Shown here in pieces: positions 1 through 64,000 of a stretch of 64,000 nt of DNA. Below the pieces are notes generated by a model. That model was not told the origin of the DNA, ran no database searches, and was given only the letters and a program-made list of their open reading frames with translations. Positions within the stretch are counted from its first letter, which is position 1; each line of letters starts with the position of its first letter. The stretch comes from Nitrospirota bacterium. Lineage in GTDB: Bacteria; Nitrospirota; Thermodesulfovibrionia; Thermodesulfovibrionales; Dissulfurispiraceae. Made by a program: the position numbers and the translations under genes. The stretch lies in NCBI GenBank assembly GCA_963710375.1, contig CAVPZX010000002.1, positions 160,001 to 224,000 on the forward strand, read 5' to 3'.

Positions 1-1114
1 CCTCCTGCAATGTATTTTTCGTCACAACCCTGATAACATTGCCCTCAACAATCTTTTCGAGACCGAAGGTCTTCAGGATTATATCCAGTGCCTGGTCCCA
101 GGGCACATTCAAAAGCTTCATGGTGATCTTCTTGCCCTTGACATCATCGGGATTGATAACAATATTGCAACCGGTCATATCATAATTCAAAATCCCAATA
201 ATCGCCGCAAGATCGGCATCCTGCACATCAAAAGAAACAGGCTGCTTCTTCACTTCGCCCATGCAGGTTGTCTTCATTGCGGTTTCAGCCTTAACGCTTG
301 GCATGCCCTTAGAGATTATATCTACAACCAGTTCATCGTCGAGCGCTGCCACAGATGCTTTTGCACCCGAATCGAAATCAATAATAACACGCAGCTTGTC
401 TTTTTCGTCTTTATAGCTAATATCTTTAACCGGTGCTGCAATGTTATGAGGCAGCGGTGCACTGGATGAGACATCGGGAATATCTATTATGACCCTGTCT
501 TGCAGTTTTAACACCTCAGGGTCCGGCATGGCGCCGTCACCCTTTAAGACCAGTTCAGCGCCGGCGGCGGTTTTATTGAACTGCATTTCAACAATGTCAT
601 CAGCAGCGTCAGAGTATGTTTCAGAAGTGTCGGTCACGTCATCAGGGGCAATTGTCGCCATGCCGGCATCTTTTATCTTACTTTTTTCAGCATCTCCCGA
701 AGCCGGCTTTCCATCGCCTTTTATTGCGAGGACAAGAACAGTGTCCTTATTTTCAGGGGTTATAGTTGCAGGCGACTGCAATAATATATTCAAGCGCGCG
801 ACAGTGGCCGGTTTTAGAATTTGAACAGGCTCGATTTCGGTCACTCCGCCGCGGTCCGGAAACATCTTGTCCGTGAATTTGCCGAGGCGGGCCCCTTCTA
901 TATCAACAGTGACCCTGAAAGGATCTTCCGGCCGGTAAAGCTTATAAGTGATCGGTGCATCGGCTTTAATCTGTATCGTATTATCAAGCACCTCTATGCC
1001 TGTAATTTCCGTCTCTTTTATTGCAGCATATGATGTCACCGATGATAAGGGCACGATTGAGAGCGATAAAATAAAACCAATAGCAGCTATAAGATTTCTG
1101 TTCTTTATCTTCAT
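1..1114 (-). CDS. pilQ: Type IV pilus secretin PilQ, N-terminal part (3' end outside window)
   Basis: Hand translation from ATG 1114 (ATGA overlap with pilP stop): signal peptide MKIKNRNLIAAIGFILSLSIVPLSSVTSYA, AMIN-like regions, then VSFDVQDADL...KLLNVPWDQALDIILK typical of secretin N0/N1; last gene of pilMNOP. Confidence 0.9.
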   Translation of the reverse strand, partial: MKIKNRNLIAAIGFILSLSIVPLSSVTSYAAIKETEITGIEVLDNTIQIKADAPITYKLYRPEDPFRVTVDIEGARLGKFTDKMFPDRGGVTEIEPVQILKPATVARLNILLQSPATITPENKDTVLVLAIKGDGKPASGDAEKSKIKDAGMATIAPDDVTDTSETYSDAADDIVEMQFNKTAAGAELVLKGDGAMPDPEVLKLQDRVIIDIPDVSSSAPLPHNIAAPVKDISYKDEKDKLRVIIDFDSGAKASVAALDDELVVDIISKGMPSVKAETAMKTTCMGEVKKQPVSFDVQDADLAAIIGILNYDMTGCNIVINPDDVKGKKITMKLLNVPWDQALDIILKTFGLEKIVEGNVIRVVTKNTLQE

Positions 1115-1560
1115 CCCTCTTCCTCCCGATGGAGTTTCAAAACAGTATAATTGGGTTTAACCCTACCCCTGTAATCCTTTAAAAACTCTTTAATAATAAC
1201 AGAATCTTTCATGATTTTTTCCACTTTCCCGCCATGTAATCCGATAACTGTCCCTTCCCTGAGCACAAAAGTCTTACCGTCCGGCGTGGAAACCAATGCA
1301 TAATATCCCGATTTGTTCCATAAAACTGCAGTCACCTTGAATTCGTTAACGCCATAATTCTCTAGCGGGACGCCCCCCTTCTTTCTATCGGGCTCCACCT
1401 TCACAATCAATGGGGTAAACGGATCCCTCCTGCCTTTCGCATTATATTCGTAAGCATTCGGTGAAACTGTCTTTTCATCAACCTTCTGCTCTGCTCCCGC
1501 AGTTGAAGCAATGATCACTATGCCCAGGATGGATAGTATAAATGGAAGCCGTTCTTTCAT
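1111..1560 (-). CDS. pilP: Type IV pilus assembly protein PilP
   Basis: GRRDPF motif, PLENY, GTVIGLHGGKVEKI; between pilO and pilQ. Confidence 0.9.
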   Translation of the reverse strand: MKERLPFILSILGIVIIASTAGAEQKVDEKTVSPNAYEYNAKGRRDPFTPLIVKVEPDRKKGGVPLENYGVNEFKVTAVLWNKSGYYALVSTPDGKTFVLREGTVIGLHGGKVEKIMKDSVIIKEFLKDYRGRVKPNYTVLKLHREEEG

Positions 1561-2207
1561 TTCTTTTGGCCCTTCTTCCGCAACTCTTCCCTTTCTTTTT
1601 CCGGGATGAGAGAATAAGTTGTCAACGTAAAGCTGACATTGAGCCCGGTCATGCCGCGGGGGAATCTTTTGGAGTCTCCGGTCCTCATTGTGATATTCGA
1701 TATATTAACGATCCTTTTAACAGCCGTTATGTTGGCGAAAAACTGACCGAACTCATGGTACGCGCCTCGCATTTCCACGTTAACCGGAATCTCATAGACG
1801 TCATTGCTCGGATGAACGCTCTTAACCCCAGGCCTCCATGAGACAACCTGCAATCCTGATTTCACGCCGAGATCCGATACCTGCTTCAGCAGACCTGAAA
1901 CCTCCCGCTCTTCGGGCAGCTGCATTTGCAGTACCGTGAGTTTGTCGCTAAGCAGCTTATTCTCGGCCTGCAGCTCCGCAAGCTTTGACGAGTTCTTCTG
2001 GAGGACGCCGATTTGCTCCGTCTGCTTGAGGACCTCTTCATTCAGTGTTCCTCTCTCCTCGAGGGCAGGCATGATAAGAAAATAAAACATGAGCGCAACA
2101 ATCAATATAGGAGGAATGACCAGCAGCATATTTTTTTTAACCGGCGGCAATGCTTCGATCTTCGAACTGATACTGCCCAAAGTTCCTTTTATGTCCATAG
2201 GCGGCAC
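1557..2207 (-). CDS. pilO: Type IV pilus assembly protein PilO
   Basis: N-terminal TM, coiled coil, LPEEREVSGLL, GAYHEFGQFF; operon order. Confidence 0.92.
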   Translation of the reverse strand: MPPMDIKGTLGSISSKIEALPPVKKNMLLVIPPILIVALMFYFLIMPALEERGTLNEEVLKQTEQIGVLQKNSSKLAELQAENKLLSDKLTVLQMQLPEEREVSGLLKQVSDLGVKSGLQVVSWRPGVKSVHPSNDVYEIPVNVEMRGAYHEFGQFFANITAVKRIVNISNITMRTGDSKRFPRGMTGLNVSFTLTTYSLIPEKEREELRKKGQKK

Positions 2208-2749
2208 TATACCTTCACCCTGAAATGGGCCTTGAACTGGTAAACCTTCACTTTATCTATCTCACCTTCCCTGGATTCTTCCAGATAAACATCGGCGAGG
2301 TCTGCCGACCTCTTCAAATTATCCATAAAAGAGACAATATCGATATTGGAAAATGCAGTCCCTTCAAGACTGACAGTGCCATCTTTAAAAAACAGAGCGT
2401 TAAGCCAGACCCCATCGGGAATAAGCAGACTCGCTTCATCAAGTACCCGGACAGGGACTGCTTGATTTTTCCGTAGCGCTTCTATCAGTGTGCTCCGCTG
2501 CTCAAATTCCTTATTCAGTTTGGCAATTTTGTTTATCTCATTAATCTTTTTTGTAAGCGTCCCTATAACTAACTGGTTCGCCAAGCTTTGGTCCCTCAAT
2601 TGCGCTACTTTGCTTTTTAACCATACTGTCGCAGAACCCGAAACTACCAATGCAGCGAGATTGACCGCTATAAGTACTGCGGCCACGTCTTGCAGACCTA
2701 TGATTCTTCTTTTTTTTCGCTTTTCGCTTAAAAGATTTATTTTTATCAC
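2207..2749 (-). CDS. pilN: Type IV pilus assembly protein PilN
   Basis: MIKINLL PilM-binding motif, TM, PDGVWL. Confidence 0.92.
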   Translation of the reverse strand: MIKINLLSEKRKKRRIIGLQDVAAVLIAVNLAALVVSGSATVWLKSKVAQLRDQSLANQLVIGTLTKKINEINKIAKLNKEFEQRSTLIEALRKNQAVPVRVLDEASLLIPDGVWLNALFFKDGTVSLEGTAFSNIDIVSFMDNLKRSADLADVYLEESREGEIDKVKVYQFKAHFRVKV

Positions 2750-3807
2750 GGCTTGTCCCAGGCTCGCCGCAGCGCAAGTCCCACCGCTACAGCAGCCATC
2801 GGCCCAATCTTCCTGATACCAGCAGGACCGAGCTTTTCAGGTATCTTTATGTTCTTAAAAGGATCGGCCAATTCCACCTGCACGCCGAGTTTTTCTGCCA
2901 TCATTTCAGGGAACTTCTTTATAAGGGCAGCCCCGCCGCTCAGAATGACTGCATCAATCTCTTCGTCGGTTACGTTGCCCTTGAAATACTCAAAAGACCG
3001 GCGTATCTCCGCATAAATTTCATCTGAAGCCACTGCGAGGGCAGCCTCCGCACTTCCAGGTGATACTCCGGCAATAGACCGCCCCAGCTTCAACCTCTCA
3101 GCATCCTCCCGTGAAATATCCAGGTCCCTCTGCAGCATCTCAGTATGATAGTTGCTGCCCATTGCGCTGTCTCTTGCAAACACCAGGCGACCATAGTGCA
3201 GCACGTTTATATTTGTCTTGCTTGCCCCGACATTGACGAGGGCAACATTCTTATTCCCTGCGCTGCCGTAGTTCAATTCATACATGTTGTGCAGCGCAAA
3301 AGCGTCCACATCCATGATAAGGGGATCGAGGCCGGCCATAGCAGCAGCAGCCGCATAATCGGCAATCACATTCTTCTTGGCCGCAACAAGAAGTACGTCC
3401 ATCTGGCCGGGTTCATCCGGTTTAGCGCCCAGGATATCAAAATCAATATTCACATCATTAACATCGAATGGTATAAACTGCTCCGCCTCGCTTTTAATAG
3501 AAACTCCCAGTTCTTCCGCAGTCATCACAGGCATGCCTATCCTCTTAATGATGACCGACGAATGTCCCGATACTCCGATAACTGCATCTCCACCTTTAAC
3601 GCCGGCGAGTTTCAAAACCTCCCGTATGGAAGCTGCCAGCCTTTTCTTGTCGGTAACAATTCCATCGACAATAATATCCTGGTCCAGCCGCAGCATGCTG
3701 ACAAAAGAGAGTTCATACCCTTCTTTTGTATCATTTAGCTGGACAGATTTGATATAGCTTGAACCTATATCAAGTCCTACAGGGTTTCTCTTTTTCAAAA
3801 ACATCAA
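2746..3807 (-). CDS. pilM: Type IV pilus assembly protein PilM
   Basis: VGLDIGSSYIK actin-like fold, ILSGGAA, AVGLALR C-terminus. Confidence 0.95.
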   Translation of the reverse strand: MMFLKKRNPVGLDIGSSYIKSVQLNDTKEGYELSFVSMLRLDQDIIVDGIVTDKKRLAASIREVLKLAGVKGGDAVIGVSGHSSVIIKRIGMPVMTAEELGVSIKSEAEQFIPFDVNDVNIDFDILGAKPDEPGQMDVLLVAAKKNVIADYAAAAAMAGLDPLIMDVDAFALHNMYELNYGSAGNKNVALVNVGASKTNINVLHYGRLVFARDSAMGSNYHTEMLQRDLDISREDAERLKLGRSIAGVSPGSAEAALAVASDEIYAEIRRSFEYFKGNVTDEEIDAVILSGGAALIKKFPEMMAEKLGVQVELADPFKNIKIPEKLGPAGIRKIGPMAAVAVGLALRRAWDKP

Positions 3808-3888
3808 TCACCTTGTCAATTTTATTTCGTCATATTATACTAAATCTAGTTGAATTCTCAAATGTTTATACTTTGCCTCAACATTTAA

Positions 3889-3905
3889 AGCAAGTGCCGT
3901 GCCTG
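3889..3905 (-). promoter_or_regulatory. Putative sigma-54 promoter of pilMNOPQ
   Basis: Minus strand CAGGCACGGCACTTGCT, GG-N10-GC spacing, about 80 bp upstream of pilM. Confidence 0.65.
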
Positions 3906-4150
3906 ACATGGGCCTGACATCGGATTGTTCAGCAAAACCCCAAAAAAACCTTTTTGCACAATGATAAGTCATCTTTTCCGGGCCATCCTCCTGATAGATG
4001 AAACATTCCTTGCGTCATAAATTTGACTCTTCCCTTGCATATGTAATTTTTCCATAGATATTGGAATTAATGCACATCCATGCTGGACAGCCTGCTGCAT
4101 CAACTTTCCAAAATATCATGATAAATCAAAAAGATAGTACATTGGCTAGC

Positions 4151-4167
4151 CTGGCATAGTCCTTGCT
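4151..4167 (+). promoter_or_regulatory. Putative sigma-54 promoter of PilZ gene
   Basis: CTGGCATAGTCCTTGCT, GG-N10-GC. Confidence 0.6.
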
Positions 4168-4235
4168 TCGCCGTTAAATAAGGGTATGACACTCTTAAAG
4201 GGCGATCATAATTATTTTTTGCAGGAGCACTAAGA

Positions 4236-4865
4236 ATGACAGATGATAATTTTCATGTAGGGTTAAAATTATCGCTCGAGGTCAACAAAAGTTACGACCG
4301 GATCGACATGTTTGTGGCTGGATGGGTCAGGGGAGCATTTGTTCTTGCAACGAGTCCTCACTTAAGAAAAGTGGAACTATGTTCTAAGGATGATTGTGTT
4401 ATCAGATTCCTAAAAGAAGGAAGTGCGTTTGGCTTCCAGACTGCTATGTTAATCAAGCAACAATATCCCCTCCCCATGATTTTTCTGAAGTACCCCGAAG
4501 ATGTGAGGAGCATGCCATTTAGAAAAACGAAGAGAGTCAAAACGAATATTCAAGCGAAATTATTGAAACAGAAAGGTGAAAAGGAATTTATTACTGATGA
4601 TGCAAGAATTGTTGATATAAGCGAAACAGGCTGTTTGCTGGAAATATCTGAATCAAAATTTAATCAAACCGAGGTGAACAGCAATTATTTCCTGACCTTT
4701 ATGATATTGGATAAAAGCCTCGAAATTGATTGTGTGGTTAGAGGCAACAGAATATCTAAGGGTAATTATCTGTTGGGGTCAGAGTTCTCCGATCTCAGCG
4801 ACGACACGCGGGAACTATTAAAATCTTTTGTAAGCATGTTCACCGATAAAGAGGACCAAGCCTAA
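4236..4865 (+). CDS. PilZ-domain / YcgR-like flagellar brake family protein
   Basis: RKTKR (RxxxR) and DISETG (DxSxxG) c-di-GMP-binding motifs; AGGAG RBS. Confidence 0.85.
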   Translation: MTDDNFHVGLKLSLEVNKSYDRIDMFVAGWVRGAFVLATSPHLRKVELCSKDDCVIRFLKEGSAFGFQTAMLIKQQYPLPMIFLKYPEDVRSMPFRKTKRVKTNIQAKLLKQKGEKEFITDDARIVDISETGCLLEISESKFNQTEVNSNYFLTFMILDKSLEIDCVVRGNRISKGNYLLGSEFSDLSDDTRELLKSFVSMFTDKEDQA

Positions 4866-4956
4866 CCTAGAGCATCCGTAAATCCTGCCACGCCCACACG
4901 TGTACTTCAATTGACATTAAACAGGATAAGAGTTATCCTATATTTAAGGAGTGCAT

Positions 4957-6492
4957 ATGAAAGATAAATATCAACGTTCGAGAGAAAAGCTTTCCTCGAA
5001 TCCTAATTGGAAGTGGTTCATTTTATGCACTGTTTTGCTGGGCGCCACAATGTCTGCCCTTGATGTAAGTATTGTAAACGTGGCAATGCCGACCCTGAAA
5101 AACTCTTTTAAGGTCTCGATGGCGGTAATCGAATGGGTAGCGATCGCATACACGCTTGCACTGACGGTCTTCCTGCCGCTGTTTGGAAAACTGGCCGATA
5201 TGTATGGGAGGTCGAGGTTATACAATACCGGTTTTCTGGTGTTTTCAGCGGGTTCGTTGCTATGTGGACTGTCGACGTCGGCCGGCTATATGATCGTATC
5301 GAGAATCATCCAGGCTATCGGGGCTGGACTTCTGCAGGCCAACTCAGTTGCGCTCATTACGCAGGCTTTTCAGCCCTGCGAGCGGGGCAGGGCCATAGGT
5401 ATTCAGGGAGCGGTTCAGGCGGTCTCGATGTCGGTGGGTCCTTTTGTGGGCGGCCTTCTGATAGCCACCGTTGGCTGGAGAGCCATCTTCCTCATAAATA
5501 TCCCGATAGGTATACTCGGTACCGCAGCCGCGCTTTTCATTCTTCCTCCGGACCAGCTAATGAAAGAGAAGCAGAAGATAGATTACGTGGGAGCCGGGCT
5601 TTTCGCCTCAGGACTGGCGTTGCTGATGCTTGCTTTTAATGAGGTCGTCAGACTTGGCTGGGCATCACACATAATTATTTTTTATTCCCTGTCCGGCATC
5701 GCACTTTTGTCTCTTTTCGTAATAACGGAGCTTAAGGTGGAGAACCCGCTGATCAACCTTAAGCTATTCAGTCATCCCACCTTTCTCCTCGGGAACCTGA
5801 CAGGCATGATGTCATACGCTGTCCTGTTCGCAGTTTTGTTTCTGATGCCTTTTTATTTCGAAAAGGTATTGGGCTTCAGCACCGCGCTCACTGGCTCTCT
5901 CCTGACCCCTATACCGCTCGCCATGACGGTAGTCGCGCCATTATCCGGTTATATCTCGGACAAGCGGGGACCGAGAATAGTGACAACGCTGGGGATGCTT
6001 ATGTCCGCGTTGGCCTGCTTCTCTCTAGTATTCGTGGGACAATCGGTCCGCATCCCGCTGCTTGTAGTAGAATTGATTTTCCTCGGAGTTGGAATGGGAC
6101 TGTTCACCCCTCCGAACAACAGCGCTGTAATGGGCTCGGCTCCGAAAGATAAATTGGGCGTGGCCGGCGGCATTCTCAACATGATGCGGTCCCTGGGGCT
6201 CATATTCGGCGTAAACATTTCCGGCCTCATATTTACCTCCATGGAACACCGTTACCTGGCTGATAAAGGATACCCCGGCGTGGAGCGCGTTTTCAGTGAC
6301 AGCAGAATCCCTTTGCTCATCAGAGACAATGCCTTCATGCACGGTTTTATTGTAGTTATGGGAGCTCTCATTGTCCTGAATCTCGTCTCGGCCTTCTTTG
6401 CAGCCACTAATAAGAACTGGGTCGTGTTAGTTCAGAAACAGGCGACTCTGGAAAAGAAAAGGTGTGAATGGGCGGCGCAGAAGGGACGCTGA
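4957..6492 (+). CDS. MFS transporter, DHA2 (EmrB/QacA) family
   Basis: About 14 hydrophobic segments, LDVSIVNVAMP, GKLADMYGR, GWRAIFLINIPIG. Confidence 0.9.
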   Translation: MKDKYQRSREKLSSNPNWKWFILCTVLLGATMSALDVSIVNVAMPTLKNSFKVSMAVIEWVAIAYTLALTVFLPLFGKLADMYGRSRLYNTGFLVFSAGSLLCGLSTSAGYMIVSRIIQAIGAGLLQANSVALITQAFQPCERGRAIGIQGAVQAVSMSVGPFVGGLLIATVGWRAIFLINIPIGILGTAAALFILPPDQLMKEKQKIDYVGAGLFASGLALLMLAFNEVVRLGWASHIIIFYSLSGIALLSLFVITELKVENPLINLKLFSHPTFLLGNLTGMMSYAVLFAVLFLMPFYFEKVLGFSTALTGSLLTPIPLAMTVVAPLSGYISDKRGPRIVTTLGMLMSALACFSLVFVGQSVRIPLLVVELIFLGVGMGLFTPPNNSAVMGSAPKDKLGVAGGILNMMRSLGLIFGVNISGLIFTSMEHRYLADKGYPGVERVFSDSRIPLLIRDNAFMHGFIVVMGALIVLNLVSAFFAATNKNWVVLVQKQATLEKKRCEWAAQKGR

Positions 6493-6531
6493 GTTTATAT
6501 ACCGGGTAAAAAGACAGGGATTCTGGGTCTT

Positions 6532-8319
6532 TTATACCTGACTGTCGAGTTTGATGAACAACTCCTTCAGCTGCTTTGGTTCGACTGTTGAGGGAGCGCC
6601 GCTCAGAAGACATATCGCTTTCTGGGTTTTCGGAAATGCTATAACATCGCGTATCGATTGTGCGCCGACCATAAGCATTAACAGCCTGTCCAGCCCCAGC
6701 GCGATGCCGCCGTGAGGAGGCGCCCCATAGTCAAGGGCATCGAGCAGAAAGCCGAACTTTATTCGCGCCTCTTCGCCGGAGATGCCCAGAAGTTCAAATA
6801 TTTTGTTCTGCACGTCGCGTCTGTGAATACGGATGCTGCCGCCACCGATTTCGCAGCCGTTCAGCACAATGTCATATGCCTTTGCCCTGAACGATGCTGT
6901 CAGCTCCCGGTCATTGCCGCCTGATGCAACGAGCCTGTCTATATCATCGTCCACAGGCGATGTGAAGGGATGGTGAATGGCGACAAAACGCTTTTCGTCT
7001 TCGTCCCACTCCAACAGGGGAAAATCAAGTATCCATACAAAGTTGAATTCATCTTTTATCAGTTCCAGCCGCTTGCCAAGTTCAAGCCGCATACGGCTTA
7101 GCACATCGTGGACGATTTTCTCCTTGTCAGCCACGAAAAGCATCAAATCACCTTCGCCTGCATCGAGTCTCTCCGCCATTTGCTGCAGCACATCTTGGGG
7201 GAAGAATTTTGCAATCGGTGAATCAAAACCGCCTTTTACCTTGATCCACGCAAGGCCTTTTGCTCCGAAAGACTGGGCCTCTTCCGTGAGCATGTCGATT
7301 TCTTTCCTCGAAAGGCCCGCCATCCCCTTGCCGTTAATTGCCTTGACCCGTCCGCCGGATGACAGGGCATCGAGAAAAACCTTGAAGGACCCTCTTGAGG
7401 CAAGGTCCGCCATGTCTTTGAGTTCCATCCCGAACCGCATATCGGGTTTGTCGTTTCCGAACCGTTCCATCGATTCTGTGAAACCGAGCCGCTGAAAAGG
7501 GATTTGTATATCTTTGTGCAGTACTTCCTGGAAAAGCCTTTTCATGAGCATCTCGATAAGTGGTATGATATCCTCCCTGTCAATAAAGGACATCTCCAAA
7601 TCAACCTGCGTAAATTCGGGCTGCCGGTCAGCCCTTAAATCCTCATCCCTGAAGCACTTGACGATCTGGAAGTATCTTTCGAGTCCCGACACCATTAGTA
7701 TCTGTTTAAAAAGCTGCGGCGATTGTGGTAATGCAAAGAACTGGCCCTGGTTGAGCCTGCTCGGAACAAGATAATCCCGAGCACCTTCAGGCGTGGACTT
7801 TGTGAGCATAGGTGTTTCTATTTCAAGGAAGCCCTGCTCATCCAGGTAGTCCCTGATGAGCTTTGTCACCTTGTGGCGCACAATAAGATTCTGCTGCAGC
7901 TCAGGTCTCCTCAGATCGAGATACCTGTATTTGAGCCGTAGAGCCTCCGAAGCTTCACCGGCTTCCTCCATGGGGAACGGCAGTGCTTCAGACTCATTTA
8001 ACACTATGAGAGTATCGACATACAGTTCGATCATGCCTGTCCTGAGGTTGGGATTCTCGCTGCCTTCCGGCCTTTTCCGCACTGCCCCTGCCACCGATAT
8101 TACAAATTCCGCCCTAAGGTCATGTGCAAGCGTGTGCGCCTCCTCCGAAACATCGGAACTGAAAACGACTTGCACGAGCCCGCTCCTGTCGCGCAGATCG
8201 ACAAATATCAGTCCGCCGTGGTCCCTCCTCCTAAAGACCCAGCCGGCAAGAGTGCAACGGGAACCGATATCAGCAGAATCAAGCTCACCACACCATTTAT
8301 CACGAAACATAGTTGACAT
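6532..8319 (-). CDS. aspS: Aspartate--tRNA ligase
   Basis: [48 protein letters not shown]. Confidence 0.98.
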
Positions 8320-8669
8320 ACCCCCAGGATATTTTATGAGCTTCTATTGTAACCCAAAAGAGATTGCAGGTTAAAGCGTAAAGTGAAATTCGGCCTGAGG
8401 GTGGGGTACTCAAAGGACTCGACGATCCGATGTATTGAGATAATTCTGCTGAGTACAAGCGGAAAAGAGTAATGGGGAAATCTCTCTACAACTCGGAATT
8501 AGTCAACTTAGTCAATAACGCCCCCGAAATTATCACTCAACATTGCCTGATCGCCATCTGGTTAAACCGCTGACCGAACTTGGTGCAATTCCCGGTTCAA
8601 TAAGGCATGGCGTACCTGCAATGTGATAATAATGATGATATATCAATGAGATAAAGAATTATTGCGCGC

Positions 8670-8685
8670 TGGTACAAACATTGCT
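8670..8685 (+). promoter_or_regulatory. Putative sigma-54 promoter upstream of sensor kinase
   Basis: TGGTACAAACATTGCT, GG-N10-GC. Confidence 0.5.
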
Positions 8686-8907
8686 TTATTCTTCTCACTT
8701 TAATACTCATAGAAACGTTGTGGGGAGAAACGGATCTAATGAATACACCTGTTCAGCCAATAAAAAGGATATGACCGAGCTTGAGACCTCAGATATTGGA
8801 TAATTTAGGAGAAGAAGGGATTTACTCCAGAACAGATAATCAAGATGCTCGGTCTCTATTCCATATGGGCAAGGCACTGAAGATTGATACTAAATGAATG
8901 ATTGCCA

Positions 8908-11028
8908 ATGAAAAACCTCATTCTGATAATAGGTTCCCTTATTGCAGTTATCTCGGGAATTATAACTCTCAGTTTTTTTTTCCAGCAGTCGCTGCAAATG
9001 GACATTGCCGAGCGGTTCAACATGGAGCAGTTCCTGCTTTCAGAATCAATTGCTGATGACATAAAATCTTATGTTCTGCGCGAACAAGAGGAACTCCTTT
9101 TAACAGCGCGTATCCTGTCGGAAGACAACATAGGGAGCGAAAGGGACTTTGCTAAAATAGAAGGAAAACTCAAGACAGCGCATAAGGGAATGGTTGACGC
9201 AAAACTCGGATTGATCAACACGCGCGGGGAACTGCTCTTCTTTCGAGGGGACAGGAACTTACTGCGGTCGGATATCCCCAATATAATACAGAAGGCAAAA
9301 GGCATGGAGTTCGGCATGACGCGCCTGCTTGAGAAGCCATCTTTTCTATATATCATATCACCGGTCTACCGCTGGAGCGGCCCTGCACACATAGCTTTCT
9401 TCCGTATCAGAATAGACGCCCTCTCCAACATTGCCCAAAATTTCGTGAGCAGCATCAAATCGGGTACGATCAGATATGCTTGGATGATGGATAAAAACGG
9501 CACTCTCCTTTTCCACCCCAAGCAACCCGGCATGGTGGGGAGAAACCTTTATAAGGCAGACACTACCTGCTTTAAATGCCACCTCAACTTCAATCTCGAA
9601 AAAAAAATCGTTGAAGGCAGGGTCAACAGTGTAGGCAAGTATATTGCTCCATCAGGAGAAGATAAGATCGTAGCATTCTCGACAATCCCCATTGACAACC
9701 TGTCATGGATTGTTGCGGTATCATCGCCTTACTCCGAAGTGTCTCTCCCAATAAAGCATAGCATGAAACTGTATTCCTATCTTATCGTATCAATGTTTAT
9801 CACCATCAGCTTTGTTTCTGCAGTGCTCATTGTCCTTAACAAAAAGAGGATCAATGCGCAGGCGGTTGCACGGAGAAAAGAAGAACTGGAGAAGTACGCG
9901 GCTCAACTCGAAGACCGGGTCAATGAGCGGACCGCCGAGCTATCAAGCGAAAAAGAAAAGCTGAATACGATCGTCAGCACTATTGGCGGAGGGATCATCC
10001 TGGTATCAAAAGAGGGCCAAATCCAGTGGGCAAACCAGATGATGGGGGACATGGCCGGCACGGACGTAATAGGCAAGTACTGTTCGGAGTTGTTCCAGGA
10101 GTGCAATCAGGCTGCCGCTTACTCCCATGATCACATAGACACTATCATACTAACAAACCTTTTCGACCGGAAAGACAACTATTTTCAGGTAACTACCGCA
10201 CCCCTTTTGGGAGATGACGGCGAATTGCACGGCTATATAAGGCTCATACAGGATGTCACCGAAGTAAAAAAGATGGAGGAGCAGATAATCAACTCTGAAA
10301 AACTCGCCTCTATCGGCAGGCTCGCAGCAGGCATCGCCCATGAAATCGGCAATCCGCTCACTTCCATTTTTTCATTCGTGCAGATTCTCGGGGAAATGGA
10401 AAAGGAAGATACATTTAAGAGAGAGAGCCTCGAAACGATCTCCTTCCATGTCAACAGGATTACAGAGATACTGAAACAGCTTTCAGGCTTTACGAAAATA
10501 CCCTCGGGAGAATCGCTACTGTGTATGGTCAATGAAATCATCGATACCGCCTTAAACCTGATCCGGTATGATAAAAAAGCAAAAGGGATATCTATCCTGA
10601 AAGAGTTTTCATCAGATCTTCCTGAGATAGTAACCGATGCCAACCAGTTGTCGCAGGTCTTCGTGAACCTTACCCTTAATGCAATCGACGCCATGCCCGA
10701 TGGTGGTACTCTCACGGTGAGGAGTTTTACGCGTGACGGCTCGGTTGCCATTCAGTTCCAGGACACCGGCATAGGCATACCGAAAAAGGATATCAATAAA
10801 ATATTCGATCCTTTTTACACAACCAAAGAGAAGGGAACAGGGCTGGGGCTGGCAGTAAGCTATGATATAATAAAAAAAATGAATGGGACCCTCACAGTCT
10901 CCAGCGTAGCAGGTAAGAGTACCACCTTTACCATACTGCTGCCCGTAGAGCATACATTAAGCCTAAAGCGTAAGTCTTGCATATTCCCCCAACAAACCAA
11001 CACTGCTGGATGTTTCGATCATTGCTGA
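8908..11028 (+). CDS. Membrane sensor histidine kinase (Cache-like domain with CxxCH, PAS, HisKA, HATPase)
   Basis: Two TM segments, CFKCH in extracytoplasmic part, AHEIGNPL H-box, NAIDAM, DTGIG, FYTTKEKGTGLGL. Confidence 0.92.
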   Translation: MKNLILIIGSLIAVISGIITLSFFFQQSLQMDIAERFNMEQFLLSESIADDIKSYVLREQEELLLTARILSEDNIGSERDFAKIEGKLKTAHKGMVDAKLGLINTRGELLFFRGDRNLLRSDIPNIIQKAKGMEFGMTRLLEKPSFLYIISPVYRWSGPAHIAFFRIRIDALSNIAQNFVSSIKSGTIRYAWMMDKNGTLLFHPKQPGMVGRNLYKADTTCFKCHLNFNLEKKIVEGRVNSVGKYIAPSGEDKIVAFSTIPIDNLSWIVAVSSPYSEVSLPIKHSMKLYSYLIVSMFITISFVSAVLIVLNKKRINAQAVARRKEELEKYAAQLEDRVNERTAELSSEKEKLNTIVSTIGGGIILVSKEGQIQWANQMMGDMAGTDVIGKYCSELFQECNQAAAYSHDHIDTIILTNLFDRKDNYFQVTTAPLLGDDGELHGYIRLIQDVTEVKKMEEQIINSEKLASIGRLAAGIAHEIGNPLTSIFSFVQILGEMEKEDTFKRESLETISFHVNRITEILKQLSGFTKIPSGESLLCMVNEIIDTALNLIRYDKKAKGISILKEFSSDLPEIVTDANQLSQVFVNLTLNAIDAMPDGGTLTVRSFTRDGSVAIQFQDTGIGIPKKDINKIFDPFYTTKEKGTGLGLAVSYDIIKKMNGTLTVSSVAGKSTTFTILLPVEHTLSLKRKSCIFPQQTNTAGCFDHC

Positions 11029-11266
11029 GCTCGACAAATAGAGGGCTGTCATGCTTTGATCTTGCGACGCGTATTTAGGGACGAAGTGTTTGTCAATTGC
11101 AACCTTGTGAAAGTGTGTAGTATCAGGTGTTCATCGCAAAGCGACATGCTCATAGTGCAACCATCGGGAGTATTATCATATCTGTGCTAGGCTTAATGTG
11201 AAATCTTGACACAGAGGCACAACCTTTCGAAATTCTTAATGAGATTGCGGCGGCGTGACGGAGTGT

Positions 11267-12094
11267 TCAGGGAAAGATAAACGTATAGCCACCGCCAACA
11301 GAAATGTTGACCTCATCACCGACCGAGACTGGGATTGCAAAACCGCCAAATCTCAAATCAGGGAGATTGAAGCTGACCACAATGCCGCCACCGATCCCGA
11401 ACGCTCCTTGCAAAGTTGAGACTATAAACGGCCCACCATAATCCTCTGGAGATGAGGTATATAATCCAAGAGCCAAATTGCCAACTGCGCCGAAGGAAGC
11501 CCCTATTGACAAGCCCACCGAGCCATAACGCCTTACATTGGCGATTCTCTGCAACTCAGCAACAAACCCGAGCGCGCCATTCACACTCTCAACTGCCGCG
11601 ACGTTGCCCCCAAATTCCACGGCGAAGGACTTTATCGACTTGCCCATCGCCTGGCTGAGCGGCTCACGAAGTTCGGGAGATGTGGCGATTTGTTTCATAG
11701 CTTCGACGGCCTTTAGGCTCACGCCCTTTTGTGAAGCCTCATTGCGAAGTAGGTCAACCTCATTGCCAAGGTGGGAGAGAACCTGAGGCCACGCCTTTCC
11801 CAGCGACTTGATGATATCGGCATACTCCTGAATCTTTTTCGCTGCCAGAGACTTGAGAACTGCCTCTTGACCTGAATTAACGACACTATGAATTTCGTTT
11901 TTGGCGATGTCGAACTCCTTTTCAGCAGCTTTGACAGCGTAATGGAATGTATTGGACACGAAATGGCCGCCGGATTGAGCAACACTGGAACCCATATGCA
12001 ACATGGTTGTGGCGCCGCTGGTGACAGTTGATGCGACCGTCTCTCCAGCTTTCTTCACTGCATGGTAAATGCTCTTAAACGGATCAAATGCCAT
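11267..12094 (-). CDS. Hypothetical protein with Gly-rich hydrophobic C-terminal region
   Basis: 275-aa ORF, no recognised motif. Confidence 0.6.
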   Translation of the reverse strand: MAFDPFKSIYHAVKKAGETVASTVTSGATTMLHMGSSVAQSGGHFVSNTFHYAVKAAEKEFDIAKNEIHSVVNSGQEAVLKSLAAKKIQEYADIIKSLGKAWPQVLSHLGNEVDLLRNEASQKGVSLKAVEAMKQIATSPELREPLSQAMGKSIKSFAVEFGGNVAAVESVNGALGFVAELQRIANVRRYGSVGLSIGASFGAVGNLALGLYTSSPEDYGGPFIVSTLQGAFGIGGGIVVSFNLPDLRFGGFAIPVSVGDEVNISVGGGYTFIFP

Positions 12095-12127
12095 AATTCT
12101 TCTTTCACTGTATAAAAACTAGGGAAC

Positions 12128-12802
12128 TCAAAACCATACTTTATTTTCCCGGCTTCTCACTTCCAGAGGAGGCATAGTTTCGATCAATTCCGGCCAGACA
12201 GATGAAGCCGGCTTGTCAAAGAAAAACTTTGCGTCGGCTTCGGTTATAAACCAGTCGTTTCTTGAGATTTCGTTTTCGAGCTGCCCGGGAACCCAACCCG
12301 CATAGCCTGCGTATACACGGAATTGTTCATCAGCTCCGGGATTATCGATCATGCGTTTGAGATAGCCTGTATCTGAACTTATGTAAACGTTGTCTAATAG
12401 CTTTAGTGATCCAGCTGGTGGTGTGCCGGACCGCATTATCATAATTAATTTGTTTATTGCAACAGGCCCTCCCATGTAAAGGGGATCATTTCTTTTCAAC
12501 AGACCCTTGATGTCAGGGAACACTTCGGAAAGTCCCACTTTGGTAGGATGGTTGATGATCACACCCATAGCACCAGTCTTATCGTAGGCGATCAGGTAAA
12601 TAACAGAATGCATAAACATAGGGTCACTCATATTTTTACCGGCAACGAGGAAAACACCTTTAGCAAGAGCGGGTCGGGTTGAGCCCGGATACCTGGCGCT
12701 GTGCCCGAATGAAACCGCAATCAGAGAAATCGCGATAACTGCAATAGCGGATATTGCCGATGCTCGCCTGCCCGGGAACGACCTTCCACGATTCATGAGC
12801 AC
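12128..12802 (-). CDS. YqgE/AlgH family protein
   Basis: FMHSVIYL, GAMGVIINHP, YMGGPV, YAGYAGWVPGQLENEI. Confidence 0.9.
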   Translation of the reverse strand: MLMNRGRSFPGRRASAISAIAVIAISLIAVSFGHSARYPGSTRPALAKGVFLVAGKNMSDPMFMHSVIYLIAYDKTGAMGVIINHPTKVGLSEVFPDIKGLLKRNDPLYMGGPVAINKLIMIMRSGTPPAGSLKLLDNVYISSDTGYLKRMIDNPGADEQFRVYAGYAGWVPGQLENEISRNDWFITEADAKFFFDKPASSVWPELIETMPPLEVRSRENKVWF

Positions 12803-12878
12803 ATTATATCAGATATTATGATCAATATTTCTTCCAGCGATATTGAGCTATCTCTGAGAATGGTGTATATATTAAACA

Positions 12879-13601
12879 ATGAGGAGAAAAGAAGATAAAA
12901 CTGGAAAGAAAACGAGAGGCTATATTCTCCTCGAAGGAGGGGCAGAGTTCGGTGGGCGCATGGCCGAGCCTGACAAACGTGCTATCGAGCTGGCAGGCGG
13001 GTTAGATGCTCAGGTCAGTATCATCCCGACCGCTGCCGTTCCCGATAATAATCACCAACGTGCAGGTCAATCCGGGGTCCGTTGGTTTAAAAGTTTGGGT
13101 GCGAAACAAGTAACTTCTTTGCCCCTTATAGATCGCGCTTCAGCTGATGAATTTACTATAGCTAGTGCTTTGCGCCGATCTCGTCTCATTTATCTTCTGG
13201 GTGGTTTCCCTCAATATCTTGCTCAAACGCTGGCAGGCACTCTAAGTTGGCAAGCCATCCTTGAGGCTTACGCTGCAGGAGCGGTGATCGGCGGCAGTAG
13301 TGCCGGGGCCATGATCTTATGCCAGCACTACTACGATCCCGCTACGAGCAGGATTGTGAACGGACTAAACTTAGTTCTCCAAGCGTGCGTCGTTCCTCAT
13401 CATAATACCTTTGGGAAGGGATGGGCATCTTCTTTGTTGCCCTTTATTCCTGACGCTGTGATTATTGGGATTGATGAACAGACCGGACTGATCGATGATA
13501 GTGAGGAACGAGAATGGACTGTTTTTGGTAAAGGCGCAGTAACAATCTACAAGGGGAGAATAACCGCTACTTATCACTCGGGCGAAACGCTTTCCCTCTG
13601 A
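12879..13601 (+). CDS. Peptidase S51 / cyanophycinase-like protein
   Basis: IIPTA, GGSSAGAM nucleophile elbow, PH, GIDEQT. Confidence 0.85.
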   Translation: MRRKEDKTGKKTRGYILLEGGAEFGGRMAEPDKRAIELAGGLDAQVSIIPTAAVPDNNHQRAGQSGVRWFKSLGAKQVTSLPLIDRASADEFTIASALRRSRLIYLLGGFPQYLAQTLAGTLSWQAILEAYAAGAVIGGSSAGAMILCQHYYDPATSRIVNGLNLVLQACVVPHHNTFGKGWASSLLPFIPDAVIIGIDEQTGLIDDSEEREWTVFGKGAVTIYKGRITATYHSGETLSL

Positions 13602-13604
13602 TAT

Positions 13605-13633
13605 TTAGGAAAGTTGGGATGTGTCCCTATTAT
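13605..13633 (+). repeat. 29-bp direct repeat, copy 1
   Basis: TTAGGAAAGTTGGGATGTGTCCCTATTAT; 27/29 identical to 14242-14270. Confidence 0.85.
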
Positions 13634-14146
13634 GTCCCTAGTTTGAGGAGCATGATTCTTTCATAGATATCCTCATCTGTGAATTGAAAGCCGAAATTAC
13701 GATAAAGTTTTATTGCAATTAAGTTGGAGCTCTCCACTGTCAGCCATATCGAATCAAAGGATAGTTCCCGGGCTGTTTGAAGGGTCAATCTCGTCAACTC
13801 TGTCCCGACGCCGAGATTTCTGACGTTTTGGTCAACAAAGATTACGAACTCTCCTGACTTCCCGTTCGGGTCGGGAATGAACGCTGAATGGCCAATCACC
13901 CTGCCATTTCTCCATGCGAGGAAATTCATACCTATATTGCAGAGTCTGTTTAACCCAGTTAGAACAGACTTCAGGATCTTGCGGAGGGAGGCCCTGAGAG
14001 GCCGGTTTGGGTGAAAAAATGTTGTACATCTCCAGAAGAGCAGAAAAGTGTTCGGTACTGCAGGGACACATTTCAAAAGCGACCCCGGATTTGTCGGTTT
14101 TGATGATGTGCTTATCCGGGTTACGAATCATGAGCGCCTGCGGCAT
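13630..14146 (-). pseudogene. GNAT N-acetyltransferase split by a +1 frameshift (possibly sequencing error)
   Basis: N-half SQGLPP...WVKQ in one frame, C-half EFVIFVDQNVRNLGVGTEL...NLIAIKLYRNFGF in another; deleting one base near 13945 joins them. Confidence 0.8.
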
Positions 14147-14201
14147 ATTTCTTCAGCAGTGCGAGATACTGCTTTCGGTCATCTCGTCCGATCCTAGGCA
14201 T
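14121..14201 (-). pseudogene. Remnant of RAYT/Y1 transposase 5' end
   Basis: Reads MPRIGR-DDRKQYLALLKKYA; preceded by TTGACA-N18-TAGAAT-N5-ATG, same layout as the intact Y1 gene at 60386. Confidence 0.55.
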
Positions 14202-14241
14202 GGAGGATTCTATCGACTACCGCACCTGTGTGTCAAGAATA

Positions 14242-14270
14242 TTAGGAAAATTGGGATGTGTCTCTATTAT
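14242..14270 (+). repeat. 29-bp direct repeat, copy 2
   Basis: TTAGGAAAATTGGGATGTGTCTCTATTAT. Confidence 0.85.
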
Positions 14271-14361
14271 TTTTATTTTAATTGGCAACTATAAGGAGTA
14301 TATACTAAAAGCAGAAGTAAATTGACCCCGGATGATATCAAAGAGGGGATGAAAATTTCGG

Positions 14362-14868
14362 ATGAAATCCAATGTGACCATTATAGGCATGCCTGGCGCC
14401 GGGAAGAGCACCACCGGAATAATTCTGGCAAAATACTTGTCCTTCGGTTTTCTGGACACGGACGTTCTGATCCAAGTCAACCGCAAAAAATCTCTTCAGG
14501 AAATAATCGATGAGAGCGGCTACCTGACATTGCGAAAAATTGAAGAGGAGGAAATCCTGAGGATAAATGTTGAAAACCATGTCATCGCAACAGGGGGCAG
14601 CGCGGTTTATAGCTCAAAAGCGATGTCTCATTTCCAGGACATATCAACTATAGTATTTCTGGCTGTAGATTTTGAAACAATCCTTCATAGGATACATAAT
14701 TTCAATACAAGGGGCATCGTAAAAGCGGAGAATCAAACATTCCGGGATTTGTTTGACGAGCGGCAAGTACTATATGAGAAGTACGCGGATTGGACTATCG
14801 ACTGCAGCAATATGACTCAGGAAGAAGCAGCGGAAATAATATCGAAAAAAATGGCGACAAAAGGATGA
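14362..14868 (+). CDS. aroK: Shikimate kinase family protein
   Basis: [10 protein letters not shown]-loop, [21 protein letters not shown]. Confidence 0.88.
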
Positions 14869-15005
14869 TCTGCACGAAACACGGTGTAATTACGGTCGCC
14901 ATGGGCCATTGGCTTTTTCATCACGACAGCCGCAGCGGCCGCTGCTTCTGTTTCTTCCTCGTTGACCTCGACGAAAGCCTTGTGTATGATTTTCGAGATC
15001 CAAAG
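14859..15005 (-). pseudogene. Serpin C-terminal fragment (hinge and reactive-centre loop)
   Basis: Hand translation [49 protein letters not shown]; no in-frame start upstream. Confidence 0.8.
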
Positions 15006-15029
15006 AGATCCTTTCCGCCTTCTCTCCCT

Positions 15030-15539
15030 TTACTGTCTAAACCCAATCGGTTTTTTACTCGGCGTTTCCGGAGGAGCCATGAGTTTGCGGATAGCGCTGA
15101 AGATCGCCCTTATCTCATCATCATGCTTTTCAATCCTGTTTTCAAGCAGCGTGAACTTATGAGCAAGTTCCTTGTTTGAGGATAGCATTTCCCGAAGCTT
15201 TACAAAAGTCCGCATTATGGCTATATTCACCTGGATTGCTCTCTCGCTATTCAGCACGCCCGAGAGCATGGCCACCCCCTGTTCTGTAAAAACAAATACA
15301 TTAGGGGCATGCTTTATGCTGGAACTTATCACAATTTGTGATAAGTTCATGATCTCGTCGCGGGTCAGAGCATACATAAAATCTTCTGGAAACCTATCCG
15401 AATTCCTGCGCACAGCCTGATTTAATACACGAGTTTCCACCCCGTATAGTTCTGCCAAATCCCTATCGAGCATGACCTTGTGACCTCGAATCAAATAGAT
15501 TTTTTTCTCGATTATTTCAATGGGAATAAGTTCTTTCAT
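15030..15539 (-). CDS. ORF6N-domain DNA-binding protein
   Basis: IRGHKVMLDRDLAELYGVET, RFPEDF, FTEQGVAMLS, KKPIGF tail. Confidence 0.92.
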   Translation of the reverse strand: MKELIPIEIIEKKIYLIRGHKVMLDRDLAELYGVETRVLNQAVRRNSDRFPEDFMYALTRDEIMNLSQIVISSSIKHAPNVFVFTEQGVAMLSGVLNSERAIQVNIAIMRTFVKLREMLSSNKELAHKFTLLENRIEKHDDEIRAIFSAIRKLMAPPETPSKKPIGFRQ

Positions 15540-15720
15540 TTATCCTCCTCTTCCATTATTTAAAAACCCTGTGAGGAAGTTCATCAAACTAACGGTTTGT
15601 GCTATCACGACCTGAGTCTTCCCTTTCTCGAAAAATCCATCAATAATAAAACGTTAAGCCCGTTAAAGACAAGACCTATTTCCCTTAGTGTCAAGGTAGC
15701 GTGTAAAATAGCACGATCTT

Positions 15721-16446
15721 ATGAACTTGCATCGATCGCCGCTCCTGAAACATCTTTTCGCCCTTGCGACATTTGGGGTCGCCATGGGGTTTTTTGAAGC
15801 GGTGGTAGTAGTCTACCTGAGGCAGCTTTTCTATCCCGGGGGTTTTGCATTTCCACTTAGGCCTATGCCGGCCGGTTTTCTTTCGATCGAGTCTCTCAGG
15901 GAGATTGCAACCGTGGTGATGCTAATTGCCGTTAGCATCCTTGCAGGCTCCGGGTTTCTCAGAAGGTTTTCCTTCTTTCTGATAATGTTCGGAGTATGGG
16001 ACATTTTCTATTACGTCTGGCTAAAAGTCCTTGTTAACTGGCCTTCAACCCTTCTCGACTGGGATGTTCTTTTCCTTATTCCCGTGGTATGGGTAGGCCC
16101 TGTTCTGGCGCCGGTGATCTGTTCAGTTACCATGATCGGGTTCGGGGGATATTTCCTGGTCCTTTTAAGCAATGGCTATGCAGTGCGAATGAGGCGCTCT
16201 GAATCGCTCCTTATGGGGATGGGGTCTTTGCTCATCTTCATTGCGTTTGTATGGGACTTTGCTCACATTATTATCAAGGGAGGATTCTATTCACGGTTCT
16301 GGACGCTCGGAACAGACCCTGAATTCCAGAGATGCGTCGCAGCATTTGTTCCATCTTCATTCAAGTGGCCGTTATTCATCATGGGTGAAGTACTCATCGT
16401 CTATGCCCTGGTGTCCTTGGGAAGGAGAGCAAAGGGAATTAATTAA
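15721..16446 (+). CDS. Hypothetical integral membrane protein
   Basis: Multiple TM segments, FGVWDIFYYVWL, DVLFLIPVVWVGPV. Confidence 0.75.
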   Translation: MNLHRSPLLKHLFALATFGVAMGFFEAVVVVYLRQLFYPGGFAFPLRPMPAGFLSIESLREIATVVMLIAVSILAGSGFLRRFSFFLIMFGVWDIFYYVWLKVLVNWPSTLLDWDVLFLIPVVWVGPVLAPVICSVTMIGFGGYFLVLLSNGYAVRMRRSESLLMGMGSLLIFIAFVWDFAHIIIKGGFYSRFWTLGTDPEFQRCVAAFVPSSFKWPLFIMGEVLIVYALVSLGRRAKGIN

Positions 16447-17128
16447 CGATGACTTTCCATGTGCGGCCGGGCCGTTTTTCGACGACGACTCGATGACCGC
16501 CTGGCTTCCAGCGGTAACGTAGATATGAATGATGGCGCACATCGGAGAGTATGGACTGTTTAAAAGCACCGATATTGACACCCTCTGGGTCGCGTGCGGA
16601 GCGGAAGATAAGGCCGTTAACCCCTTGATCATGGAGATAACTCCCGAGCGCATGCGTAAAGGAATAGTCCGTCTTATCAACCAGGGCCGGATACTTCTTT
16701 TCCTTTCCCAAAATATCTATAAGCATTCCCTTGACATGGACTTTAAAAATCCTTCGGTGCGCAACAACTTCAACATAAGTATCGAGTCCATTCTTAATGG
16801 CCGCAAACCGTCTTAGCCATGAATAGACCGTCTCGTGAATGGTGGTAAGCACAGTAGTACTACCGTACCAGACTCCGAAACGAGACCCGTCGCTAAAACG
16901 TGTCAACTGCCTCGCCTCGCCTAATGACACCCCATACTGAAATGGACGAGTGATAATAGGTGATAGGTTCTCCACCTCCGGCTCACTTACAAGGTCCTCG
17001 CCGTACGCCATGTCCATAGCATTAGCGCTGAGGTCATCGAGCAGATTTTCCGACTTTATGATAGTCGGAATATTTCGGAAAGTGTCGTTGTCGAAATGGG
17101 CGACCTTGGCGACAATTTCATCAAACAT
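16439..17128 (-). CDS. RES-domain toxin (NAD+ phosphorylase/ADP-ribosyltransferase-like)
   Basis: RFSDGSRFGVWYG, HETVY, FRSARDPEG (R-E-S); coupled to upstream antitoxin. Confidence 0.85.
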   Translation of the reverse strand: MFDEIVAKVAHFDNDTFRNIPTIIKSENLLDDLSANAMDMAYGEDLVSEPEVENLSPIITRPFQYGVSLGEARQLTRFSDGSRFGVWYGSTTVLTTIHETVYSWLRRFAAIKNGLDTYVEVVAHRRIFKVHVKGMLIDILGKEKKYPALVDKTDYSFTHALGSYLHDQGVNGLIFRSARDPEGVNIGAFKQSILSDVRHHSYLRYRWKPGGHRVVVEKRPGRTWKVIVN

Positions 17129-17538
17129 CAGCGCCCCTTTTCGAAGTCCAGGTACCGTTTAACCATCAGAAGGCCAAGGAAGCCCTCCTCACGTATTACC
17201 TGTGCAGGTGACCGCCCATTGAAATCCAGGTTCGGCAGTGTCATCCACTTATAAACGATCTCGCGATTTTCCGGGAAGAGGATTCTTAGCGATCGATGGA
17301 TGCTTAGTAAAGCCTTTACCCGGTCCATGAGGTCCCTGTTATCGGCGAGTGGTTCTCCCTTTCTGTAGCGATTCAGGGTCATCCTTGAAGTTTCCACGAG
17401 ACCGAGAAGTGCCAGCTGGTCATCAACCGGCAGCTTCCAGTGGTCAAAGAGCGTTATGACCATCTTCGCGAGGGCCGCCCTGCCTTCCCTGCTGCGGGGG
17501 TCCCGCAGCTTTACGTTTGCGTTTGCGACCGCTTTCAT
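17128..17538 (-). CDS. Xre/MbcA/ParS-type antitoxin
   Basis: HTH-like N-half, WMTLPNLDFNGRSP C-terminal motif; stop/start overlap with RES gene. Confidence 0.85.
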   Translation of the reverse strand: MKAVANANVKLRDPRSREGRAALAKMVITLFDHWKLPVDDQLALLGLVETSRMTLNRYRKGEPLADNRDLMDRVKALLSIHRSLRILFPENREIVYKWMTLPNLDFNGRSPAQVIREEGFLGLLMVKRYLDFEKGR

Positions 17539-17559
17539 AATTTATCTCCCAATTGTATC

Positions 17560-17601
17560 AATTGTTATATTAATTGTAACAATTATAAAGGATAATTACA
17601 A
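17560..17601 (-). promoter_or_regulatory. Sigma-70 promoter with overlapping palindrome (likely TA operator)
   Basis: Minus strand TTGTAA-N17-TACAAT; inverted repeat AATTGTTA-N9-TAACAATT at 17560-17584. Confidence 0.55.
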
Positions 17602-17628
17602 CCCAAGTGTTTGCTACCGACAGGGAAA

Positions 17629-18357
17629 TTACTTGGCCTGTACAGATTCTTGCATCAAACTTTCGATCTCGTCGGGTTCAAGCGGCCTGAATTCTCCGGG
17701 CTTCAGATTTCTGAGTTTCACGCCGTTGATGCTCGTTCTCTTAAGCTTGACAACAGGATACCCGACTTTCTCGAGCATCCTTCGAACCTGCCTGTTTCTC
17801 CCCTCATGCATGGATATCTCAATCCATGAGTTGTTCTCGGACCGGTGGGGTATTCTTCTCACTTTCGACGGAGCAGTTTTGCCGTCCTGCAGGCTCACGC
17901 CTATCCGCAGTTTTTCGAGAGCATTGTCATCAATAATTCCTTTTACTTTAGCCAGATATGTCTTATATATCTTTTTGGACGGATGCAGAATTGCTTGAGA
18001 GAAATCACCATCATTCGTTATAAGCAAAAGCCCTTCCGAATCATAATCGAGTCTCCCGACGGGGAACACGCGGTATTTTACGCGCTGCAGGAAATCCTTT
18101 ACCGTAGGCCTGCCCTGAGGATCAGAAAGGGACGTCACCACACCTTTGGGTTTATTAAAGATCAGATAAACCTTCGGCTCAGGCCTGGTCAGAAGTTTGC
18201 CGTCAACCTTTACGTGGTCTCTGGCAGAATCGGCCTTCATACCGATTTCCGCCGTCCTGCCGTTGACAGTCACTCTGCCTTCAGCAATAAGCTCCTCGGC
18301 CTTTCTACGTGAAGCGACACCCATTTGGGCCAGTATCTTCTGAATCCTCTGTTCCAT
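17629..18357 (-). CDS. rluB: 23S rRNA pseudouridine synthase, RluB/RsuA family
   Basis: S4 domain, NKPKG, GRLDYDSEGLLL, EGRNRQVRRM. Confidence 0.9.
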   Translation of the reverse strand: MEQRIQKILAQMGVASRRKAEELIAEGRVTVNGRTAEIGMKADSARDHVKVDGKLLTRPEPKVYLIFNKPKGVVTSLSDPQGRPTVKDFLQRVKYRVFPVGRLDYDSEGLLLITNDGDFSQAILHPSKKIYKTYLAKVKGIIDDNALEKLRIGVSLQDGKTAPSKVRRIPHRSENNSWIEISMHEGRNRQVRRMLEKVGYPVVKLKRTSINGVKLRNLKPGEFRPLEPDEIESLMQESVQAK

Positions 18358-18368
18358 AAATAAAAGAA

Positions 18369-18441
18369 AGGTTTAGGTCGAGGTTAAGGTTGAGAAAAAC
18401 AGATATAATACCTGTCTTAACCTTAACCTCAGCCTTAACCT
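18369..18441. repeat. Inverted array of hexamer tandem repeats (AGGTTA-like / TAACCT-like)
   Basis: AGGTTT AGGTCG AGGTTA AGGTTG ... CTTAAC CTTAAC CTCAGC CTTAAC. Confidence 0.8.
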
Positions 18442-18445
18442 AATG

Positions 18446-19399
18446 TTAAGTCTTGATATCGACGTACGCCTTATCGCGCAATCCCCTTGACCAGTTTTTG
18501 AGTGCATCATAGAATTTTTCACTGAGCAGTTTGTCACGTATCGCGTCGCGTATTTCCTTCTCGGACTTGAATACTCTTGCTTCGTTTACCTTGATAATGT
18601 ATATCCCGTCGCTTCTCCAGAACGGCTCGCTTATATCGCCGGGCTTAATGTTTAAACATACCTTCAAAAATTCCTTGGACATATCACATCGCCGAATAAA
18701 ACCGAGGTCTCCGCCGCCCTGCGCATTAGGGTCATCGGAATACCGCCTGGCAAGTTCTGCAAAGCCCTCGCCGGCTTGCAGTTTTTTATAGATCTCCCAC
18801 GCCTTCTGTTCCAAAAGTTTGTCATCGCCGGTCTTCTTAAGGAGTATGTGGCTTATATCAAAACCCTCCAGGTCTTTTTCGGCATCTTTATGCGCGGCAA
18901 GGTAGGCGTCGATATCTTGTTCAGTTACAAGAATTTTATTCCTGACTTCCTGATCGATCACCCGGCTCACGGTTATCTGCTCCCGGAGTTTCTTCTTATA
19001 TGTTTCAAGAGTCAAACCGTCTTTCTTGATTGTTTCGTTAAACATCTCGTCGGTCATGGAGTATTTGCTTTTTATATTTTTGACAGCGGTCGCCACTTCA
19101 GCATCGGTGGTAGTTATCCCTTGTTTTTCCGCCTCTTGCAATTGCAGTTTCACATCGATCAGGTTCTCCAGAAAAGATGCTTCATTCTGCTTGAAAAAAC
19201 GCCGCCTGTCATCACCATTCATCGACCTTACCTGATCACTTGCGTCAAACTCCATCTCCCGGTACAAATCGCTCCAGGTTATAACGTCTTTGTTCACAAT
19301 AGCCACCACCCGGTCAAGCAATATCGCGCTTTCAGCAACAGATGCAAAACCGGCGATAATTATACATGCGGTCACTAAAACTTTTTTAAACATTATCAT
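18446..19399 (-). CDS. surA: SurA-like parvulin peptidyl-prolyl isomerase/chaperone
   Basis: Signal peptide, DRVVAIVN, SHILL, FAELARRYSDD, GGDLGF; start chosen at GGAGG RBS. Confidence 0.85.
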   Translation of the reverse strand: MIMFKKVLVTACIIIAGFASVAESAILLDRVVAIVNKDVITWSDLYREMEFDASDQVRSMNGDDRRRFFKQNEASFLENLIDVKLQLQEAEKQGITTTDAEVATAVKNIKSKYSMTDEMFNETIKKDGLTLETYKKKLREQITVSRVIDQEVRNKILVTEQDIDAYLAAHKDAEKDLEGFDISHILLKKTGDDKLLEQKAWEIYKKLQAGEGFAELARRYSDDPNAQGGGDLGFIRRCDMSKEFLKVCLNIKPGDISEPFWRSDGIYIIKVNEARVFKSEKEIRDAIRDKLLSEKFYDALKNWSRGLRDKAYVDIKT

Positions 19400-19414
19400 G
19401 CCTCCATTCATAAA

Positions 19415-19493
19415 CAGGTAAAGGTAGAGGTAGAGGGACAAACTTTTACTTTTACTCTTTTGTTGTCTGTACCTCTACCTCTGCCTTTACCTG
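19415..19493. repeat. Inverted array of hexamer tandem repeats (GAGGTA / TACCTC)
   Basis: CAGGTA AAGGTA GAGGTA GAGGGA ... TACCTC TACCTC TGCCTT TACCTG. Confidence 0.8.
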
Positions 19494-19505
19494 AGCCTTT
19501 ATATT

Positions 19506-20516
19506 TTAGCATATTCTCGGCAGATGCTCCCCGGTAAGCATATCTATAATACGTGTCCCCCCAATGGTTGTTTTGAGGAGCACCCGGCCGTGATCGCGGC
19601 TTTCAGCGCAGCAGATTTCACCGATTACCGATGATCCTGAGCCAAGCGGGTGTTCTTTCATTTTCTCAATAAGCAGCCCGGAGTCTTCGGGCCGAGCTAT
19701 GACAATAAGTATCCCTTCGTTTGCGACATAAAGAGGATCAAGCCCCAACAGCTCACAGGCGCCCCTTACCCCTTCCGGCACAGGCAGGGATTGCTCGTTT
19801 ATGGATATACAATACGGCAATTCCATTGCGATTTCTTTCAGGGTCGTTGCAACTCCGCCCCTTGTCGGATCCCTCATCATGCATATGGAACCCGATACGC
19901 CAAACATCTCTTCAACAAGACCGTTCAGTGCCGCGGTATCGCTTATCACCGGCGGATCAAATGCAAGCCCGTTCCGCTCAGCCATAACCGCAATGCCGTG
20001 GTTTCCAATGGGGCCGCTGACAATCACCTTATCTCCCTCTCTGATACGGTGCGGGCCAAGCTCCCTGCCTGGAGGGACAATACCGATCCCTGATGTATTG
20101 ATAAATAGCCCATCGCCCTTGCCTTTATCAACAACCTTAGTATCGCCGGCAACAATACGGACACCGGCCTTTTCAGCTGCCTTTGCCATTGATACGATGA
20201 CGCGCCTCAAATCATCGACAGCAAAACCCTCTTCGATAATAAAACCTGTGGTGATATAGAGGGGTTTTGATCCTACCATCGAGAGATCATTCACAGTCCC
20301 GTTGATTGCAAGTTCTCCTATATTGCCTCCGGGGAAAAACAACGGAGACACAACATAGGAATCTGTTGTAAAAGCAAGCCGCTGTCCGCTGAAGCCATAT
20401 TCAACAACCGCTGCGTCAGCCAGCGCGCCAAGGTGAAATTCAGGCGCAAAAAACTCACTGATCAACTGATGCATAAGTTTCCCGCCGCTTCCGTGTCCGA
20501 GGAGAATGCGTTCCAT
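19506..20516 (-). CDS. hypE: Hydrogenase maturation carbamoyl dehydratase HypE
   Basis: GHGSGG, FTTDSYVV, RDPTRGG, ANEG, C-terminal LPRIC. Confidence 0.97.
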   Translation of the reverse strand: MERILLGHGSGGKLMHQLISEFFAPEFHLGALADAAVVEYGFSGQRLAFTTDSYVVSPLFFPGGNIGELAINGTVNDLSMVGSKPLYITTGFIIEEGFAVDDLRRVIVSMAKAAEKAGVRIVAGDTKVVDKGKGDGLFINTSGIGIVPPGRELGPHRIREGDKVIVSGPIGNHGIAVMAERNGLAFDPPVISDTAALNGLVEEMFGVSGSICMMRDPTRGGVATTLKEIAMELPYCISINEQSLPVPEGVRGACELLGLDPLYVANEGILIVIARPEDSGLLIEKMKEHPLGSGSSVIGEICCAESRDHGRVLLKTTIGGTRIIDMLTGEHLPRIC

Positions 20517-20517
20517 C

Positions 20518-21594
20518 TTATCGCTCTACCAAAGGACTGACTTCTATCGGTTCCTGCGCCGCACTTTCCCTGGAAGGACCAAGTGCGGTGATGTAATACA
20601 ACGTTTTGGAAGTCACAGGGTCGTTATCTTTGAATGTAGGTGTGACGGCCTCGCCAATAATGCTGAAGCTGCTTTCCGAGGCACGCTTTCGATAAACACG
20701 ATACAGTTTCACCCATGACTCCGGATTCTCGTTCCACATAAGCACAACTCCCTTCGGGGCATAAACATATTTCAAGCCAGAAGGCTTCGACGGCACAAAG
20801 GTCCCAGGGTCCACATCGAGCACTTCGGATGGAAATCCTTCGTCTTTAATACCGGTATCAAGGAGTGATGTCACCTTATAGTATAAATGCGATCCGGTTT
20901 CTACCTTGTCCATAAATAAGGGCTCGCTGAGTGCGGCCTTGTTTAAAGTCACTGCCTGGAATACATCTTTCTTGTTGCTCCTGTATATATTATATTTAAC
21001 TTTTCCGGGCAGTTTGTCCCATCTAATCTCCACCGCATAGTTTTTTATCTTAAAGAATAATCCCTGAGGGGACGGTGGGAGTTCTGCTGGAACGACCTTT
21101 ACGACCGGGGACGGATCGCTTATGATATTTCTGACACTGTATACCCGTATCTTATAAAAATACGGCCTGCCGGCCTCAAAATCCTTGTCTGTATAATGAT
21201 TCACAGTCCCTGGAAGAAAAACAAGTTCCCTGAATTCCCCAGGCTTATTGTCCCCTCCAGCCACGGCTTTCTCAATATAGAAACCTTTGATAAGTTCCTG
21301 CATATCCTGGGATACTGAATAAGACCACGAAAGCAGCATAGAATTCTCACGGTGTACCACAGTAATTGCGTTTACAGGAGGAGGCTTAACAAACGTAATA
21401 AACGTCGGCTCTCCCTTTTTCCCACATGCCACAAGCACCAGCACCGCCAGCAGAAAAAAAGCGGTTTTGTAAAAAGCTCCAGAGGCAAGGCGCGCAAATC
21501 CCGAGGAGTGAGGTGTACTTGTTCGTACTCCGCAGCGACGAAGGATGAAGCGCAACGCAGCATATGGACTTTTTACAAAACCGCCGCGTTTCAT
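20518..21594 (-). CDS. Fibronectin type III-repeat lipoprotein with in-frame palindromic insertion in signal peptide
   Basis: Lipobox LVAC-GKKG, three FN3-like repeats (W...Y.IYR...F.D...Y.Y.V). Confidence 0.8.
   Translation of the reverse strand: MKRGGFVKSPYAALRFILRRCGVRTSTPHSSGFARLASGAFYKTAFFLLAVLVLVACGKKGEPTFITFVKPPPVNAITVVHRENSMLLSWSYSVSQDMQELIKGFYIEKAVAGGDNKPGEFRELVFLPGTVNHYTDKDFEAGRPYFYKIRVYSVRNIISDPSPVVKVVPAELPPSPQGLFFKIKNYAVEIRWDKLPGKVKYNIYRSNKKDVFQAVTLNKAALSEPLFMDKVETGSHLYYKVTSLLDTGIKDEGFPSEVLDVDPGTFVPSKPSGLKYVYAPKGVVLMWNENPESWVKLYRVYRKRASESSFSIIGEAVTPTFKDNDPVTSKTLYYITALGPSRESAAQEPIEVSPLVER
21461..21584. mobile_element. MITE-like palindromic element, 124 bp
   Basis: Perfect 16-bp terminal inverted repeats GCGGTTTTGTAAAAAG / CTTTTTACAAAACCGC. 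Confidence 0.85.
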
Positions 21595-22964
21595 TTGAGT
21601 TGTTTCCTGAATCTTCTGATCTGCGCCCTGACTGCAGCGGGCGACGTGCCTCCATATGACTTTTTGGCATTGACCGATGCAGCTGCGCTGATGACATCGT
21701 AGACATCTTCTTCTATATTCCTGGAAAAAGATTGGTACGTAGCTATATCCAGATCATGAAGTGTTCTTCCGTTATCTATGCAGAAACGGACGATCCTGCC
21801 GGTGATTCCGTGGGCAGTCCTGAAAGGCAGGCCCTTGCTGACAAGGTATTCGGCAATGTCGGTAGCTGTGGAAAATCCAGCGTCACTGCTGTTTTCGAGT
21901 CTCTCCCTGAGGAAAGTTATATTTTTTAACATTTCCGGAAGGATAGCGAGGGTAGCCGTAACTGTGTCAGCCGTATCGAAAAGAGGCTCCTTATCTTCTT
22001 GCATGTCCCTGTTGTATGTCAGTGGGAGGCCTTTCATAGTGGTAAGAAGATTCATGAGATTGCCGTAGACCCTGCCGGTCTTGCCCCGCATCAGCTCAGC
22101 AACATCGGGATTCTTTTTCTGAGGCATGATGCTGGACCCGGTGGCAAAAGCATCGGACAGCTCGATAAAGCCGAACTCTTCGGATGCCCATAGGATAATC
22201 TCTTCAGCCATTCTGGAAACATGCATCATGAGCAGCGCAGAACAGGAAAGGAACTCAAGCACAAAATCCCTGTCAGAAACAGTGTCCATGCTGTTGTCTG
22301 AAACAGCGTCGAACTTCAGCAACGAAGCTACGTACTGCCTGTCAACGCGCAACGAGGTGCCGGCAAGGGCGCATGAACCGAGCGGCAGAACATTTGTCCG
22401 CTTCAGTGAATCAACAAATCGCATGCGGTCGCGCTGAAACATCTGGGCATAGGCCATAAGATGGTGGGAAAGGAGCACCGGCTGCGCCCTTTGAGTGTGT
22501 GTATACCCGGGCATAATCAGTCCGAGACTGCTTTCAGCCAAGTCGGCGAGCACTGTCTCAAGATTTCTGAGCAGTGCCGATATTCCCTCAATCGAGGCCC
22601 TGACATAGAGCCTTAGATCGAGGGTCACCTGGTCGTTACGCGAACGGGCCGTATGCAGCATACCGCCGGCGTCGCCAATTTTTCTGATAAGGGCGGCCTC
22701 GATATTCATATGAATATCTTCAAGTTCGGGGTTGAACCTGAACTTGCCCTCTTCTATTTCCCGGTAAATATCTTTCAGGCCTCTGATAATACTGTCGGCG
22801 TCCCGTTTCGGAATAATACCCTGTTTCGACAGCATCTTTGCATGAGCGATACTGCCTTCGATATCGTATTTCCAGAGCCTCTTATCAAACGATATCGACT
22901 CTGTATAGTTCTCTACGCTTTTAGAAGTTTTTCCAGTGAACCTTCCAGCCCAGGGTTTTTTCAT
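21591..22964 (-). CDS. argH: Argininosuccinate lyase
   Basis: HTARSRNDQ, MPGYTH, GSSIMPQKKNPD, YNRDMQEDK. Confidence 0.98.
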   Translation of the reverse strand: MKKPWAGRFTGKTSKSVENYTESISFDKRLWKYDIEGSIAHAKMLSKQGIIPKRDADSIIRGLKDIYREIEEGKFRFNPELEDIHMNIEAALIRKIGDAGGMLHTARSRNDQVTLDLRLYVRASIEGISALLRNLETVLADLAESSLGLIMPGYTHTQRAQPVLLSHHLMAYAQMFQRDRMRFVDSLKRTNVLPLGSCALAGTSLRVDRQYVASLLKFDAVSDNSMDTVSDRDFVLEFLSCSALLMMHVSRMAEEIILWASEEFGFIELSDAFATGSSIMPQKKNPDVAELMRGKTGRVYGNLMNLLTTMKGLPLTYNRDMQEDKEPLFDTADTVTATLAILPEMLKNITFLRERLENSSDAGFSTATDIAEYLVSKGLPFRTAHGITGRIVRFCIDNGRTLHDLDIATYQSFSRNIEEDVYDVISAAASVNAKKSYGGTSPAAVRAQIRRFRKQLK

Positions 22965-22967
22965 GGT

Positions 22968-25064
22968 CTACTGGTGCTCTTCAGCCTTAAGTTTCTGTCG
23001 CTCAGTTATGATCTTCTGAGTAATATGAGAGGGCGATTCCTCATAATGGGAGAATTCCATCGAATAGAGCCCCCTTCCTGAAGTGATGCTCTGGAGCTGG
23101 TTCGCATAGGTCAGCATCTCCGCCATAGGCACAAGGGCGTTGATCTTCTGGTTTCCGCCTGCCTGCGGCTCGACGCCCTGGACCTTTCCGCGCCTGGTAT
23201 TCAGATCTCCGATAACCGTACCGAGAGTATCTTCGGGAACGGTAACTTCAACCTTCATAATGGGTTCGAGAAGAACAGGCTTCGCATCCTGTACCACTTT
23301 CTTAAACGCCATTGAGCCGGCTATCTTGAAGGCCATTTCAGAAGAGTCTACGGAATGGTAAGTGCCGTCATATAAGGTGGCCCTTACATCAACCATCTGG
23401 TATCCTGCAATGACACCCTCATGCATAGCCTCGACAATTCCTTTTTCGACTGCGCCCCTGTATTGCTGGGGAATGACGCCGCCGACAATCCTATCGACGA
23501 ACTCGTACCCCCCTCCCCTCGGCAGCGGTTCCAATTCAATCCAGCAGTCGCCGTACTGCCCCCGCCCCCCGGACTGTTTTTTATACCTGCCCTGCCCCTT
23601 GGCAAAAGCCCGTATCGTCTCCCTGTAAGGTATCTTCGGCGTCTTCATTGCCACCTCGACTCCGAACTTCCTCTTCAGTTTATCGAGTGCAACCTCAAGG
23701 TGCACCTGCCCCATGCCGGATAGAATCATCTCCTTGGATTCATCATCGCGGCTGAAACGCAGGGTTGGGTCCTCTTCAAGAAGCCTGTTTAAGCCTATGC
23801 TGACCTTTTCTTCATCACCTTTGGTTTTGGGTGCTATTGCATATGAAATAAGCGGCTCCGCGAACTTGACCTGCTCAAGCACAAGCGGATGGTGCTCCTC
23901 ACATAATGTATCGCCAACATTGGTGTCTTTTAATTTTACTACAGCAGCTATTTCCCCAGGCCCCACCGCCTGTGTCGGAACATGCTTCTTTCCCTGCAGG
24001 TAAAAAACCTGGCCTATTCTTTCCTTGGAGCCGGTCTGTGCGTTCAGGACTGTCGAGTCCGCTTTCAGCACGCCTGAATAAACCCTGAATATGGACATTT
24101 TGCCGGCATAGGGGTCTGCAACTGTCTTGAAGACATATGCAGTAAGCGGATCTGTCTCGACCGGTTTTCTTTCCACCTCTTTGCCGTCTTTGGGATTTTT
24201 GCCCCTGACGGGTGAAATCCTGCTCATATCCTCAGGGGAGGGCAGGCAGAGCAGCATAGCATCGAGGAGTTGGCTTGCTCCAATATTGAGAGTTGCCGAA
24301 CCGCATATGACCGGGATAAACCTTCTCGTCATAGATCCCTCACGGACACCTTTCATGATTTCTTCATTGGTGAGCTCAGTTCCTTCCAGGTATCTTTCCA
24401 GGAGTGCATCGTCAGATTCCGCAATCTTTTCGACAAGCTTCTTCCTGTACTCGCTGGCGCTGCCCTGCAAAGAAGAAGGTATCTCGGCTTCCGATACTTT
24501 GCCGTTTTCAGCAACATATGCCTTCATCGTTATGAGATCAACTATTCCCTTGAATCCCTCTCCCTCACCTATAGGGATATAAAGCGGAAGAGCCTCTGAT
24601 TCAAAAGACTTCTCAAGCTCACCTACCGCCATGAAGAAATTTGCCGTTTCCTTGTCGAGCTTATTGACGAAGACCACTCGCGGCACTTCGAATTCGCAGG
24701 CGTACTTCCATATCTTTTCGGTTTCCGCTTTCACTCCTGAAATAGCGCTTACGATAACGACAGCCCCGTCGGATACCCTGAGACTGCCTCTAGTGTCTTC
24801 TATAAAGTTTATAAACCCCGGAGTATCGATCAGATTGATTCGTGTGTTTTTCCAGTCGCAATAGGCAATGGCCGATACAACGCTTATTTTCCTCGCAATC
24901 TCTTCGGGCTCGCAGTCGGTCGTCGTATTTCCGGCCTCCACGTTCCCAATCCTGTCCAGGACTCCTGCGTTAAACAGAATAGACTCGGTCAATGAGGTCT
25001 TACCGGCGCCGCTGTGAGCGATAATTGCTACGTTCCTTATTTGTCCAGCGCTCAATTTTGACAT
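22968..25064 (-). CDS. fusA: Elongation factor G paralogue (EF-G2-like)
   Basis: AHSGAGKTS (non-canonical P-loop), DTPG, NKLD, KKQSGGRGQYG; not in an rpsL-rpsG operon. Confidence 0.9.
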   Translation of the reverse strand: MSKLSAGQIRNVAIIAHSGAGKTSLTESILFNAGVLDRIGNVEAGNTTTDCEPEEIARKISVVSAIAYCDWKNTRINLIDTPGFINFIEDTRGSLRVSDGAVVIVSAISGVKAETEKIWKYACEFEVPRVVFVNKLDKETANFFMAVGELEKSFESEALPLYIPIGEGEGFKGIVDLITMKAYVAENGKVSEAEIPSSLQGSASEYRKKLVEKIAESDDALLERYLEGTELTNEEIMKGVREGSMTRRFIPVICGSATLNIGASQLLDAMLLCLPSPEDMSRISPVRGKNPKDGKEVERKPVETDPLTAYVFKTVADPYAGKMSIFRVYSGVLKADSTVLNAQTGSKERIGQVFYLQGKKHVPTQAVGPGEIAAVVKLKDTNVGDTLCEEHHPLVLEQVKFAEPLISYAIAPKTKGDEEKVSIGLNRLLEEDPTLRFSRDDESKEMILSGMGQVHLEVALDKLKRKFGVEVAMKTPKIPYRETIRAFAKGQGRYKKQSGGRGQYGDCWIELEPLPRGGGYEFVDRIVGGVIPQQYRGAVEKGIVEAMHEGVIAGYQMVDVRATLYDGTYHSVDSSEMAFKIAGSMAFKKVVQDAKPVLLEPIMKVEVTVPEDTLGTVIGDLNTRRGKVQGVEPQAGGNQKINALVPMAEMLTYANQLQSITSGRGLYSMEFSHYEESPSHITQKIITERQKLKAEEHQ

Positions 25065-25066
25065 AA

Positions 25067-25510
25067 CTACCCCCTGTTTATGATTTCTTCTATTATTGGC
25101 GTAAATTCTTTTTTGAGTTCAAATATATTTGACCAGAGTTTAATGACAAGAAACGTAATGATAAGAAAGCCAAACCCAGTGCCGGCAGACAGTATATCGG
25201 GATCAGCCCCGGGGAAAAACCTGCCCAGATATTCCTTTCCCAAAACCGCTCCGACAATTAGCATTAAAGAGGGAAGGCCATATACAAGCATAGTGCCCTT
25301 AAGATAATTTGAGGACTTGAAAACCACTTTCACGGTATCCCCGGCCCGTGCACCGACATGATTATACGCCTCCATTAAGGCCTCGCCCGCTCCCAGTGTC
25401 TGGCACAGGGTTGCTCCCGGGCAGGAACCACAGGAACCCTGCTTCTGCACAGAAATTATTGCCTTTATTCCATTGATTTCCTTTACAATGCCGATTTCTT
25501 CCATGACCAT
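25067..25510 (-). CDS. RseC/MucC (SoxR reducing system) family protein
   Basis: CGSC...C cluster, GDTV, VYGLP, two TM segments. Confidence 0.85.
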   Translation of the reverse strand: MVMEEIGIVKEINGIKAIISVQKQGSCGSCPGATLCQTLGAGEALMEAYNHVGARAGDTVKVVFKSSNYLKGTMLVYGLPSLMLIVGAVLGKEYLGRFFPGADPDILSAGTGFGFLIITFLVIKLWSNIFELKKEFTPIIEEIINRG

Positions 25511-25645
25511 TTATCCTACTATATATGCCATTGTTCAGTAAACCTTACCCACTGGCTGTTGTTGACAAATGCAATTTCGTATGTTATTTTTTTCTAAAAA
25601 GCGAAACCCTTACAGAAAAAATGGCTTGTATGCCTCCGGAGCGAA

Positions 25646-25960
25646 ATGAAATATCAGAGTCTGGAAGACTATATTGCAACCTTGTCCGAGCGCGAAAAAG
25701 AACAATATAAATTTCTCTTAGAAGAGTGCAGGCAACGAGACAGCGCAATAAAAAAGAACTTTGACGCTTTGAAACAAAACATCGGAGCCCTGTCCGAAAG
25801 CCAGGATAGCGGTGTGAAAGCAATCGGTGCATTGAGAATACAGGTTAGGGAGCTCAAGACAAATATGCTGAGATTACATTTGAGATATACCAAAGCTGTT
25901 TTCTTTTTGGAGCTGCGTGACAGAAAAATACCGCAGCATTATCCAACATCATTCAATTAA
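25646..25960 (+). CDS. Hypothetical coiled-coil protein
   Basis: 104-aa ORF with GGAG RBS filling the intergenic gap. Confidence 0.55.
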   Translation: MKYQSLEDYIATLSEREKEQYKFLLEECRQRDSAIKKNFDALKQNIGALSESQDSGVKAIGALRIQVRELKTNMLRLHLRYTKAVFFLELRDRKIPQHYPTSFN

Positions 25961-25981
25961 GGGCTCGCAAGCCCCATGCCT

Positions 25982-27550
25982 CTATTCTTTTTCCTTTAGC
26001 AATTTATAATCAATGCTGTCTACAAGAGCCTGCCATGATGCCTCAATGATATTTTCAGAAACGCCGACAGTCCCCCATCTGTGCAATTCGTCGCCCGATT
26101 CAACAAGGACCCTCACCCGCGCAGAGGTGCCCTTTCCGGCAGTAAGGACCCGCACTTTATAATCGTGCAATTTAACAGTTTTCAACTCGGGGTAAAATTT
26201 TTCGAGCGCCTTTCGCAGGGCGCTGTCAAGGGCATTGACCGGACCGTTGCCTGCTGCAGCAGTGTGCTCGATGCTCTTGCCGACCTTCAGCATAATGGTT
26301 GCCTCGCTGAACGGCAGCTCAGTCTCCTTTCTCTTCTCGTCAATGACCCTGAACCCGATAAGATCAAAGAACCTCCGGTGGAGCCCAAGCGCTTTTTTCA
26401 GCAATAGCTCAAAGGACGCCTCAGCGCCCTCAAACTGGAAACCCTGATGCTCCAGGTCCTTGAGCGAATCAAGAATGCCCTGCACTTCCGGGGAATTGGC
26501 TTCCAGGTGTATATTGAATTCTTCGGCTTTCCTTAAAATGTTGCTCCTGCCTGCGAGGTCCGATATCAGGATCCTTTGAGAATTGCCCACCAGTTCGGGA
26601 CTGATATGCTCATAGGTTTCAGCCCTCTTTCTGATGGCGCTGACATGGATGCCTCCTTTATGGGCAAAGGCACTGTCACCGACAAAAGGCTGCCTCTTAA
26701 AGTGCCTCATATTGGCTATCTCGTTAACAAACCGCGATACGTCGCGCAGTTTCTTCAATCGTTCATCCGAAAGGCAGGAATACCCAAGTTTCAACTGGAG
26801 GTTGGGAATTATCGAGCAAAGATTGGCATTGCCGCAGCGTTCGCCGATGCCATTGATAGTGCCCTGCACCTGCACTGCGCCTCTTTCAACGGAAATAACC
26901 GAATTTGCAACAGCGCAATCGGAATCATTGTGGGCATGAATGCCAAGGGGCGCCTTAATTTTTTTGCTCACCGCCTGGATGATATGACTTACCTCCTGGG
27001 GAAGTGTGCCGCCGTTGGTATCACAGAGCACAAGACAGTCGGCGCCTGCGGCCTGCGCTGCTTCAAGACACTTCAGCGCAAAGACTGGATTATCTTTATA
27101 TCCGTTAAAGAAGTGCTCGGCGTCAAAGAAAACCTTTTCGGTCTGATTCTTCAGAAAGCGGACCGAGTTATGGATAATATCAAGGTTTTCTTCAAGGGAA
27201 ATCCGCAAGGCCTCTGTTACATGGAAATCCCAGGTCTTACCAAAAATAGTAATGACTTTAACCTTTGCTTCAACTAGCGCCTTTAAGTTCTGGTCATCCT
27301 GGACGTGGTGTTTCGGGTTGTGTGTGCTGCCAAAGGCCGCTACCATCGATTGAGCAAGCGGGAGTTTTCTCACCTTCTTGAAATAGTCGGCATCCCTGGG
27401 GTTGGAGCCGGGCCATCCTCCTTCGATATAATGAATGCCGATCTCGTCCAGCTTCTCGGTAATCCTCAGTTTATCCTCAACGGACAGAGAAATATCCTCA
27501 GACTGTGTGCCGTCTCTGAGCGTAGTGTCATAAATCTCTATCTTGCGCAT
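25982..27550 (-). CDS. cimA: Citramalate synthase
   Basis: YDTTLRDG, EGGWPGSNP, FFDAEHFF, HAHND, AFAHKGGIH; start at GGAGG RBS. Confidence 0.93.
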   Translation of the reverse strand: MRKIEIYDTTLRDGTQSEDISLSVEDKLRITEKLDEIGIHYIEGGWPGSNPRDADYFKKVRKLPLAQSMVAAFGSTHNPKHHVQDDQNLKALVEAKVKVITIFGKTWDFHVTEALRISLEENLDIIHNSVRFLKNQTEKVFFDAEHFFNGYKDNPVFALKCLEAAQAAGADCLVLCDTNGGTLPQEVSHIIQAVSKKIKAPLGIHAHNDSDCAVANSVISVERGAVQVQGTINGIGERCGNANLCSIIPNLQLKLGYSCLSDERLKKLRDVSRFVNEIANMRHFKRQPFVGDSAFAHKGGIHVSAIRKRAETYEHISPELVGNSQRILISDLAGRSNILRKAEEFNIHLEANSPEVQGILDSLKDLEHQGFQFEGAEASFELLLKKALGLHRRFFDLIGFRVIDEKRKETELPFSEATIMLKVGKSIEHTAAAGNGPVNALDSALRKALEKFYPELKTVKLHDYKVRVLTAGKGTSARVRVLVESGDELHRWGTVGVSENIIEASWQALVDSIDYKLLKEKE

Positions 27551-27560
27551 AGACGCCTCC

Positions 27561-28781
27561 TTACCCGCTTTCTGCCAGGCCAAAGGCTTCATGAAGCACC
27601 CTGACGGCAAGTTCGGTATATTTCAGGTTGATAATGCAAGAAACTTTTATTTCAGAAGTGCTGATCATGATAATGTTTATGCCCTGTTTCGCAAGGGTTT
27701 CGAACATCTGTGCAGCAACGCCGGAATGGGTCCTCATGCCGACGCCGACAATGGAAATCTTGGAGATGTCATCTCTCAGCGTCACCACTTTTGCGCCGAT
27801 TTCCTTTGCAATCTCCTCTGTCAGCTTAAGAGCCTTTTTACTGTCTGTCCTCGGCAGAGTGAAAGAGATATCGGCGTCCCTTCCATCGCTGCTCACGTTC
27901 TGTACAATCATATCGACCACTATGCCCGCATCAGCAATCCTTTTAAATATTGTGGCAGCGACTCCCGGCTTGTCAGGGACTCCCGTAACCGTAATTTTTG
28001 TCTGATTTTTATCGTATGCGACCCCTGACACCACAACCTTTTCCATATCCTCATCCTCCTTGGTCACCAAAGTGCCCTGGTTGTCGTTGAAGCTCGACCG
28101 CACGACCACAGGCACCTCATATTTCATGGCGAATTCGACCGATCGCGTCTGCAGCACTTTTGCGCCAAGACTTGCAAGCTCCAGCATCTCCTCAAAGGAG
28201 ATCTTGTCCAGCTTTCTGGCATCAGGAACAATGTTCGGATCAGTGGTGTAGACACCATCGACATCAGTATAAATTTCGCATATGTCAGCATTCAATGCAG
28301 AGGCTATCGCCACTGCAGAGAGATCAGACCCTCCCCGCCCGAGAGTGGTCACGTCCTCAGTCTCAGTTATACCCTGGAAACCGGCAATCACCAGAATGTA
28401 ATTCTCTGAAAGCGCCTTTTTCGCCCGTTCAGAGGCGATTTTCTCTATCTTCGCCCTCATGTGGACCTTGTCCGTAATGATGCCCATTTGCCTGCCGGTA
28501 AACGCCATTGCCTTGTACCCCAGCTCTTCTATGGCCATGGCAGTGAGCGCACTGGTGACCCGTTCCCCAGAGGAAAGAAGCAGGTCCATTTCACGCTCGT
28601 TCGGATTTAATGAAACCTGATGGGCCAGCTCAATGAGTTTGTCAGTTTCTCCGGACATTGCGGAAACAACGACAACGACCTTGTTGCCTTCCTTCGCCGA
28701 CTTTACCACTCGCTCGGCAACTGCCTTGATCCTCTCGGTATTTGCAACGGACGTGCCGCCGTATTTCTGAACGATGAGCAT
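27561..28781 (-). CDS. lysC: Aspartate kinase
   Basis: [17 protein letters not shown], two ACT domains, STSEIK. Confidence 0.97.
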
Positions 28782-30001
28782 TAAGCCAGAACTTCCTTGA
28801 TAAAATAATCCATCAGCCGGTGGCCTTCTTCAACTACCATGATATCCTTTCTGCCGGTGATTGATTCGTCATAGGAGACGCCTTCGTTGTTTTTCTTTTT
28901 GCGGCTATCGTATATGACAAACGGCACAGGTTCATCAGTATGGGTCCTGATTTTTACCGGTGTAGCGTGATCGGGCAGCAGCAAAATGCGATATTCCCTG
29001 AACCTTTCGTCCAGGCCTTTCAGTACCGGCCCCACCACAAAGGCATCGAAATCCGCGATAGCCTTGAGTTTGTCTTTACAATTTCCCGAATGCCCTGCCT
29101 CGTCAGGGGCCTCTATATGCAGATAGACAAAATCCACTTTTTCCAGAGCATCGAGGGCATGCTCAGTCTTGCCGGCGTAATTAGTATCCAGCCAACCTGT
29201 TGCGCCCGGCACATTGAGCACTTCAAATCCGGCGCAGACGCCCAACCCCTTGGTAAGATCGACCGCGGATACGAGCGCCCCGCTAATTCCGTATTTCTCC
29301 TTATATGACGGAATCTGAGGTTTCTTTCCCTGGCCCCATAGCCAAATACTACTGGCCGGTTTCTTGCCATTATCAACCCGCTTCCTGTTTACCGGATGAT
29401 CATCGAGGAGCACAGCAGATTTCATCATCAGCTCTCTGAGAACATTCTGTCCTCTGCCTGAAGGTAGGTAACCGGAAATTTCCTTTTCAAGTATGTCATG
29501 AGGCGGTGTGCATTCCATGTCCGCATAGCCGTTCTTCCATACCATGAGATGCCGGTAGCTGACACCAGGGTAGAATACTATGTCCTTACTGCCCAGCCTT
29601 TGTTGGACAGTACCTATAATTTCCCTGGCTTCCTCAGTCGATATGTGTCCGCAGCTGTAATCATCCATAACGGCGCTTGTCTTGTCCGCGCCAAACCTCA
29701 GCGTTATGAGGTTGCACCGGTAGGCAACATCTTGCGTATCGAGCGCCACGCCGATACTTGCCGCTTCGAGCGGCGCTCTTCCCGTATAGTAGCGCAGGGG
29801 GTCATAACCGAGGATGCTCAGGTTTGCAACATCGGACCCGGGGTGAACGCCCTTGGGAACCGTGCGCACGCTCCCGATAATCCCTTCGCGGGCCAATCTG
29901 TCCATATTGGGCGTTTCAGCCTTTTTGAGCGGAGTCAACCCGCCCAGTTCCTCAACCGGCCTGTCCGCCATGCCGTCACCGATGATAACAATGTATTTCA
30001 T
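28781..30001 (-). CDS. ApgM-family phosphoglycerate-mutase-like protein, candidate alternative homoserine kinase
   Basis: [32 protein letters not shown]; lies between thrC and lysC. Confidence 0.85.
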
Positions 30002-30020
30002 TCTTTACACCATACACAAT

Positions 30021-30160
30021 CAGGTTAAGGTTGAGGTTAAGGTTAAGAAAAAAAGCAATTTTTTTTATACAATGTCTTCAATCTTGCTTAACCTCAACCT
30101 TAACCTGTCTTTTATAGCTTTAATCTTGCTTAACCTTAACCTTAACCTTAACCTGTCTTT
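30021..30160. repeat. Inverted hexamer array with duplicated right arm
   Basis: CAGGTTAAGGTTGAGGTTAAGGTTAAG then two copies of AATCTTGC(TTAACC)nTGTCTTTT. Confidence 0.85.
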
Positions 30161-30161
30161 T

Positions 30162-31256
30162 TTATAGTACCTTTTCTATTATTTTCCTGACTTCATCGAA
30201 TTCGGCCTTGACCTTAATCGCTTCGTCAGCCACTTTGAACACCGTATCAGGGTCCTTCAATCCGTTCCCTGTCAATGTACACACTACGGTCTCGCCCTTC
30301 CTGAAAAAACCGGCCCTGTATAATTTAATAACACCGGCAAGCGATGCAGCAGAAGCCGGCTCACAGAAAATACCCTCATGCGAGGCAATGAGCTTGTAAG
30401 CAGCCAGTATCTCATCATCCGTAACCATGTCTATGCGTCCGCCCGACTCATCCCTTGCCGCCTCGGCGCTCTTCCAGCTTGCCGGATTGCCGATCCTGAT
30501 TGCAGTAGCAATCGTCTCCGGTTTTTGAATGCGATGACCGAGAACAATGGGCGCCGCCCCTGCTGCCTGAAAGCCGAGCATCTTGGGTAAACCCGTTATC
30601 ATGCCCTCCCTGTAATATTCTCCGTAGCCTCTCCAATAAGCGGTAATGTTTCCAGCATTGCCGACCGGCAATGCATGGTAGTCCGGTGCAGCGCCAAGAT
30701 AGTCACACACTTCAAACGCCGCTGATTTCTGTCCTTCTATTCTAAAAGGGTTAATGGAATTGACAAGTGTGATCGGATATTTCGAGACCACCTCTTTGAC
30801 AATCGTTAACGCATCATCAAAATTTCCCTGAATTTGCAATACTGTAGCGCCATGCACCAACGCCTGTACGAGCTTTCCGAGTGCGATCTTACCTTCGGGG
30901 ATCACAACTATGGCCTTTATGCCTGCCCGTGCGGCGTAGGCTGCCGCCGATGCCGATGTATTCCCGGTTGAGGCGCAGATCACTGCTTTTGATCCTGACT
31001 CAACCGCCTTTGAAAGCGCAAGCGTCATGCCCCTGTCCTTGAAAGAGCCTGTCGGATTGGCGCCATCGAACTTAAAATAAATAGTGAGGTCCCCTCTGAC
31101 TTGTTCTGGCAGATTGACCGCTTTGATAAGCGGGGTATTGCCCTCCAGAAGACTCACAACCGGAGTGCTTTCACTAACAGGAAAAAATCTTCCGTATGCT
31201 TCAATAATACCTTTCCACAATGTCCGTGTACCAGAATTACACGCTCCCACCTTCAT
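30162..31256 (-). CDS. thrC: Threonine synthase
   Basis: [51 protein letters not shown]. Confidence 0.93.
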
Positions 31257-31293
31257 ACATTCTCCTTTAATGCCTGCTAATAAATAACTTGCC

Positions 31294-31530
31294 TTACTGT
31301 ATGACGTCTCCTTCGATCAGTTCCACCTCAATCCCCTGATCCTGTAAAGACTTGATTCCCTTTTCAAGGTTTTCTTCGTCCCCCTCAAGCTCAAGAATCA
31401 TTTCTCCGACAGTATCGGTTACGCGCGCCCGCCGTATATTGGGCAATACGTCATACTTTCTGGCCATGGTAAATAGCACAGGTTCTTTAATAAGATTTTG
31501 AGGAAACGTCAATTTCACACGCCTCTTCAT
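31294..31530 (-). CDS. Stand-alone NIL-domain protein
   Basis: LTFP...[29 protein letters not shown]. Confidence 0.8.
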
Positions 31531-31572
31531 CTACCCCTCCTCTTTAATCGTCGCACGTCAAGCTAATTTTTT

Positions 31573-31875
31573 TTACACTCGACCAGTGACGCCGCACGCT
31601 GTTTGCCCTCCGGCTATTGCCGGAACAATGGAAACCTCATCCCCGTCCTTTACAGGCGTCTGTTCAGCCTGCAAAAACCGGATATCCTCCTCATTGACAT
31701 AGACGTTAACAAATCTTCTGACCTTGCCCCCCTCTGATATTCTCTCGGCAATACCCGGGTATCGCGAATCAAGGTCGTTGATAAGTCCTATCACCGAACC
31801 GGCCTTGCCTTCAACTTCCTCTTTCCCTGCTGTCAGCCGCTGAAGCGGCGTCGGAATTCTCACTTTTACCGCCAT
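31573..31875 (-). CDS. MoaD/ThiS/CysO-like sulfur carrier with C-terminal extension after Gly-Gly
   Basis: VRIPTPL, NVYVNEEDIRF, DGDEVSIVPAIAGG followed by QTACGVTGRV. Confidence 0.92.
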   Translation of the reverse strand: MAVKVRIPTPLQRLTAGKEEVEGKAGSVIGLINDLDSRYPGIAERISEGGKVRRFVNVYVNEEDIRFLQAEQTPVKDGDEVSIVPAIAGGQTACGVTGRV

Positions 31876-31895
31876 GAAATCACCTCCTTAAAATC

Positions 31896-31960
31896 AGGCT
31901 AAAAGCTAATGACAAGAAATACTCTTTCTGTTCCTTTAGCCCATCGCCTTTTGCCTTTCC
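31896..31960. repeat. Degenerate inverted heptamer array
   Basis: CAGGCTAAAAGCTAA ... CCTTTAGCCCATCGCCTTTTGCCTTT. Confidence 0.5.
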
Positions 31961-31963
31961 TTA

Positions 31964-33202
31964 TTACCTATCGCCTATTTTTTTTAATATCTCTTCAAAT
32001 GACGGCATGTTCGGTTTGATGTGATGCATTTCCGCCGTATGCCCGTTGAGCGCCTCCTGGGTCTTCAGGCCATTGCCGGTAATACATATTACCGTTCTTT
32101 CATTTCTGCCTATCCTTCCCTGCTCAATCAGCTTCTTTGCCGTTGCGACCGTAACGCCCCCGGCAGTCTCGGCAAAAATGCCCTCGGTCTTTGCAAGCAG
32201 CTTTATTCCATCGATAATTTCTTCGTCGGAAACATCCTCTGCATATCCCCCGGTTTCATTGACGATATGGCTGGCATAGTACCCGTCGGCAGGGTTGCCG
32301 ATGGCAAGCGATTTAGCCACCGTATTCGGCTTGACCGGTTTTATTACATCAGTACCCTGCTTTATGGCAGCAGATATGGGAGAACAGCCTGTTGCCTGCG
32401 CTGCAAACACTTTTGTCCCCAGTTTTTTGATCAACCCTATTTCCTTGCATTCCTTAAATGACTTCCACACCTTTGTGAGAAGCGAACCGCTGGCGCAGGG
32501 CACAACCACATTATCGGGCGCTTCCCATCCCAGTTGTTCCACAATCTCGAAACCCTGCGTCTTGGAGCCCTCTGCGTAGAACGGCCTGATGTTTATATTT
32601 ACAAATGCCCACGGGTACTTATTAGCGATCTCGCTGCAAAGCCTGTTGACCTCATCGTAATTGCCATCGACAGCCACAAGATTCGGTTCATATACCAGCG
32701 AGGCCACTATCTTGCTCTGCTCCAGTGACGCGGGAATAAACACAAAACATTTGAAGCCGGCCTTTGCGCCATGAGCCGAAACCGAGTGGGCCAGGTTGCC
32801 TGTAGATGCGCATGCCACCGTATCAAACCCGAACTCCTTCGCCTTGGTAAGCGCAACGGCAACAACTCTATCCTTGAACGACAAAGTCGGATGGGCCACC
32901 GTATCATCTTTAACGTACAGCTCCCTGACCCCAAGGGCACTCGCAAGGTTATCAGCCCTTATAAGGGGAGTAAAGCCGGAATTGAGTCCTACCTGGGGCT
33001 CGCCGTCGATGGGCAGAAGCTCTTTATAACGCCAGAGGTTCCCATCCCTCCTTTCTATTGTCTTACGCGTCAACTTCTTTTTGATCTTTTTGTAGTCATA
33101 ACTTACTTCCAGGGGACCGAAGCAAAATTCGCAGACATATATAGGATCAACAGGATACTCCCTGCCGCATTCCCTGCATTTCAGGCCTTTTACATATCCC
33201 AT
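31964..33202 (-). CDS. Threonine-synthase-like PLP enzyme (second paralogue; candidate O-phosphohomoserine sulfhydrylase)
   Basis: N-terminal CRECG...CEFC, HPTLSFKDRVV, ASTGNLA, PCASGSL, AETAGG; directly upstream of sulfur carrier. Confidence 0.88.
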   Translation of the reverse strand: MGYVKGLKCRECGREYPVDPIYVCEFCFGPLEVSYDYKKIKKKLTRKTIERRDGNLWRYKELLPIDGEPQVGLNSGFTPLIRADNLASALGVRELYVKDDTVAHPTLSFKDRVVAVALTKAKEFGFDTVACASTGNLAHSVSAHGAKAGFKCFVFIPASLEQSKIVASLVYEPNLVAVDGNYDEVNRLCSEIANKYPWAFVNINIRPFYAEGSKTQGFEIVEQLGWEAPDNVVVPCASGSLLTKVWKSFKECKEIGLIKKLGTKVFAAQATGCSPISAAIKQGTDVIKPVKPNTVAKSLAIGNPADGYYASHIVNETGGYAEDVSDEEIIDGIKLLAKTEGIFAETAGGVTVATAKKLIEQGRIGRNERTVICITGNGLKTQEALNGHTAEMHHIKPNMPSFEEILKKIGDR

Positions 33203-33351
33203 AAGAACCTCCTGTTTATTACCGAGAATTTAACCGCCTGACAACTTTAAGAGTAAAGCATATTTTACTTTAAAACAGAAAGAAAATCAAAGTGGTAGGG
33301 ATCGGCAGGGGCAGGCTGTTTATCGGAGCGCTGCCCTTCTCCTGTCATCCG

Positions 33352-33753
33352 CTAGCAAACCCTAATTTCGATTTCTTCAACAACTCCGCTTGTGATGAAG
33401 AACGCTTTAACCACAGGTTCTCTTTCGGAAAGACTCACAATGACATAAGCGCTGTCTTCGTAAAACGCAAGTGCCACATCCTTTGCGGACGGATATGAAG
33501 CAGAGGCAGGGTGGGAATGGAACAGTGCGACAATCGAAAGGCTCTCGTTGCGGAGCGCCTTCATGACCTCGAATTGCTCTTTTGAATCCATCAAGTAACT
33601 CACTGGCGAGCTTTCAACATTTCGCATCGGGAAAAGTCTGGACACCTCATTGCCGACGCCGGCCAAAATGCCGCAAGCCTCATTCGGATAGCCCTCCCTG
33701 CAATGAGCTATCATATCGTCGAAAATAAGTTGAGGCATAGTTATACTATTCAT
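33352..33753 (-). CDS. JAMM/MPN+ (M67, Mec-like) metallopeptidase
   Basis: PNEACG and HSHPASASYPSAKD (E...HxH-x7-S-x2-D). Confidence 0.92.
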   Translation of the reverse strand: MNSITMPQLIFDDMIAHCREGYPNEACGILAGVGNEVSRLFPMRNVESSPVSYLMDSKEQFEVMKALRNESLSIVALFHSHPASASYPSAKDVALAFYEDSAYVIVSLSEREPVVKAFFITSGVVEEIEIRVC

Positions 33754-33764
33754 CGTTTTACCAT

Positions 33765-33955
33765 CTTCGGCAGATGAGGATATGTCTCTGTAGCGAAGCG
33801 TTCTGTTTTGGTAACAGTTCTTTGCGAAATGAAGCGTTAAACAGCCGCAAGTGTCTGAGCCCATAGGGCGAGTTTTGCGGCTGTAGCGGAATGAGCTATA
33901 GAACTGTCAAAACAGAACGCCTGAGCGAAAGAGACATATCCTCCATCTGCCGAAG
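33765..33955. mobile_element. MITE-like long palindromic element, 191 bp
   Basis: Ends CTTCGGCAGATG-AGGATATGTCTCT / AGAGACATATCCTCCATCTGCCGAAG; inner stems GCGTTCTGTTTTG/CAAAACAGAACGC and ACAGCCGCAA/TTGCGGCTGT. Confidence 0.85.
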
Positions 33956-33958
33956 CAC

Positions 33959-34762
33959 CTACATTCTGCAGTATTCAGCCTCATAATCCTGGAGTTCGGT
34001 AATTGTGGGGTTCTTCCCGCACACCGGGCATTCATCATTCTTGGGTACACTGACACGTCTGAAAGTGGTCTTCAGGGCATCATATATCAGCAGCGTGTTT
34101 TTCAGCACCTCACCCTTGCCCAGAATGAGTTTGATGACCTCGACAGCCTGCAAAGAGCCGATTACACCGGGAATCGCTCCGATAACTCCAACCTCCTGGC
34201 ATGAGGGCACAAGTCCTGCCGGCGGCATCTCTTCAAACAGGCACCGGTAGCAGTGGCCTTCTCCAGGCAAAACAGTAGTTACCTGGCCCTCGAACCTCAG
34301 AATCGCTCCGCTAACAAGCGGCTTTTTCATCAGGACACAGGCGTCATTAATCAGATAACGGGTCGGGAAGTTATCGCTACCGTCCACAACGATATCATAA
34401 TCCTTTATCAAATTCATTATAGTATCCTTTGAAAGTCTTTCTGCAATGCCTATGACATTCACATCCGGATTCAATGCTTCAAAGGTCAACTTGGCAGACT
34501 CAACTTTCAGCATGCCGAGCGTCCTCGTACTGTGAGCTATCTGCCGTTGAAGGTTGCTCATTTCTACCCTGTCATTATCAATGATCCCTATAGTGCCCAC
34601 CCCTGCCGCGGCGAGATAATAGCCAACAGGGCTTCCCAGTCCTCCAGCCCCGATAATAAATACTTTAGCAGCCAGCAGTTTTTTCTGCCCCTTTGCTCCA
34701 ACCTCGGGCAGGAGTATGTGGCGGCTGTAACGTTGCAGCTGATCTTCGGTGAATTCCTGCAT
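33959..34762 (-). CDS. moeB: MoeB/ThiF-family sulfur-carrier adenylyltransferase
   Basis: RYSRH, GAGGLG, SNLQRQ, CYRC, PSC, CPVC; no rhodanese domain. Confidence 0.92.
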   Translation of the reverse strand: MQEFTEDQLQRYSRHILLPEVGAKGQKKLLAAKVFIIGAGGLGSPVGYYLAAAGVGTIGIIDNDRVEMSNLQRQIAHSTRTLGMLKVESAKLTFEALNPDVNVIGIAERLSKDTIMNLIKDYDIVVDGSDNFPTRYLINDACVLMKKPLVSGAILRFEGQVTTVLPGEGHCYRCLFEEMPPAGLVPSCQEVGVIGAIPGVIGSLQAVEVIKLILGKGEVLKNTLLIYDALKTTFRRVSVPKNDECPVCGKNPTITELQDYEAEYCRM

Positions 34763-34872
34763 AAAGCTCCCCTCCCATGCCGAGGGAAAAAATTCACTCA
34801 AGCAATGAGATAATCTTATTAAATTATAAGTCTAATTTATCACAACGGAAAACTGAAAGGCAATGAGGATCT

Positions 34873-36198
34873 CTATCCTTCGCTACCCTCAACTCTGATA
34901 AACAGCGTTTTATCGGATACAACGGGCAGGGCGTCGATCTCCCTTACAGACTTGAGCACATCCCTTTCTCTGGCCCTGTGAGCAAGCACGACAAGCGGAA
35001 CAGATCCCCCGATGCTCCTGCCTTTCTGAATAACTGACGCGATGCTTATATTGTGGCTGCCGAGGATGCCCGATATCTTCGACAGGACGCCAGGCTCATC
35101 CAGCGCGGAAAATCTGAAATAGTACATGCTTTCTATATCAGCAATCCTTTTAATCTTTTTTTCTCCTGTGCCGAGAGAAGAATGGGCCGTGATGCCCGGG
35201 ACACGCAAGACGCCGCCACACATGATGTTCCGTACGATATCAACAACATCGGCGACAACAGCACTTCCGGTCGGCATATCGCCTGCGCCCCTGCCATAAT
35301 ATAGAGTAGAGCCCGATGCATCGCCTTCTACATACACGGCATTGAAAACTCCGTCGACCTTTGAAATCAAATATTCATTAGGCACCATGGTGGGATGCAC
35401 CCGCATCTCGATGCCTTCAGCAGTCGCCTTTGTGATTGCCAGGAGCTTCACTTTATAGCCGAGTTCCAGGGCAAAGGCAATGTCCTGGGCGGTTATTCTT
35501 GTAATGCCCTCTTTATACACATCGTCATACGACAGCGGGATCCCATAGGCCAGAGAGGCAAGTATAGTGAGTTTATGTGCGGAATCGATCCCCTCTATAT
35601 CAAAGGTCGGATCAGCCTCAGCATACCCTAGCCGCTGCGCTTCTCTCAGCGCGGTTGAGAAGTTGACCTTCTCGTCGGTCATCTTTGTCAATATGTAATT
35701 AGACGTTCCATTGATAATACCGTACACGGCAATGATCCTGTTTGAAACGAGTCCTTCTCTTATCACTTTGATGATAGGGATGCCTCCGGCAACTGATGCC
35801 TCAAACCCTATTTCAACGCCGGCCCGCTCAGCCTCGGCAAAGAGTTCATTCCCCTCGGTGGCGAGCAGCGCCTTATTTGCGGTAACAACATGCTTCCTGT
35901 TCCTTATGGCCTGGAGTATGAATTCCTTTGCAGGATGAATACCTCCCATAAGCTCAATCACGACATCGATTTCTGGATCGTTGATCACTGAGGATGCATC
36001 GGTAGTCAACACGCCGGATGGAACGTTTATGCCCCTGTCCCTCGTGATGTCAAGGTCCGCGATTCTCTTCAAAGCGATGTTAATGCCTGTCCTCTCCCTG
36101 ATGACCGCGGCATTTTCGAGTAAAATTCGCGTGGTCCCCGAGCCGACCGTGCCGAATCCTATGATGCCTACCGAAACAGTGTCCTGTTTAATTGTCAT
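34873..36198 (-). CDS. hom: Homoserine dehydrogenase
   Basis: [34 protein letters not shown]-terminal ACT. Confidence 0.97.
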
Positions 36199-37373
36199 CC
36201 CTTGCCAAGCACCTTTTTTATCCCTGATACAGCCTGCCGTATTCTATGTTCGTTCTCGACAAGCGCGAATCTGACATAGTCGTCGCCGCCTTCGCCAAAG
36301 CCTATGCCGGGCGATACGGCGACCTTTGCCTCTGTTATAAGGTATTTGCAGAATTCGAGCGATGCCATTTTTTTGAATTGCTCCGGTATCCCGGCCCAGA
36401 CAAACATTGTCGCCTTGGGTGAGTCAATCTTCCAGCCTGCGTTGTTTAAGCCCTTTATCAGCGTATTCCTGCGGGACTGATAGATGTTCCTTATCTCTTC
36501 AACACAGTCCTGGGGTCCGCGCAGCGCAACGATGCTGGCAATTTGTATAGGCTGAAACATACCATAATCGAGATAGCTTTTGATCTTTATGAGCGCACCC
36601 ACCACATCCCTGTTCCCGCAGCAAAACCCAACCCTCCAGCCCGCCATCGAATAACTCTTGGTGAGAGAAAAAAACTCAACCGCAACATCCTTTGCACCGG
36701 GTACCTGGAGGATGCTCGGGGCCTTGTAATCATCAAAGTTAAGGTCTGCATATGCGAAATCCTGCACGACGATAATGTTGTTCTCACGTGCAAAGTCCAC
36801 CACTTTGGTAAAGAAGCCAAGCCCCTCGACAACCGTAGTCGTGGGGTTATGCGGAAAATTGAGAATAAGCATCTTGGGTCTCGGCCATGTCTTCTTCAGC
36901 GCCTTCTCCAGCTCGTCAAAAAAATCGAAACCGGGGCCGATGGGAACGCTGATGACTTCACCTCCGGCAATTATATTGCTGTAAGGATGAATAGGGTACG
37001 CAGGCGTAGGAGTCATCACCACGTCTCCGGGCTGAATAGTAGCCAGCACAAGGTGCGAAAGCCCTTCCTTGACACCGATCGTGACCACTGCTTCTGATTC
37101 GGGGTCTATATCTACATCATACCGTCTCTTGTACCATTCGGATATCGCCATCCTCAGCTGCGTTATACCCTTTGATGCTGAATACCGGTGATTTTTTGGA
37201 TTATGCACAGCCTCGCAGAGTTTTTCAACGATATGTTTCGGCGTCGGTAAGTCGGGGTTGCCCATTCCAAGGTCTATTATATCCTCACCCTTCCTCCGGG
37301 AATCCATCTTCAAAGCGTTTACGATCGCAAAAACATAGGGCGGCAGTCTCTTGATCCTGTTAAACTCAAACAC
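36195..37373 (-). CDS. Class I/II PLP aminotransferase (AlaC/DapL-like)
   Basis: [31 protein letters not shown]. Confidence 0.9.
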
Positions 37374-37392
37374 GAGAAACCTCCTTAAAACA

Positions 37393-37516
37393 GTGAAACG
37401 TGAATCGTGAAAGGTGAATAGTGAATCGTGAAAAAATGAAAAGTTAACATTCTGCTTTCTTTTCTAGCCGTTTGCCATTCACATTTCACGTTTCACGTTC
37501 TTTTTCACGTTTTACG
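37393..37516. repeat. Inverted array of heptamer tandem repeats (GTGAAnn / nnTTCAC)
   Basis: GTGAAAC GTGAATC GTGAAAG GTGAATA GTGAATC GTGAAAA; complementary arm overlaps lipA 3' end. Confidence 0.8.
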
Positions 37517-38349
37517 CTGTTATACATTTCCTCTGCATTCATTGAACTCCGCACCAAAGGGCCGGAAGCGACAAATTCAAACCCCAGGCCAAGCGCATAT
37601 AGTCTCAGAGCTTCAAAAACATCAGGGTGAATATATTCTACAACAGGCAGATTCTTTTTTGCAGGCCTGAGATACTGGCCTACTGTCAGAAGGTCGCAGC
37701 CGGCAGCCCTTATATCCCTGAAAACTTCCCTGATCTCATCAACCGTCTCACCGAGCCCGAGCATCACGCCAGATTTTGTCTTCATACTTGGCATCAGCGT
37801 CCTGGCGATTCTATGCACTTCGAGAGAGCGTTGATAATCAGCCTGGGGCCGCACAATATCATAGAGCCGCTTTACTGTTTCAATGTTATGGTTGAATACA
37901 TCAGGACGCGCATCCAGAACGATACCAAGAGCGTCTCTTTCCCCCTGGAAGTCCGGCGTCAGCACCTCTATCTTTGCAGCAGGCAGCGCGTTTCTTACAG
38001 CCCTTATCGTCGCTGCAAAATGCGAGGCGCCGCCATCAGGCAGGTCGTCCCTGGTCACTGAAGTAATTACAACATAACGCAAACCTAATTCGCATGCCGC
38101 TTCCGCAACCCGTTCAGGTTCTCCGGCATCGAGCGCTGCGGGCATGCCGGGACTGACAGAGCAGAAAGCACAATTTCTTGTGCACTGGTCTCCCATTATC
38201 ATAAAGGCTGCTGTCGGTTTTGAAAAACAGACTCCTTTATTGGGACACCGTGCCTCCTCGCAAACCGTGGAGAGGCGATGACTCCTCAAAAGGTCCTTTG
38301 TATGATGCAGTCCAATGGCTGTTGTCTTAATCCATTCAGGTAAGCGCAT
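37486..38349 (-). CDS. lipA: Lipoyl synthase
   Basis: CEEARCPNKGVC, CTRNCAFC, GQYLRP, PLVRSS. Confidence 0.97.
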   Translation of the reverse strand: MRLPEWIKTTAIGLHHTKDLLRSHRLSTVCEEARCPNKGVCFSKPTAAFMIMGDQCTRNCAFCSVSPGMPAALDAGEPERVAEAACELGLRYVVITSVTRDDLPDGGASHFAATIRAVRNALPAAKIEVLTPDFQGERDALGIVLDARPDVFNHNIETVKRLYDIVRPQADYQRSLEVHRIARTLMPSMKTKSGVMLGLGETVDEIREVFRDIRAAGCDLLTVGQYLRPAKKNLPVVEYIHPDVFEALRLYALGLGFEFVASGPLVRSSMNAEEMYNSVKREKERET

Positions 38350-38434
38350 AGACAAAAATTAAAATACAATAAACCGGATATGGCACAACCGGCTGCTGTG
38401 CGACATGGATAGGGAGTTTAGAAAGAAACAAAAA

Positions 38435-38453
38435 AGGGCCTTTGTCAGGCCCT
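38435..38453 (-). terminator. Intrinsic terminator after cold-shock gene
   Basis: AGGGCCT-N5-AGGCCCT hairpin followed by T-run on minus strand. Confidence 0.65.
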
Positions 38454-38459
38454 TATTCT

Positions 38460-38663
38460 TCAGATTTTTATAACATTAACAGCCTTTGGTCCGCGATCTC
38501 CTTCTTCGATATCGAATTGTACTCTTTGGCCTTCGGCTAATGTCTTGAATCCCTCGCTCTTAATAGAAGAAAAATGAACAAAGACATCCGCACCGTTATC
38601 CTGCTGGATAAACCCAAAACCCTTTGACTCATTGAACCACTTGACCTTCCCTTCAAAAGCCAT
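38460..38663 (-). CDS. Cold-shock protein
   Basis: [31 protein letters not shown] before ATG 38663. Confidence 0.95.
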
Positions 38664-38772
38664 AACTGCAAAATCCTCCTTTTTTCCTGGGAACAGGAAT
38701 TGCTCAATTACGAGACAAAGTTTCGTAATACGAAATATATACCATGTATGTAATCCAAAAGTCAAAAGAAAA

Positions 38773-38889
38773 TAAGGCTTAAGGCAAAGGGCAAAAGGCG
38801 AAGGGGTCAAACCAGAAAAAGGGCATGCTTTAAAACAGTCTGATTTTAACCTTTAGCCCTTTGCCATTGGCCTTTTGCCTTAAGCCTTT
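38773..38889. repeat. Inverted array of heptamer tandem repeats (AAAGGCA-like / TGCCTTT-like)
   Basis: TAAGGCT TAAGGCA AAGGGCA AAAGGCG ... AGCCCTT TGCCATT GGCCTTT TGCCTTA AGCCTTT. Confidence 0.8.
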
Positions 38890-39657
38890 TTCGCCTCTTC
38901 CCAGAGCACATCCATCTCCTGGAGCGTCATGTCCGAAAGCTTTCTGCCGGAGCCCGCAGCCTTCATTTCTATGTAGCGGAAACGGGATATGAATTTAGTG
39001 ATGGTCTTCCTTAGCGCATCCTCGGGATTAACGCCGACAAAACGCGAAATATTGACAAGAACGAAAAACACATCCCCGAGTTCGTCCTCAATCGCAGCCT
39101 GGTCTTTTTGTTCGAGCGCCTCCCTGAATTCAGAGAGTTCTTCATCCAGCTTCTCCATGACCTCTCCGACCCTGTTCCAGTCAAACCCGACGCGTGCCGC
39201 TCTCGACTGTATCCTGTGAGCCTTGAGAAGCGCTGGGAGTTCCTTCGGAACACCCTCAAGGATTGACTCCCTGTTCTTGCCCTCCTCTTTCTTCCGGTCC
39301 TCCCACTGTTTCATGACCTTTTCAGACTGTTTCGAACTTCGCATCTCCGAAAACGTGCGGATGCCTGCCGATCATTTTTTCAGCGATAGCATTGATCACA
39401 TCCTCCATGCTGAATTCCCCGCGTTCCTTCGCCAGTTGACAGTGAAAAACGATCTGAAAAAGCAGGTCGCCGAGCTCCTCTTTTATTTTCTGGGGAGAAC
39501 CTTCATCGATGGCCTCCAGCACCTCGTAAGTCTCTTCCACAAGATAGGGCGTAAGAGACTCCCTCGTCTGCTCCCTGTCCCAGGGGCAGCCGTCTTCAGC
39601 CCGGAGAGCCGCCATAATATCAAGCAATTTCTGAAAGCTGTCCACTTTATTGTCCAT
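38880..39657 (-). pseudogene. mazG: Nucleoside triphosphate pyrophosphohydrolase MazG split by +1 frameshift (probably sequencing error)
   Basis: [24 protein letters not shown] then QWE..K, GFDW, ELGD in another frame; removing 39326 restores ETAEKVMKQWE. Confidence 0.9.
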
Positions 39658-39734
39658 ATGTTACCTCAAATATAATATATTAAATTATACTTATAAAGGA
39701 GCAAAGGATGGCGGGGGTTGGAGTTACTCTCTTA

Positions 39735-39775
39735 AAACATGAACCCCTCCTGTAATAAGCGAGGGGTTCATGTTT
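39735..39775 (-). terminator. Hairpin terminator after satP
   Basis: AAACATGAACCCCTC / GAGGGGTTCATGTTT 15-bp stem. Confidence 0.65.
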
Positions 39776-39797
39776 AATTGCAGTGAAACAGTGCCGT

Positions 39798-40367
39798 TTA
39801 CTTGAGCCAGGCGCCCCCAACAGGAAGTTTAATGCCGGACTCTGCAAACACCGTAACCGCCATCAGATATAATGCCAATAATGCGCAAACTATCAGATCA
39901 TAAGCGGCAAAGGTTCCTGCTGCCGCGTTCTCTGTGAGCTCTTTGGCATCAAGACCGAGAAAACCGATCAGCAGTGTCAGGAATAATAATGCCAGTACAG
40001 TGTGGTGCTTCATTGATGCAATAAAGAGAATAAACGTGAAGATGGTCCACATCACAAGGAAAAACCCGAGGTCATTCCCATTGAACCCGAGCATGGGGTA
40101 AGCCGCATTTTTGCCGAAGATTACCATCAGGCATAATGAAATCCAGAAAGCCCCATATCCTGAAAAAGCGCAGAAACCGAAATTGTTGCCTGTTTTAAAC
40201 TCCAGCATACCGGCAATCAACTGGGCCGTTCCACCAAAAGCAAGTCCAAGCCAGAGGACCGGGGCAATACCGCACCATCCCAAGTTATGACATTGCAGGA
40301 CAAGAGTCGTCATTCCAAAACCGCCAAGACCAACTACAGCAGGGTTTCCCATTTTCACATCGCTCAT
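39798..40367 (-). CDS. satP: Acetate/succinate uptake transporter (SatP/GPR1/FUN34 family)
   Basis: GNPAVVGLGGF, GGTAQ, FSGYGAFW, six TM segments. Confidence 0.88.
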   Translation of the reverse strand: MSDVKMGNPAVVGLGGFGMTTLVLQCHNLGWCGIAPVLWLGLAFGGTAQLIAGMLEFKTGNNFGFCAFSGYGAFWISLCLMVIFGKNAAYPMLGFNGNDLGFFLVMWTIFTFILFIASMKHHTVLALLFLTLLIGFLGLDAKELTENAAAGTFAAYDLIVCALLALYLMAVTVFAESGIKLPVGGAWLK

Positions 40368-40464
40368 TTTCTTTCTCCTTTTTATTCTCTTTTTTATTTT
40401 ACGGCAATGGGACATAAAGAAGTCCCGTCCACTAAAACAGATATCAAAAAAGGCTGGGATCAGC

Positions 40465-40923
40465 TTAAGCTAATGGCGGGGCAGGACCTGAATGCAGGGG
40501 GTTAAACTCCAAACTGGAGTTTCCATCATCTGAAGAGACGAGCAGCCTTGATCGAGAAGCAAAAAATATTGTGATATGCCCGAACAACCACAAATTTTCC
40601 GAGGGCGCAAACTTTACGCTTGCATTGTCGGGTAAGACCGCCCGCTTCTTACTGATGAGAACAGTGACTGTCGAGTTAGTGTGATCAAATTCATTTACCG
40701 AATCTATTTGGTCGCAAACGACTTCAACTAAAAAGATACTAAAATTATTTAAAGAGGCAGACATCCCGTCTGCATCACCGATATCGCCAACTATTCTCTT
40801 AACATCATATGTGTAGGAAAGCGGAGATATTGCATAAACAACATAATAGATGATAAACAAGGAAGATAAAACAATTTGTTTATTTTTTTTAAAGCCTGTA
40901 GTTACAACTCTCTGATAATCCAT
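40465..40923 (-). CDS. Hypothetical protein with N-terminal TM
   Basis: 152-aa ORF, AAGGA RBS, ends HSGPAPP. Confidence 0.55.
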   Translation of the reverse strand: MDYQRVVTTGFKKNKQIVLSSLFIIYYVVYAISPLSYTYDVKRIVGDIGDADGMSASLNNFSIFLVEVVCDQIDSVNEFDHTNSTVTVLISKKRAVLPDNASVKFAPSENLWLFGHITIFFASRSRLLVSSDDGNSSLEFNPLHSGPAPPLA

Positions 40924-41275
40924 AAAGTGGTCGAGATTGTCCCATCCTTTTGTTTGAAGAGGAGCGGCTCAATCATTATCCTAAGCAACTGTCTCCTTCA
41001 TGTCAATATTTTTTTGTTGCAAGTCGAAATTCATCTTCTATTAGCTTTGCAGAAAAAAGCTGAGCGGGTATCTTCTATGAGTTCTTTGGTCATGACTAAC
41101 CAAATAACCTCATCAAATCTCATGCCAGCCTTACCATAAAGCGGAGTTTTCTAATTTTTTAAAGGAGGAACGTTAGAGCAAGCGGAATTCGCCATATCGG
41201 GCCTTAAGATGAGAATTGCATGCAATTGCAGTATGCGCAAATGCATGCGCGCAACAAATTGCGTTAAACGAAAAA

Positions 41276-42154
41276 TCATTTCGTGAGTATTTCTACTATT
41301 TCCCTGTACCGCGCCGCAGTTTTGCTTATGATATCCTCAGGGAGCTCCGGGCCGGGATATGTCTTGTTCCAGTCCAGGGTCAGAAGATAATCCCTCACTA
41401 TCTGCTTGTCGAAACTGTCCTGTCCCCTGCCCGCCTCGTATTCTTTCGCAGACCAGAACCTGGACGAATCCGGCGTCAGCAGCTCATCAATGAGCATCAG
41501 GCTGCCTTCGTGCAGCCCGAATTCCATTTTGGTGTCGGCAATGATTATCCCCTTCTTCTCCGACAGATCCAGCGCCCTGCCGTATATAGCGAGTGTCGTC
41601 TCTCTGAGTTGCCGGGCAGTGGTATCTCCGACTATCTTTCTCATAGCATCGAAGCTTATGTTTATATCATGTCCTTCTTCCGCTTTTGTGCTTGGTGTAA
41701 ATATGGGTTCATCGAGCCGGGACGATTCGACCAGGCCTGCTGGAAGTCTAATACCGCACACCGTTGTCTTTTCCTTGTACTCAGCCCATCCTGAACCGGA
41801 AAGATATCCCCGAACAATGCATTCAACAGGCACCGGCTCCGCCCTTTTTACCAGCATGCTGCGGCCTTCCAATACAGCACTGTATTTGTGAAGCACTGCA
41901 GGATAGTCCTTCACTTCTGTAGCGACTATATGATTTTCAATTATGTCGCTCATCTGCCTGAACCAATAGAGGGAGATCTGCGTCAGCATCTTTCCCTTAT
42001 CAGCTATGCCGTTGGGCAGCACCACATCAAAGGCAGAGACCCTGTCGGTGGCCACTATCAGGAGATAGCCGTCTATCTCGTACACATCCCGCACCTTGCC
42101 ACGCCTGAGCAGTTTGACGTCATTGAAGTCTGTTTTCATAACAACACCGGACAT
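41276..42154 (-). CDS. purC: SAICAR synthase
   Basis: [37 protein letters not shown]. Confidence 0.97.
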
Positions 42155-42200
42155 ATCTTCCTCCGAAATATCAGAAAAGTATGGGCAAAAGGCTAACAGA

Positions 42201-42710
42201 TTATTTTTTTGTCCCTTTGCGTTTAGCCAATGGCCCTTTGCCTAAGTTTACAAGACGCTTTTTTGACTGCTCTCTGAACTTTTCTATTTTTTGGGCAAGT
42301 TCGGGGTATTTAACTGAGAGTATCGAGCACGCAAGATATGCCGCATTCCTGGCGCCGCCTATCGCTACGGCAGCCACAGGAATTCCGGGAGGCATCTGCA
42401 CCGTGGAATACAGTGCATCAGCTCCGCCCAACGCCCCTGATGCGAGAGGGACGCCGATTACAGGCAGCGTCGTGTGAGCTGCCAGCGCCCCTGCGAGATG
42501 CGCTGACATGCCTGCTCCGGCAATGAGCACCTCGATACCGCGTTCCCTGGCACTCTTCGCATACTCGGCAGTATCGTCGGGGAGACGGTGAGCAGAGCTG
42601 ATAAGCATTTCATACGGGATGCCGAACTCTGTCAAAACATGCGCTGCCTGCTCCATTACAGGCAAATCGCTTTCACTTCCCATAAGGATTCCGACCAGCG
42701 GCTTCTTCAT
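42201..42710 (-). CDS. purE: N5-CAIR mutase
   Basis: [27 protein letters not shown]. Confidence 0.97.
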
Positions 42711-42714
42711 GCGG

Positions 42715-43566
42715 CTATGACCTTCTCATCGACATCGATTCAAGCCTCGCAATCCTCTCCTCTATCGGCGGATGGGTGCTAAAGAGCTTTGTTATACCAC
42801 CTCCGGAAAGCGGGTTGACGATAAACATGTGCGATGTAGCGGGGTTCGCATCCATAGGTATCCGCTGCGAAGCCATCTGAAGTTTCTTGAGAGCGCTGGC
42901 AAGGTACAAGGGGTTCCCCGCAAGCCTTGCGCCGGACTCATCGGCTCCATATTCCCTTGAGCGGGATATCGCCATTTGAACCAGCATTGCCGCTATCGGC
43001 CCTACGATCATCATCACAATAGCTGCAATGGGACTGCCTCCTTCGTCATCGTCTCTCCTTCCGCCGCCAAAGATCATCGCCCACTGCGCCATCTGTGCAA
43101 GGTAGCTGATAGCGCCGGCAATAGCAGCGGCAAGCGTGCTTACCAGTATGTCCCTGTGTTTTACGTGGGACAATTCGTGTCCTATAACGCCTTCAAGTTC
43201 TTCCCTGGAAAGAATCCGCTTTATACCGGTCGTAACTGCAACAGCAGCGTGTCCAGGGTTCCGGCCTGTCGCAAATGCATTGGGTTGGTCCTCGTCTATT
43301 ATATATACTTTGGGCATAGGAAGTTCCGCCCTCTGCGCTAGTCTCCTTACTATCCCATAGAGTTCAGGCTCATCAGCTTCACTTACAGCTCTGGCCCTAT
43401 ACATCCTGAGCACAATTTTATCACTGAACCAATAGGTTATGAAATTCATGCCAAAGGCCATGATAAGCGCGAACGTCATCCCTGACCTGCCGCCCAGCAG
43501 CCCTCCGACAGCAACAAGCAACAATGTGAGCGTTACCATCAGGACCATCGTTTTTAATCCATTCAT
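42715..43566 (-). CDS. htpX: Zinc metalloprotease HtpX
   Basis: [25 protein letters not shown]. Confidence 0.96.
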
Positions 43567-43674
43567 CTGAAACCTCCTGCATAAAGTGCGAGGTATATAC
43601 CGCGCATCTGTTTACACTTATATTTACTATTATACAATACCCATCGAGGCAAATATCTCTCTTGGGAAAAAACC

Positions 43675-43857
43675 TGCAATTCAGACAGTACAGGGTTGTT
43701 TTTCTGAAGTCGAGCGTCTGGGTTATCTGCATTGGGCGAGTAACGCCGAGCCCACATATTCAATTGGAACACGGATGATTATCCGTACAGACAGCAGGAC
43801 TTGCACAGAGGGCTAATCGCTCGCAAAGAAAAATTACCCTGTGCTGTCTGAATTGCA
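43675..43857. mobile_element. MITE-like palindromic element, copy A (183 bp)
   Basis: Ends TGCAATTCAGACAGTACAGGGT / ACCCTGTGCTGTCTGAATTGCA; homologous to 53007-53232. Confidence 0.88.
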
Positions 43858-43938
43858 ATTGAAAAAAAGTCAGGGTTGCTCTATTATTTATTTAATAATA
43901 GAGAGAATTGATAAATAGTAGAAGAAGAGGAGGAGACC

Positions 43939-44778
43939 ATGAATCAGCCGCTATTCTGCCCAGTTGGAAAACTTGAAAAACTGCTGCTCGCAACCGACCG
44001 TTCTAAATTCAGCGAGGGACCGATACGCGAGGCCATAAGTTTTGCAAAAAAATGCTCGAGCAAGCTCTACGTGATATCAGTGCTCGAAACGAATCCAGAA
44101 TACGAGACGATAGGCTCCAAGTTTTTCGAGAAAGAGGAAGCAGAAGTGGTCAAGCATTTGAAATCGATAAAAGCGAGGGCTGAAGGAGAGGGTCTGAAAT
44201 GTGAAACTATCTTTCTTAGCGGCAATGAACCATATAAATATATTGTGGATGAAGCAGAGGAAAAGAATATCGATATGATTGTGATCGGCAGGCGGGGACG
44301 CAAGGGATTGGCTAAACTCCTGATGGGGAGCGTGGCGGCAAAGGTTATAGGATATGCGCCCTGCAAAGTGCTTGTCGTTCCAAAGGCGGCAAAGATAGGG
44401 TACCAGAAAATATTGATTGCCACTGATGGCTCAAAACATAGCATTGCAGCTGTTGCCGAAGCAATCAGCATTGCCAACCGCTGTGGAACCTCTGTCATAG
44501 CGATTTCCTCATGGCTGACTGAGGACGAAATCAAAGGGGCCAAGCTCAATACCGACCACGTTCTCGAAATGGCCCGGAAGGAGGGTATTGAGGCGGAAGC
44601 TGTAAACCCTAATGGGAGATCATATGAGTCTATTGTTGAAACCGCGGGCGGCAGAGGGGTTGATCTAATTGTCATGGGAGCATACGGAAGAACGGGGTTC
44701 AAGAAAATTCTTATGGGGAGTACGACAGAAAGGGTCATCGGGCTGTCAGGATGCGCAGTGATGGTGATAACAGCATGA
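43939..44778 (+). CDS. Tandem-domain universal stress protein
   Basis: Two USP repeats: LLATD...IVIGRRG...LMGSVA and LIATDG...VMGAYG...LMGSTT. Confidence 0.93.
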   Translation: MNQPLFCPVGKLEKLLLATDRSKFSEGPIREAISFAKKCSSKLYVISVLETNPEYETIGSKFFEKEEAEVVKHLKSIKARAEGEGLKCETIFLSGNEPYKYIVDEAEEKNIDMIVIGRRGRKGLAKLLMGSVAAKVIGYAPCKVLVVPKAAKIGYQKILIATDGSKHSIAAVAEAISIANRCGTSVIAISSWLTEDEIKGAKLNTDHVLEMARKEGIEAEAVNPNGRSYESIVETAGGRGVDLIVMGAYGRTGFKKILMGSTTERVIGLSGCAVMVITA

Positions 44779-45326
44779 CAGGAGAACCGATAATTATGCC
44801 CATGCCGGCTTCGGCGATAACTGCTGTTTTTATTTTCTTTGTACTAATCACTCTCGGCAAGGAGGGAGCAACAATGAGCGAATTAAAATTATCCAGTACC
44901 GCCTTTCAGAGCAACGGATCCATACCTTCCAAGTATACCTGTGATGGACGCGATATAAATCCCCCGCTGGTCATTGAGAATGTCCCGCCAGGGACCAAGT
45001 CACTGGCTTTGATTGTCGACGATCCTGATGCGCCAATGGGGACATGGGTCCATTGGGTTTCCTGGAACATCGCCCCCGATATAAAGGAGATAAAGGAAAA
45101 CGATACGCCAAGAGGCGCGGTAGCCGGAATAAACGACTTCAACAAGAAATCCTATGGCGGTCCCTGTCCACCATCAGGCACTCATCGCTATTTTTTCAAG
45201 CTTTACGCCCTTGATAAAGCATTAGACCTGCCTTCCGGTGCAAATAAGGCAGCCGTAGAAAAAGCGATGAAAGGACATGTCATTTCAGAGGCTCAGATAA
45301 TAGGGCTATATAAAAGAAACAGGTAA
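44775..45326 (+). CDS. YbhB/YbcL (PEBP) family protein; alternative start at 44874
   Basis: DDPDAP, WVHW, YGGPCPPSGTHRYFF. Confidence 0.92.
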   Translation: MTGEPIIMPMPASAITAVFIFFVLITLGKEGATMSELKLSSTAFQSNGSIPSKYTCDGRDINPPLVIENVPPGTKSLALIVDDPDAPMGTWVHWVSWNIAPDIKEIKENDTPRGAVAGINDFNKKSYGGPCPPSGTHRYFFKLYALDKALDLPSGANKAAVEKAMKGHVISEAQIIGLYKRNR

Positions 45327-45337
45327 TAGGCTATAGG

Positions 45338-46283
45338 CTATAGGCTATAGACAACCGGAAGCCTTCCGCCCCTATATACCGCCTGGAGAGTAAAGTCCGG
45401 GGTCACTATCAGAAAATTGCCCCTGGCAATCTCACTCTCATCCATGCATGCGGCGTGTATAATCTGCTCCAGAGGCAATCCTGCTTTTCTGAATAATTGC
45501 AGTTCTTCAAAAAAAGAGCTGCCGTGCGCTGTTCCTTTAGAGCCGCTGTCGCTGCCGATACGCAAAATTACCCCGATAGAAGCAGCATAGCTAACTGATG
45601 AAAGATGCCTTTCAATAATTTTTTCTATAATTACCTGTTCGTCTGCCGGATATAGGACGGCAAGACTGTGGAGCGCAAATATTGTTGGTATCCAGGAAAT
45701 GCGCGCTTCTGCCATTCTATGCAGTGTATCACGCGATACGAAGTAGCCGTGCTCAATCGAAAACAGCTCCGGCATTGATAGCGTCCCGCACTGCCGAATC
45801 GGAATTTGCATGACAGACCATATGGAGATTTCTCGACCGGGCCGTTTCGTTGAGCACATGTAATTCCTCCGGAGAAAAACCTCCATCGGTCACCGATCCC
45901 GCTTTTTGCGCTGAAACGATACCGGAGTTAATTACTTTAAGAAAATCGGCGCCGGCGTCGGCGATTTCATGAACTGCTTTCCTGATCTCTGAAGCGCCTG
46001 AAACTCCCTTGCCGAGAAATGACCCGTAGGTTCCCTTCTTATAAAGTGCGTATCCGGCTGACCTGACTTCCATGTCCGTATCGAAAAGAGCTTTGGCCTG
46101 CAGGCCGATGCCGCTCCTGTGCCCCATATCGTTTACAGATAAAATTCCGAGCTTTACATATGCGTCTTTTATAACCGGCAGTTCGCTGTGCGTCAGAGGT
46201 CTTCCATCAAGCATGAAATGCATATGTGCATCTCTGAAGGGGGGTATCTTAACGGCTGATGATGTGCATATATCATCTTCCAT
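45338..46283 (-). pseudogene. Amidohydrolase-family protein split by +1 frameshift (probably sequencing error)
   Basis: DAHMH, GADFLKV, CHAN then SIEHG, GSDSG in another frame; extra base in A-run 45760-45763. Confidence 0.8.
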
Positions 46284-46284
46284 T

Positions 46285-47406
46285 TTATTCTTTCATGATA
46301 GTATACTTTCCATCCTTGTCGATCTTAATATTGGCATTGAGGAATCGCACCTTGAAGCCGGCCTCTTTAAGCGTATGGTATGCCATCTCGGCCCTTAAGC
46401 CGGTATCGCAATACAAAATAATCTCCTTGTCCCTCGTGATGTCCTTAAACCTGTTTTTGAGGTCCCATGAAGGCACGTTCAAAGCACCCTTAAGCATGCC
46501 CTGCAATGCTTCGTCCTCGTCACGCACATCCAGAAGCAACTTGTCTGCCGGTGATGTCTCAGCTATCCGCTTGAACTCCTCGATAGAGATTTCGCCGGCT
46601 CTTAACTTCGGCACATAAACAATCCTTGTCGCCACGTCCCCGCTTATAACGAGTCCGCCGGAGCGCTTCCATTCATCAAGGCCGCCGTCGAGAACCGCGA
46701 CGTTTGTATAGCCCCAACCCCTCACCGATGCAAAGTCGTCCAACTCGGACTTTGTATCATTGTCGTACAGCATTATCGGGGCAGATTTGTCTGAAGGGAA
46801 CCTCTCCTTTTCATACCGAAGGTCCTTTCCAGGTACAGAAACCGCGCCTACGATGTGTCCTCTCTTTGCCTCATCTGTCGGCCGCAGATCAATCAGTACA
46901 AAGGGAATACCCTTTTCGAGATACTCCTTGAGACTCTGCACAGAAGAAACGACAAGGTTGCCGGCCTTCTTCCATGCATGCAATCCATCGGCAAAGACTT
47001 TGACTCTTGTATACCCCATTTTCTCAGCCTTACCAGCACAGAACTGGCTCAGACGGCAGGCGCGTGACCCACAATAAAAAATTATCATCTTGTTCTTTTC
47101 TTTAGGCAGCTTTCCGGCAGATTCGTTGAATTCCCGATATGGTATCGAAATCGCCCCGGGAATGTGTCCTTCATCATAAAACACAAGAGGCCTCGAATCC
47201 ACAAGCTCAAATTTTCCTTCTTCCGGCCCCAGCGCCACAAGTCTGGCAACTTCATCTGCAGTGACAATCTTCTCCGGAGCAACCTTTGCCTGCACAGCTG
47301 TTTTCATTTTCTGCGACATGTCCCCGGCCGTGACAGTAGTGCTGAAAAAGACAAATCCTGCCGTCATAGCCGCGGCAAGGACTGCCGCTTTGCTCTTGCT
47401 TCCCAT
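46285..47406 (-). CDS. Exported triple rhodanese-domain protein
   Basis: Signal peptide, VDSR..GHIPGA..YCGSRAC, IDLR..GHIVGA..YD, LDVR..YCDTGLRA. Confidence 0.88.
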   Translation of the reverse strand: MGSKSKAAVLAAAMTAGFVFFSTTVTAGDMSQKMKTAVQAKVAPEKIVTADEVARLVALGPEEGKFELVDSRPLVFYDEGHIPGAISIPYREFNESAGKLPKEKNKMIIFYCGSRACRLSQFCAGKAEKMGYTRVKVFADGLHAWKKAGNLVVSSVQSLKEYLEKGIPFVLIDLRPTDEAKRGHIVGAVSVPGKDLRYEKERFPSDKSAPIMLYDNDTKSELDDFASVRGWGYTNVAVLDGGLDEWKRSGGLVISGDVATRIVYVPKLRAGEISIEEFKRIAETSPADKLLLDVRDEDEALQGMLKGALNVPSWDLKNRFKDITRDKEIILYCDTGLRAEMAYHTLKEAGFKVRFLNANIKIDKDGKYTIMKE

Positions 47407-47515
47407 ACTCGCTCCTTTCGTAAAAAGCACTACGCATAGTTAGTTAAGATGACTAAAACTTATACTAGCGACAATGGTCTAAATATTTCAACAACAAAAA
47501 AAGAGAGTAGTGGAA

Positions 47516-47693
47516 AGCAGAAGAAGGGCAACACTCGTTTTTCGACGCGCTGAAACTACCTTCGTCAGCAATTCCCAATGTTTCCAAAGCAGCGATACCC
47601 GAATCCATTCTCAGGTGGGGCTCGGCGTTACTCGCCCCTTTTACAGTAGACCCGTGCATCGCGTCGAAAAACAAGTGTTGCCCTTCTTCTGCT
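47516..47693. mobile_element. MITE-like palindromic element, 178 bp
   Basis: 34-bp ends with one mismatch, AGCAGAAGAAGGGCAACACTCGTTTTTCGACGCG / CGCGTCGAAAAACAAGTGTTGCCCTTCTTCTGCT. Confidence 0.88.
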
Positions 47694-47725
47694 ATTAATT
47701 ATATTGGATATGGTACAATTTACAC

Positions 47726-47968
47726 ATGAAAAGCACAATCGGGTTTATTTTTTTTGTACTGCTGGTTATCGGTTTGCTTTTTTCCATATCTGGGAAGCGT
47801 TATCCCCGTATTCCCGCCGACGTCATTCATAGAGATATAGAGGTCAATAACAGCGCAGCGTGCCTGGAATGTCATGGCGCCGGCAAAAAGTACGCAGTCA
47901 AAAATACCCATCCTCCCAAGTTCGAATGCTTTAATTGCCATAAGGGCCGGAGAGTTCAAAATAAGTAG
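47726..47968 (+). CDS. Small diheme c-type cytochrome
   Basis: N-terminal hydrophobic anchor, CLECH and CFNCH, extra His residues. Confidence 0.8.
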   Translation: MKSTIGFIFFVLLVIGLLFSISGKRYPRIPADVIHRDIEVNNSAACLECHGAGKKYAVKNTHPPKFECFNCHKGRRVQNK

Positions 47969-47988
47969 TTCATTGCATGAAACAGTCT

Positions 47989-48399
47989 TTATCGTTCATG
48001 CATATCAATTAAACAGCCACTAATTTCGTTCTCCTTCGGCGGTACAACGCAGAGGAAACCGAGGGCCTCGTCGCCGATAGGACTCAATTGGTGTGTTTCG
48101 TTGGGGCTTATATAGACGGCATCCCTGGGCCCTACTTCGACTTCAACACTTCCAAGCAGCACCCGGGCCCTGCCGTGAAGTATAAAAATACCATGGTCGT
48201 GCGGGTGATTTTCAAGGGCCGAACAACCACCAGGCTCTACCCGGAAATACCGGATGATGAACTGTTGTGCGCCGTCGGCCTTCCCGATCAGTACTTTGCC
48301 GTCAGCGCCCCTGGCGTTTGGTTTTGCGTAACCATGGGAGATGGCCCCCTCCCAGTTAAAATTGTTATCCTCTCCTGTGAACCGATGAACAACACTCAT
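47989..48399 (-). CDS. Cupin-domain protein (candidate methylthioxylulose-5-P sulfurylase)
   Basis: IRYFRVEPGGCSALENHPHDH, ETHQ, GFLCVV; 9 bp downstream of RLP. Confidence 0.8.
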   Translation of the reverse strand: MSVVHRFTGEDNNFNWEGAISHGYAKPNARGADGKVLIGKADGAQQFIIRYFRVEPGGCSALENHPHDHGIFILHGRARVLLGSVEVEVGPRDAVYISPNETHQLSPIGDEALGFLCVVPPKENEISGCLIDMHER

Positions 48400-48408
48400 T
48401 TTTTCCTC

Positions 48409-49548
48409 CTAGCCTTTTACCTTTTCGCAAAAGTATCTCGCATTGTCTTCGAGGTCATCAGAGCGCGAATAGAGAGAGCCCCCGATAAGCAGAATAATAT
48501 CTTTGCCGTAAAATTGTACAATTTCAGGGATATTCTCGAGATCCATCCCGCCGGCAGGCGTCGGGAAAGACGGTCTTATATTATGGAGTCTACCGGTCAG
48601 CAGGCGGGCTATTGAAAAACAGGTCTCCCTGGTAAAAGAAAACCTGCCGCCGTAATTAGGGTATACGGAACTGTCGATCCCTATAAGCCTGAACAGCTTC
48701 CCGAGAACTAGCTCGGGTGCGATGCCGCTGTCTGCTCCCGTATAAAAGATGCCGGTGAAGGAAGGGTGAGACATGATAGGTTTGTCGATCCCTTCGTTCT
48801 CAGCCATGTACCTCACGCAATCAAGTCCTGTTAGAAAAGGCGAGACCAGGAGACCGCCCGCATTGGCTTTTACCGCAAACTCCGCGTTTCTTATGATTCT
48901 GTCGAAGCGGTCCGTTATATTCGGGAAGTAGACCGTCCTTTTCCCTGTTTTCTGCTGCGCCTCTTCAATAGCCTGTACGCACTTAGTCACCCTTTCTTCA
49001 AACCTGCAGAAGGGGAAGTCAACTAAGCCATGGTCATCTTTGATAATATCGACTCCTCCAAGCGCGAACCTGTAACAAATCTCTGCCAATCCTTCCGCCG
49101 AAGTGCCCATCGGCTTCAATGCAGTTGCCACGAGCGGCCTGTCGAAGGCGCCGGTGAGTCTTCTGATGCCTTCAATCCCAAATTTAGGGCCCTTGAAGGA
49201 AAGAAGAAATTCCTCCGCAAGATCTACGTCGATAACCTTGACGCCCGGCTTGAAAGAAATGTTCCCGTAAAGCAGGTTGAGAAACTGCGGAATCTCATAG
49301 TTTGATACTGACGCAGGATAGGCCATTTTAACGATGAAGCGCTCTATGCCCTCGCTTTCCGCTTGATGGATCGAGATCACCTTGCCGACAATGTCTTGGA
49401 GTATCCGGTCGTCTCTTATCGCCTTTCCCGGCAGTTCAACGGTCTGTTCCAGAGCAACATTTTCGCATATATTCCCGATATCACCCCGCGAGCAAGTAAT
49501 TGAATAGGTTATAGTTATCGATCTATCATTGTATCCAGGCTCACTCAT
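48409..49548 (-). CDS. RubisCO-like protein (form IV)
   Basis: EQTVE, LYGNIS, GPKFG, LKPMG, GGVDIIKDDHG, HP, PAGGM, IGG; 379 aa, no small subunit. Confidence 0.92.
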   Translation of the reverse strand: MSEPGYNDRSITITYSITCSRGDIGNICENVALEQTVELPGKAIRDDRILQDIVGKVISIHQAESEGIERFIVKMAYPASVSNYEIPQFLNLLYGNISFKPGVKVIDVDLAEEFLLSFKGPKFGIEGIRRLTGAFDRPLVATALKPMGTSAEGLAEICYRFALGGVDIIKDDHGLVDFPFCRFEERVTKCVQAIEEAQQKTGKRTVYFPNITDRFDRIIRNAEFAVKANAGGLLVSPFLTGLDCVRYMAENEGIDKPIMSHPSFTGIFYTGADSGIAPELVLGKLFRLIGIDSSVYPNYGGRFSFTRETCFSIARLLTGRLHNIRPSFPTPAGGMDLENIPEIVQFYGKDIILLIGGSLYSRSDDLEDNARYFCEKVKG

Positions 49549-49665
49549 ATCCTTCAGTATAATATTCTCCGCAGTGCTGTGACAACATTATGGCTTATTT
49601 ATTACTGAATGCTATATAATTTAAATCTACAATTTCATTAATGTCGAAAGAAGGAGGAAACGACA

Positions 49666-49992
49666 ATGACGAAAATCATCGCATTCAGCATCATGATAAT
49701 TATGATTTTATCCTCAGCCGCAGCTTTTGCAGAAGACACACGACATGAAGAGGACACTATAGCTGATTTAATAGCTGTCAGGCCTGTGGGCTTCGTTTCG
49801 CTTGCCATAGGCACAGGGTTTTTTATAGCTTCCCTGCCGTTTGCTATTATGAGCGGCAGTACCGACAAGACAGCAAAAGCACTTGTTGCCGATCCATTCA
49901 ATTATACTTTTACCAGGCCCTTCGGAGACTTTGACAGTCCCTCCCAGCTTTTAAACGGGCAAAATAAGAAAGATAAGGACAGTTCAAAGTAG
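49666..49992 (+). CDS. Hypothetical small membrane protein
   Basis: Signal peptide, DLIAVRP, SLPF, YTFTRPFG; AGGAGG RBS. Confidence 0.7.
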   Translation: MTKIIAFSIMIIMILSSAAAFAEDTRHEEDTIADLIAVRPVGFVSLAIGTGFFIASLPFAIMSGSTDKTAKALVADPFNYTFTRPFGDFDSPSQLLNGQNKKDKDSSK

Positions 49993-50049
49993 CGAAAAAC
50001 ATTTGTGATATAATAATTTTCTTACGAATCTATATCCAGGAGGAATTTT

Positions 50050-51405
50050 ATGCAGGAGACCAAGATACTTCTTACAGAAAAAGATATTCCGAGGCAGTGG
50101 TACAACATAATTGCCGATATGCCGAATCCACCCAAACCTCCTCTCCATCCAGCCACTCAACAGCCGGTTGGTCCGGATGATTTGAAAGCCATATTCCCGA
50201 TGGCCCTTATAGAACAAGAGGTATCGGGTCAGAGATGGATTGACATACCTGAAGAGGTGCTCGAAATATATTCTCTCTGGAGACCCACTCCCCTTTACCG
50301 GGCAAAGAGGCTCGAGGCCTTCCTGAAAACCCCGGCAAAAATATACTACAAGTATGAAGGCGTGAGCCCGGCAGGCAGCCACAAACCGAATACAGCGATA
50401 CCGCAGGCCTACTATAACAAAAAGTCCGGTATCAAAAGAATTGCCACAGAAACAGGAGCCGGGCAGTGGGGGTCCGCGATGGCCCTGGCCGGAACGATGT
50501 TTGGGCTGGATGTAACCGTATATATGGTAAGAGTAAGCTATAATCAGAAACCTTATCGCAGGATCGCTATGGAGACATGGGGCGCCACTGTTCATGCCAG
50601 CCCTTCGACAACAACCAATACAGGCAGGAAGGCCCTCGAAGCCGACCCCAACAATCCCGGAAGTCTGGGCCTTGCGATATCCGAAGCGGTTGAAGATGCA
50701 GCTACCCATTCTGATACTAATTACGCGCTCGGTTCTGTGCTGAATCATGTGATCCTTCACCAGACGGTGATCGGACTTGAAGCAAAGAAACAGCTTGCCG
50801 TGGCCGGAGACTATCCCGATATCATTATCGGCTGCTGCGGAGGAGGGTCCAATTTCAGCGGAATCGCGTTTCCCTTTCTGGCTGATAAGATCCACGGCAA
50901 AGAGTTGCGGGCCATCGCCGTTGAGCCAAGCTCCTGCCCTACCCTTACCAAGGGAGAGTACAGGTATGACTTCGGAGATACTGTCGGGATGACGCCATTT
51001 CTGATGATGTACACCCTTGGCCACGATTTCATGCCCCCGGGCATTCATGCCGGAGGCCTCCGTTATCACGGCGATTCTCCGCTCGTGTCCCAGCTTTACA
51101 AGGAAGGCATCATAGAGGCAAGGGCATATCCGCAGCTGCCGGTCTTTGAGGCAGCACTGACCTTCTCCAAGACAGAGGCCATAATACCGGCTCCCGAGAG
51201 CGCGCATGCCATTAAAGCTGCAATCGATGAGGCGCTCATCTGCAAAGAAGAAGGCAAGGAGAAATGCATCCTTTTTAACCTGAGCGGACATGGATATCTG
51301 GACCTTGCTGCGTATGATGATTATCTGAATGGGAAACTCGTCGATCACGAGTACCCCAGCCAGGCCATAAAGGAAGCATTGGCTAAGCTACCGGTGATAA
51401 AATAG
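50050..51405 (+). CDS. trpB2: TrpB2-type tryptophan synthase beta-like PLP enzyme
   Basis: [38 protein letters not shown]; no adjacent trpA. Confidence 0.95.
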
Positions 51406-51413
51406 CGGGAGCG

Positions 51414-53000
51414 ATGGGACAGACGGACAAGCCAAACATCGCGCTGTTGTCAGGAAATGAGGCCATCGGCAGGGGGGCTATCGAATCCGGTATTTCCCTT
51501 GCCACGAGCTATGCCGGCACGCCGGCTACAGAGATACTGGAGTACATAGCCAGCAATTCACCCGGTGATGCTGAATGGGCTGTGAACGAAAAGGTCGCAC
51601 TCGAAACAGCGATCGGCGCCTCTTATGCAAACAAGAGAGTTCTCTGCTCGATGAAGCACGTAGGCCTTAATGTCGCGGCAGACCCTCTTATGACTGCTTC
51701 GTACCTTGGAACAAAAGGCGGCCTGGTTCTTGCCATCGGCGATGATCCCGGAGCTTATTCCTCACAAAACGAGCAGGATTCCCGTTTTTATGCAAGATTC
51801 GCAAAGATACCGTGCCTTGAGCCGAGCGACTCCCAGGAAGCCAAAGACATGACAATCAGGGCTTTCGACCTTTCTGAAAAATTCCGGCTTCCTGTGATGC
51901 TCAGGACCCTTACAAGGGTTTCGCATGCTTATTCCCCTGTCCGGACCGGGACACCGAGGGAGGAAAACAGGCTTTCACTCGAAAAGGACCCTGACAGAAT
52001 GCTGGCTATACCTAAAAATGTTATCAGGCTGCACTCTGCTTTAAACAAAAAATATGACGAATTGAAAGAGTGGACAGAAGCGTCAAAGCTCAACGTAATA
52101 TCCAGGAACAAACAGAAAAAAGGCATCATCGCATGCGGTATTGCCTATGCGTATGCGAAGGAATACGGCGATGATTTTGCGTTACTTAAGATTTCCGCTT
52201 ATCCTGTAAGCGAAAAGATTGTCAAGAAATTTGTAAGGGGGCTTGACGAGGTCTGGGTCCTCGAAGAAGGTGAGCCTATAATAGAGGAAATGGCAAGGAA
52301 GTACTCTAAGAAAGTGAGAGGCAGGATGGGTGGTGAACTCAGGTCTGAAGGTGAACTGGGCCCTGATGCTCTTACAAAATATATTTCCGAAGGGACTGTT
52401 GCAAATCGCCCTCCGGATTCAGCAGACCCGCTCCCGCTGAGGCCCCCGGTAATGTGTCCCGGTTGCCCCCACCGCGAGTTTTACAAGGCGTTGAAGGCTG
52501 CAGGCCCTTCGTTCACGACTGGCGACATAGGGTGCTATACGCTTGGCGCAACGCCGCCGCTGAATGCCCTCGATACCTGTTTGTGCATGGGAGCGAGCAT
52601 AGGCAAGGCGGCAGGCATCGCAAAGCAGGGAGTAAAAAGAACTGCAGCTGTCATCGGGGACTCAACATTCATGCATTCCGGAATTACCGGGTTGATCAAT
52701 GCAGTCTATAACAGGGCAAATATAACAGTTTTTATACTCGATAACTCCTCGACAGCAATGACTGGACATCAGCCCACTCCTCTCATCGGTATTTCAGCAA
52801 AAGGGGAGGAAGCCGGCAAGGTCGATCTCGAAGCCCTTTGTCTGGCCTGCGGGGTCAAGTCCGTTACTGTAGTTGACCCATATAATATAGAGGCAACAGA
52901 AAAAGTAATCAGGGAAAAACTCGACGCCGAAGGAGTAAACGTAGTAATCTCACGCAAACCTTGCCTGCTGGTGCGGAAGATAAGGGCTCGCGAACCCTAA
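51414..53000 (+). CDS. iorA: Indolepyruvate:ferredoxin oxidoreductase alpha subunit
   Basis: GNEAI, NEKVALE, MKHVGLNVAAD, SSQNEQD, CPGCPH, GDIGCY, GDSTFMHSG. Confidence 0.93.
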   Translation: MGQTDKPNIALLSGNEAIGRGAIESGISLATSYAGTPATEILEYIASNSPGDAEWAVNEKVALETAIGASYANKRVLCSMKHVGLNVAADPLMTASYLGTKGGLVLAIGDDPGAYSSQNEQDSRFYARFAKIPCLEPSDSQEAKDMTIRAFDLSEKFRLPVMLRTLTRVSHAYSPVRTGTPREENRLSLEKDPDRMLAIPKNVIRLHSALNKKYDELKEWTEASKLNVISRNKQKKGIIACGIAYAYAKEYGDDFALLKISAYPVSEKIVKKFVRGLDEVWVLEEGEPIIEEMARKYSKKVRGRMGGELRSEGELGPDALTKYISEGTVANRPPDSADPLPLRPPVMCPGCPHREFYKALKAAGPSFTTGDIGCYTLGATPPLNALDTCLCMGASIGKAAGIAKQGVKRTAAVIGDSTFMHSGITGLINAVYNRANITVFILDNSSTAMTGHQPTPLIGISAKGEEAGKVDLEALCLACGVKSVTVVDPYNIEATEKVIREKLDAEGVNVVISRKPCLLVRKIRAREP

Positions 53001-53006
53001 AAATAG

Positions 53007-53232
53007 CTGCAAGTCAGACAGTACAGGGTTGTTTTTCTGCAGTCGAGCGCCTGGGTTATCTGCAGTGGGCGAGTAACCTGCACCCCAAAAAGTCTTTGAC
53101 TTTTTGGGGACCCCGTCCGCCGAGCCCACCTTTTCAATTGGAACACGGATGGTTTGCCGTACAGCCAGCAGGACTGGCACAGCGGGCTAATCGCTCGCAA
53201 AGAAAAATTACCCTGTACTGTCTGACTTGCAG
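53007..53232. mobile_element. MITE-like palindromic element, copy B (226 bp, with 41-bp nested hairpin)
   Basis: Perfect 23-bp ends CTGCAAGTCAGACAGTACAGGGT / ACCCTGTACTGTCTGACTTGCAG. Confidence 0.9.
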
Positions 53233-53242
53233 TTTTCCTTTA

Positions 53243-53647
53243 TCACTTGCTTTCCCTTCTGGGCAGCGGCAGCGCAGTCGCCATTCCCTGTGCTATAAGC
53301 TTTCCGGATGTTTCACTCTCTGCCTTGAATTCGACCACCAGCAAACTTTTGCCCTTATGCACAGTCCTGGCCTCGGCCCGCACAAAATCTCCCTTTGTCG
53401 TAGAGCGGAATATGTTAAAACTGCACTGTACACCAACAGCGTCAACAATGGAGTTGACAGCCAGCGCGAATGCAACGTCCATCATCCCGAAGATAAGTCC
53501 GCCGTGGGCAATCCCGTGGGCATTGAGGAATTCTTCCTTCACCTCTGCCCGAACAACAGCATATCCCTCTGACGCTTCCACCAATTCCATGCCAAAGAGA
53601 TGAAAGAGCCTATCGCCCTCGATAATCTTCTTTATCCTGCCCATCAA
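53243..53647 (-). CDS. paaI: PaaI-family hotdog-fold thioesterase
   Basis: NAHGIAHGG...MDVAFALA. Confidence 0.85.
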   Translation of the reverse strand: MMGRIKKIIEGDRLFHLFGMELVEASEGYAVVRAEVKEEFLNAHGIAHGGLIFGMMDVAFALAVNSIVDAVGVQCSFNIFRSTTKGDFVRAEARTVHKGKSLLVVEFKAESETSGKLIAQGMATALPLPRRESK

Positions 53648-53948
53648 GCCCCCCGTTAAATCAGAAAGAACTCAGCGCCGGAGCCATATTATTTATTACC
53701 TTCGGTAGAAATTACAAGTAACTTTCCAGCGTACACTTCATTCTTGCGTGTCTTAGCCGGCAAATCAATATTTCCAATTCTAATTATCTACCCTTTATCG
53801 CATCTCCAGATCGAGGAAGGATAGGCGCATCACTCAAAATCTTTTTTTTCTCACCGTCCTGAACAAAACAGCAACTGTATCTTAGAAAATCTATCAGTCT
53901 GTAATAAACAACTTAAGCATATTAGTTATTAACGTGGAATAATTACCA

Positions 53949-53971
53949 TACTATGGAAACTTTCCATAGTA
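53949..53971. promoter_or_regulatory. Perfect palindrome, possible regulator site
   Basis: TACTATGGAAA-C-TTTCCATAGTA, about 40 bp upstream of a sigma-54 motif. Confidence 0.5.
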
Positions 53972-54010
53972 ATCCCATGCATGCTCCCTAAATAATCAAG
54001 AAGTTAGCTT

Positions 54011-54027
54011 TTGGCATTAGTATTGCA
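54011..54027 (+). promoter_or_regulatory. Putative sigma-54 promoter of phosphoesterase cluster
   Basis: TTGGCATTAGTATTGCA, GG-N10-GC. Confidence 0.6.
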
Positions 54028-54152
54028 GTGAAATACTGTCAGAGTCGCTGAACTCAAATATAATTAAGCAAGCAAAGGTGCACAACACCAATAACTGGGT
54101 TTATGACATTCGCGTTTGATAAATAAATTACGTCTTATTAAAGGAGGATTTT

Positions 54153-56226
54153 ATGATAAACGATGACTCAAAAAAGAGCAAGATTCTGGCTGGTACCGAT
54201 TTAACATTAGTTCGTGACAGCTCTGACTTTAATATGGTCCGTGGCATAACCCGACGGGATTTCGTTAAATATTCTGTCGGAACAGTTGCGGGCCTCTATC
54301 TCGGAACACTGTACACCGGGTGCGCCGGTAACAGTGGCGGCAGTCAGATTGCATCATATCCGATTGATCCATCCGGAGTCGTTACGACAGCGCAGCGGAT
54401 GATAACGTTCCCCATGCCTGGGATGAATGGTGCACCGGCGAACCCTACTGCTCCAGGTTCAGGCACAGGGCTTTACAAGACCGAACTTTGCCAGATTTCG
54501 CAATATGCACAGTTTGGATATGGCGTCTATACGCTTAACGGCGAACCTCTTCCTATAGTTCAGCGAACTGACCTTATGCCGTCAGGATATACCAATCCCA
54601 GCCCTGTCCGGCTTCAGAAGTTTGCGAGATTTTTTACCATAAGCGACCTCCATATCACTGATAAGGAATCTCCGAACCAGTCTGATTTATCTTCAGCAGG
54701 AGGATGCCCAATACGGAGCGCCTTCAACAGCAGTCTATTCGCCTGTAATGATGTATACAACCCATATCCTCGATGCTGCTATCCAGACAATAAATGCCCT
54801 TCACAATCAAATTCCATTTAATTTTGGCATTTCTCTGGGCGACACATGCAACAGCACCCAGTATAACGAGCTAAGGTGGTACATGGATGTCATTGACGGC
54901 AAAGTAATAACCCCCAGCACTGGTGCAAATCTAGGGGCCGCCACCATCGATTATCAAAGACCCTATCAGGCCGCCGGTCTCAATCCGGCAATCCCATGGT
55001 ATCAGACTATGGGCAATCACGATCATTTCTTTATTGGTTCTGTTCCAGTAGATGCAAATCCAGCTTTAGGTATTCGCAATGCTTACCTCAGTAACCAGAT
55101 TTGGGCAGCAGGTGATGTACTTGCCCCACTGCCACTCTCTACTCTGATATCAACCTTCCCTTGCACCCACGACACATATGCCGCGATAGAGGCGAGGTCT
55201 TTTTATATGGGCGTGTTCGACGGATCGACTCCAACCGGGACCATAAAAGGTGCGGGGTCTGTCACATCAATTAGCACTCCGCCGACAGTTGCAGCCGACC
55301 CGAATCGCCGCTCGCTTTTGAGAACCGAGTGGATACAGGAATACTTCAATACGACCACAAGTCCTGCCGGCCACGGATTCAACCTTGTAGACCCTTCCAT
55401 GCCGAGCGGTTTTACCTGTTATAGCTTTGTGCCGAATTCAGCTATCCCTCTCAAAATTATTGTGCTGGACGTTACCCAATCGGAAAACGACGGCTCGCAT
55501 GATATTCACGGGCATGGCTTCCTTGACACAACGCGGTGGGCCTGGCTGCAGGCCGAACTTGCCGCCGGGCAGGCTTCCAATCAGCTCATGATTATTGCCG
55601 CGCATAATCCGTTAGGTGTGGCAACAATCGGTTCTGAATATGAATGGTGGGAGTCTGCCAACGATCCCAATGCTACAATGTCTAACGCGGTGACCTTGAC
55701 AGAACTTGTTCAGACTCTATGGAACACGCCGAACCTTTTGATGTGGATTGCAGGGCACAGGCATGTCAACACAGTCAAGGGATTCCCTTCGCCCAATGCG
55801 CCAGAACAGGGCTTCTGGCAGGTAGAAACATGCGCACTTAAAGAGTTCCCGCAACAGTTCCGCACTTTCGACATATACCTGAACAGCGATTATTCAATTT
55901 CGATCGTCACAGTCAATGTTGATCCTGCGGTTGCAGCAGGAACTCCGGCAGCAACAGGGCGGTCTTATTCAATCGCAGCCTGTCAGATAATACAGAACAA
56001 TGCGGTTCAGAACAACGTAAATGCATCGTCAATACCTGGACTTGGCAATATCGATACCATGGATCCATCTCGTCCGCAGAACAATCAGACTGATCCAACG
56101 ATCAAGTACACAACGCTGGCCACTGTTCCGTACTGCGCATCTTACAATGCCGAACTGTTCAAATATTTGAATCCCAATTCCAGCATGTATGCAACATTGA
56201 AGGCGATGTTTCCAGCGGCTACTTAA
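54153..56226 (+). pseudogene. Tat-exported metallophosphoesterase split by +1 frameshift (probably sequencing error)
   Basis: TRRDFVK, SDLHITDKESP, LGD, GNHDH, AGHRH; removing T54681 gives continuous NQLIYLQQ...PVMMYTT. Confidence 0.85.
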
Positions 56227-56305
56227 GCGTAATCAGAGGTAAAGAATATAGATCCCCGGCATTCCATACCGAGGATTATAAAAAACATAAAGGAGTAATA
56301 AAATT

Positions 56306-57784
56306 GTGAAAAACAGTAAAGACAGTAAAGACGATTACTTGAATTCAGTTCTCGATGGTTGTGGTATAAAAGGGATAACCAGGCGTGATTTCATAAAGTA
56401 CTCGGCAGCAACTGTTGCCGGCACTTATCTCGCTGGTATGAGCGCATGCGGTGGAGGTGGAGGCGGGTCCTCCAACAGCACCTTCCCGGTGCTTGTTTTC
56501 TCGGATGTTCATTTCGATCCTCTTTACGATCAAACGCTTTATCCGTTGCTTAATTCTTCGGATCCCAGCCAATGGGCGAGTATTTTTCAGACATCAACAA
56601 TAACAACACCTCCAACATGGGGAAATGATACTAACTACCCTTTGCTCAAGCTCGCCCTTGCAAACATAAGTCAAAACCTTGGGTCGTGTCCGCTTGTTAT
56701 CTACACAGGCGATATTCTTGGGCATAACATTCCGAATAGGTTTTTCTCTCTTTACGGAAGTTCAGGTGTTGCCGCCACCGCAGCCTTAGAGGCATTTACT
56801 GATAAAGCGGTGTCATTCTTTACAAGTCAGGTGAGGGCTGCACTCGGGAATGTTCCAGTCCTGTTTGCTGTCGGGAACCTTGATTCTTATACTGGTTGGG
56901 GGCCGGACAGCGCTTTCCTTTCCAGTAATGCGGGAAACTTTTACACAAATTTCTTGAATGGAATTACGGACCAGCCGACTTTTAATAGCACCTTTACTGC
57001 CGGAGGATATTATACTTGCCGGCCGCTTGGAAAAAATCTGGTGGTGATAGGAATTAACACAATTTTGCTCGCCAATGGTGTCCCGGTTGACAACAGCGCT
57101 GCAGTGGCAACTGAAATTGCATGGCTTGATTCCCAGCTTGCTGCAGCCCAGGCTGCCGGCCAACAAGTGTGGCTTTTAATGCATGTGCCGCCTGGCGCTG
57201 TCGTAGCTGCAACGGTCGCAAACGGTCTTCCGGTTACAGCAACGTCAGCCTCTATGATGTTGGTGCCAAATTACCAGTCAAACCTTATGACCACACTTCA
57301 GAAATATCCGGGGCTTATAAGTTTAACGCTTGGAGCCCATACCCATATGGATGAATATCGCATCATGTCGCCCACTAATAATGTACTCGAAATAACACCT
57401 TCTATAGCCCCGTTTTTTGGCAATAACCCGGCTTTCAAGATATTTACAATTTCTTCCAGTACATATCAGCCTGTAGATTATGTTTCCATAAATTACGACC
57501 TCGCTACCTTGCCGTCACAGTTTAACAGCTATTACACTTTTTCGGCATCGTATGCTATGCAAGGTTCCCTGAATACTTCCTTAACAAATCTATATCCATT
57601 GCTTAAAACGAATAGCGCACAACAGTCACTTTACCAGGGGTACTATTTTTCCGGGAATAATTATTCTGCTCCAGCTGCCATTACCGAGAGTCTTCCGATT
57701 ACCGATGCGAACTGGCCTGTTTTCTGGAGCAGTATCGATAACATGGATGTAACAGCACTTATCAGTGGTATTAATACCTATTGA
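56306..57784 (+). CDS. Tat-exported calcineurin-like metallophosphoesterase (acid-sphingomyelinase-like), probable lipoprotein
   Basis: TRRDFIK, MSAC, SDVHFD, TGDILGH, GNLD, MHVPPG, AHTHMDE. Confidence 0.85.
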   Translation: MKNSKDSKDDYLNSVLDGCGIKGITRRDFIKYSAATVAGTYLAGMSACGGGGGGSSNSTFPVLVFSDVHFDPLYDQTLYPLLNSSDPSQWASIFQTSTITTPPTWGNDTNYPLLKLALANISQNLGSCPLVIYTGDILGHNIPNRFFSLYGSSGVAATAALEAFTDKAVSFFTSQVRAALGNVPVLFAVGNLDSYTGWGPDSAFLSSNAGNFYTNFLNGITDQPTFNSTFTAGGYYTCRPLGKNLVVIGINTILLANGVPVDNSAAVATEIAWLDSQLAAAQAAGQQVWLLMHVPPGAVVAATVANGLPVTATSASMMLVPNYQSNLMTTLQKYPGLISLTLGAHTHMDEYRIMSPTNNVLEITPSIAPFFGNNPAFKIFTISSSTYQPVDYVSINYDLATLPSQFNSYYTFSASYAMQGSLNTSLTNLYPLLKTNSAQQSLYQGYYFSGNNYSAPAAITESLPITDANWPVFWSSIDNMDVTALISGINTY

Positions 57785-57849
57785 TGCTGACAGATTGCGG
57801 GCTTAACCGTTTAAAAACGCACAAGAGGATTATTACCAGTTTGAATAGA

Positions 57850-59307
57850 ATGTTTATTGTACGGTCACTGTTCTTGATTCTCGCTCTGGCGCTGCTGGCA
57901 GGATGTGGAGGCAGTTCCGGCTCCAGCTCCTATGTTCCATCTCCGCTAAGCGCCGGCAACATCAACCTGATCTTTGTGGTAAGCGACGATTTAGCTTACA
58001 ACGCTTCCGGCGACATCAATCCGAGCACGGCAAACCTCACCAATCAGGGTTTGCAGCGTTCGCTTCTAATGGCCACATACCTTCAACAGCAGGTGCTTGG
58101 AGCACAGAATGTAACCGGCATTTATGTCCTCGAACCGATGACCCATTTGCAAACCGCAAACAATTACCCTGACATGGTTGCAATTTGGTCCATTCAGCAG
58201 TTTGCCCTTCTCAACCAAGTCTCTTTATCTATCGGTACTGGCACGCCATATACCGGTAACAGCTACCCGCTCAATGCGTCATATGCATCAGGTTATGTGC
58301 CAAAAGGCGTTGCTACGCCGTTGTTTTCCTGTCCAGGTTGTCAAGGGCTGGATTTTAACGATACGGGAGGCAACAATGAAGCGCTGATAGCCGATATCGT
58401 AAAAGCAAATGTCCCCGGCTTTTATGTCTTCTCCGCTCCTTGGGAGACAACCATCGCCATGTTGGCAAATATCAACAAGCTTTACGGATATAACCTGAAT
58501 ATTCCCGCGTCATATATAAGCCCAAACTATGTCTATGCGATATCCATCTCCACATACGGAGGAGCCGGCCTGGTTACATATAACAGCAATCTGAACCCGC
58601 CTTCTACCTATCCTGTGTTGCCATCACCAGTGGCCGGCGCCTCATGCACAGCACAGGCACCTTTCAGCATCACAGTTACGGGGGGTAGTAATGGGGCTGT
58701 AATTCCCAAAGGAATCAACACCAACGAAACGGTTTACCTGATACGTCACGCCGAGGCGCATCCGTGGACCGGTTGGGACGACGGCAACTATGTGGGTGCG
58801 GGGCAATGGCGTGCGCTGTACCTTCCGAACGCCCTGAAAGGCAAAATCAGCCCAACACAGGTTTTTTCAATCGACCCCGCACAGGTTTATCCCGATTCGT
58901 TGGTTATTGCGGGTAATCCCAATTCTTCTTATGTCAGGCCCTCATTAACAGTAGAACCATATGCAATCGCCAATAACTTGCCCTATTATCTGGTCTCAGG
59001 TTTAGAGATATTCAATATTACGAACTCGCCCCAACTCACCAGCAATTTTTTCTTCTTTGGCAGCGCATTTTCCAATCAGGTAGTGCTACTGGCATGGGAG
59101 CACGGTCACTTTCCTCCAACAGTAGATGCGCTTGTTTCAAGCTATTTTCCATCCGGTGGTGGCCAAACCGCGCCAGCATGGCCGGACAGCGACTACGACA
59201 CTATCTGGACCGTGACACTCGACGCCAAGGGCAACCTGACGGTGAACAACGCTCTGTGCGAAGGCATAGATTCCACGCAGCTGCCAGTCACAGCACCTCA
59301 ATTCTGA
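57850..59307 (+). CDS. Lipoprotein with histidine-phosphatase-like motif
   Basis: Lipobox LAGC, LIRHAE, GQWRA, VRPSLT, AWEH. Confidence 0.7.
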   Translation: MFIVRSLFLILALALLAGCGGSSGSSSYVPSPLSAGNINLIFVVSDDLAYNASGDINPSTANLTNQGLQRSLLMATYLQQQVLGAQNVTGIYVLEPMTHLQTANNYPDMVAIWSIQQFALLNQVSLSIGTGTPYTGNSYPLNASYASGYVPKGVATPLFSCPGCQGLDFNDTGGNNEALIADIVKANVPGFYVFSAPWETTIAMLANINKLYGYNLNIPASYISPNYVYAISISTYGGAGLVTYNSNLNPPSTYPVLPSPVAGASCTAQAPFSITVTGGSNGAVIPKGINTNETVYLIRHAEAHPWTGWDDGNYVGAGQWRALYLPNALKGKISPTQVFSIDPAQVYPDSLVIAGNPNSSYVRPSLTVEPYAIANNLPYYLVSGLEIFNITNSPQLTSNFFFFGSAFSNQVVLLAWEHGHFPPTVDALVSSYFPSGGGQTAPAWPDSDYDTIWTVTLDAKGNLTVNNALCEGIDSTQLPVTAPQF

Positions 59308-59398
59308 CCGTCTCTACGGCGGCGGCTTTGTAGAGTTCTATTGGTTGAAACCGGGTTACAAGCATGAGTTCAAAAAGCTAGAGGCTCTCAAAAATAGC

Positions 59399-59432
59399 CA
59401 AGCTCTCAAAGGGGTCAAGCTCTCAAAGGGGT
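59399..59432 (+). repeat. 17-bp tandem duplication overlapping left transposon end
   Basis: CAAGCTCTCAAAGGGGT x2. Confidence 0.8.
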
Positions 59433-60437
59433 CAGACTTGACTATTGACATTTTAACCTTTTGTCCTTAATGCTTTTGATTACTTTTTCAATTTCCTTTT
59501 TTAGACCTTCCCTTTCTCTTAAATGCCTTGTGATCATCGCAGGGTCCTTTTTTGTGAATTCAGCTATCTCTTTACCTCTATGCCCGTATTCCCTTGCTGT
59601 AAGAGTCATTAGTTTTCTGCCAAGCGATATGTCCCTGTTTTTGCCTTTCCCTCTGATTTCTTTAAGTGTAATCCCATATGCTTCCTCTATCCCTCCTGCG
59701 ATTTCGGATAATTTATACTCCTTGGTCCTTCTACCCGATTCTATGCTTCTATCATAGTTCTCCATAACTTTGTCCGCAAACCTCTCATCTCCAAGTATCC
59801 TCTGGTCGATTGTGCTGTATAGTTCATCTTTTTTGGCTGATAAACCATCACCCATATATGCCCTGTAAAGCTTCCTCGCGGCTGTCTTGTCCTCTGAGAA
59901 CATCCTCAACACCTGATCTGTATCTATTATGTCTTTCCCGTCTGACTTTTTGGCATAACTATGCTGGCTGCTCCATTGATATTCATCGGGTGTCTTCACT
60001 ATACCTGCTCTCACGGGGTTAAGATGTATGTATTTGATTAGGGCAAGCAGATACTCATCCATGTCACATAATATTGCCTTATACCTACCCTGAAACAGAT
60101 GGCCGACTGTTTTGTATTTTCTGTTGAATCGTACTGTGTAGCTCTGGTTAACCCCCTGTAGTATTTTTGAAAGCGGCACCTTTGTTGTTTCGATTAACAG
60201 ATGTACGTGATTATTCATAAGAATATAGGCGTAAAGGTAATATTTGTATCTATCCTTGTATCTTCCAAGAATCTCAAGATATTTCTGTAAGTCTTCTGTG
60301 TCTCTGAATATCTTCTGTTTCTGATTGCCCCTCGTTATTACATGATAGAAGGCTCCCTCAAATTCTATTCTCGGTTTCCGCGCCATAAAAAAGATTAGCA
60401 ACTATTCTCTCAAATGTCAATAGTCAAGTCTGACCCC
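59428..60437 (-). mobile_element. Y1/RAYT-type element bounded by 26-bp perfect inverted repeats
   Basis: GGGGTCAGACTTGACTATTGACATTT at 59428-59453 and its reverse complement at 60412-60437; no target duplication visible. Confidence 0.85.
59442..60386 (-). CDS. REP-associated tyrosine transposase (Y1 HUH) with C-terminal helical extension
   Basis: MARKPR, YHVITRGN, MNNHVHLL (HUH), GHLFQGRY, YIHLNPVRAG, YQWSS. Confidence 0.92.
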   Translation of the reverse strand: MARKPRIEFEGAFYHVITRGNQKQKIFRDTEDLQKYLEILGRYKDRYKYYLYAYILMNNHVHLLIETTKVPLSKILQGVNQSYTVRFNRKYKTVGHLFQGRYKAILCDMDEYLLALIKYIHLNPVRAGIVKTPDEYQWSSQHSYAKKSDGKDIIDTDQVLRMFSEDKTAARKLYRAYMGDGLSAKKDELYSTIDQRILGDERFADKVMENYDRSIESGRRTKEYKLSEIAGGIEEAYGITLKEIRGKGKNRDISLGRKLMTLTAREYGHRGKEIAEFTKKDPAMITRHLREREGLKKEIEKVIKSIKDKRLKCQ

Positions 60438-60489
60438 TATGGCCTGGCCTTTGGGGTGGCAAGTTAGCAGTCGTTCAAGAGACACTACA

Positions 60490-61788
60490 CTATAATTTTC
60501 TCTTGTCTATTACCCTTTGGGCCTTGCCACCAGGCCTCTCGATGGTATCCTTCTCCACAGGCCTGAACTCTACCGGTATGGAGAGTTCAGACGCAAGTCT
60601 GGCCTTAACTGTCTCGATGAACTCCCCGGGGTTTTTCATCTGCTCCGCGAGAATGGATTCGGATACCTCGAACAGCACGGTCAACTCATCCCTGGAGCCT
60701 TTGCGCTCAATTATGATCTGATAATGCGGCTCAGCGCCACCGATGTCGAAAAGCACAGACTCCACCTGGGATGGGAATATATTTATTCCCTTTACTTTTA
60801 TCATGTCGTCCGTCCTGCCCATAACTTTGCCCATTCTGACTAGTGTCCTGCCGCAAGGGCACGGCCCAGGCAGAAGACTGGTAAGGTCTCTTGTCCTGTA
60901 CCGGATCAACGGGAAGGCTTCATTTGTGAGGGTTGTAATGACCAGCTCGCCTGGTTTTCCAGGAGCGACGGGAGCAAGCGTTTCCGGATCAACCACCTCC
61001 ACCAAAAAATGGTCTTCATTGATGTGAAGACCGTTGCGTTCAAGGCATTCACCGGCAACGCCCGGTCCCATGACCTCGCTAAGCCCGTAATTGTCTGTTG
61101 CGATTATCTTGAGCTTTTCCTGAAGTTCCTGGCGAAGCCCTTCAGACCAGGGCTCGGCGCCGAAAAGGCCGTACTTAAGTGAAAACGAGTTGACGTTTAT
61201 CCGCATCTCGATTATCGTATCCGCAATGGCAAGCGCATAGCCCGGAGTACACACAAGCGCGGTTGTCCTGAAATCCTGCATTATTTTTACCTGCCCCCTG
61301 GTATTCCCGCTCGATGTCGGGATGACCGATGCGCCTAACCTCTCTGCACCGTAATGGAGGCCCAGCGCTCCTGTAAAAAGACCGTAGTCGAAGGCTATCT
61401 GAACGATGTCGTTCTGCGTAACTCCCCCGGCAGTAAGTATTCGGGCAGCGAGATTAGACCAATTTTTTATATCGTTGCTCGTATAGCCGACCACCGTAGG
61501 TGTGCCTGTAGTTCCTGATGAAGCCTGCATCCTGACAACTTCCCTTAAAGGGACGGCGAACATGCCGTAGGGATAGCTTTCTCTCAGGTCGTCCTTGGTG
61601 GTGAATGGAAGTCTTTGAAGATCTTCCAGTGAACGAAAACTGTCGGGGTCCATCGAAAGTTCATCGAATTGCCTTCTATAAAAAGGGACATTCATATATA
61701 CTCTGAACAGCGTTGACTGCAGGCGCTCCAGCTGCAACTGTTCGAGTTCCTCTCTCGGCATGCACTCCTTCACGGCTTCCCAGTACAT
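60490..61788 (-). CDS. paaK: Phenylacetate--CoA ligase family protein
   Basis: LPFTTK, SSGTTG, YGLSE, RYRTRD, GRTDDM. Confidence 0.92.
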   Translation of the reverse strand: MYWEAVKECMPREELEQLQLERLQSTLFRVYMNVPFYRRQFDELSMDPDSFRSLEDLQRLPFTTKDDLRESYPYGMFAVPLREVVRMQASSGTTGTPTVVGYTSNDIKNWSNLAARILTAGGVTQNDIVQIAFDYGLFTGALGLHYGAERLGASVIPTSSGNTRGQVKIMQDFRTTALVCTPGYALAIADTIIEMRINVNSFSLKYGLFGAEPWSEGLRQELQEKLKIIATDNYGLSEVMGPGVAGECLERNGLHINEDHFLVEVVDPETLAPVAPGKPGELVITTLTNEAFPLIRYRTRDLTSLLPGPCPCGRTLVRMGKVMGRTDDMIKVKGINIFPSQVESVLFDIGGAEPHYQIIIERKGSRDELTVLFEVSESILAEQMKNPGEFIETVKARLASELSIPVEFRPVEKDTIERPGGKAQRVIDKRKL

Positions 61789-61858
61789 AGCACCCCTCCT
61801 CTTTTAAAAAAATCTAATGTTGGATGTTCAGCTCAAATTATTCATAAATTCTGTCCAA

Positions 61859-61993
61859 GAGCGGGCAGGACATAGTGCCGTAGCGGGCGTCGGCAGCGCG
61901 AGACGCCATGGATGGCTGAACGGGCTGACGTCGCCTTCGAGCAAGGCGGGATGCCTTGCGAGATTTAGCCGAGGCACTGTGTCCTGACTGCTC
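61859..61993. mobile_element. MITE-like palindromic element, 135 bp
   Basis: Ends GAGCGGGCAGGACATAGTGCC / GGCACTGTGTCCTGACTGCTC (18/21); inner hairpins GCCATGGATGGC and GCAAGGCGGGATGCCTTGC. Confidence 0.7.
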
Positions 61994-62006
61994 GACACCC
62001 TCATGA

Positions 62007-62753
62007 TTAGGCTCCGACCTCTCTTCCCAGGTATGCCCTCTGGACATCCCTGTTCAATAAAAGGTCTTCAGCGGATTCCTGCAATATAATTCTTCCGGTT
62101 TCGAGCACGTATCCCGTGTCCGCTATTTTCAGCGCGCTGCGGGCGTTTTGTTCTATAAGAAGGACTGTGAGCCCCAATGTATTTCTGAGTTCTGTGATAT
62201 GGCCCAGAATGTCCTTCACTATAAGAGGCGCAAGCCCCATGCACGGCTCATCCAGAAGAAGCAGCTTAGGCCTTGCCATCAAAGCTCGCCCTATGGCGAG
62301 CATTTGTTGCTCACCTCCCGAAAGTGTCCCGGCAAGCTGCTTCCTTCTTTCCATGAGCGCAGGGAACATCGAATATATCTGTTCAATCTCATCTTTGATC
62401 CCTGAGCGTTTCCTGAACGAATAACGATGGTATGCGCCCAGGAGCAGATTGTCTTCAACTGTCATTGGCTTGAACACAAGGCCCCTTTCAGGCACCTGGG
62501 ATATGCCAATGGCAACAATCTTTTCCGCACTATATTCGGTTATATCAGTCCCGTCATACACGATACTCCCGCCGCTCGGTTTGATAAGTCCTGAGAGCGT
62601 CTTCAGGAGTGTGGTCTTTCCGGCGCCGTTGGCGCCTATCAGAGCGACGATATCCCCCCTGTTGACATGCATGGAAACCCGTTTGACAGCATGTATCTTG
62701 CCATAATGTACGTCAACGTTTTTCAGCACCAGCAGCGTCTTGTTACTCATCAT
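62007..62753 (-). CDS. livF: Branched-chain amino acid-type ABC ATPase
   Basis: GANGAGKTT, LSGGEQQ, LLLDEP. Confidence 0.92.
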   Translation of the reverse strand: MMSNKTLLVLKNVDVHYGKIHAVKRVSMHVNRGDIVALIGANGAGKTTLLKTLSGLIKPSGGSIVYDGTDITEYSAEKIVAIGISQVPERGLVFKPMTVEDNLLLGAYHRYSFRKRSGIKDEIEQIYSMFPALMERRKQLAGTLSGGEQQMLAIGRALMARPKLLLLDEPCMGLAPLIVKDILGHITELRNTLGLTVLLIEQNARSALKIADTGYVLETGRIILQESAEDLLLNRDVQRAYLGREVGA

Positions 62754-63504
62754 CCACTCCAAGATATGCCGCTATGACGGCAGGGTCCTTCTGTATCTCG
62801 TGGGGAGGGCCTTCGGCTAATATCTCCCCGAAATTCAGGACAGTTATCCTGTCGCTTATTTGCATCACAAGGTCCATGTCATGCTCGACAAGGATTATAG
62901 TTATATTCATTTCGCTCCGTATCCTTTGCAGCACGCAGCCAAGACTGCGGGTCTCTTTAATGTTCAGCCCTGCAGCAGGCTCGTCGAGCAGAAGGAACCT
63001 GGGTTCGGTTGCAAGCGCCCTTCCGATTTCCAGGGTTCTTTGTTCCCCTATCGGGAGATTTGACGAAATATCGTTTGCCCTATGTCCGAGATTGATATAT
63101 TCAAGGATTTCTTTGCTCCTGCGCCTGGTCTCCTCCTCTTCTTTTACGGCAAAAGGCAGTCTGAGGCCTGAAGAGATGAAACCCGATTTTGTCTTTGAAT
63201 ATCTGCCGACCATGATGTTTTCGAGCAACGTCATGTCTCCGAACAATTCCAGATGCTGAAACGTACGGGAGATGCCCTGCCTCGATCTTCTTAGAGAAGA
63301 CATATTGCTTATGTCAATACCTGAGAGGAAAACCGCACCCCTATCCGGGGCGTCCATGCCGGTGATAATATTTAGAAGGGTTGTTTTCCCAGCCCCGTTT
63401 GGACCGATAAGCGCGCTCAGAGAGTTTTCTCTGACGCTGAAATTCACGTTGTTCAGGGCCGTCAGGCCTCCGAAACGTTTTGTCACCTCTTTAACTTCGA
63501 GCAA
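62743..63504 (-). CDS. livG: Branched-chain amino acid-type ABC ATPase
   Basis: GPNGAGKTT, RTFQ, LLLDEPAAG, VEHDM, AYLG. Confidence 0.92.
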   Translation of the reverse strand: MLEVKEVTKRFGGLTALNNVNFSVRENSLSALIGPNGAGKTTLLNIITGMDAPDRGAVFLSGIDISNMSSLRRSRQGISRTFQHLELFGDMTLLENIMVGRYSKTKSGFISSGLRLPFAVKEEEETRRRSKEILEYINLGHRANDISSNLPIGEQRTLEIGRALATEPRFLLLDEPAAGLNIKETRSLGCVLQRIRSEMNITIILVEHDMDLVMQISDRITVLNFGEILAEGPPHEIQKDPAVIAAYLGVDDE

Positions 63505-64000
63505 ATGTAAACACCTTTCTGAACTTGTTAATAAGACGCGGGACTATGCCGTCTCTCAGGAACAGCAGCGAGAGTGTCAATATCAGACCATAAACAAGGA
63601 CGTCGAGTTCTTCGAATCGCCTCAAAAGCTCCGGCAGTACGGTTATAACAATGGCGCCGACTATTCCGCCCCACAGATTAGTTATCCCTCCGACAACGAC
63701 CATCATCAACACCAGAACCGAATAGAAGAATGAAAAGCTGCTCGGGCTTATGAATGTCATAAAATGTGCGTAAAGGCCGCCGGCAAGCGCGGCATAGACT
63801 GCGCTGAGCACAAACACCTTTATTTTGAGCACAACTACGTCCAGCCCCATAGCGTCGCTTGCAAGCACACTGCCGTGAATAGCCCTCAGCGCCCTGCCGC
63901 TCCTCGAGTTCATAAGATTCAAAGAAAAGGCCATAACCGCAGCAACGACCAGCCAGGTGAGATAAAAAAAGCCTCTTGTTGTATTCAGTGTATATCCGAA
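63491..64000 (-). CDS. livM: Branched-chain amino acid-type ABC permease (5' end outside window)
   Basis: SRSGRALRAI, AGGLYAH, MVVVGG. Confidence 0.88.
   Translation of the reverse strand, partial: FGYTLNTTRGFFYLTWLVVAAVMAFSLNLMNSRSGRALRAIHGSVLASDAMGLDVVVLKIKVFVLSAVYAALAGGLYAHFMTFISPSSFSFFYSVLVLMMVVVGGITNLWGGIVGAIVITVLPELLRRFEELDVLVYGLILTLSLLFLRDGIVPRLINKFRKVFTFARS

Follow-up and report, generated by a model that had tools for sequence, protein, structure and literature searches.

A threonine synthase homolog and a tailed sulfur carrier are the likely source of homocysteine in most Nitrospirota

An aspartate-pathway gene cluster from a member of the Nitrospirota very probably encodes a MetM-type homocysteine synthase. 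Judging from its sequence, a second threonine synthase homolog (ThrC2) would combine O-phosphohomoserine with sulfur delivered as the C-terminal thiocarboxylate of a small carrier protein. The first-pass annotation of the window (the whole stretch of 64,000 nucleotides that was analyzed) had proposed that ThrC2 and the carrier make homocysteine from O-phosphohomoserine, and this is supported by phylogenetic trees, sequence motifs, the content of the genome, and the distribution of the genes across the phylum. Support for homocysteine as the product is good, yet the route is already known, from MetM/MetO (2024) and as a GapMind prediction in 2026 for Dissulfurispira thermophila. Our additions are a clean deletion of tusA, a cysteine in the tail of MoeB that tracks tusA, and the retention of the sulfur relay and of NIL after ThrC2 is lost.

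The seven genes from hom to the canonical thrC are real and all lie on the minus strand, as do the other features of this block except for one repeat. Coordinates and domain matches bear out the co-oriented hom, moeB, JAMM, thrC2, carrier, and NIL genes that had been described upstream of thrC. The block begins with hom (34873..36198), a homoserine dehydrogenase with an ACT domain (PF00742 and PF01842; 546 bits for NF004976, with a cut-off of 205). A leader (34763..34872) precedes tusA in the closest relative (alignment to locus L001) and here runs directly into moeB (33959..34762), which encodes a MoeB/ThiF-type E1 adenylyltransferase of 267 amino acids (above the cut-off for NF004281). The JAMM/Mec-type metalloprotease (33352..33753; PF14464) has 133 amino acids. 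For both proteins the version from the ORF finder is too long (280 and 170 amino acids), and the likely starts are the ATG codons at 34762 and 33753. Then come thrC2 (31964..33202), for a PLP enzyme with an N-terminal CxxC...CxxC; a MoaD/ThiS-like, MetO-like sulfur carrier (31573..31875; PF02597 at residues 5–90); a stand-alone NIL-domain protein of 78 amino acids (31294..31530; PF09383); and the canonical threonine synthase thrC (30162..31256; above the cut-off for TIGR00260). The unit is longer than first described, as thrC is followed by homK (28781..30001), by the aspartate kinase lysC (27561..28781; above the cut-off for NF005155), and by cimA. HomK belongs to the homoserine phosphotransferase family, which makes O-phosphohomoserine (558 bits for TIGR02535, with a cut-off of 446).

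The repeat, between moeB and the JAMM gene (33755..33958, no strand), is palindromic, MITE-like, and about 170 bp long. It has a folding z-score of -12.4 and 19 BLAST matches of at least 150 bp across the genome, counting self-matches, and a related contig from run X6 skips it. It does not belong to the pathway. Scans for promoters and terminators gave numbers close to those expected by chance (18 vs. 10.1 and 9 vs. 7.9). No Rfam riboswitch reached the threshold in the window or in four Nitrospirota loci; among the six sources, locus L081 gave the sole match.

We fetched 80 related loci. In all 75 that extend at least 1.5 kb downstream of thrC2, both the carrier and NIL are found downstream, with the carrier immediately after thrC2, which is more than chance would give. 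The carrier had been described as a Gly-Gly protein. The Gly-Gly is indeed present but it is not terminal: it occupies residues 89–90 and is followed by 10 more residues. A tail or a fusion beyond Gly-Gly is found in 73 of 78 carriers; the tails are variable, and some relatives have the carrier fused to NIL or to MoeB. Gly-Gly is invariant among 42 aligned carriers, whose rows were chosen to end at it. With such a tail, maturation of the carrier would by itself call for the JAMM protease, which already accounts for its presence. Its motif (E...HSH...S..D) is intact, and it is the only JAMM match in the source genome.

ThrC2 has the threonine synthase fold (by model and fold search), and its named neighbors include Dissulfurispiraceae. 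To place it, we used a thrC-like gene and carrier from Nonomuraea as a proxy for MetM (A0A059WBP2) and MetO from Streptomyces albulus; the proxy is itself uncharacterized. The Nonomuraea gene is preceded by a SAM riboswitch (68.7 bits) and followed by a carrier that ends in Gly-Gly, which is the layout reported for metM and metO in S. albulus, where metO presumably lies downstream of metM. ThrC2 and the carrier are each 53% identical to their Nonomuraea counterparts. In trees of 21 and of 48 rows, the ThrC2 proteins and the Nonomuraea protein form one side of a branch with 100/100 support, and ThrC2 falls outside the canonical ThrC clade. (Long-branched ThrC-like rows from haloarchaea and Chlorohelix were left out of two ThrC trees.) The two local paralogs do not form one clade (p-AU = 7e-16): the neighboring thrC is 59–64% identical to genes from hom-thrC-thrB clusters and groups with them, but ThrC2 does not. 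Of the phylogeny suggested at first pass for both copies, the trees support the separation of ThrC2 from true ThrC, and the link to MetM is by way of the Nonomuraea proxy.

The motifs agree with the trees. ThrC2 and the Nonomuraea protein share N[IL]RP[FY]Y[AG]EG; the corresponding stretch of canonical ThrC reads NP[FY]R[IL]EG. The phosphate-binding arginine of NP[FY]R is displaced in every ThrC2 row, whereas the motif is present in the neighboring thrC. ThrC2 scores far below the cut-offs for cysteate synthase (TIGR03844; 64 bits vs. 325) and for cysKM (36 bits vs. 344; cysKM scores are 36–41 bits overall), and it does not belong to the cysteine synthase family. The 120 listed homologs of the Nonomuraea protein are named only as threonine synthases and include no Streptomyces rows; ESM Atlas gave generic names only, and a search for a solved structure of S. 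albulus MetM found none. Taken together, ThrC2 is likely to be a MetM-type homocysteine synthase.

The genome content fits this assignment. The absence of metA, metX, and metY from the window, noted at first pass, extends to the entire source genome (98.76% complete), where we found no MetA, MetX, full-length member of the MetY/MetB family (PF01053), or DUF39. A source of the substrate is present, as HomK is encoded in the same block; PMC13759103 reports that the function of this family was confirmed by complementation.

Across 151 genomes from the phylum, 115 contain ThrC2 and 36 do not. Another gene for homocysteine synthesis (DUF39, MetX, or a plant-CGS-like enzyme) is found in 34/36 of the genomes without ThrC2 and in 16/115 of the genomes with it, a contrast that rests on about three independent events. 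For instance, G125, from the same family as the source genome, lost thrC2 and has metX, metY, and metW, and all six genomes with DUF39 lack both ThrC2 and the JAMM protease. MetX alone is a weak candidate for a replacement: five genomes have both MetX and ThrC2, and four have MetX only. JAMM, present in 142/151 genomes, does not track ThrC2, and neither does NIL (148/151).

Could ThrC2 be primarily a second, or bifunctional, threonine synthase/deaminase, with homocysteine as a side activity at most? ThrC2 does pass TIGR00260 (297.6 bits, with a cut-off of 167.1), and a homolog from Microcystis, which is 51.6% identical to MetM and lies beside a metO-like gene, has threonine synthase kinetics and deaminase activity in vitro; its authors judged that it is not fully a MetM (PMC12172450). 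Also, canonical thrC is missing at several loci, and ThrC2 is the only ThrC-like match in G001, G045, and G120, which may reflect assembly gaps or bifunctionality. However, ThrC2 is accompanied by another ThrC-like gene in most of the genomes that contain it, in this block by a canonical thrC, and the displaced arginine is common to all ThrC2 rows. If ThrC2 were a threonine synthase, the source genome would be left without a route to homocysteine. We consider this explanation distinctly unlikely. It seems extremely unlikely that ThrC2 and the carrier make cysteine from O-phosphoserine, which the first-pass annotation had raised as an alternative. The set of E1, JAMM protease, and carrier resembles CysO/Mec/MoeZ, but the source genome encodes CysE and two CysK above the cut-offs, plus a CysM-like protein, and CysK/M is found in 150/151 genomes regardless of ThrC2. 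Furthermore, at eight loci from other families (L087–L091, L093, L094, and L104), the thrC2 block itself also encodes a CysK of its own, along with another ThiS-like carrier and another E1. The fold of ThrC2 and its low cysKM scores also argue against this activity.

Another explanation is that ThrC2 uses free sulfide and that the relay serves another client, such as cysteine synthesis, molybdopterin, or tRNA thiolation. The relay is under purifying selection after the loss of thrC2, and in 17 of the 42 genomes from the class in our sample we did not find tusA in the operon, yet all but one of those 17 retain thrC2. On the other hand, the carrier adjoins thrC2 at every locus with enough sequence and in Nonomuraea, and MetM is described as dependent on the thiocarboxylate of MetO. 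Next to thiG and an aldehyde oxidoreductase-like gene, the source genome encodes further, distinct ThiS and MoaD-like carriers, and it lacks a sulfite reductase that could provide sulfide. Free sulfide as the substrate of ThrC2 is highly unlikely, in our view.

The MetM/MetO/Mec/MoeZ thiocarboxylate route of Streptomyces albulus was reportedly described by Hasebe et al. in 2024 (AEM). The first-pass annotation invoked the MetM/MetO system, and it is real: PMC13759103 and PMC12172450 describe it, with a SAM riboswitch upstream of metM/metO (PMC12172450). The Nitrospirota cluster shares with it a ThrC homolog, a MoaD-like carrier, an E1, a maturing JAMM protease, and O-phosphohomoserine as the substrate. 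In contrast to S. albulus, all of the parts are within the hom-thrC block, the E1 lacks the rhodanese domain that MoeZ carries, TusA and NIL are extra, the carriers are tailed or fused to NIL or MoeB, and HomK rather than ThrB provides the substrate. We found no SAM riboswitch, which is a trait of S. albulus and is not universal. GapMind's entry for D. thermophila is a prediction of the same pathway in the same phylum, with a diverged Mec (A0A7G1H0A1; Table 4 of PMC13759103); the available text of this account does not mention NIL or TusA.

Other systems share fewer features. The route in Mycobacterium (CysO/CysM/Mec/MoeZ) involves β-replacement on phosphoserine by an enzyme of the cysteine synthase family; it likewise combines an E1, a carrier, a JAMM protease, and a PLP enzyme that acts on a phosphorylated amino acid, but ThrC2 is not of that family. 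The Hcy route of Wolinella uses O-acetylhomoserine and MetY, of fold type I, while the source genome lacks MetX, MetY, and sulfite reductase. In common are the carrier thiocarboxylate as sulfur donor and the E1 and JAMM partners. For Wolinella succinogenes, HcyS/HcyD/HcyF/MetY and the donation of sulfur for homocysteine are described in PMC8191291 and PMC6225789, the latter of which also cites thiocarboxylate-based cysteine synthesis. Finally, the route with DUF39, a NIL-ferredoxin, and COG2122 links a NIL domain to homocysteine synthesis (PMC5764234), but it starts from aspartate semialdehyde, has NIL fused to ferredoxin, and uses no carrier (PMC5764234). It is absent from the source genome and mutually exclusive with ThrC2 in our sample (6/6).

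Given their family assignments, LysC, Hom, and HomK would form O-phosphohomoserine, part of which canonical ThrC would convert to threonine. The JAMM protease would trim the 10-residue tail of the carrier to expose Gly-Gly, and MoeB would adenylate the carrier and load it with sulfur. The thiocarboxylate would then take part in a γ-replacement by ThrC2 to give homocysteine, and a MesB-like enzyme (G000:C4:15193-16206) could methylate homocysteine to methionine. JAMM may in addition free a product bound to the carrier, in line with the release of homocysteine proposed at first pass, although carrier maturation is enough to explain its presence.

How does MoeB obtain its sulfur? As stated at first pass, it lacks a rhodanese domain: PF00899 is the only domain found. 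The cysteines that MoeB does retain are Cys188, those of two CxxC pairs, and one at the C-terminus (by alignment and a survey of the tails). The gene tusA lies directly before moeB at 19 of 24 related loci and is missing from the locus in the source genome, where the deletion is clean and the leader joins moeB. This is not an assembly error, as contigs from runs X3 and X6, which come from two further studies, span the junction. Across the loci, the tail cysteine co-occurs with tusA. In most relatives the TusA from the operon is likely to supply the sulfur, and we speculate that it passes sulfur to the C-terminal cysteine of MoeB. In the source genome, the donor would be an unlinked TusA or IscS, a rhodanese, or imported sulfide. 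Sulfide may be the direct donor, as suggested at first pass, but most relatives encode TusA just before moeB, and the source genome has no siroheme sulfite reductase (neither PF01077 nor dsrA was found). These two absences also led us to reject a sulfate-reducing lifestyle in which the organism makes sulfide itself.

The structural model of NIL (pLDDT 89) adopts the same fold as the C2 domain through which MetN binds methionine, and its top Foldseek matches are to MetNI (TM 0.84–0.87). NIL probably serves the carrier machinery, and not ThrC2, as an accessory that senses methionine. In family f16, 16 of the 17 loci that lost thrC2 kept the carrier, MoeB, and NIL, and the carrier's pN/pS is 0.13 both with and without thrC2. 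Retention of the relay and NIL under purifying selection without ThrC2 implies that the carrier has another client and is not exclusive to ThrC2.

A doubtful but more ambitious idea is that TusA, MoeB, JAMM, the carrier, and NIL form a general methionine-regulated sulfur hub in Nitrospirota. A persulfide from TusA on the C-terminal cysteine of MoeB might replace the rhodanese domain, NIL might be a subunit that exerts feedback on the relay and not on MetM, and the thiocarboxylate might be passed to unrelated PLP enzymes. In f16, where metM is deleted and the rest of the cassette is intact, a homolog of plant-type cystathionine γ-synthase (L097:6269-7477) beside a plant-type thrC might accept this thiocarboxylate and make homocysteine from phosphohomoserine. 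None of 80 metagenome loci has a relay gene near the plant-CGS-like enzyme, and the gene neighborhood does not support its use of the carrier.

These results correct the annotation of ThrC2 as a threonine synthase. Sulfur loading of an E1 without a rhodanese domain, the role of NIL, and the client of the carrier after MetM is lost are testable questions that are absent from the searchable papers. For the first of these, the deletion of tusA and the pattern of tail cysteines offer a natural comparison. More broadly, the ThrC2 route likely explains how most Nitrospirota (115 of the 151 sampled genomes) make methionine without metA, metX, or metY.

All seven genes named in the first-pass annotation (hom, moeB, a JAMM protease gene, thrC2, a ThiS/MoaD-like carrier gene, NIL and canonical thrC) were found, all on the minus strand, and homK, lysC and cimA continue the block downstream of thrC. 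ThrC2 (31964-33202, minus strand) has 412 amino acids and CxxC...CxxC at its N-terminus; canonical thrC lies at 30162-31256 (minus strand). HomK scores 558 bits against TIGR02535 (cut-off 446). ThiF is the only domain detected in MoeB, in agreement with the earlier statement that it lacks a rhodanese. The Gly-Gly described for the carrier is present (residues 89-90) but is not C-terminal, as ten more residues follow. The window corresponds to G000:C2:160001-224000; the genome (G000) is 3.19 Mb and 98.76% complete. The closest named ThrC2 loci are from Nitrospirota (Thermodesulfovibrionales, Dissulfurispiraceae; identity up to 96%), and among the 80 loci that we fetched, carrier and NIL are downstream of thrC2 in all 75 with at least 1.5 kb downstream.

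A MITE-like palindromic repeat of ~170 bp (window 33755-33958; ~19 long matches in the genome) is missing from the same site in a related contig, and a short hairpin related to it lies near 33300-33335. The closest relative has an IS1182-family transposase between hom and tusA (L001:4002-5594). In L133 (from G125), L023 and L036, short pieces of thrC lie between NIL and homK, traces of its repeated loss from the block.

ThrC2 has the same fold as solved bacterial threonine synthases (~36-37% identity). Over 409 residues it shares 53% identity with the product of a Nonomuraea gerenzanensis gene that is preceded by a SAM riboswitch (RF00162, 68.7 bits) and followed by a gene for a carrier ending in GG, which in turn shares 53% identity with the window's carrier. 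In Streptomyces albulus, metO presumably lies downstream of metM. A SAM riboswitch precedes metM there, according to PMC12172450. We used the Nonomuraea pair as a proxy for MetM/MetO, so the comparison is with the proxy and not with the characterized S. albulus MetM. In careful trees of 21 and 48 rows, a branch with 100/100 support sets the ThrC2 rows and the proxy apart from all other rows, and the window's thrC clusters with a second Nonomuraea gene and with hom-thrC-thrB genes from Priestia and Lysinibacillus. Quick versions were also built and, because long branches were flagged, builds without those rows were added. A clade uniting the window's two paralogs was rejected (p-AU 7e-16). The phylogeny of both copies that had been proposed as a check thus puts ThrC2 with the MetM proxy and thrC with canonical ThrC in both trees. 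All ThrC2 rows have N[ILV]RP[FY]Y[AG]EG and AKS[LI]AIGNPADG, where canonical rows have NP[FY]R[IL][EQ]G and A[TS]AIR[IV]GNPA[ST]W.

It is likely that the ThrC2 block works like MetM/MetO. The block has the majority of that system's features; an exception is the E1, which is rhodanese-fused in MetM/MetO but not in the window. The Streptomyces route named in the first-pass annotation is indeed described in PMC13759103 and PMC12172450. GapMind 2026 (PMC13759103) has entries for MetO, Mec, MoeZ, and MetM based on Hasebe et al. 2024 and points out that MetM frequently carries a mistaken threonine synthase annotation. It also confirms HomK and lists, as a prediction, a diverged Mec in Dissulfurispira thermophila. 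NIL is also known from the DUF39 route (PMC5764234). We found no paper tying NIL or TusA to MetM/MetO in the literature searched, to which the primary MetM paper and its supplements do not belong.

The reported absence of metA, metX, and metY from the window holds genome-wide: searches of the genome found no MetX, MetA, or DUF39 and no full-length PF01053 enzyme (seven partial matches, best 1e-8). MetE and the N-terminal domain of MetH were not found in the genome either. A motif scan identified a candidate core methionine synthase of 337 amino acids (G000:C4:15193-16206; L122:9194-10207) with a weak match to Meth_synt_2 (21.5 bits, cut-off 21); we call this candidate MesB-like from the description in PMC7857596, not from MesB's sequence. 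Because a candidate methionine synthase but no other homocysteine route was found in the genome, a source of homocysteine is needed, and ThrC2 is the sole candidate found. The genome also encodes CysE, two CysK over the cut-off, and a CysM-like protein just below it (C5:459241-460149; L240). As for carriers outside the block, ThiS adjoins thiG and a MoaD-like gene adjoins an aldehyde oxidoreductase-like gene. Genes resembling a nif cluster, read from ORF sequences, lie near C5:117000-123600.

In a sample of 151 genomes of the phylum, this one included, ThrC2 orthologs are present in 115 and were not found in 36; matches with E below 1e-100 were counted, together with a 65% fragment in G017. 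DUF39, MetX, or a homolog of plant-type cystathionine gamma-synthase (CGS) is present in 34/36 genomes without ThrC2 and in 16/115 with it; because related genomes are not independent, this split represents about three events. None of these was found in two of the 36: G123, whose genome is 91% complete, and G018, where JAMM and NIL are missing too, probably through an assembly gap. Within family f14, 6/7 genomes have DUF39 and lack JAMM, and the seventh has MetX. G125, from the same family as our genome, has lost thrC2 and has metX, two metY, and metW. In family f16, 26/27 genomes without ThrC2 carry a PF01053 protein that, among solved structures, is closest to plant CGS (1i41/1qgn, 362 bits; next relative, 302), an enzyme that uses O-phosphohomoserine (10.64898/2026.09.15.751699).

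Plant-type thrC followed directly by a CGS homolog was seen at L097:6269-8816 (G005) and in 80 metagenome loci (L160-L239), mostly in genomes without MetX; the two adjoin in 65/68 metagenome loci with room upstream. Such a pair would give these bacteria a branch point at phosphohomoserine like that of plants, for which our literature search found no paper. Wolinella-type clusters occur in L157 (G057) and L116 (G042): metY-like genes with carriers, moeB, JAMM, and tusA, and moeB-JAMM-sulfite reductase.

The first-pass annotation had offered cysteine synthesis from phosphoserine as an alternative. CysK/M occurs in 150/151 genomes irrespective of ThrC2, and in eight loci from other families (L087-L091, L093, L094, L104) thrC2 has as neighbors genes for a distinct CysK, another carrier, and another E1, which argues against this. 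These double-relay blocks (ThiS-like carrier, CysK, E1, thrC2, MoaD-like carrier, NIL, second E1; a single JAMM in most) suggest carrier-linked cysteine synthesis alongside homocysteine synthesis. Another possibility is that ThrC2 is partly bifunctional, as a threonine synthase/deaminase: it is the only ThrC-like match in G001, G045, and G120, and a Microcystis homolog (51.6% to MetM) beside a metO-like gene has both activities in vitro (PMC12172450).

Among 78 carriers read through to the stop (from 80 loci), just 5 stop at GG and 69 continue for another 1-20 unconserved residues; 3 run on into NIL (L020, L065, L070) and 1 into MoeB (L077), each fusion following the GG. The fusions resemble ubiquitin fusion precursors; some could be read-through errors, though carrier-NIL fusions make up the majority of 43 longer NIL homologs. 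All three carriers in our genome have tails, and it encodes one JAMM. Maturation by itself thus accounts for the JAMM, and release of product by it would be an additional, hypothetical role. The GapMind supplement also assigns Mec to MetO maturation, with "N terminus" written there (PMC13759103).

Of 24 related loci in which moeB precedes thrC2, 19 have a TusA gene (PF01206; nearest NCBIfam models YedF and YeeD, below cut-off) directly upstream of moeB. In the window, the leader found ahead of tusA in L001 is retained but joins moeB directly, a clean deletion; the junction is spanned by contigs from two further studies (runs X3 and X6, the latter with 29 differing letters), and no ortholog of the operon tusA was found elsewhere in the genome. 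In a survey of 46 hom-moeB loci (one frameshifted tusA-bearing locus excluded), MoeB has a near-C-terminal cysteine in all 35 intact tusA-bearing loci; in the 10 without tusA, it is missing from 5, in a shortened tail in 3, and unchanged in 2. Our genome retains it, consistent with recent loss of tusA. We speculate from this co-occurrence that TusA might pass a persulfide to the tail cysteine, replacing the rhodanese. Because neither dsrA (present in 55/61 genomes of the class) nor a siroheme sulfite reductase (PF01077) was found in the genome, free sulfide would have to be imported. Possible sulfur donors are an IscR-TusA-IscS-IscU cluster (L109), a TusA encoded close to hdrA (L111), a YedF-like protein (L110), and a protein with three rhodanese domains and an apparent signal peptide (window 46285-47430, minus strand), which possibly handles thiosulfate or polysulfide. 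A CysM-like gene is in 16/17 class genomes without operon TusA and in 12/25 with it, and in the family alone the two groups separate perfectly (5 vs. 8), though kin are not independent. This pattern may reflect two uses of thiosulfate.

NIL's model (pLDDT 89) best matches the methionine-binding C2 domain of MetN. NIL is near-universal (148/151 genomes), so it does not follow ThrC2. Of the 27 f16 genomes without ThrC2, we fetched the NIL locus of 17, and in 16 of these hom-moeB-carrier-NIL-homK is intact, with just thrC2 absent. A tusA-moeB-JAMM-carrier-NIL cassette is kept in the f16 loci L130-L147 (e.g., G038:C7:90552-92900). In the 16 loci, pN/pS is 0.134 for the carrier and 0.168 for NIL, versus 0.128 and 0.147 in 7 ThrC2-bearing loci. 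Relay genes adjoin the CGS-like gene in 0/80 metagenome loci. Wolinella MetY uses a carrier (PMC8191291). The relay's retention under purifying selection after thrC2 was lost implies that it is useful without ThrC2, which weakens an exclusive link between the two and suggests that NIL acts on the relay; candidates for the relay's other client are the CGS-like enzyme and a cysteine synthase.
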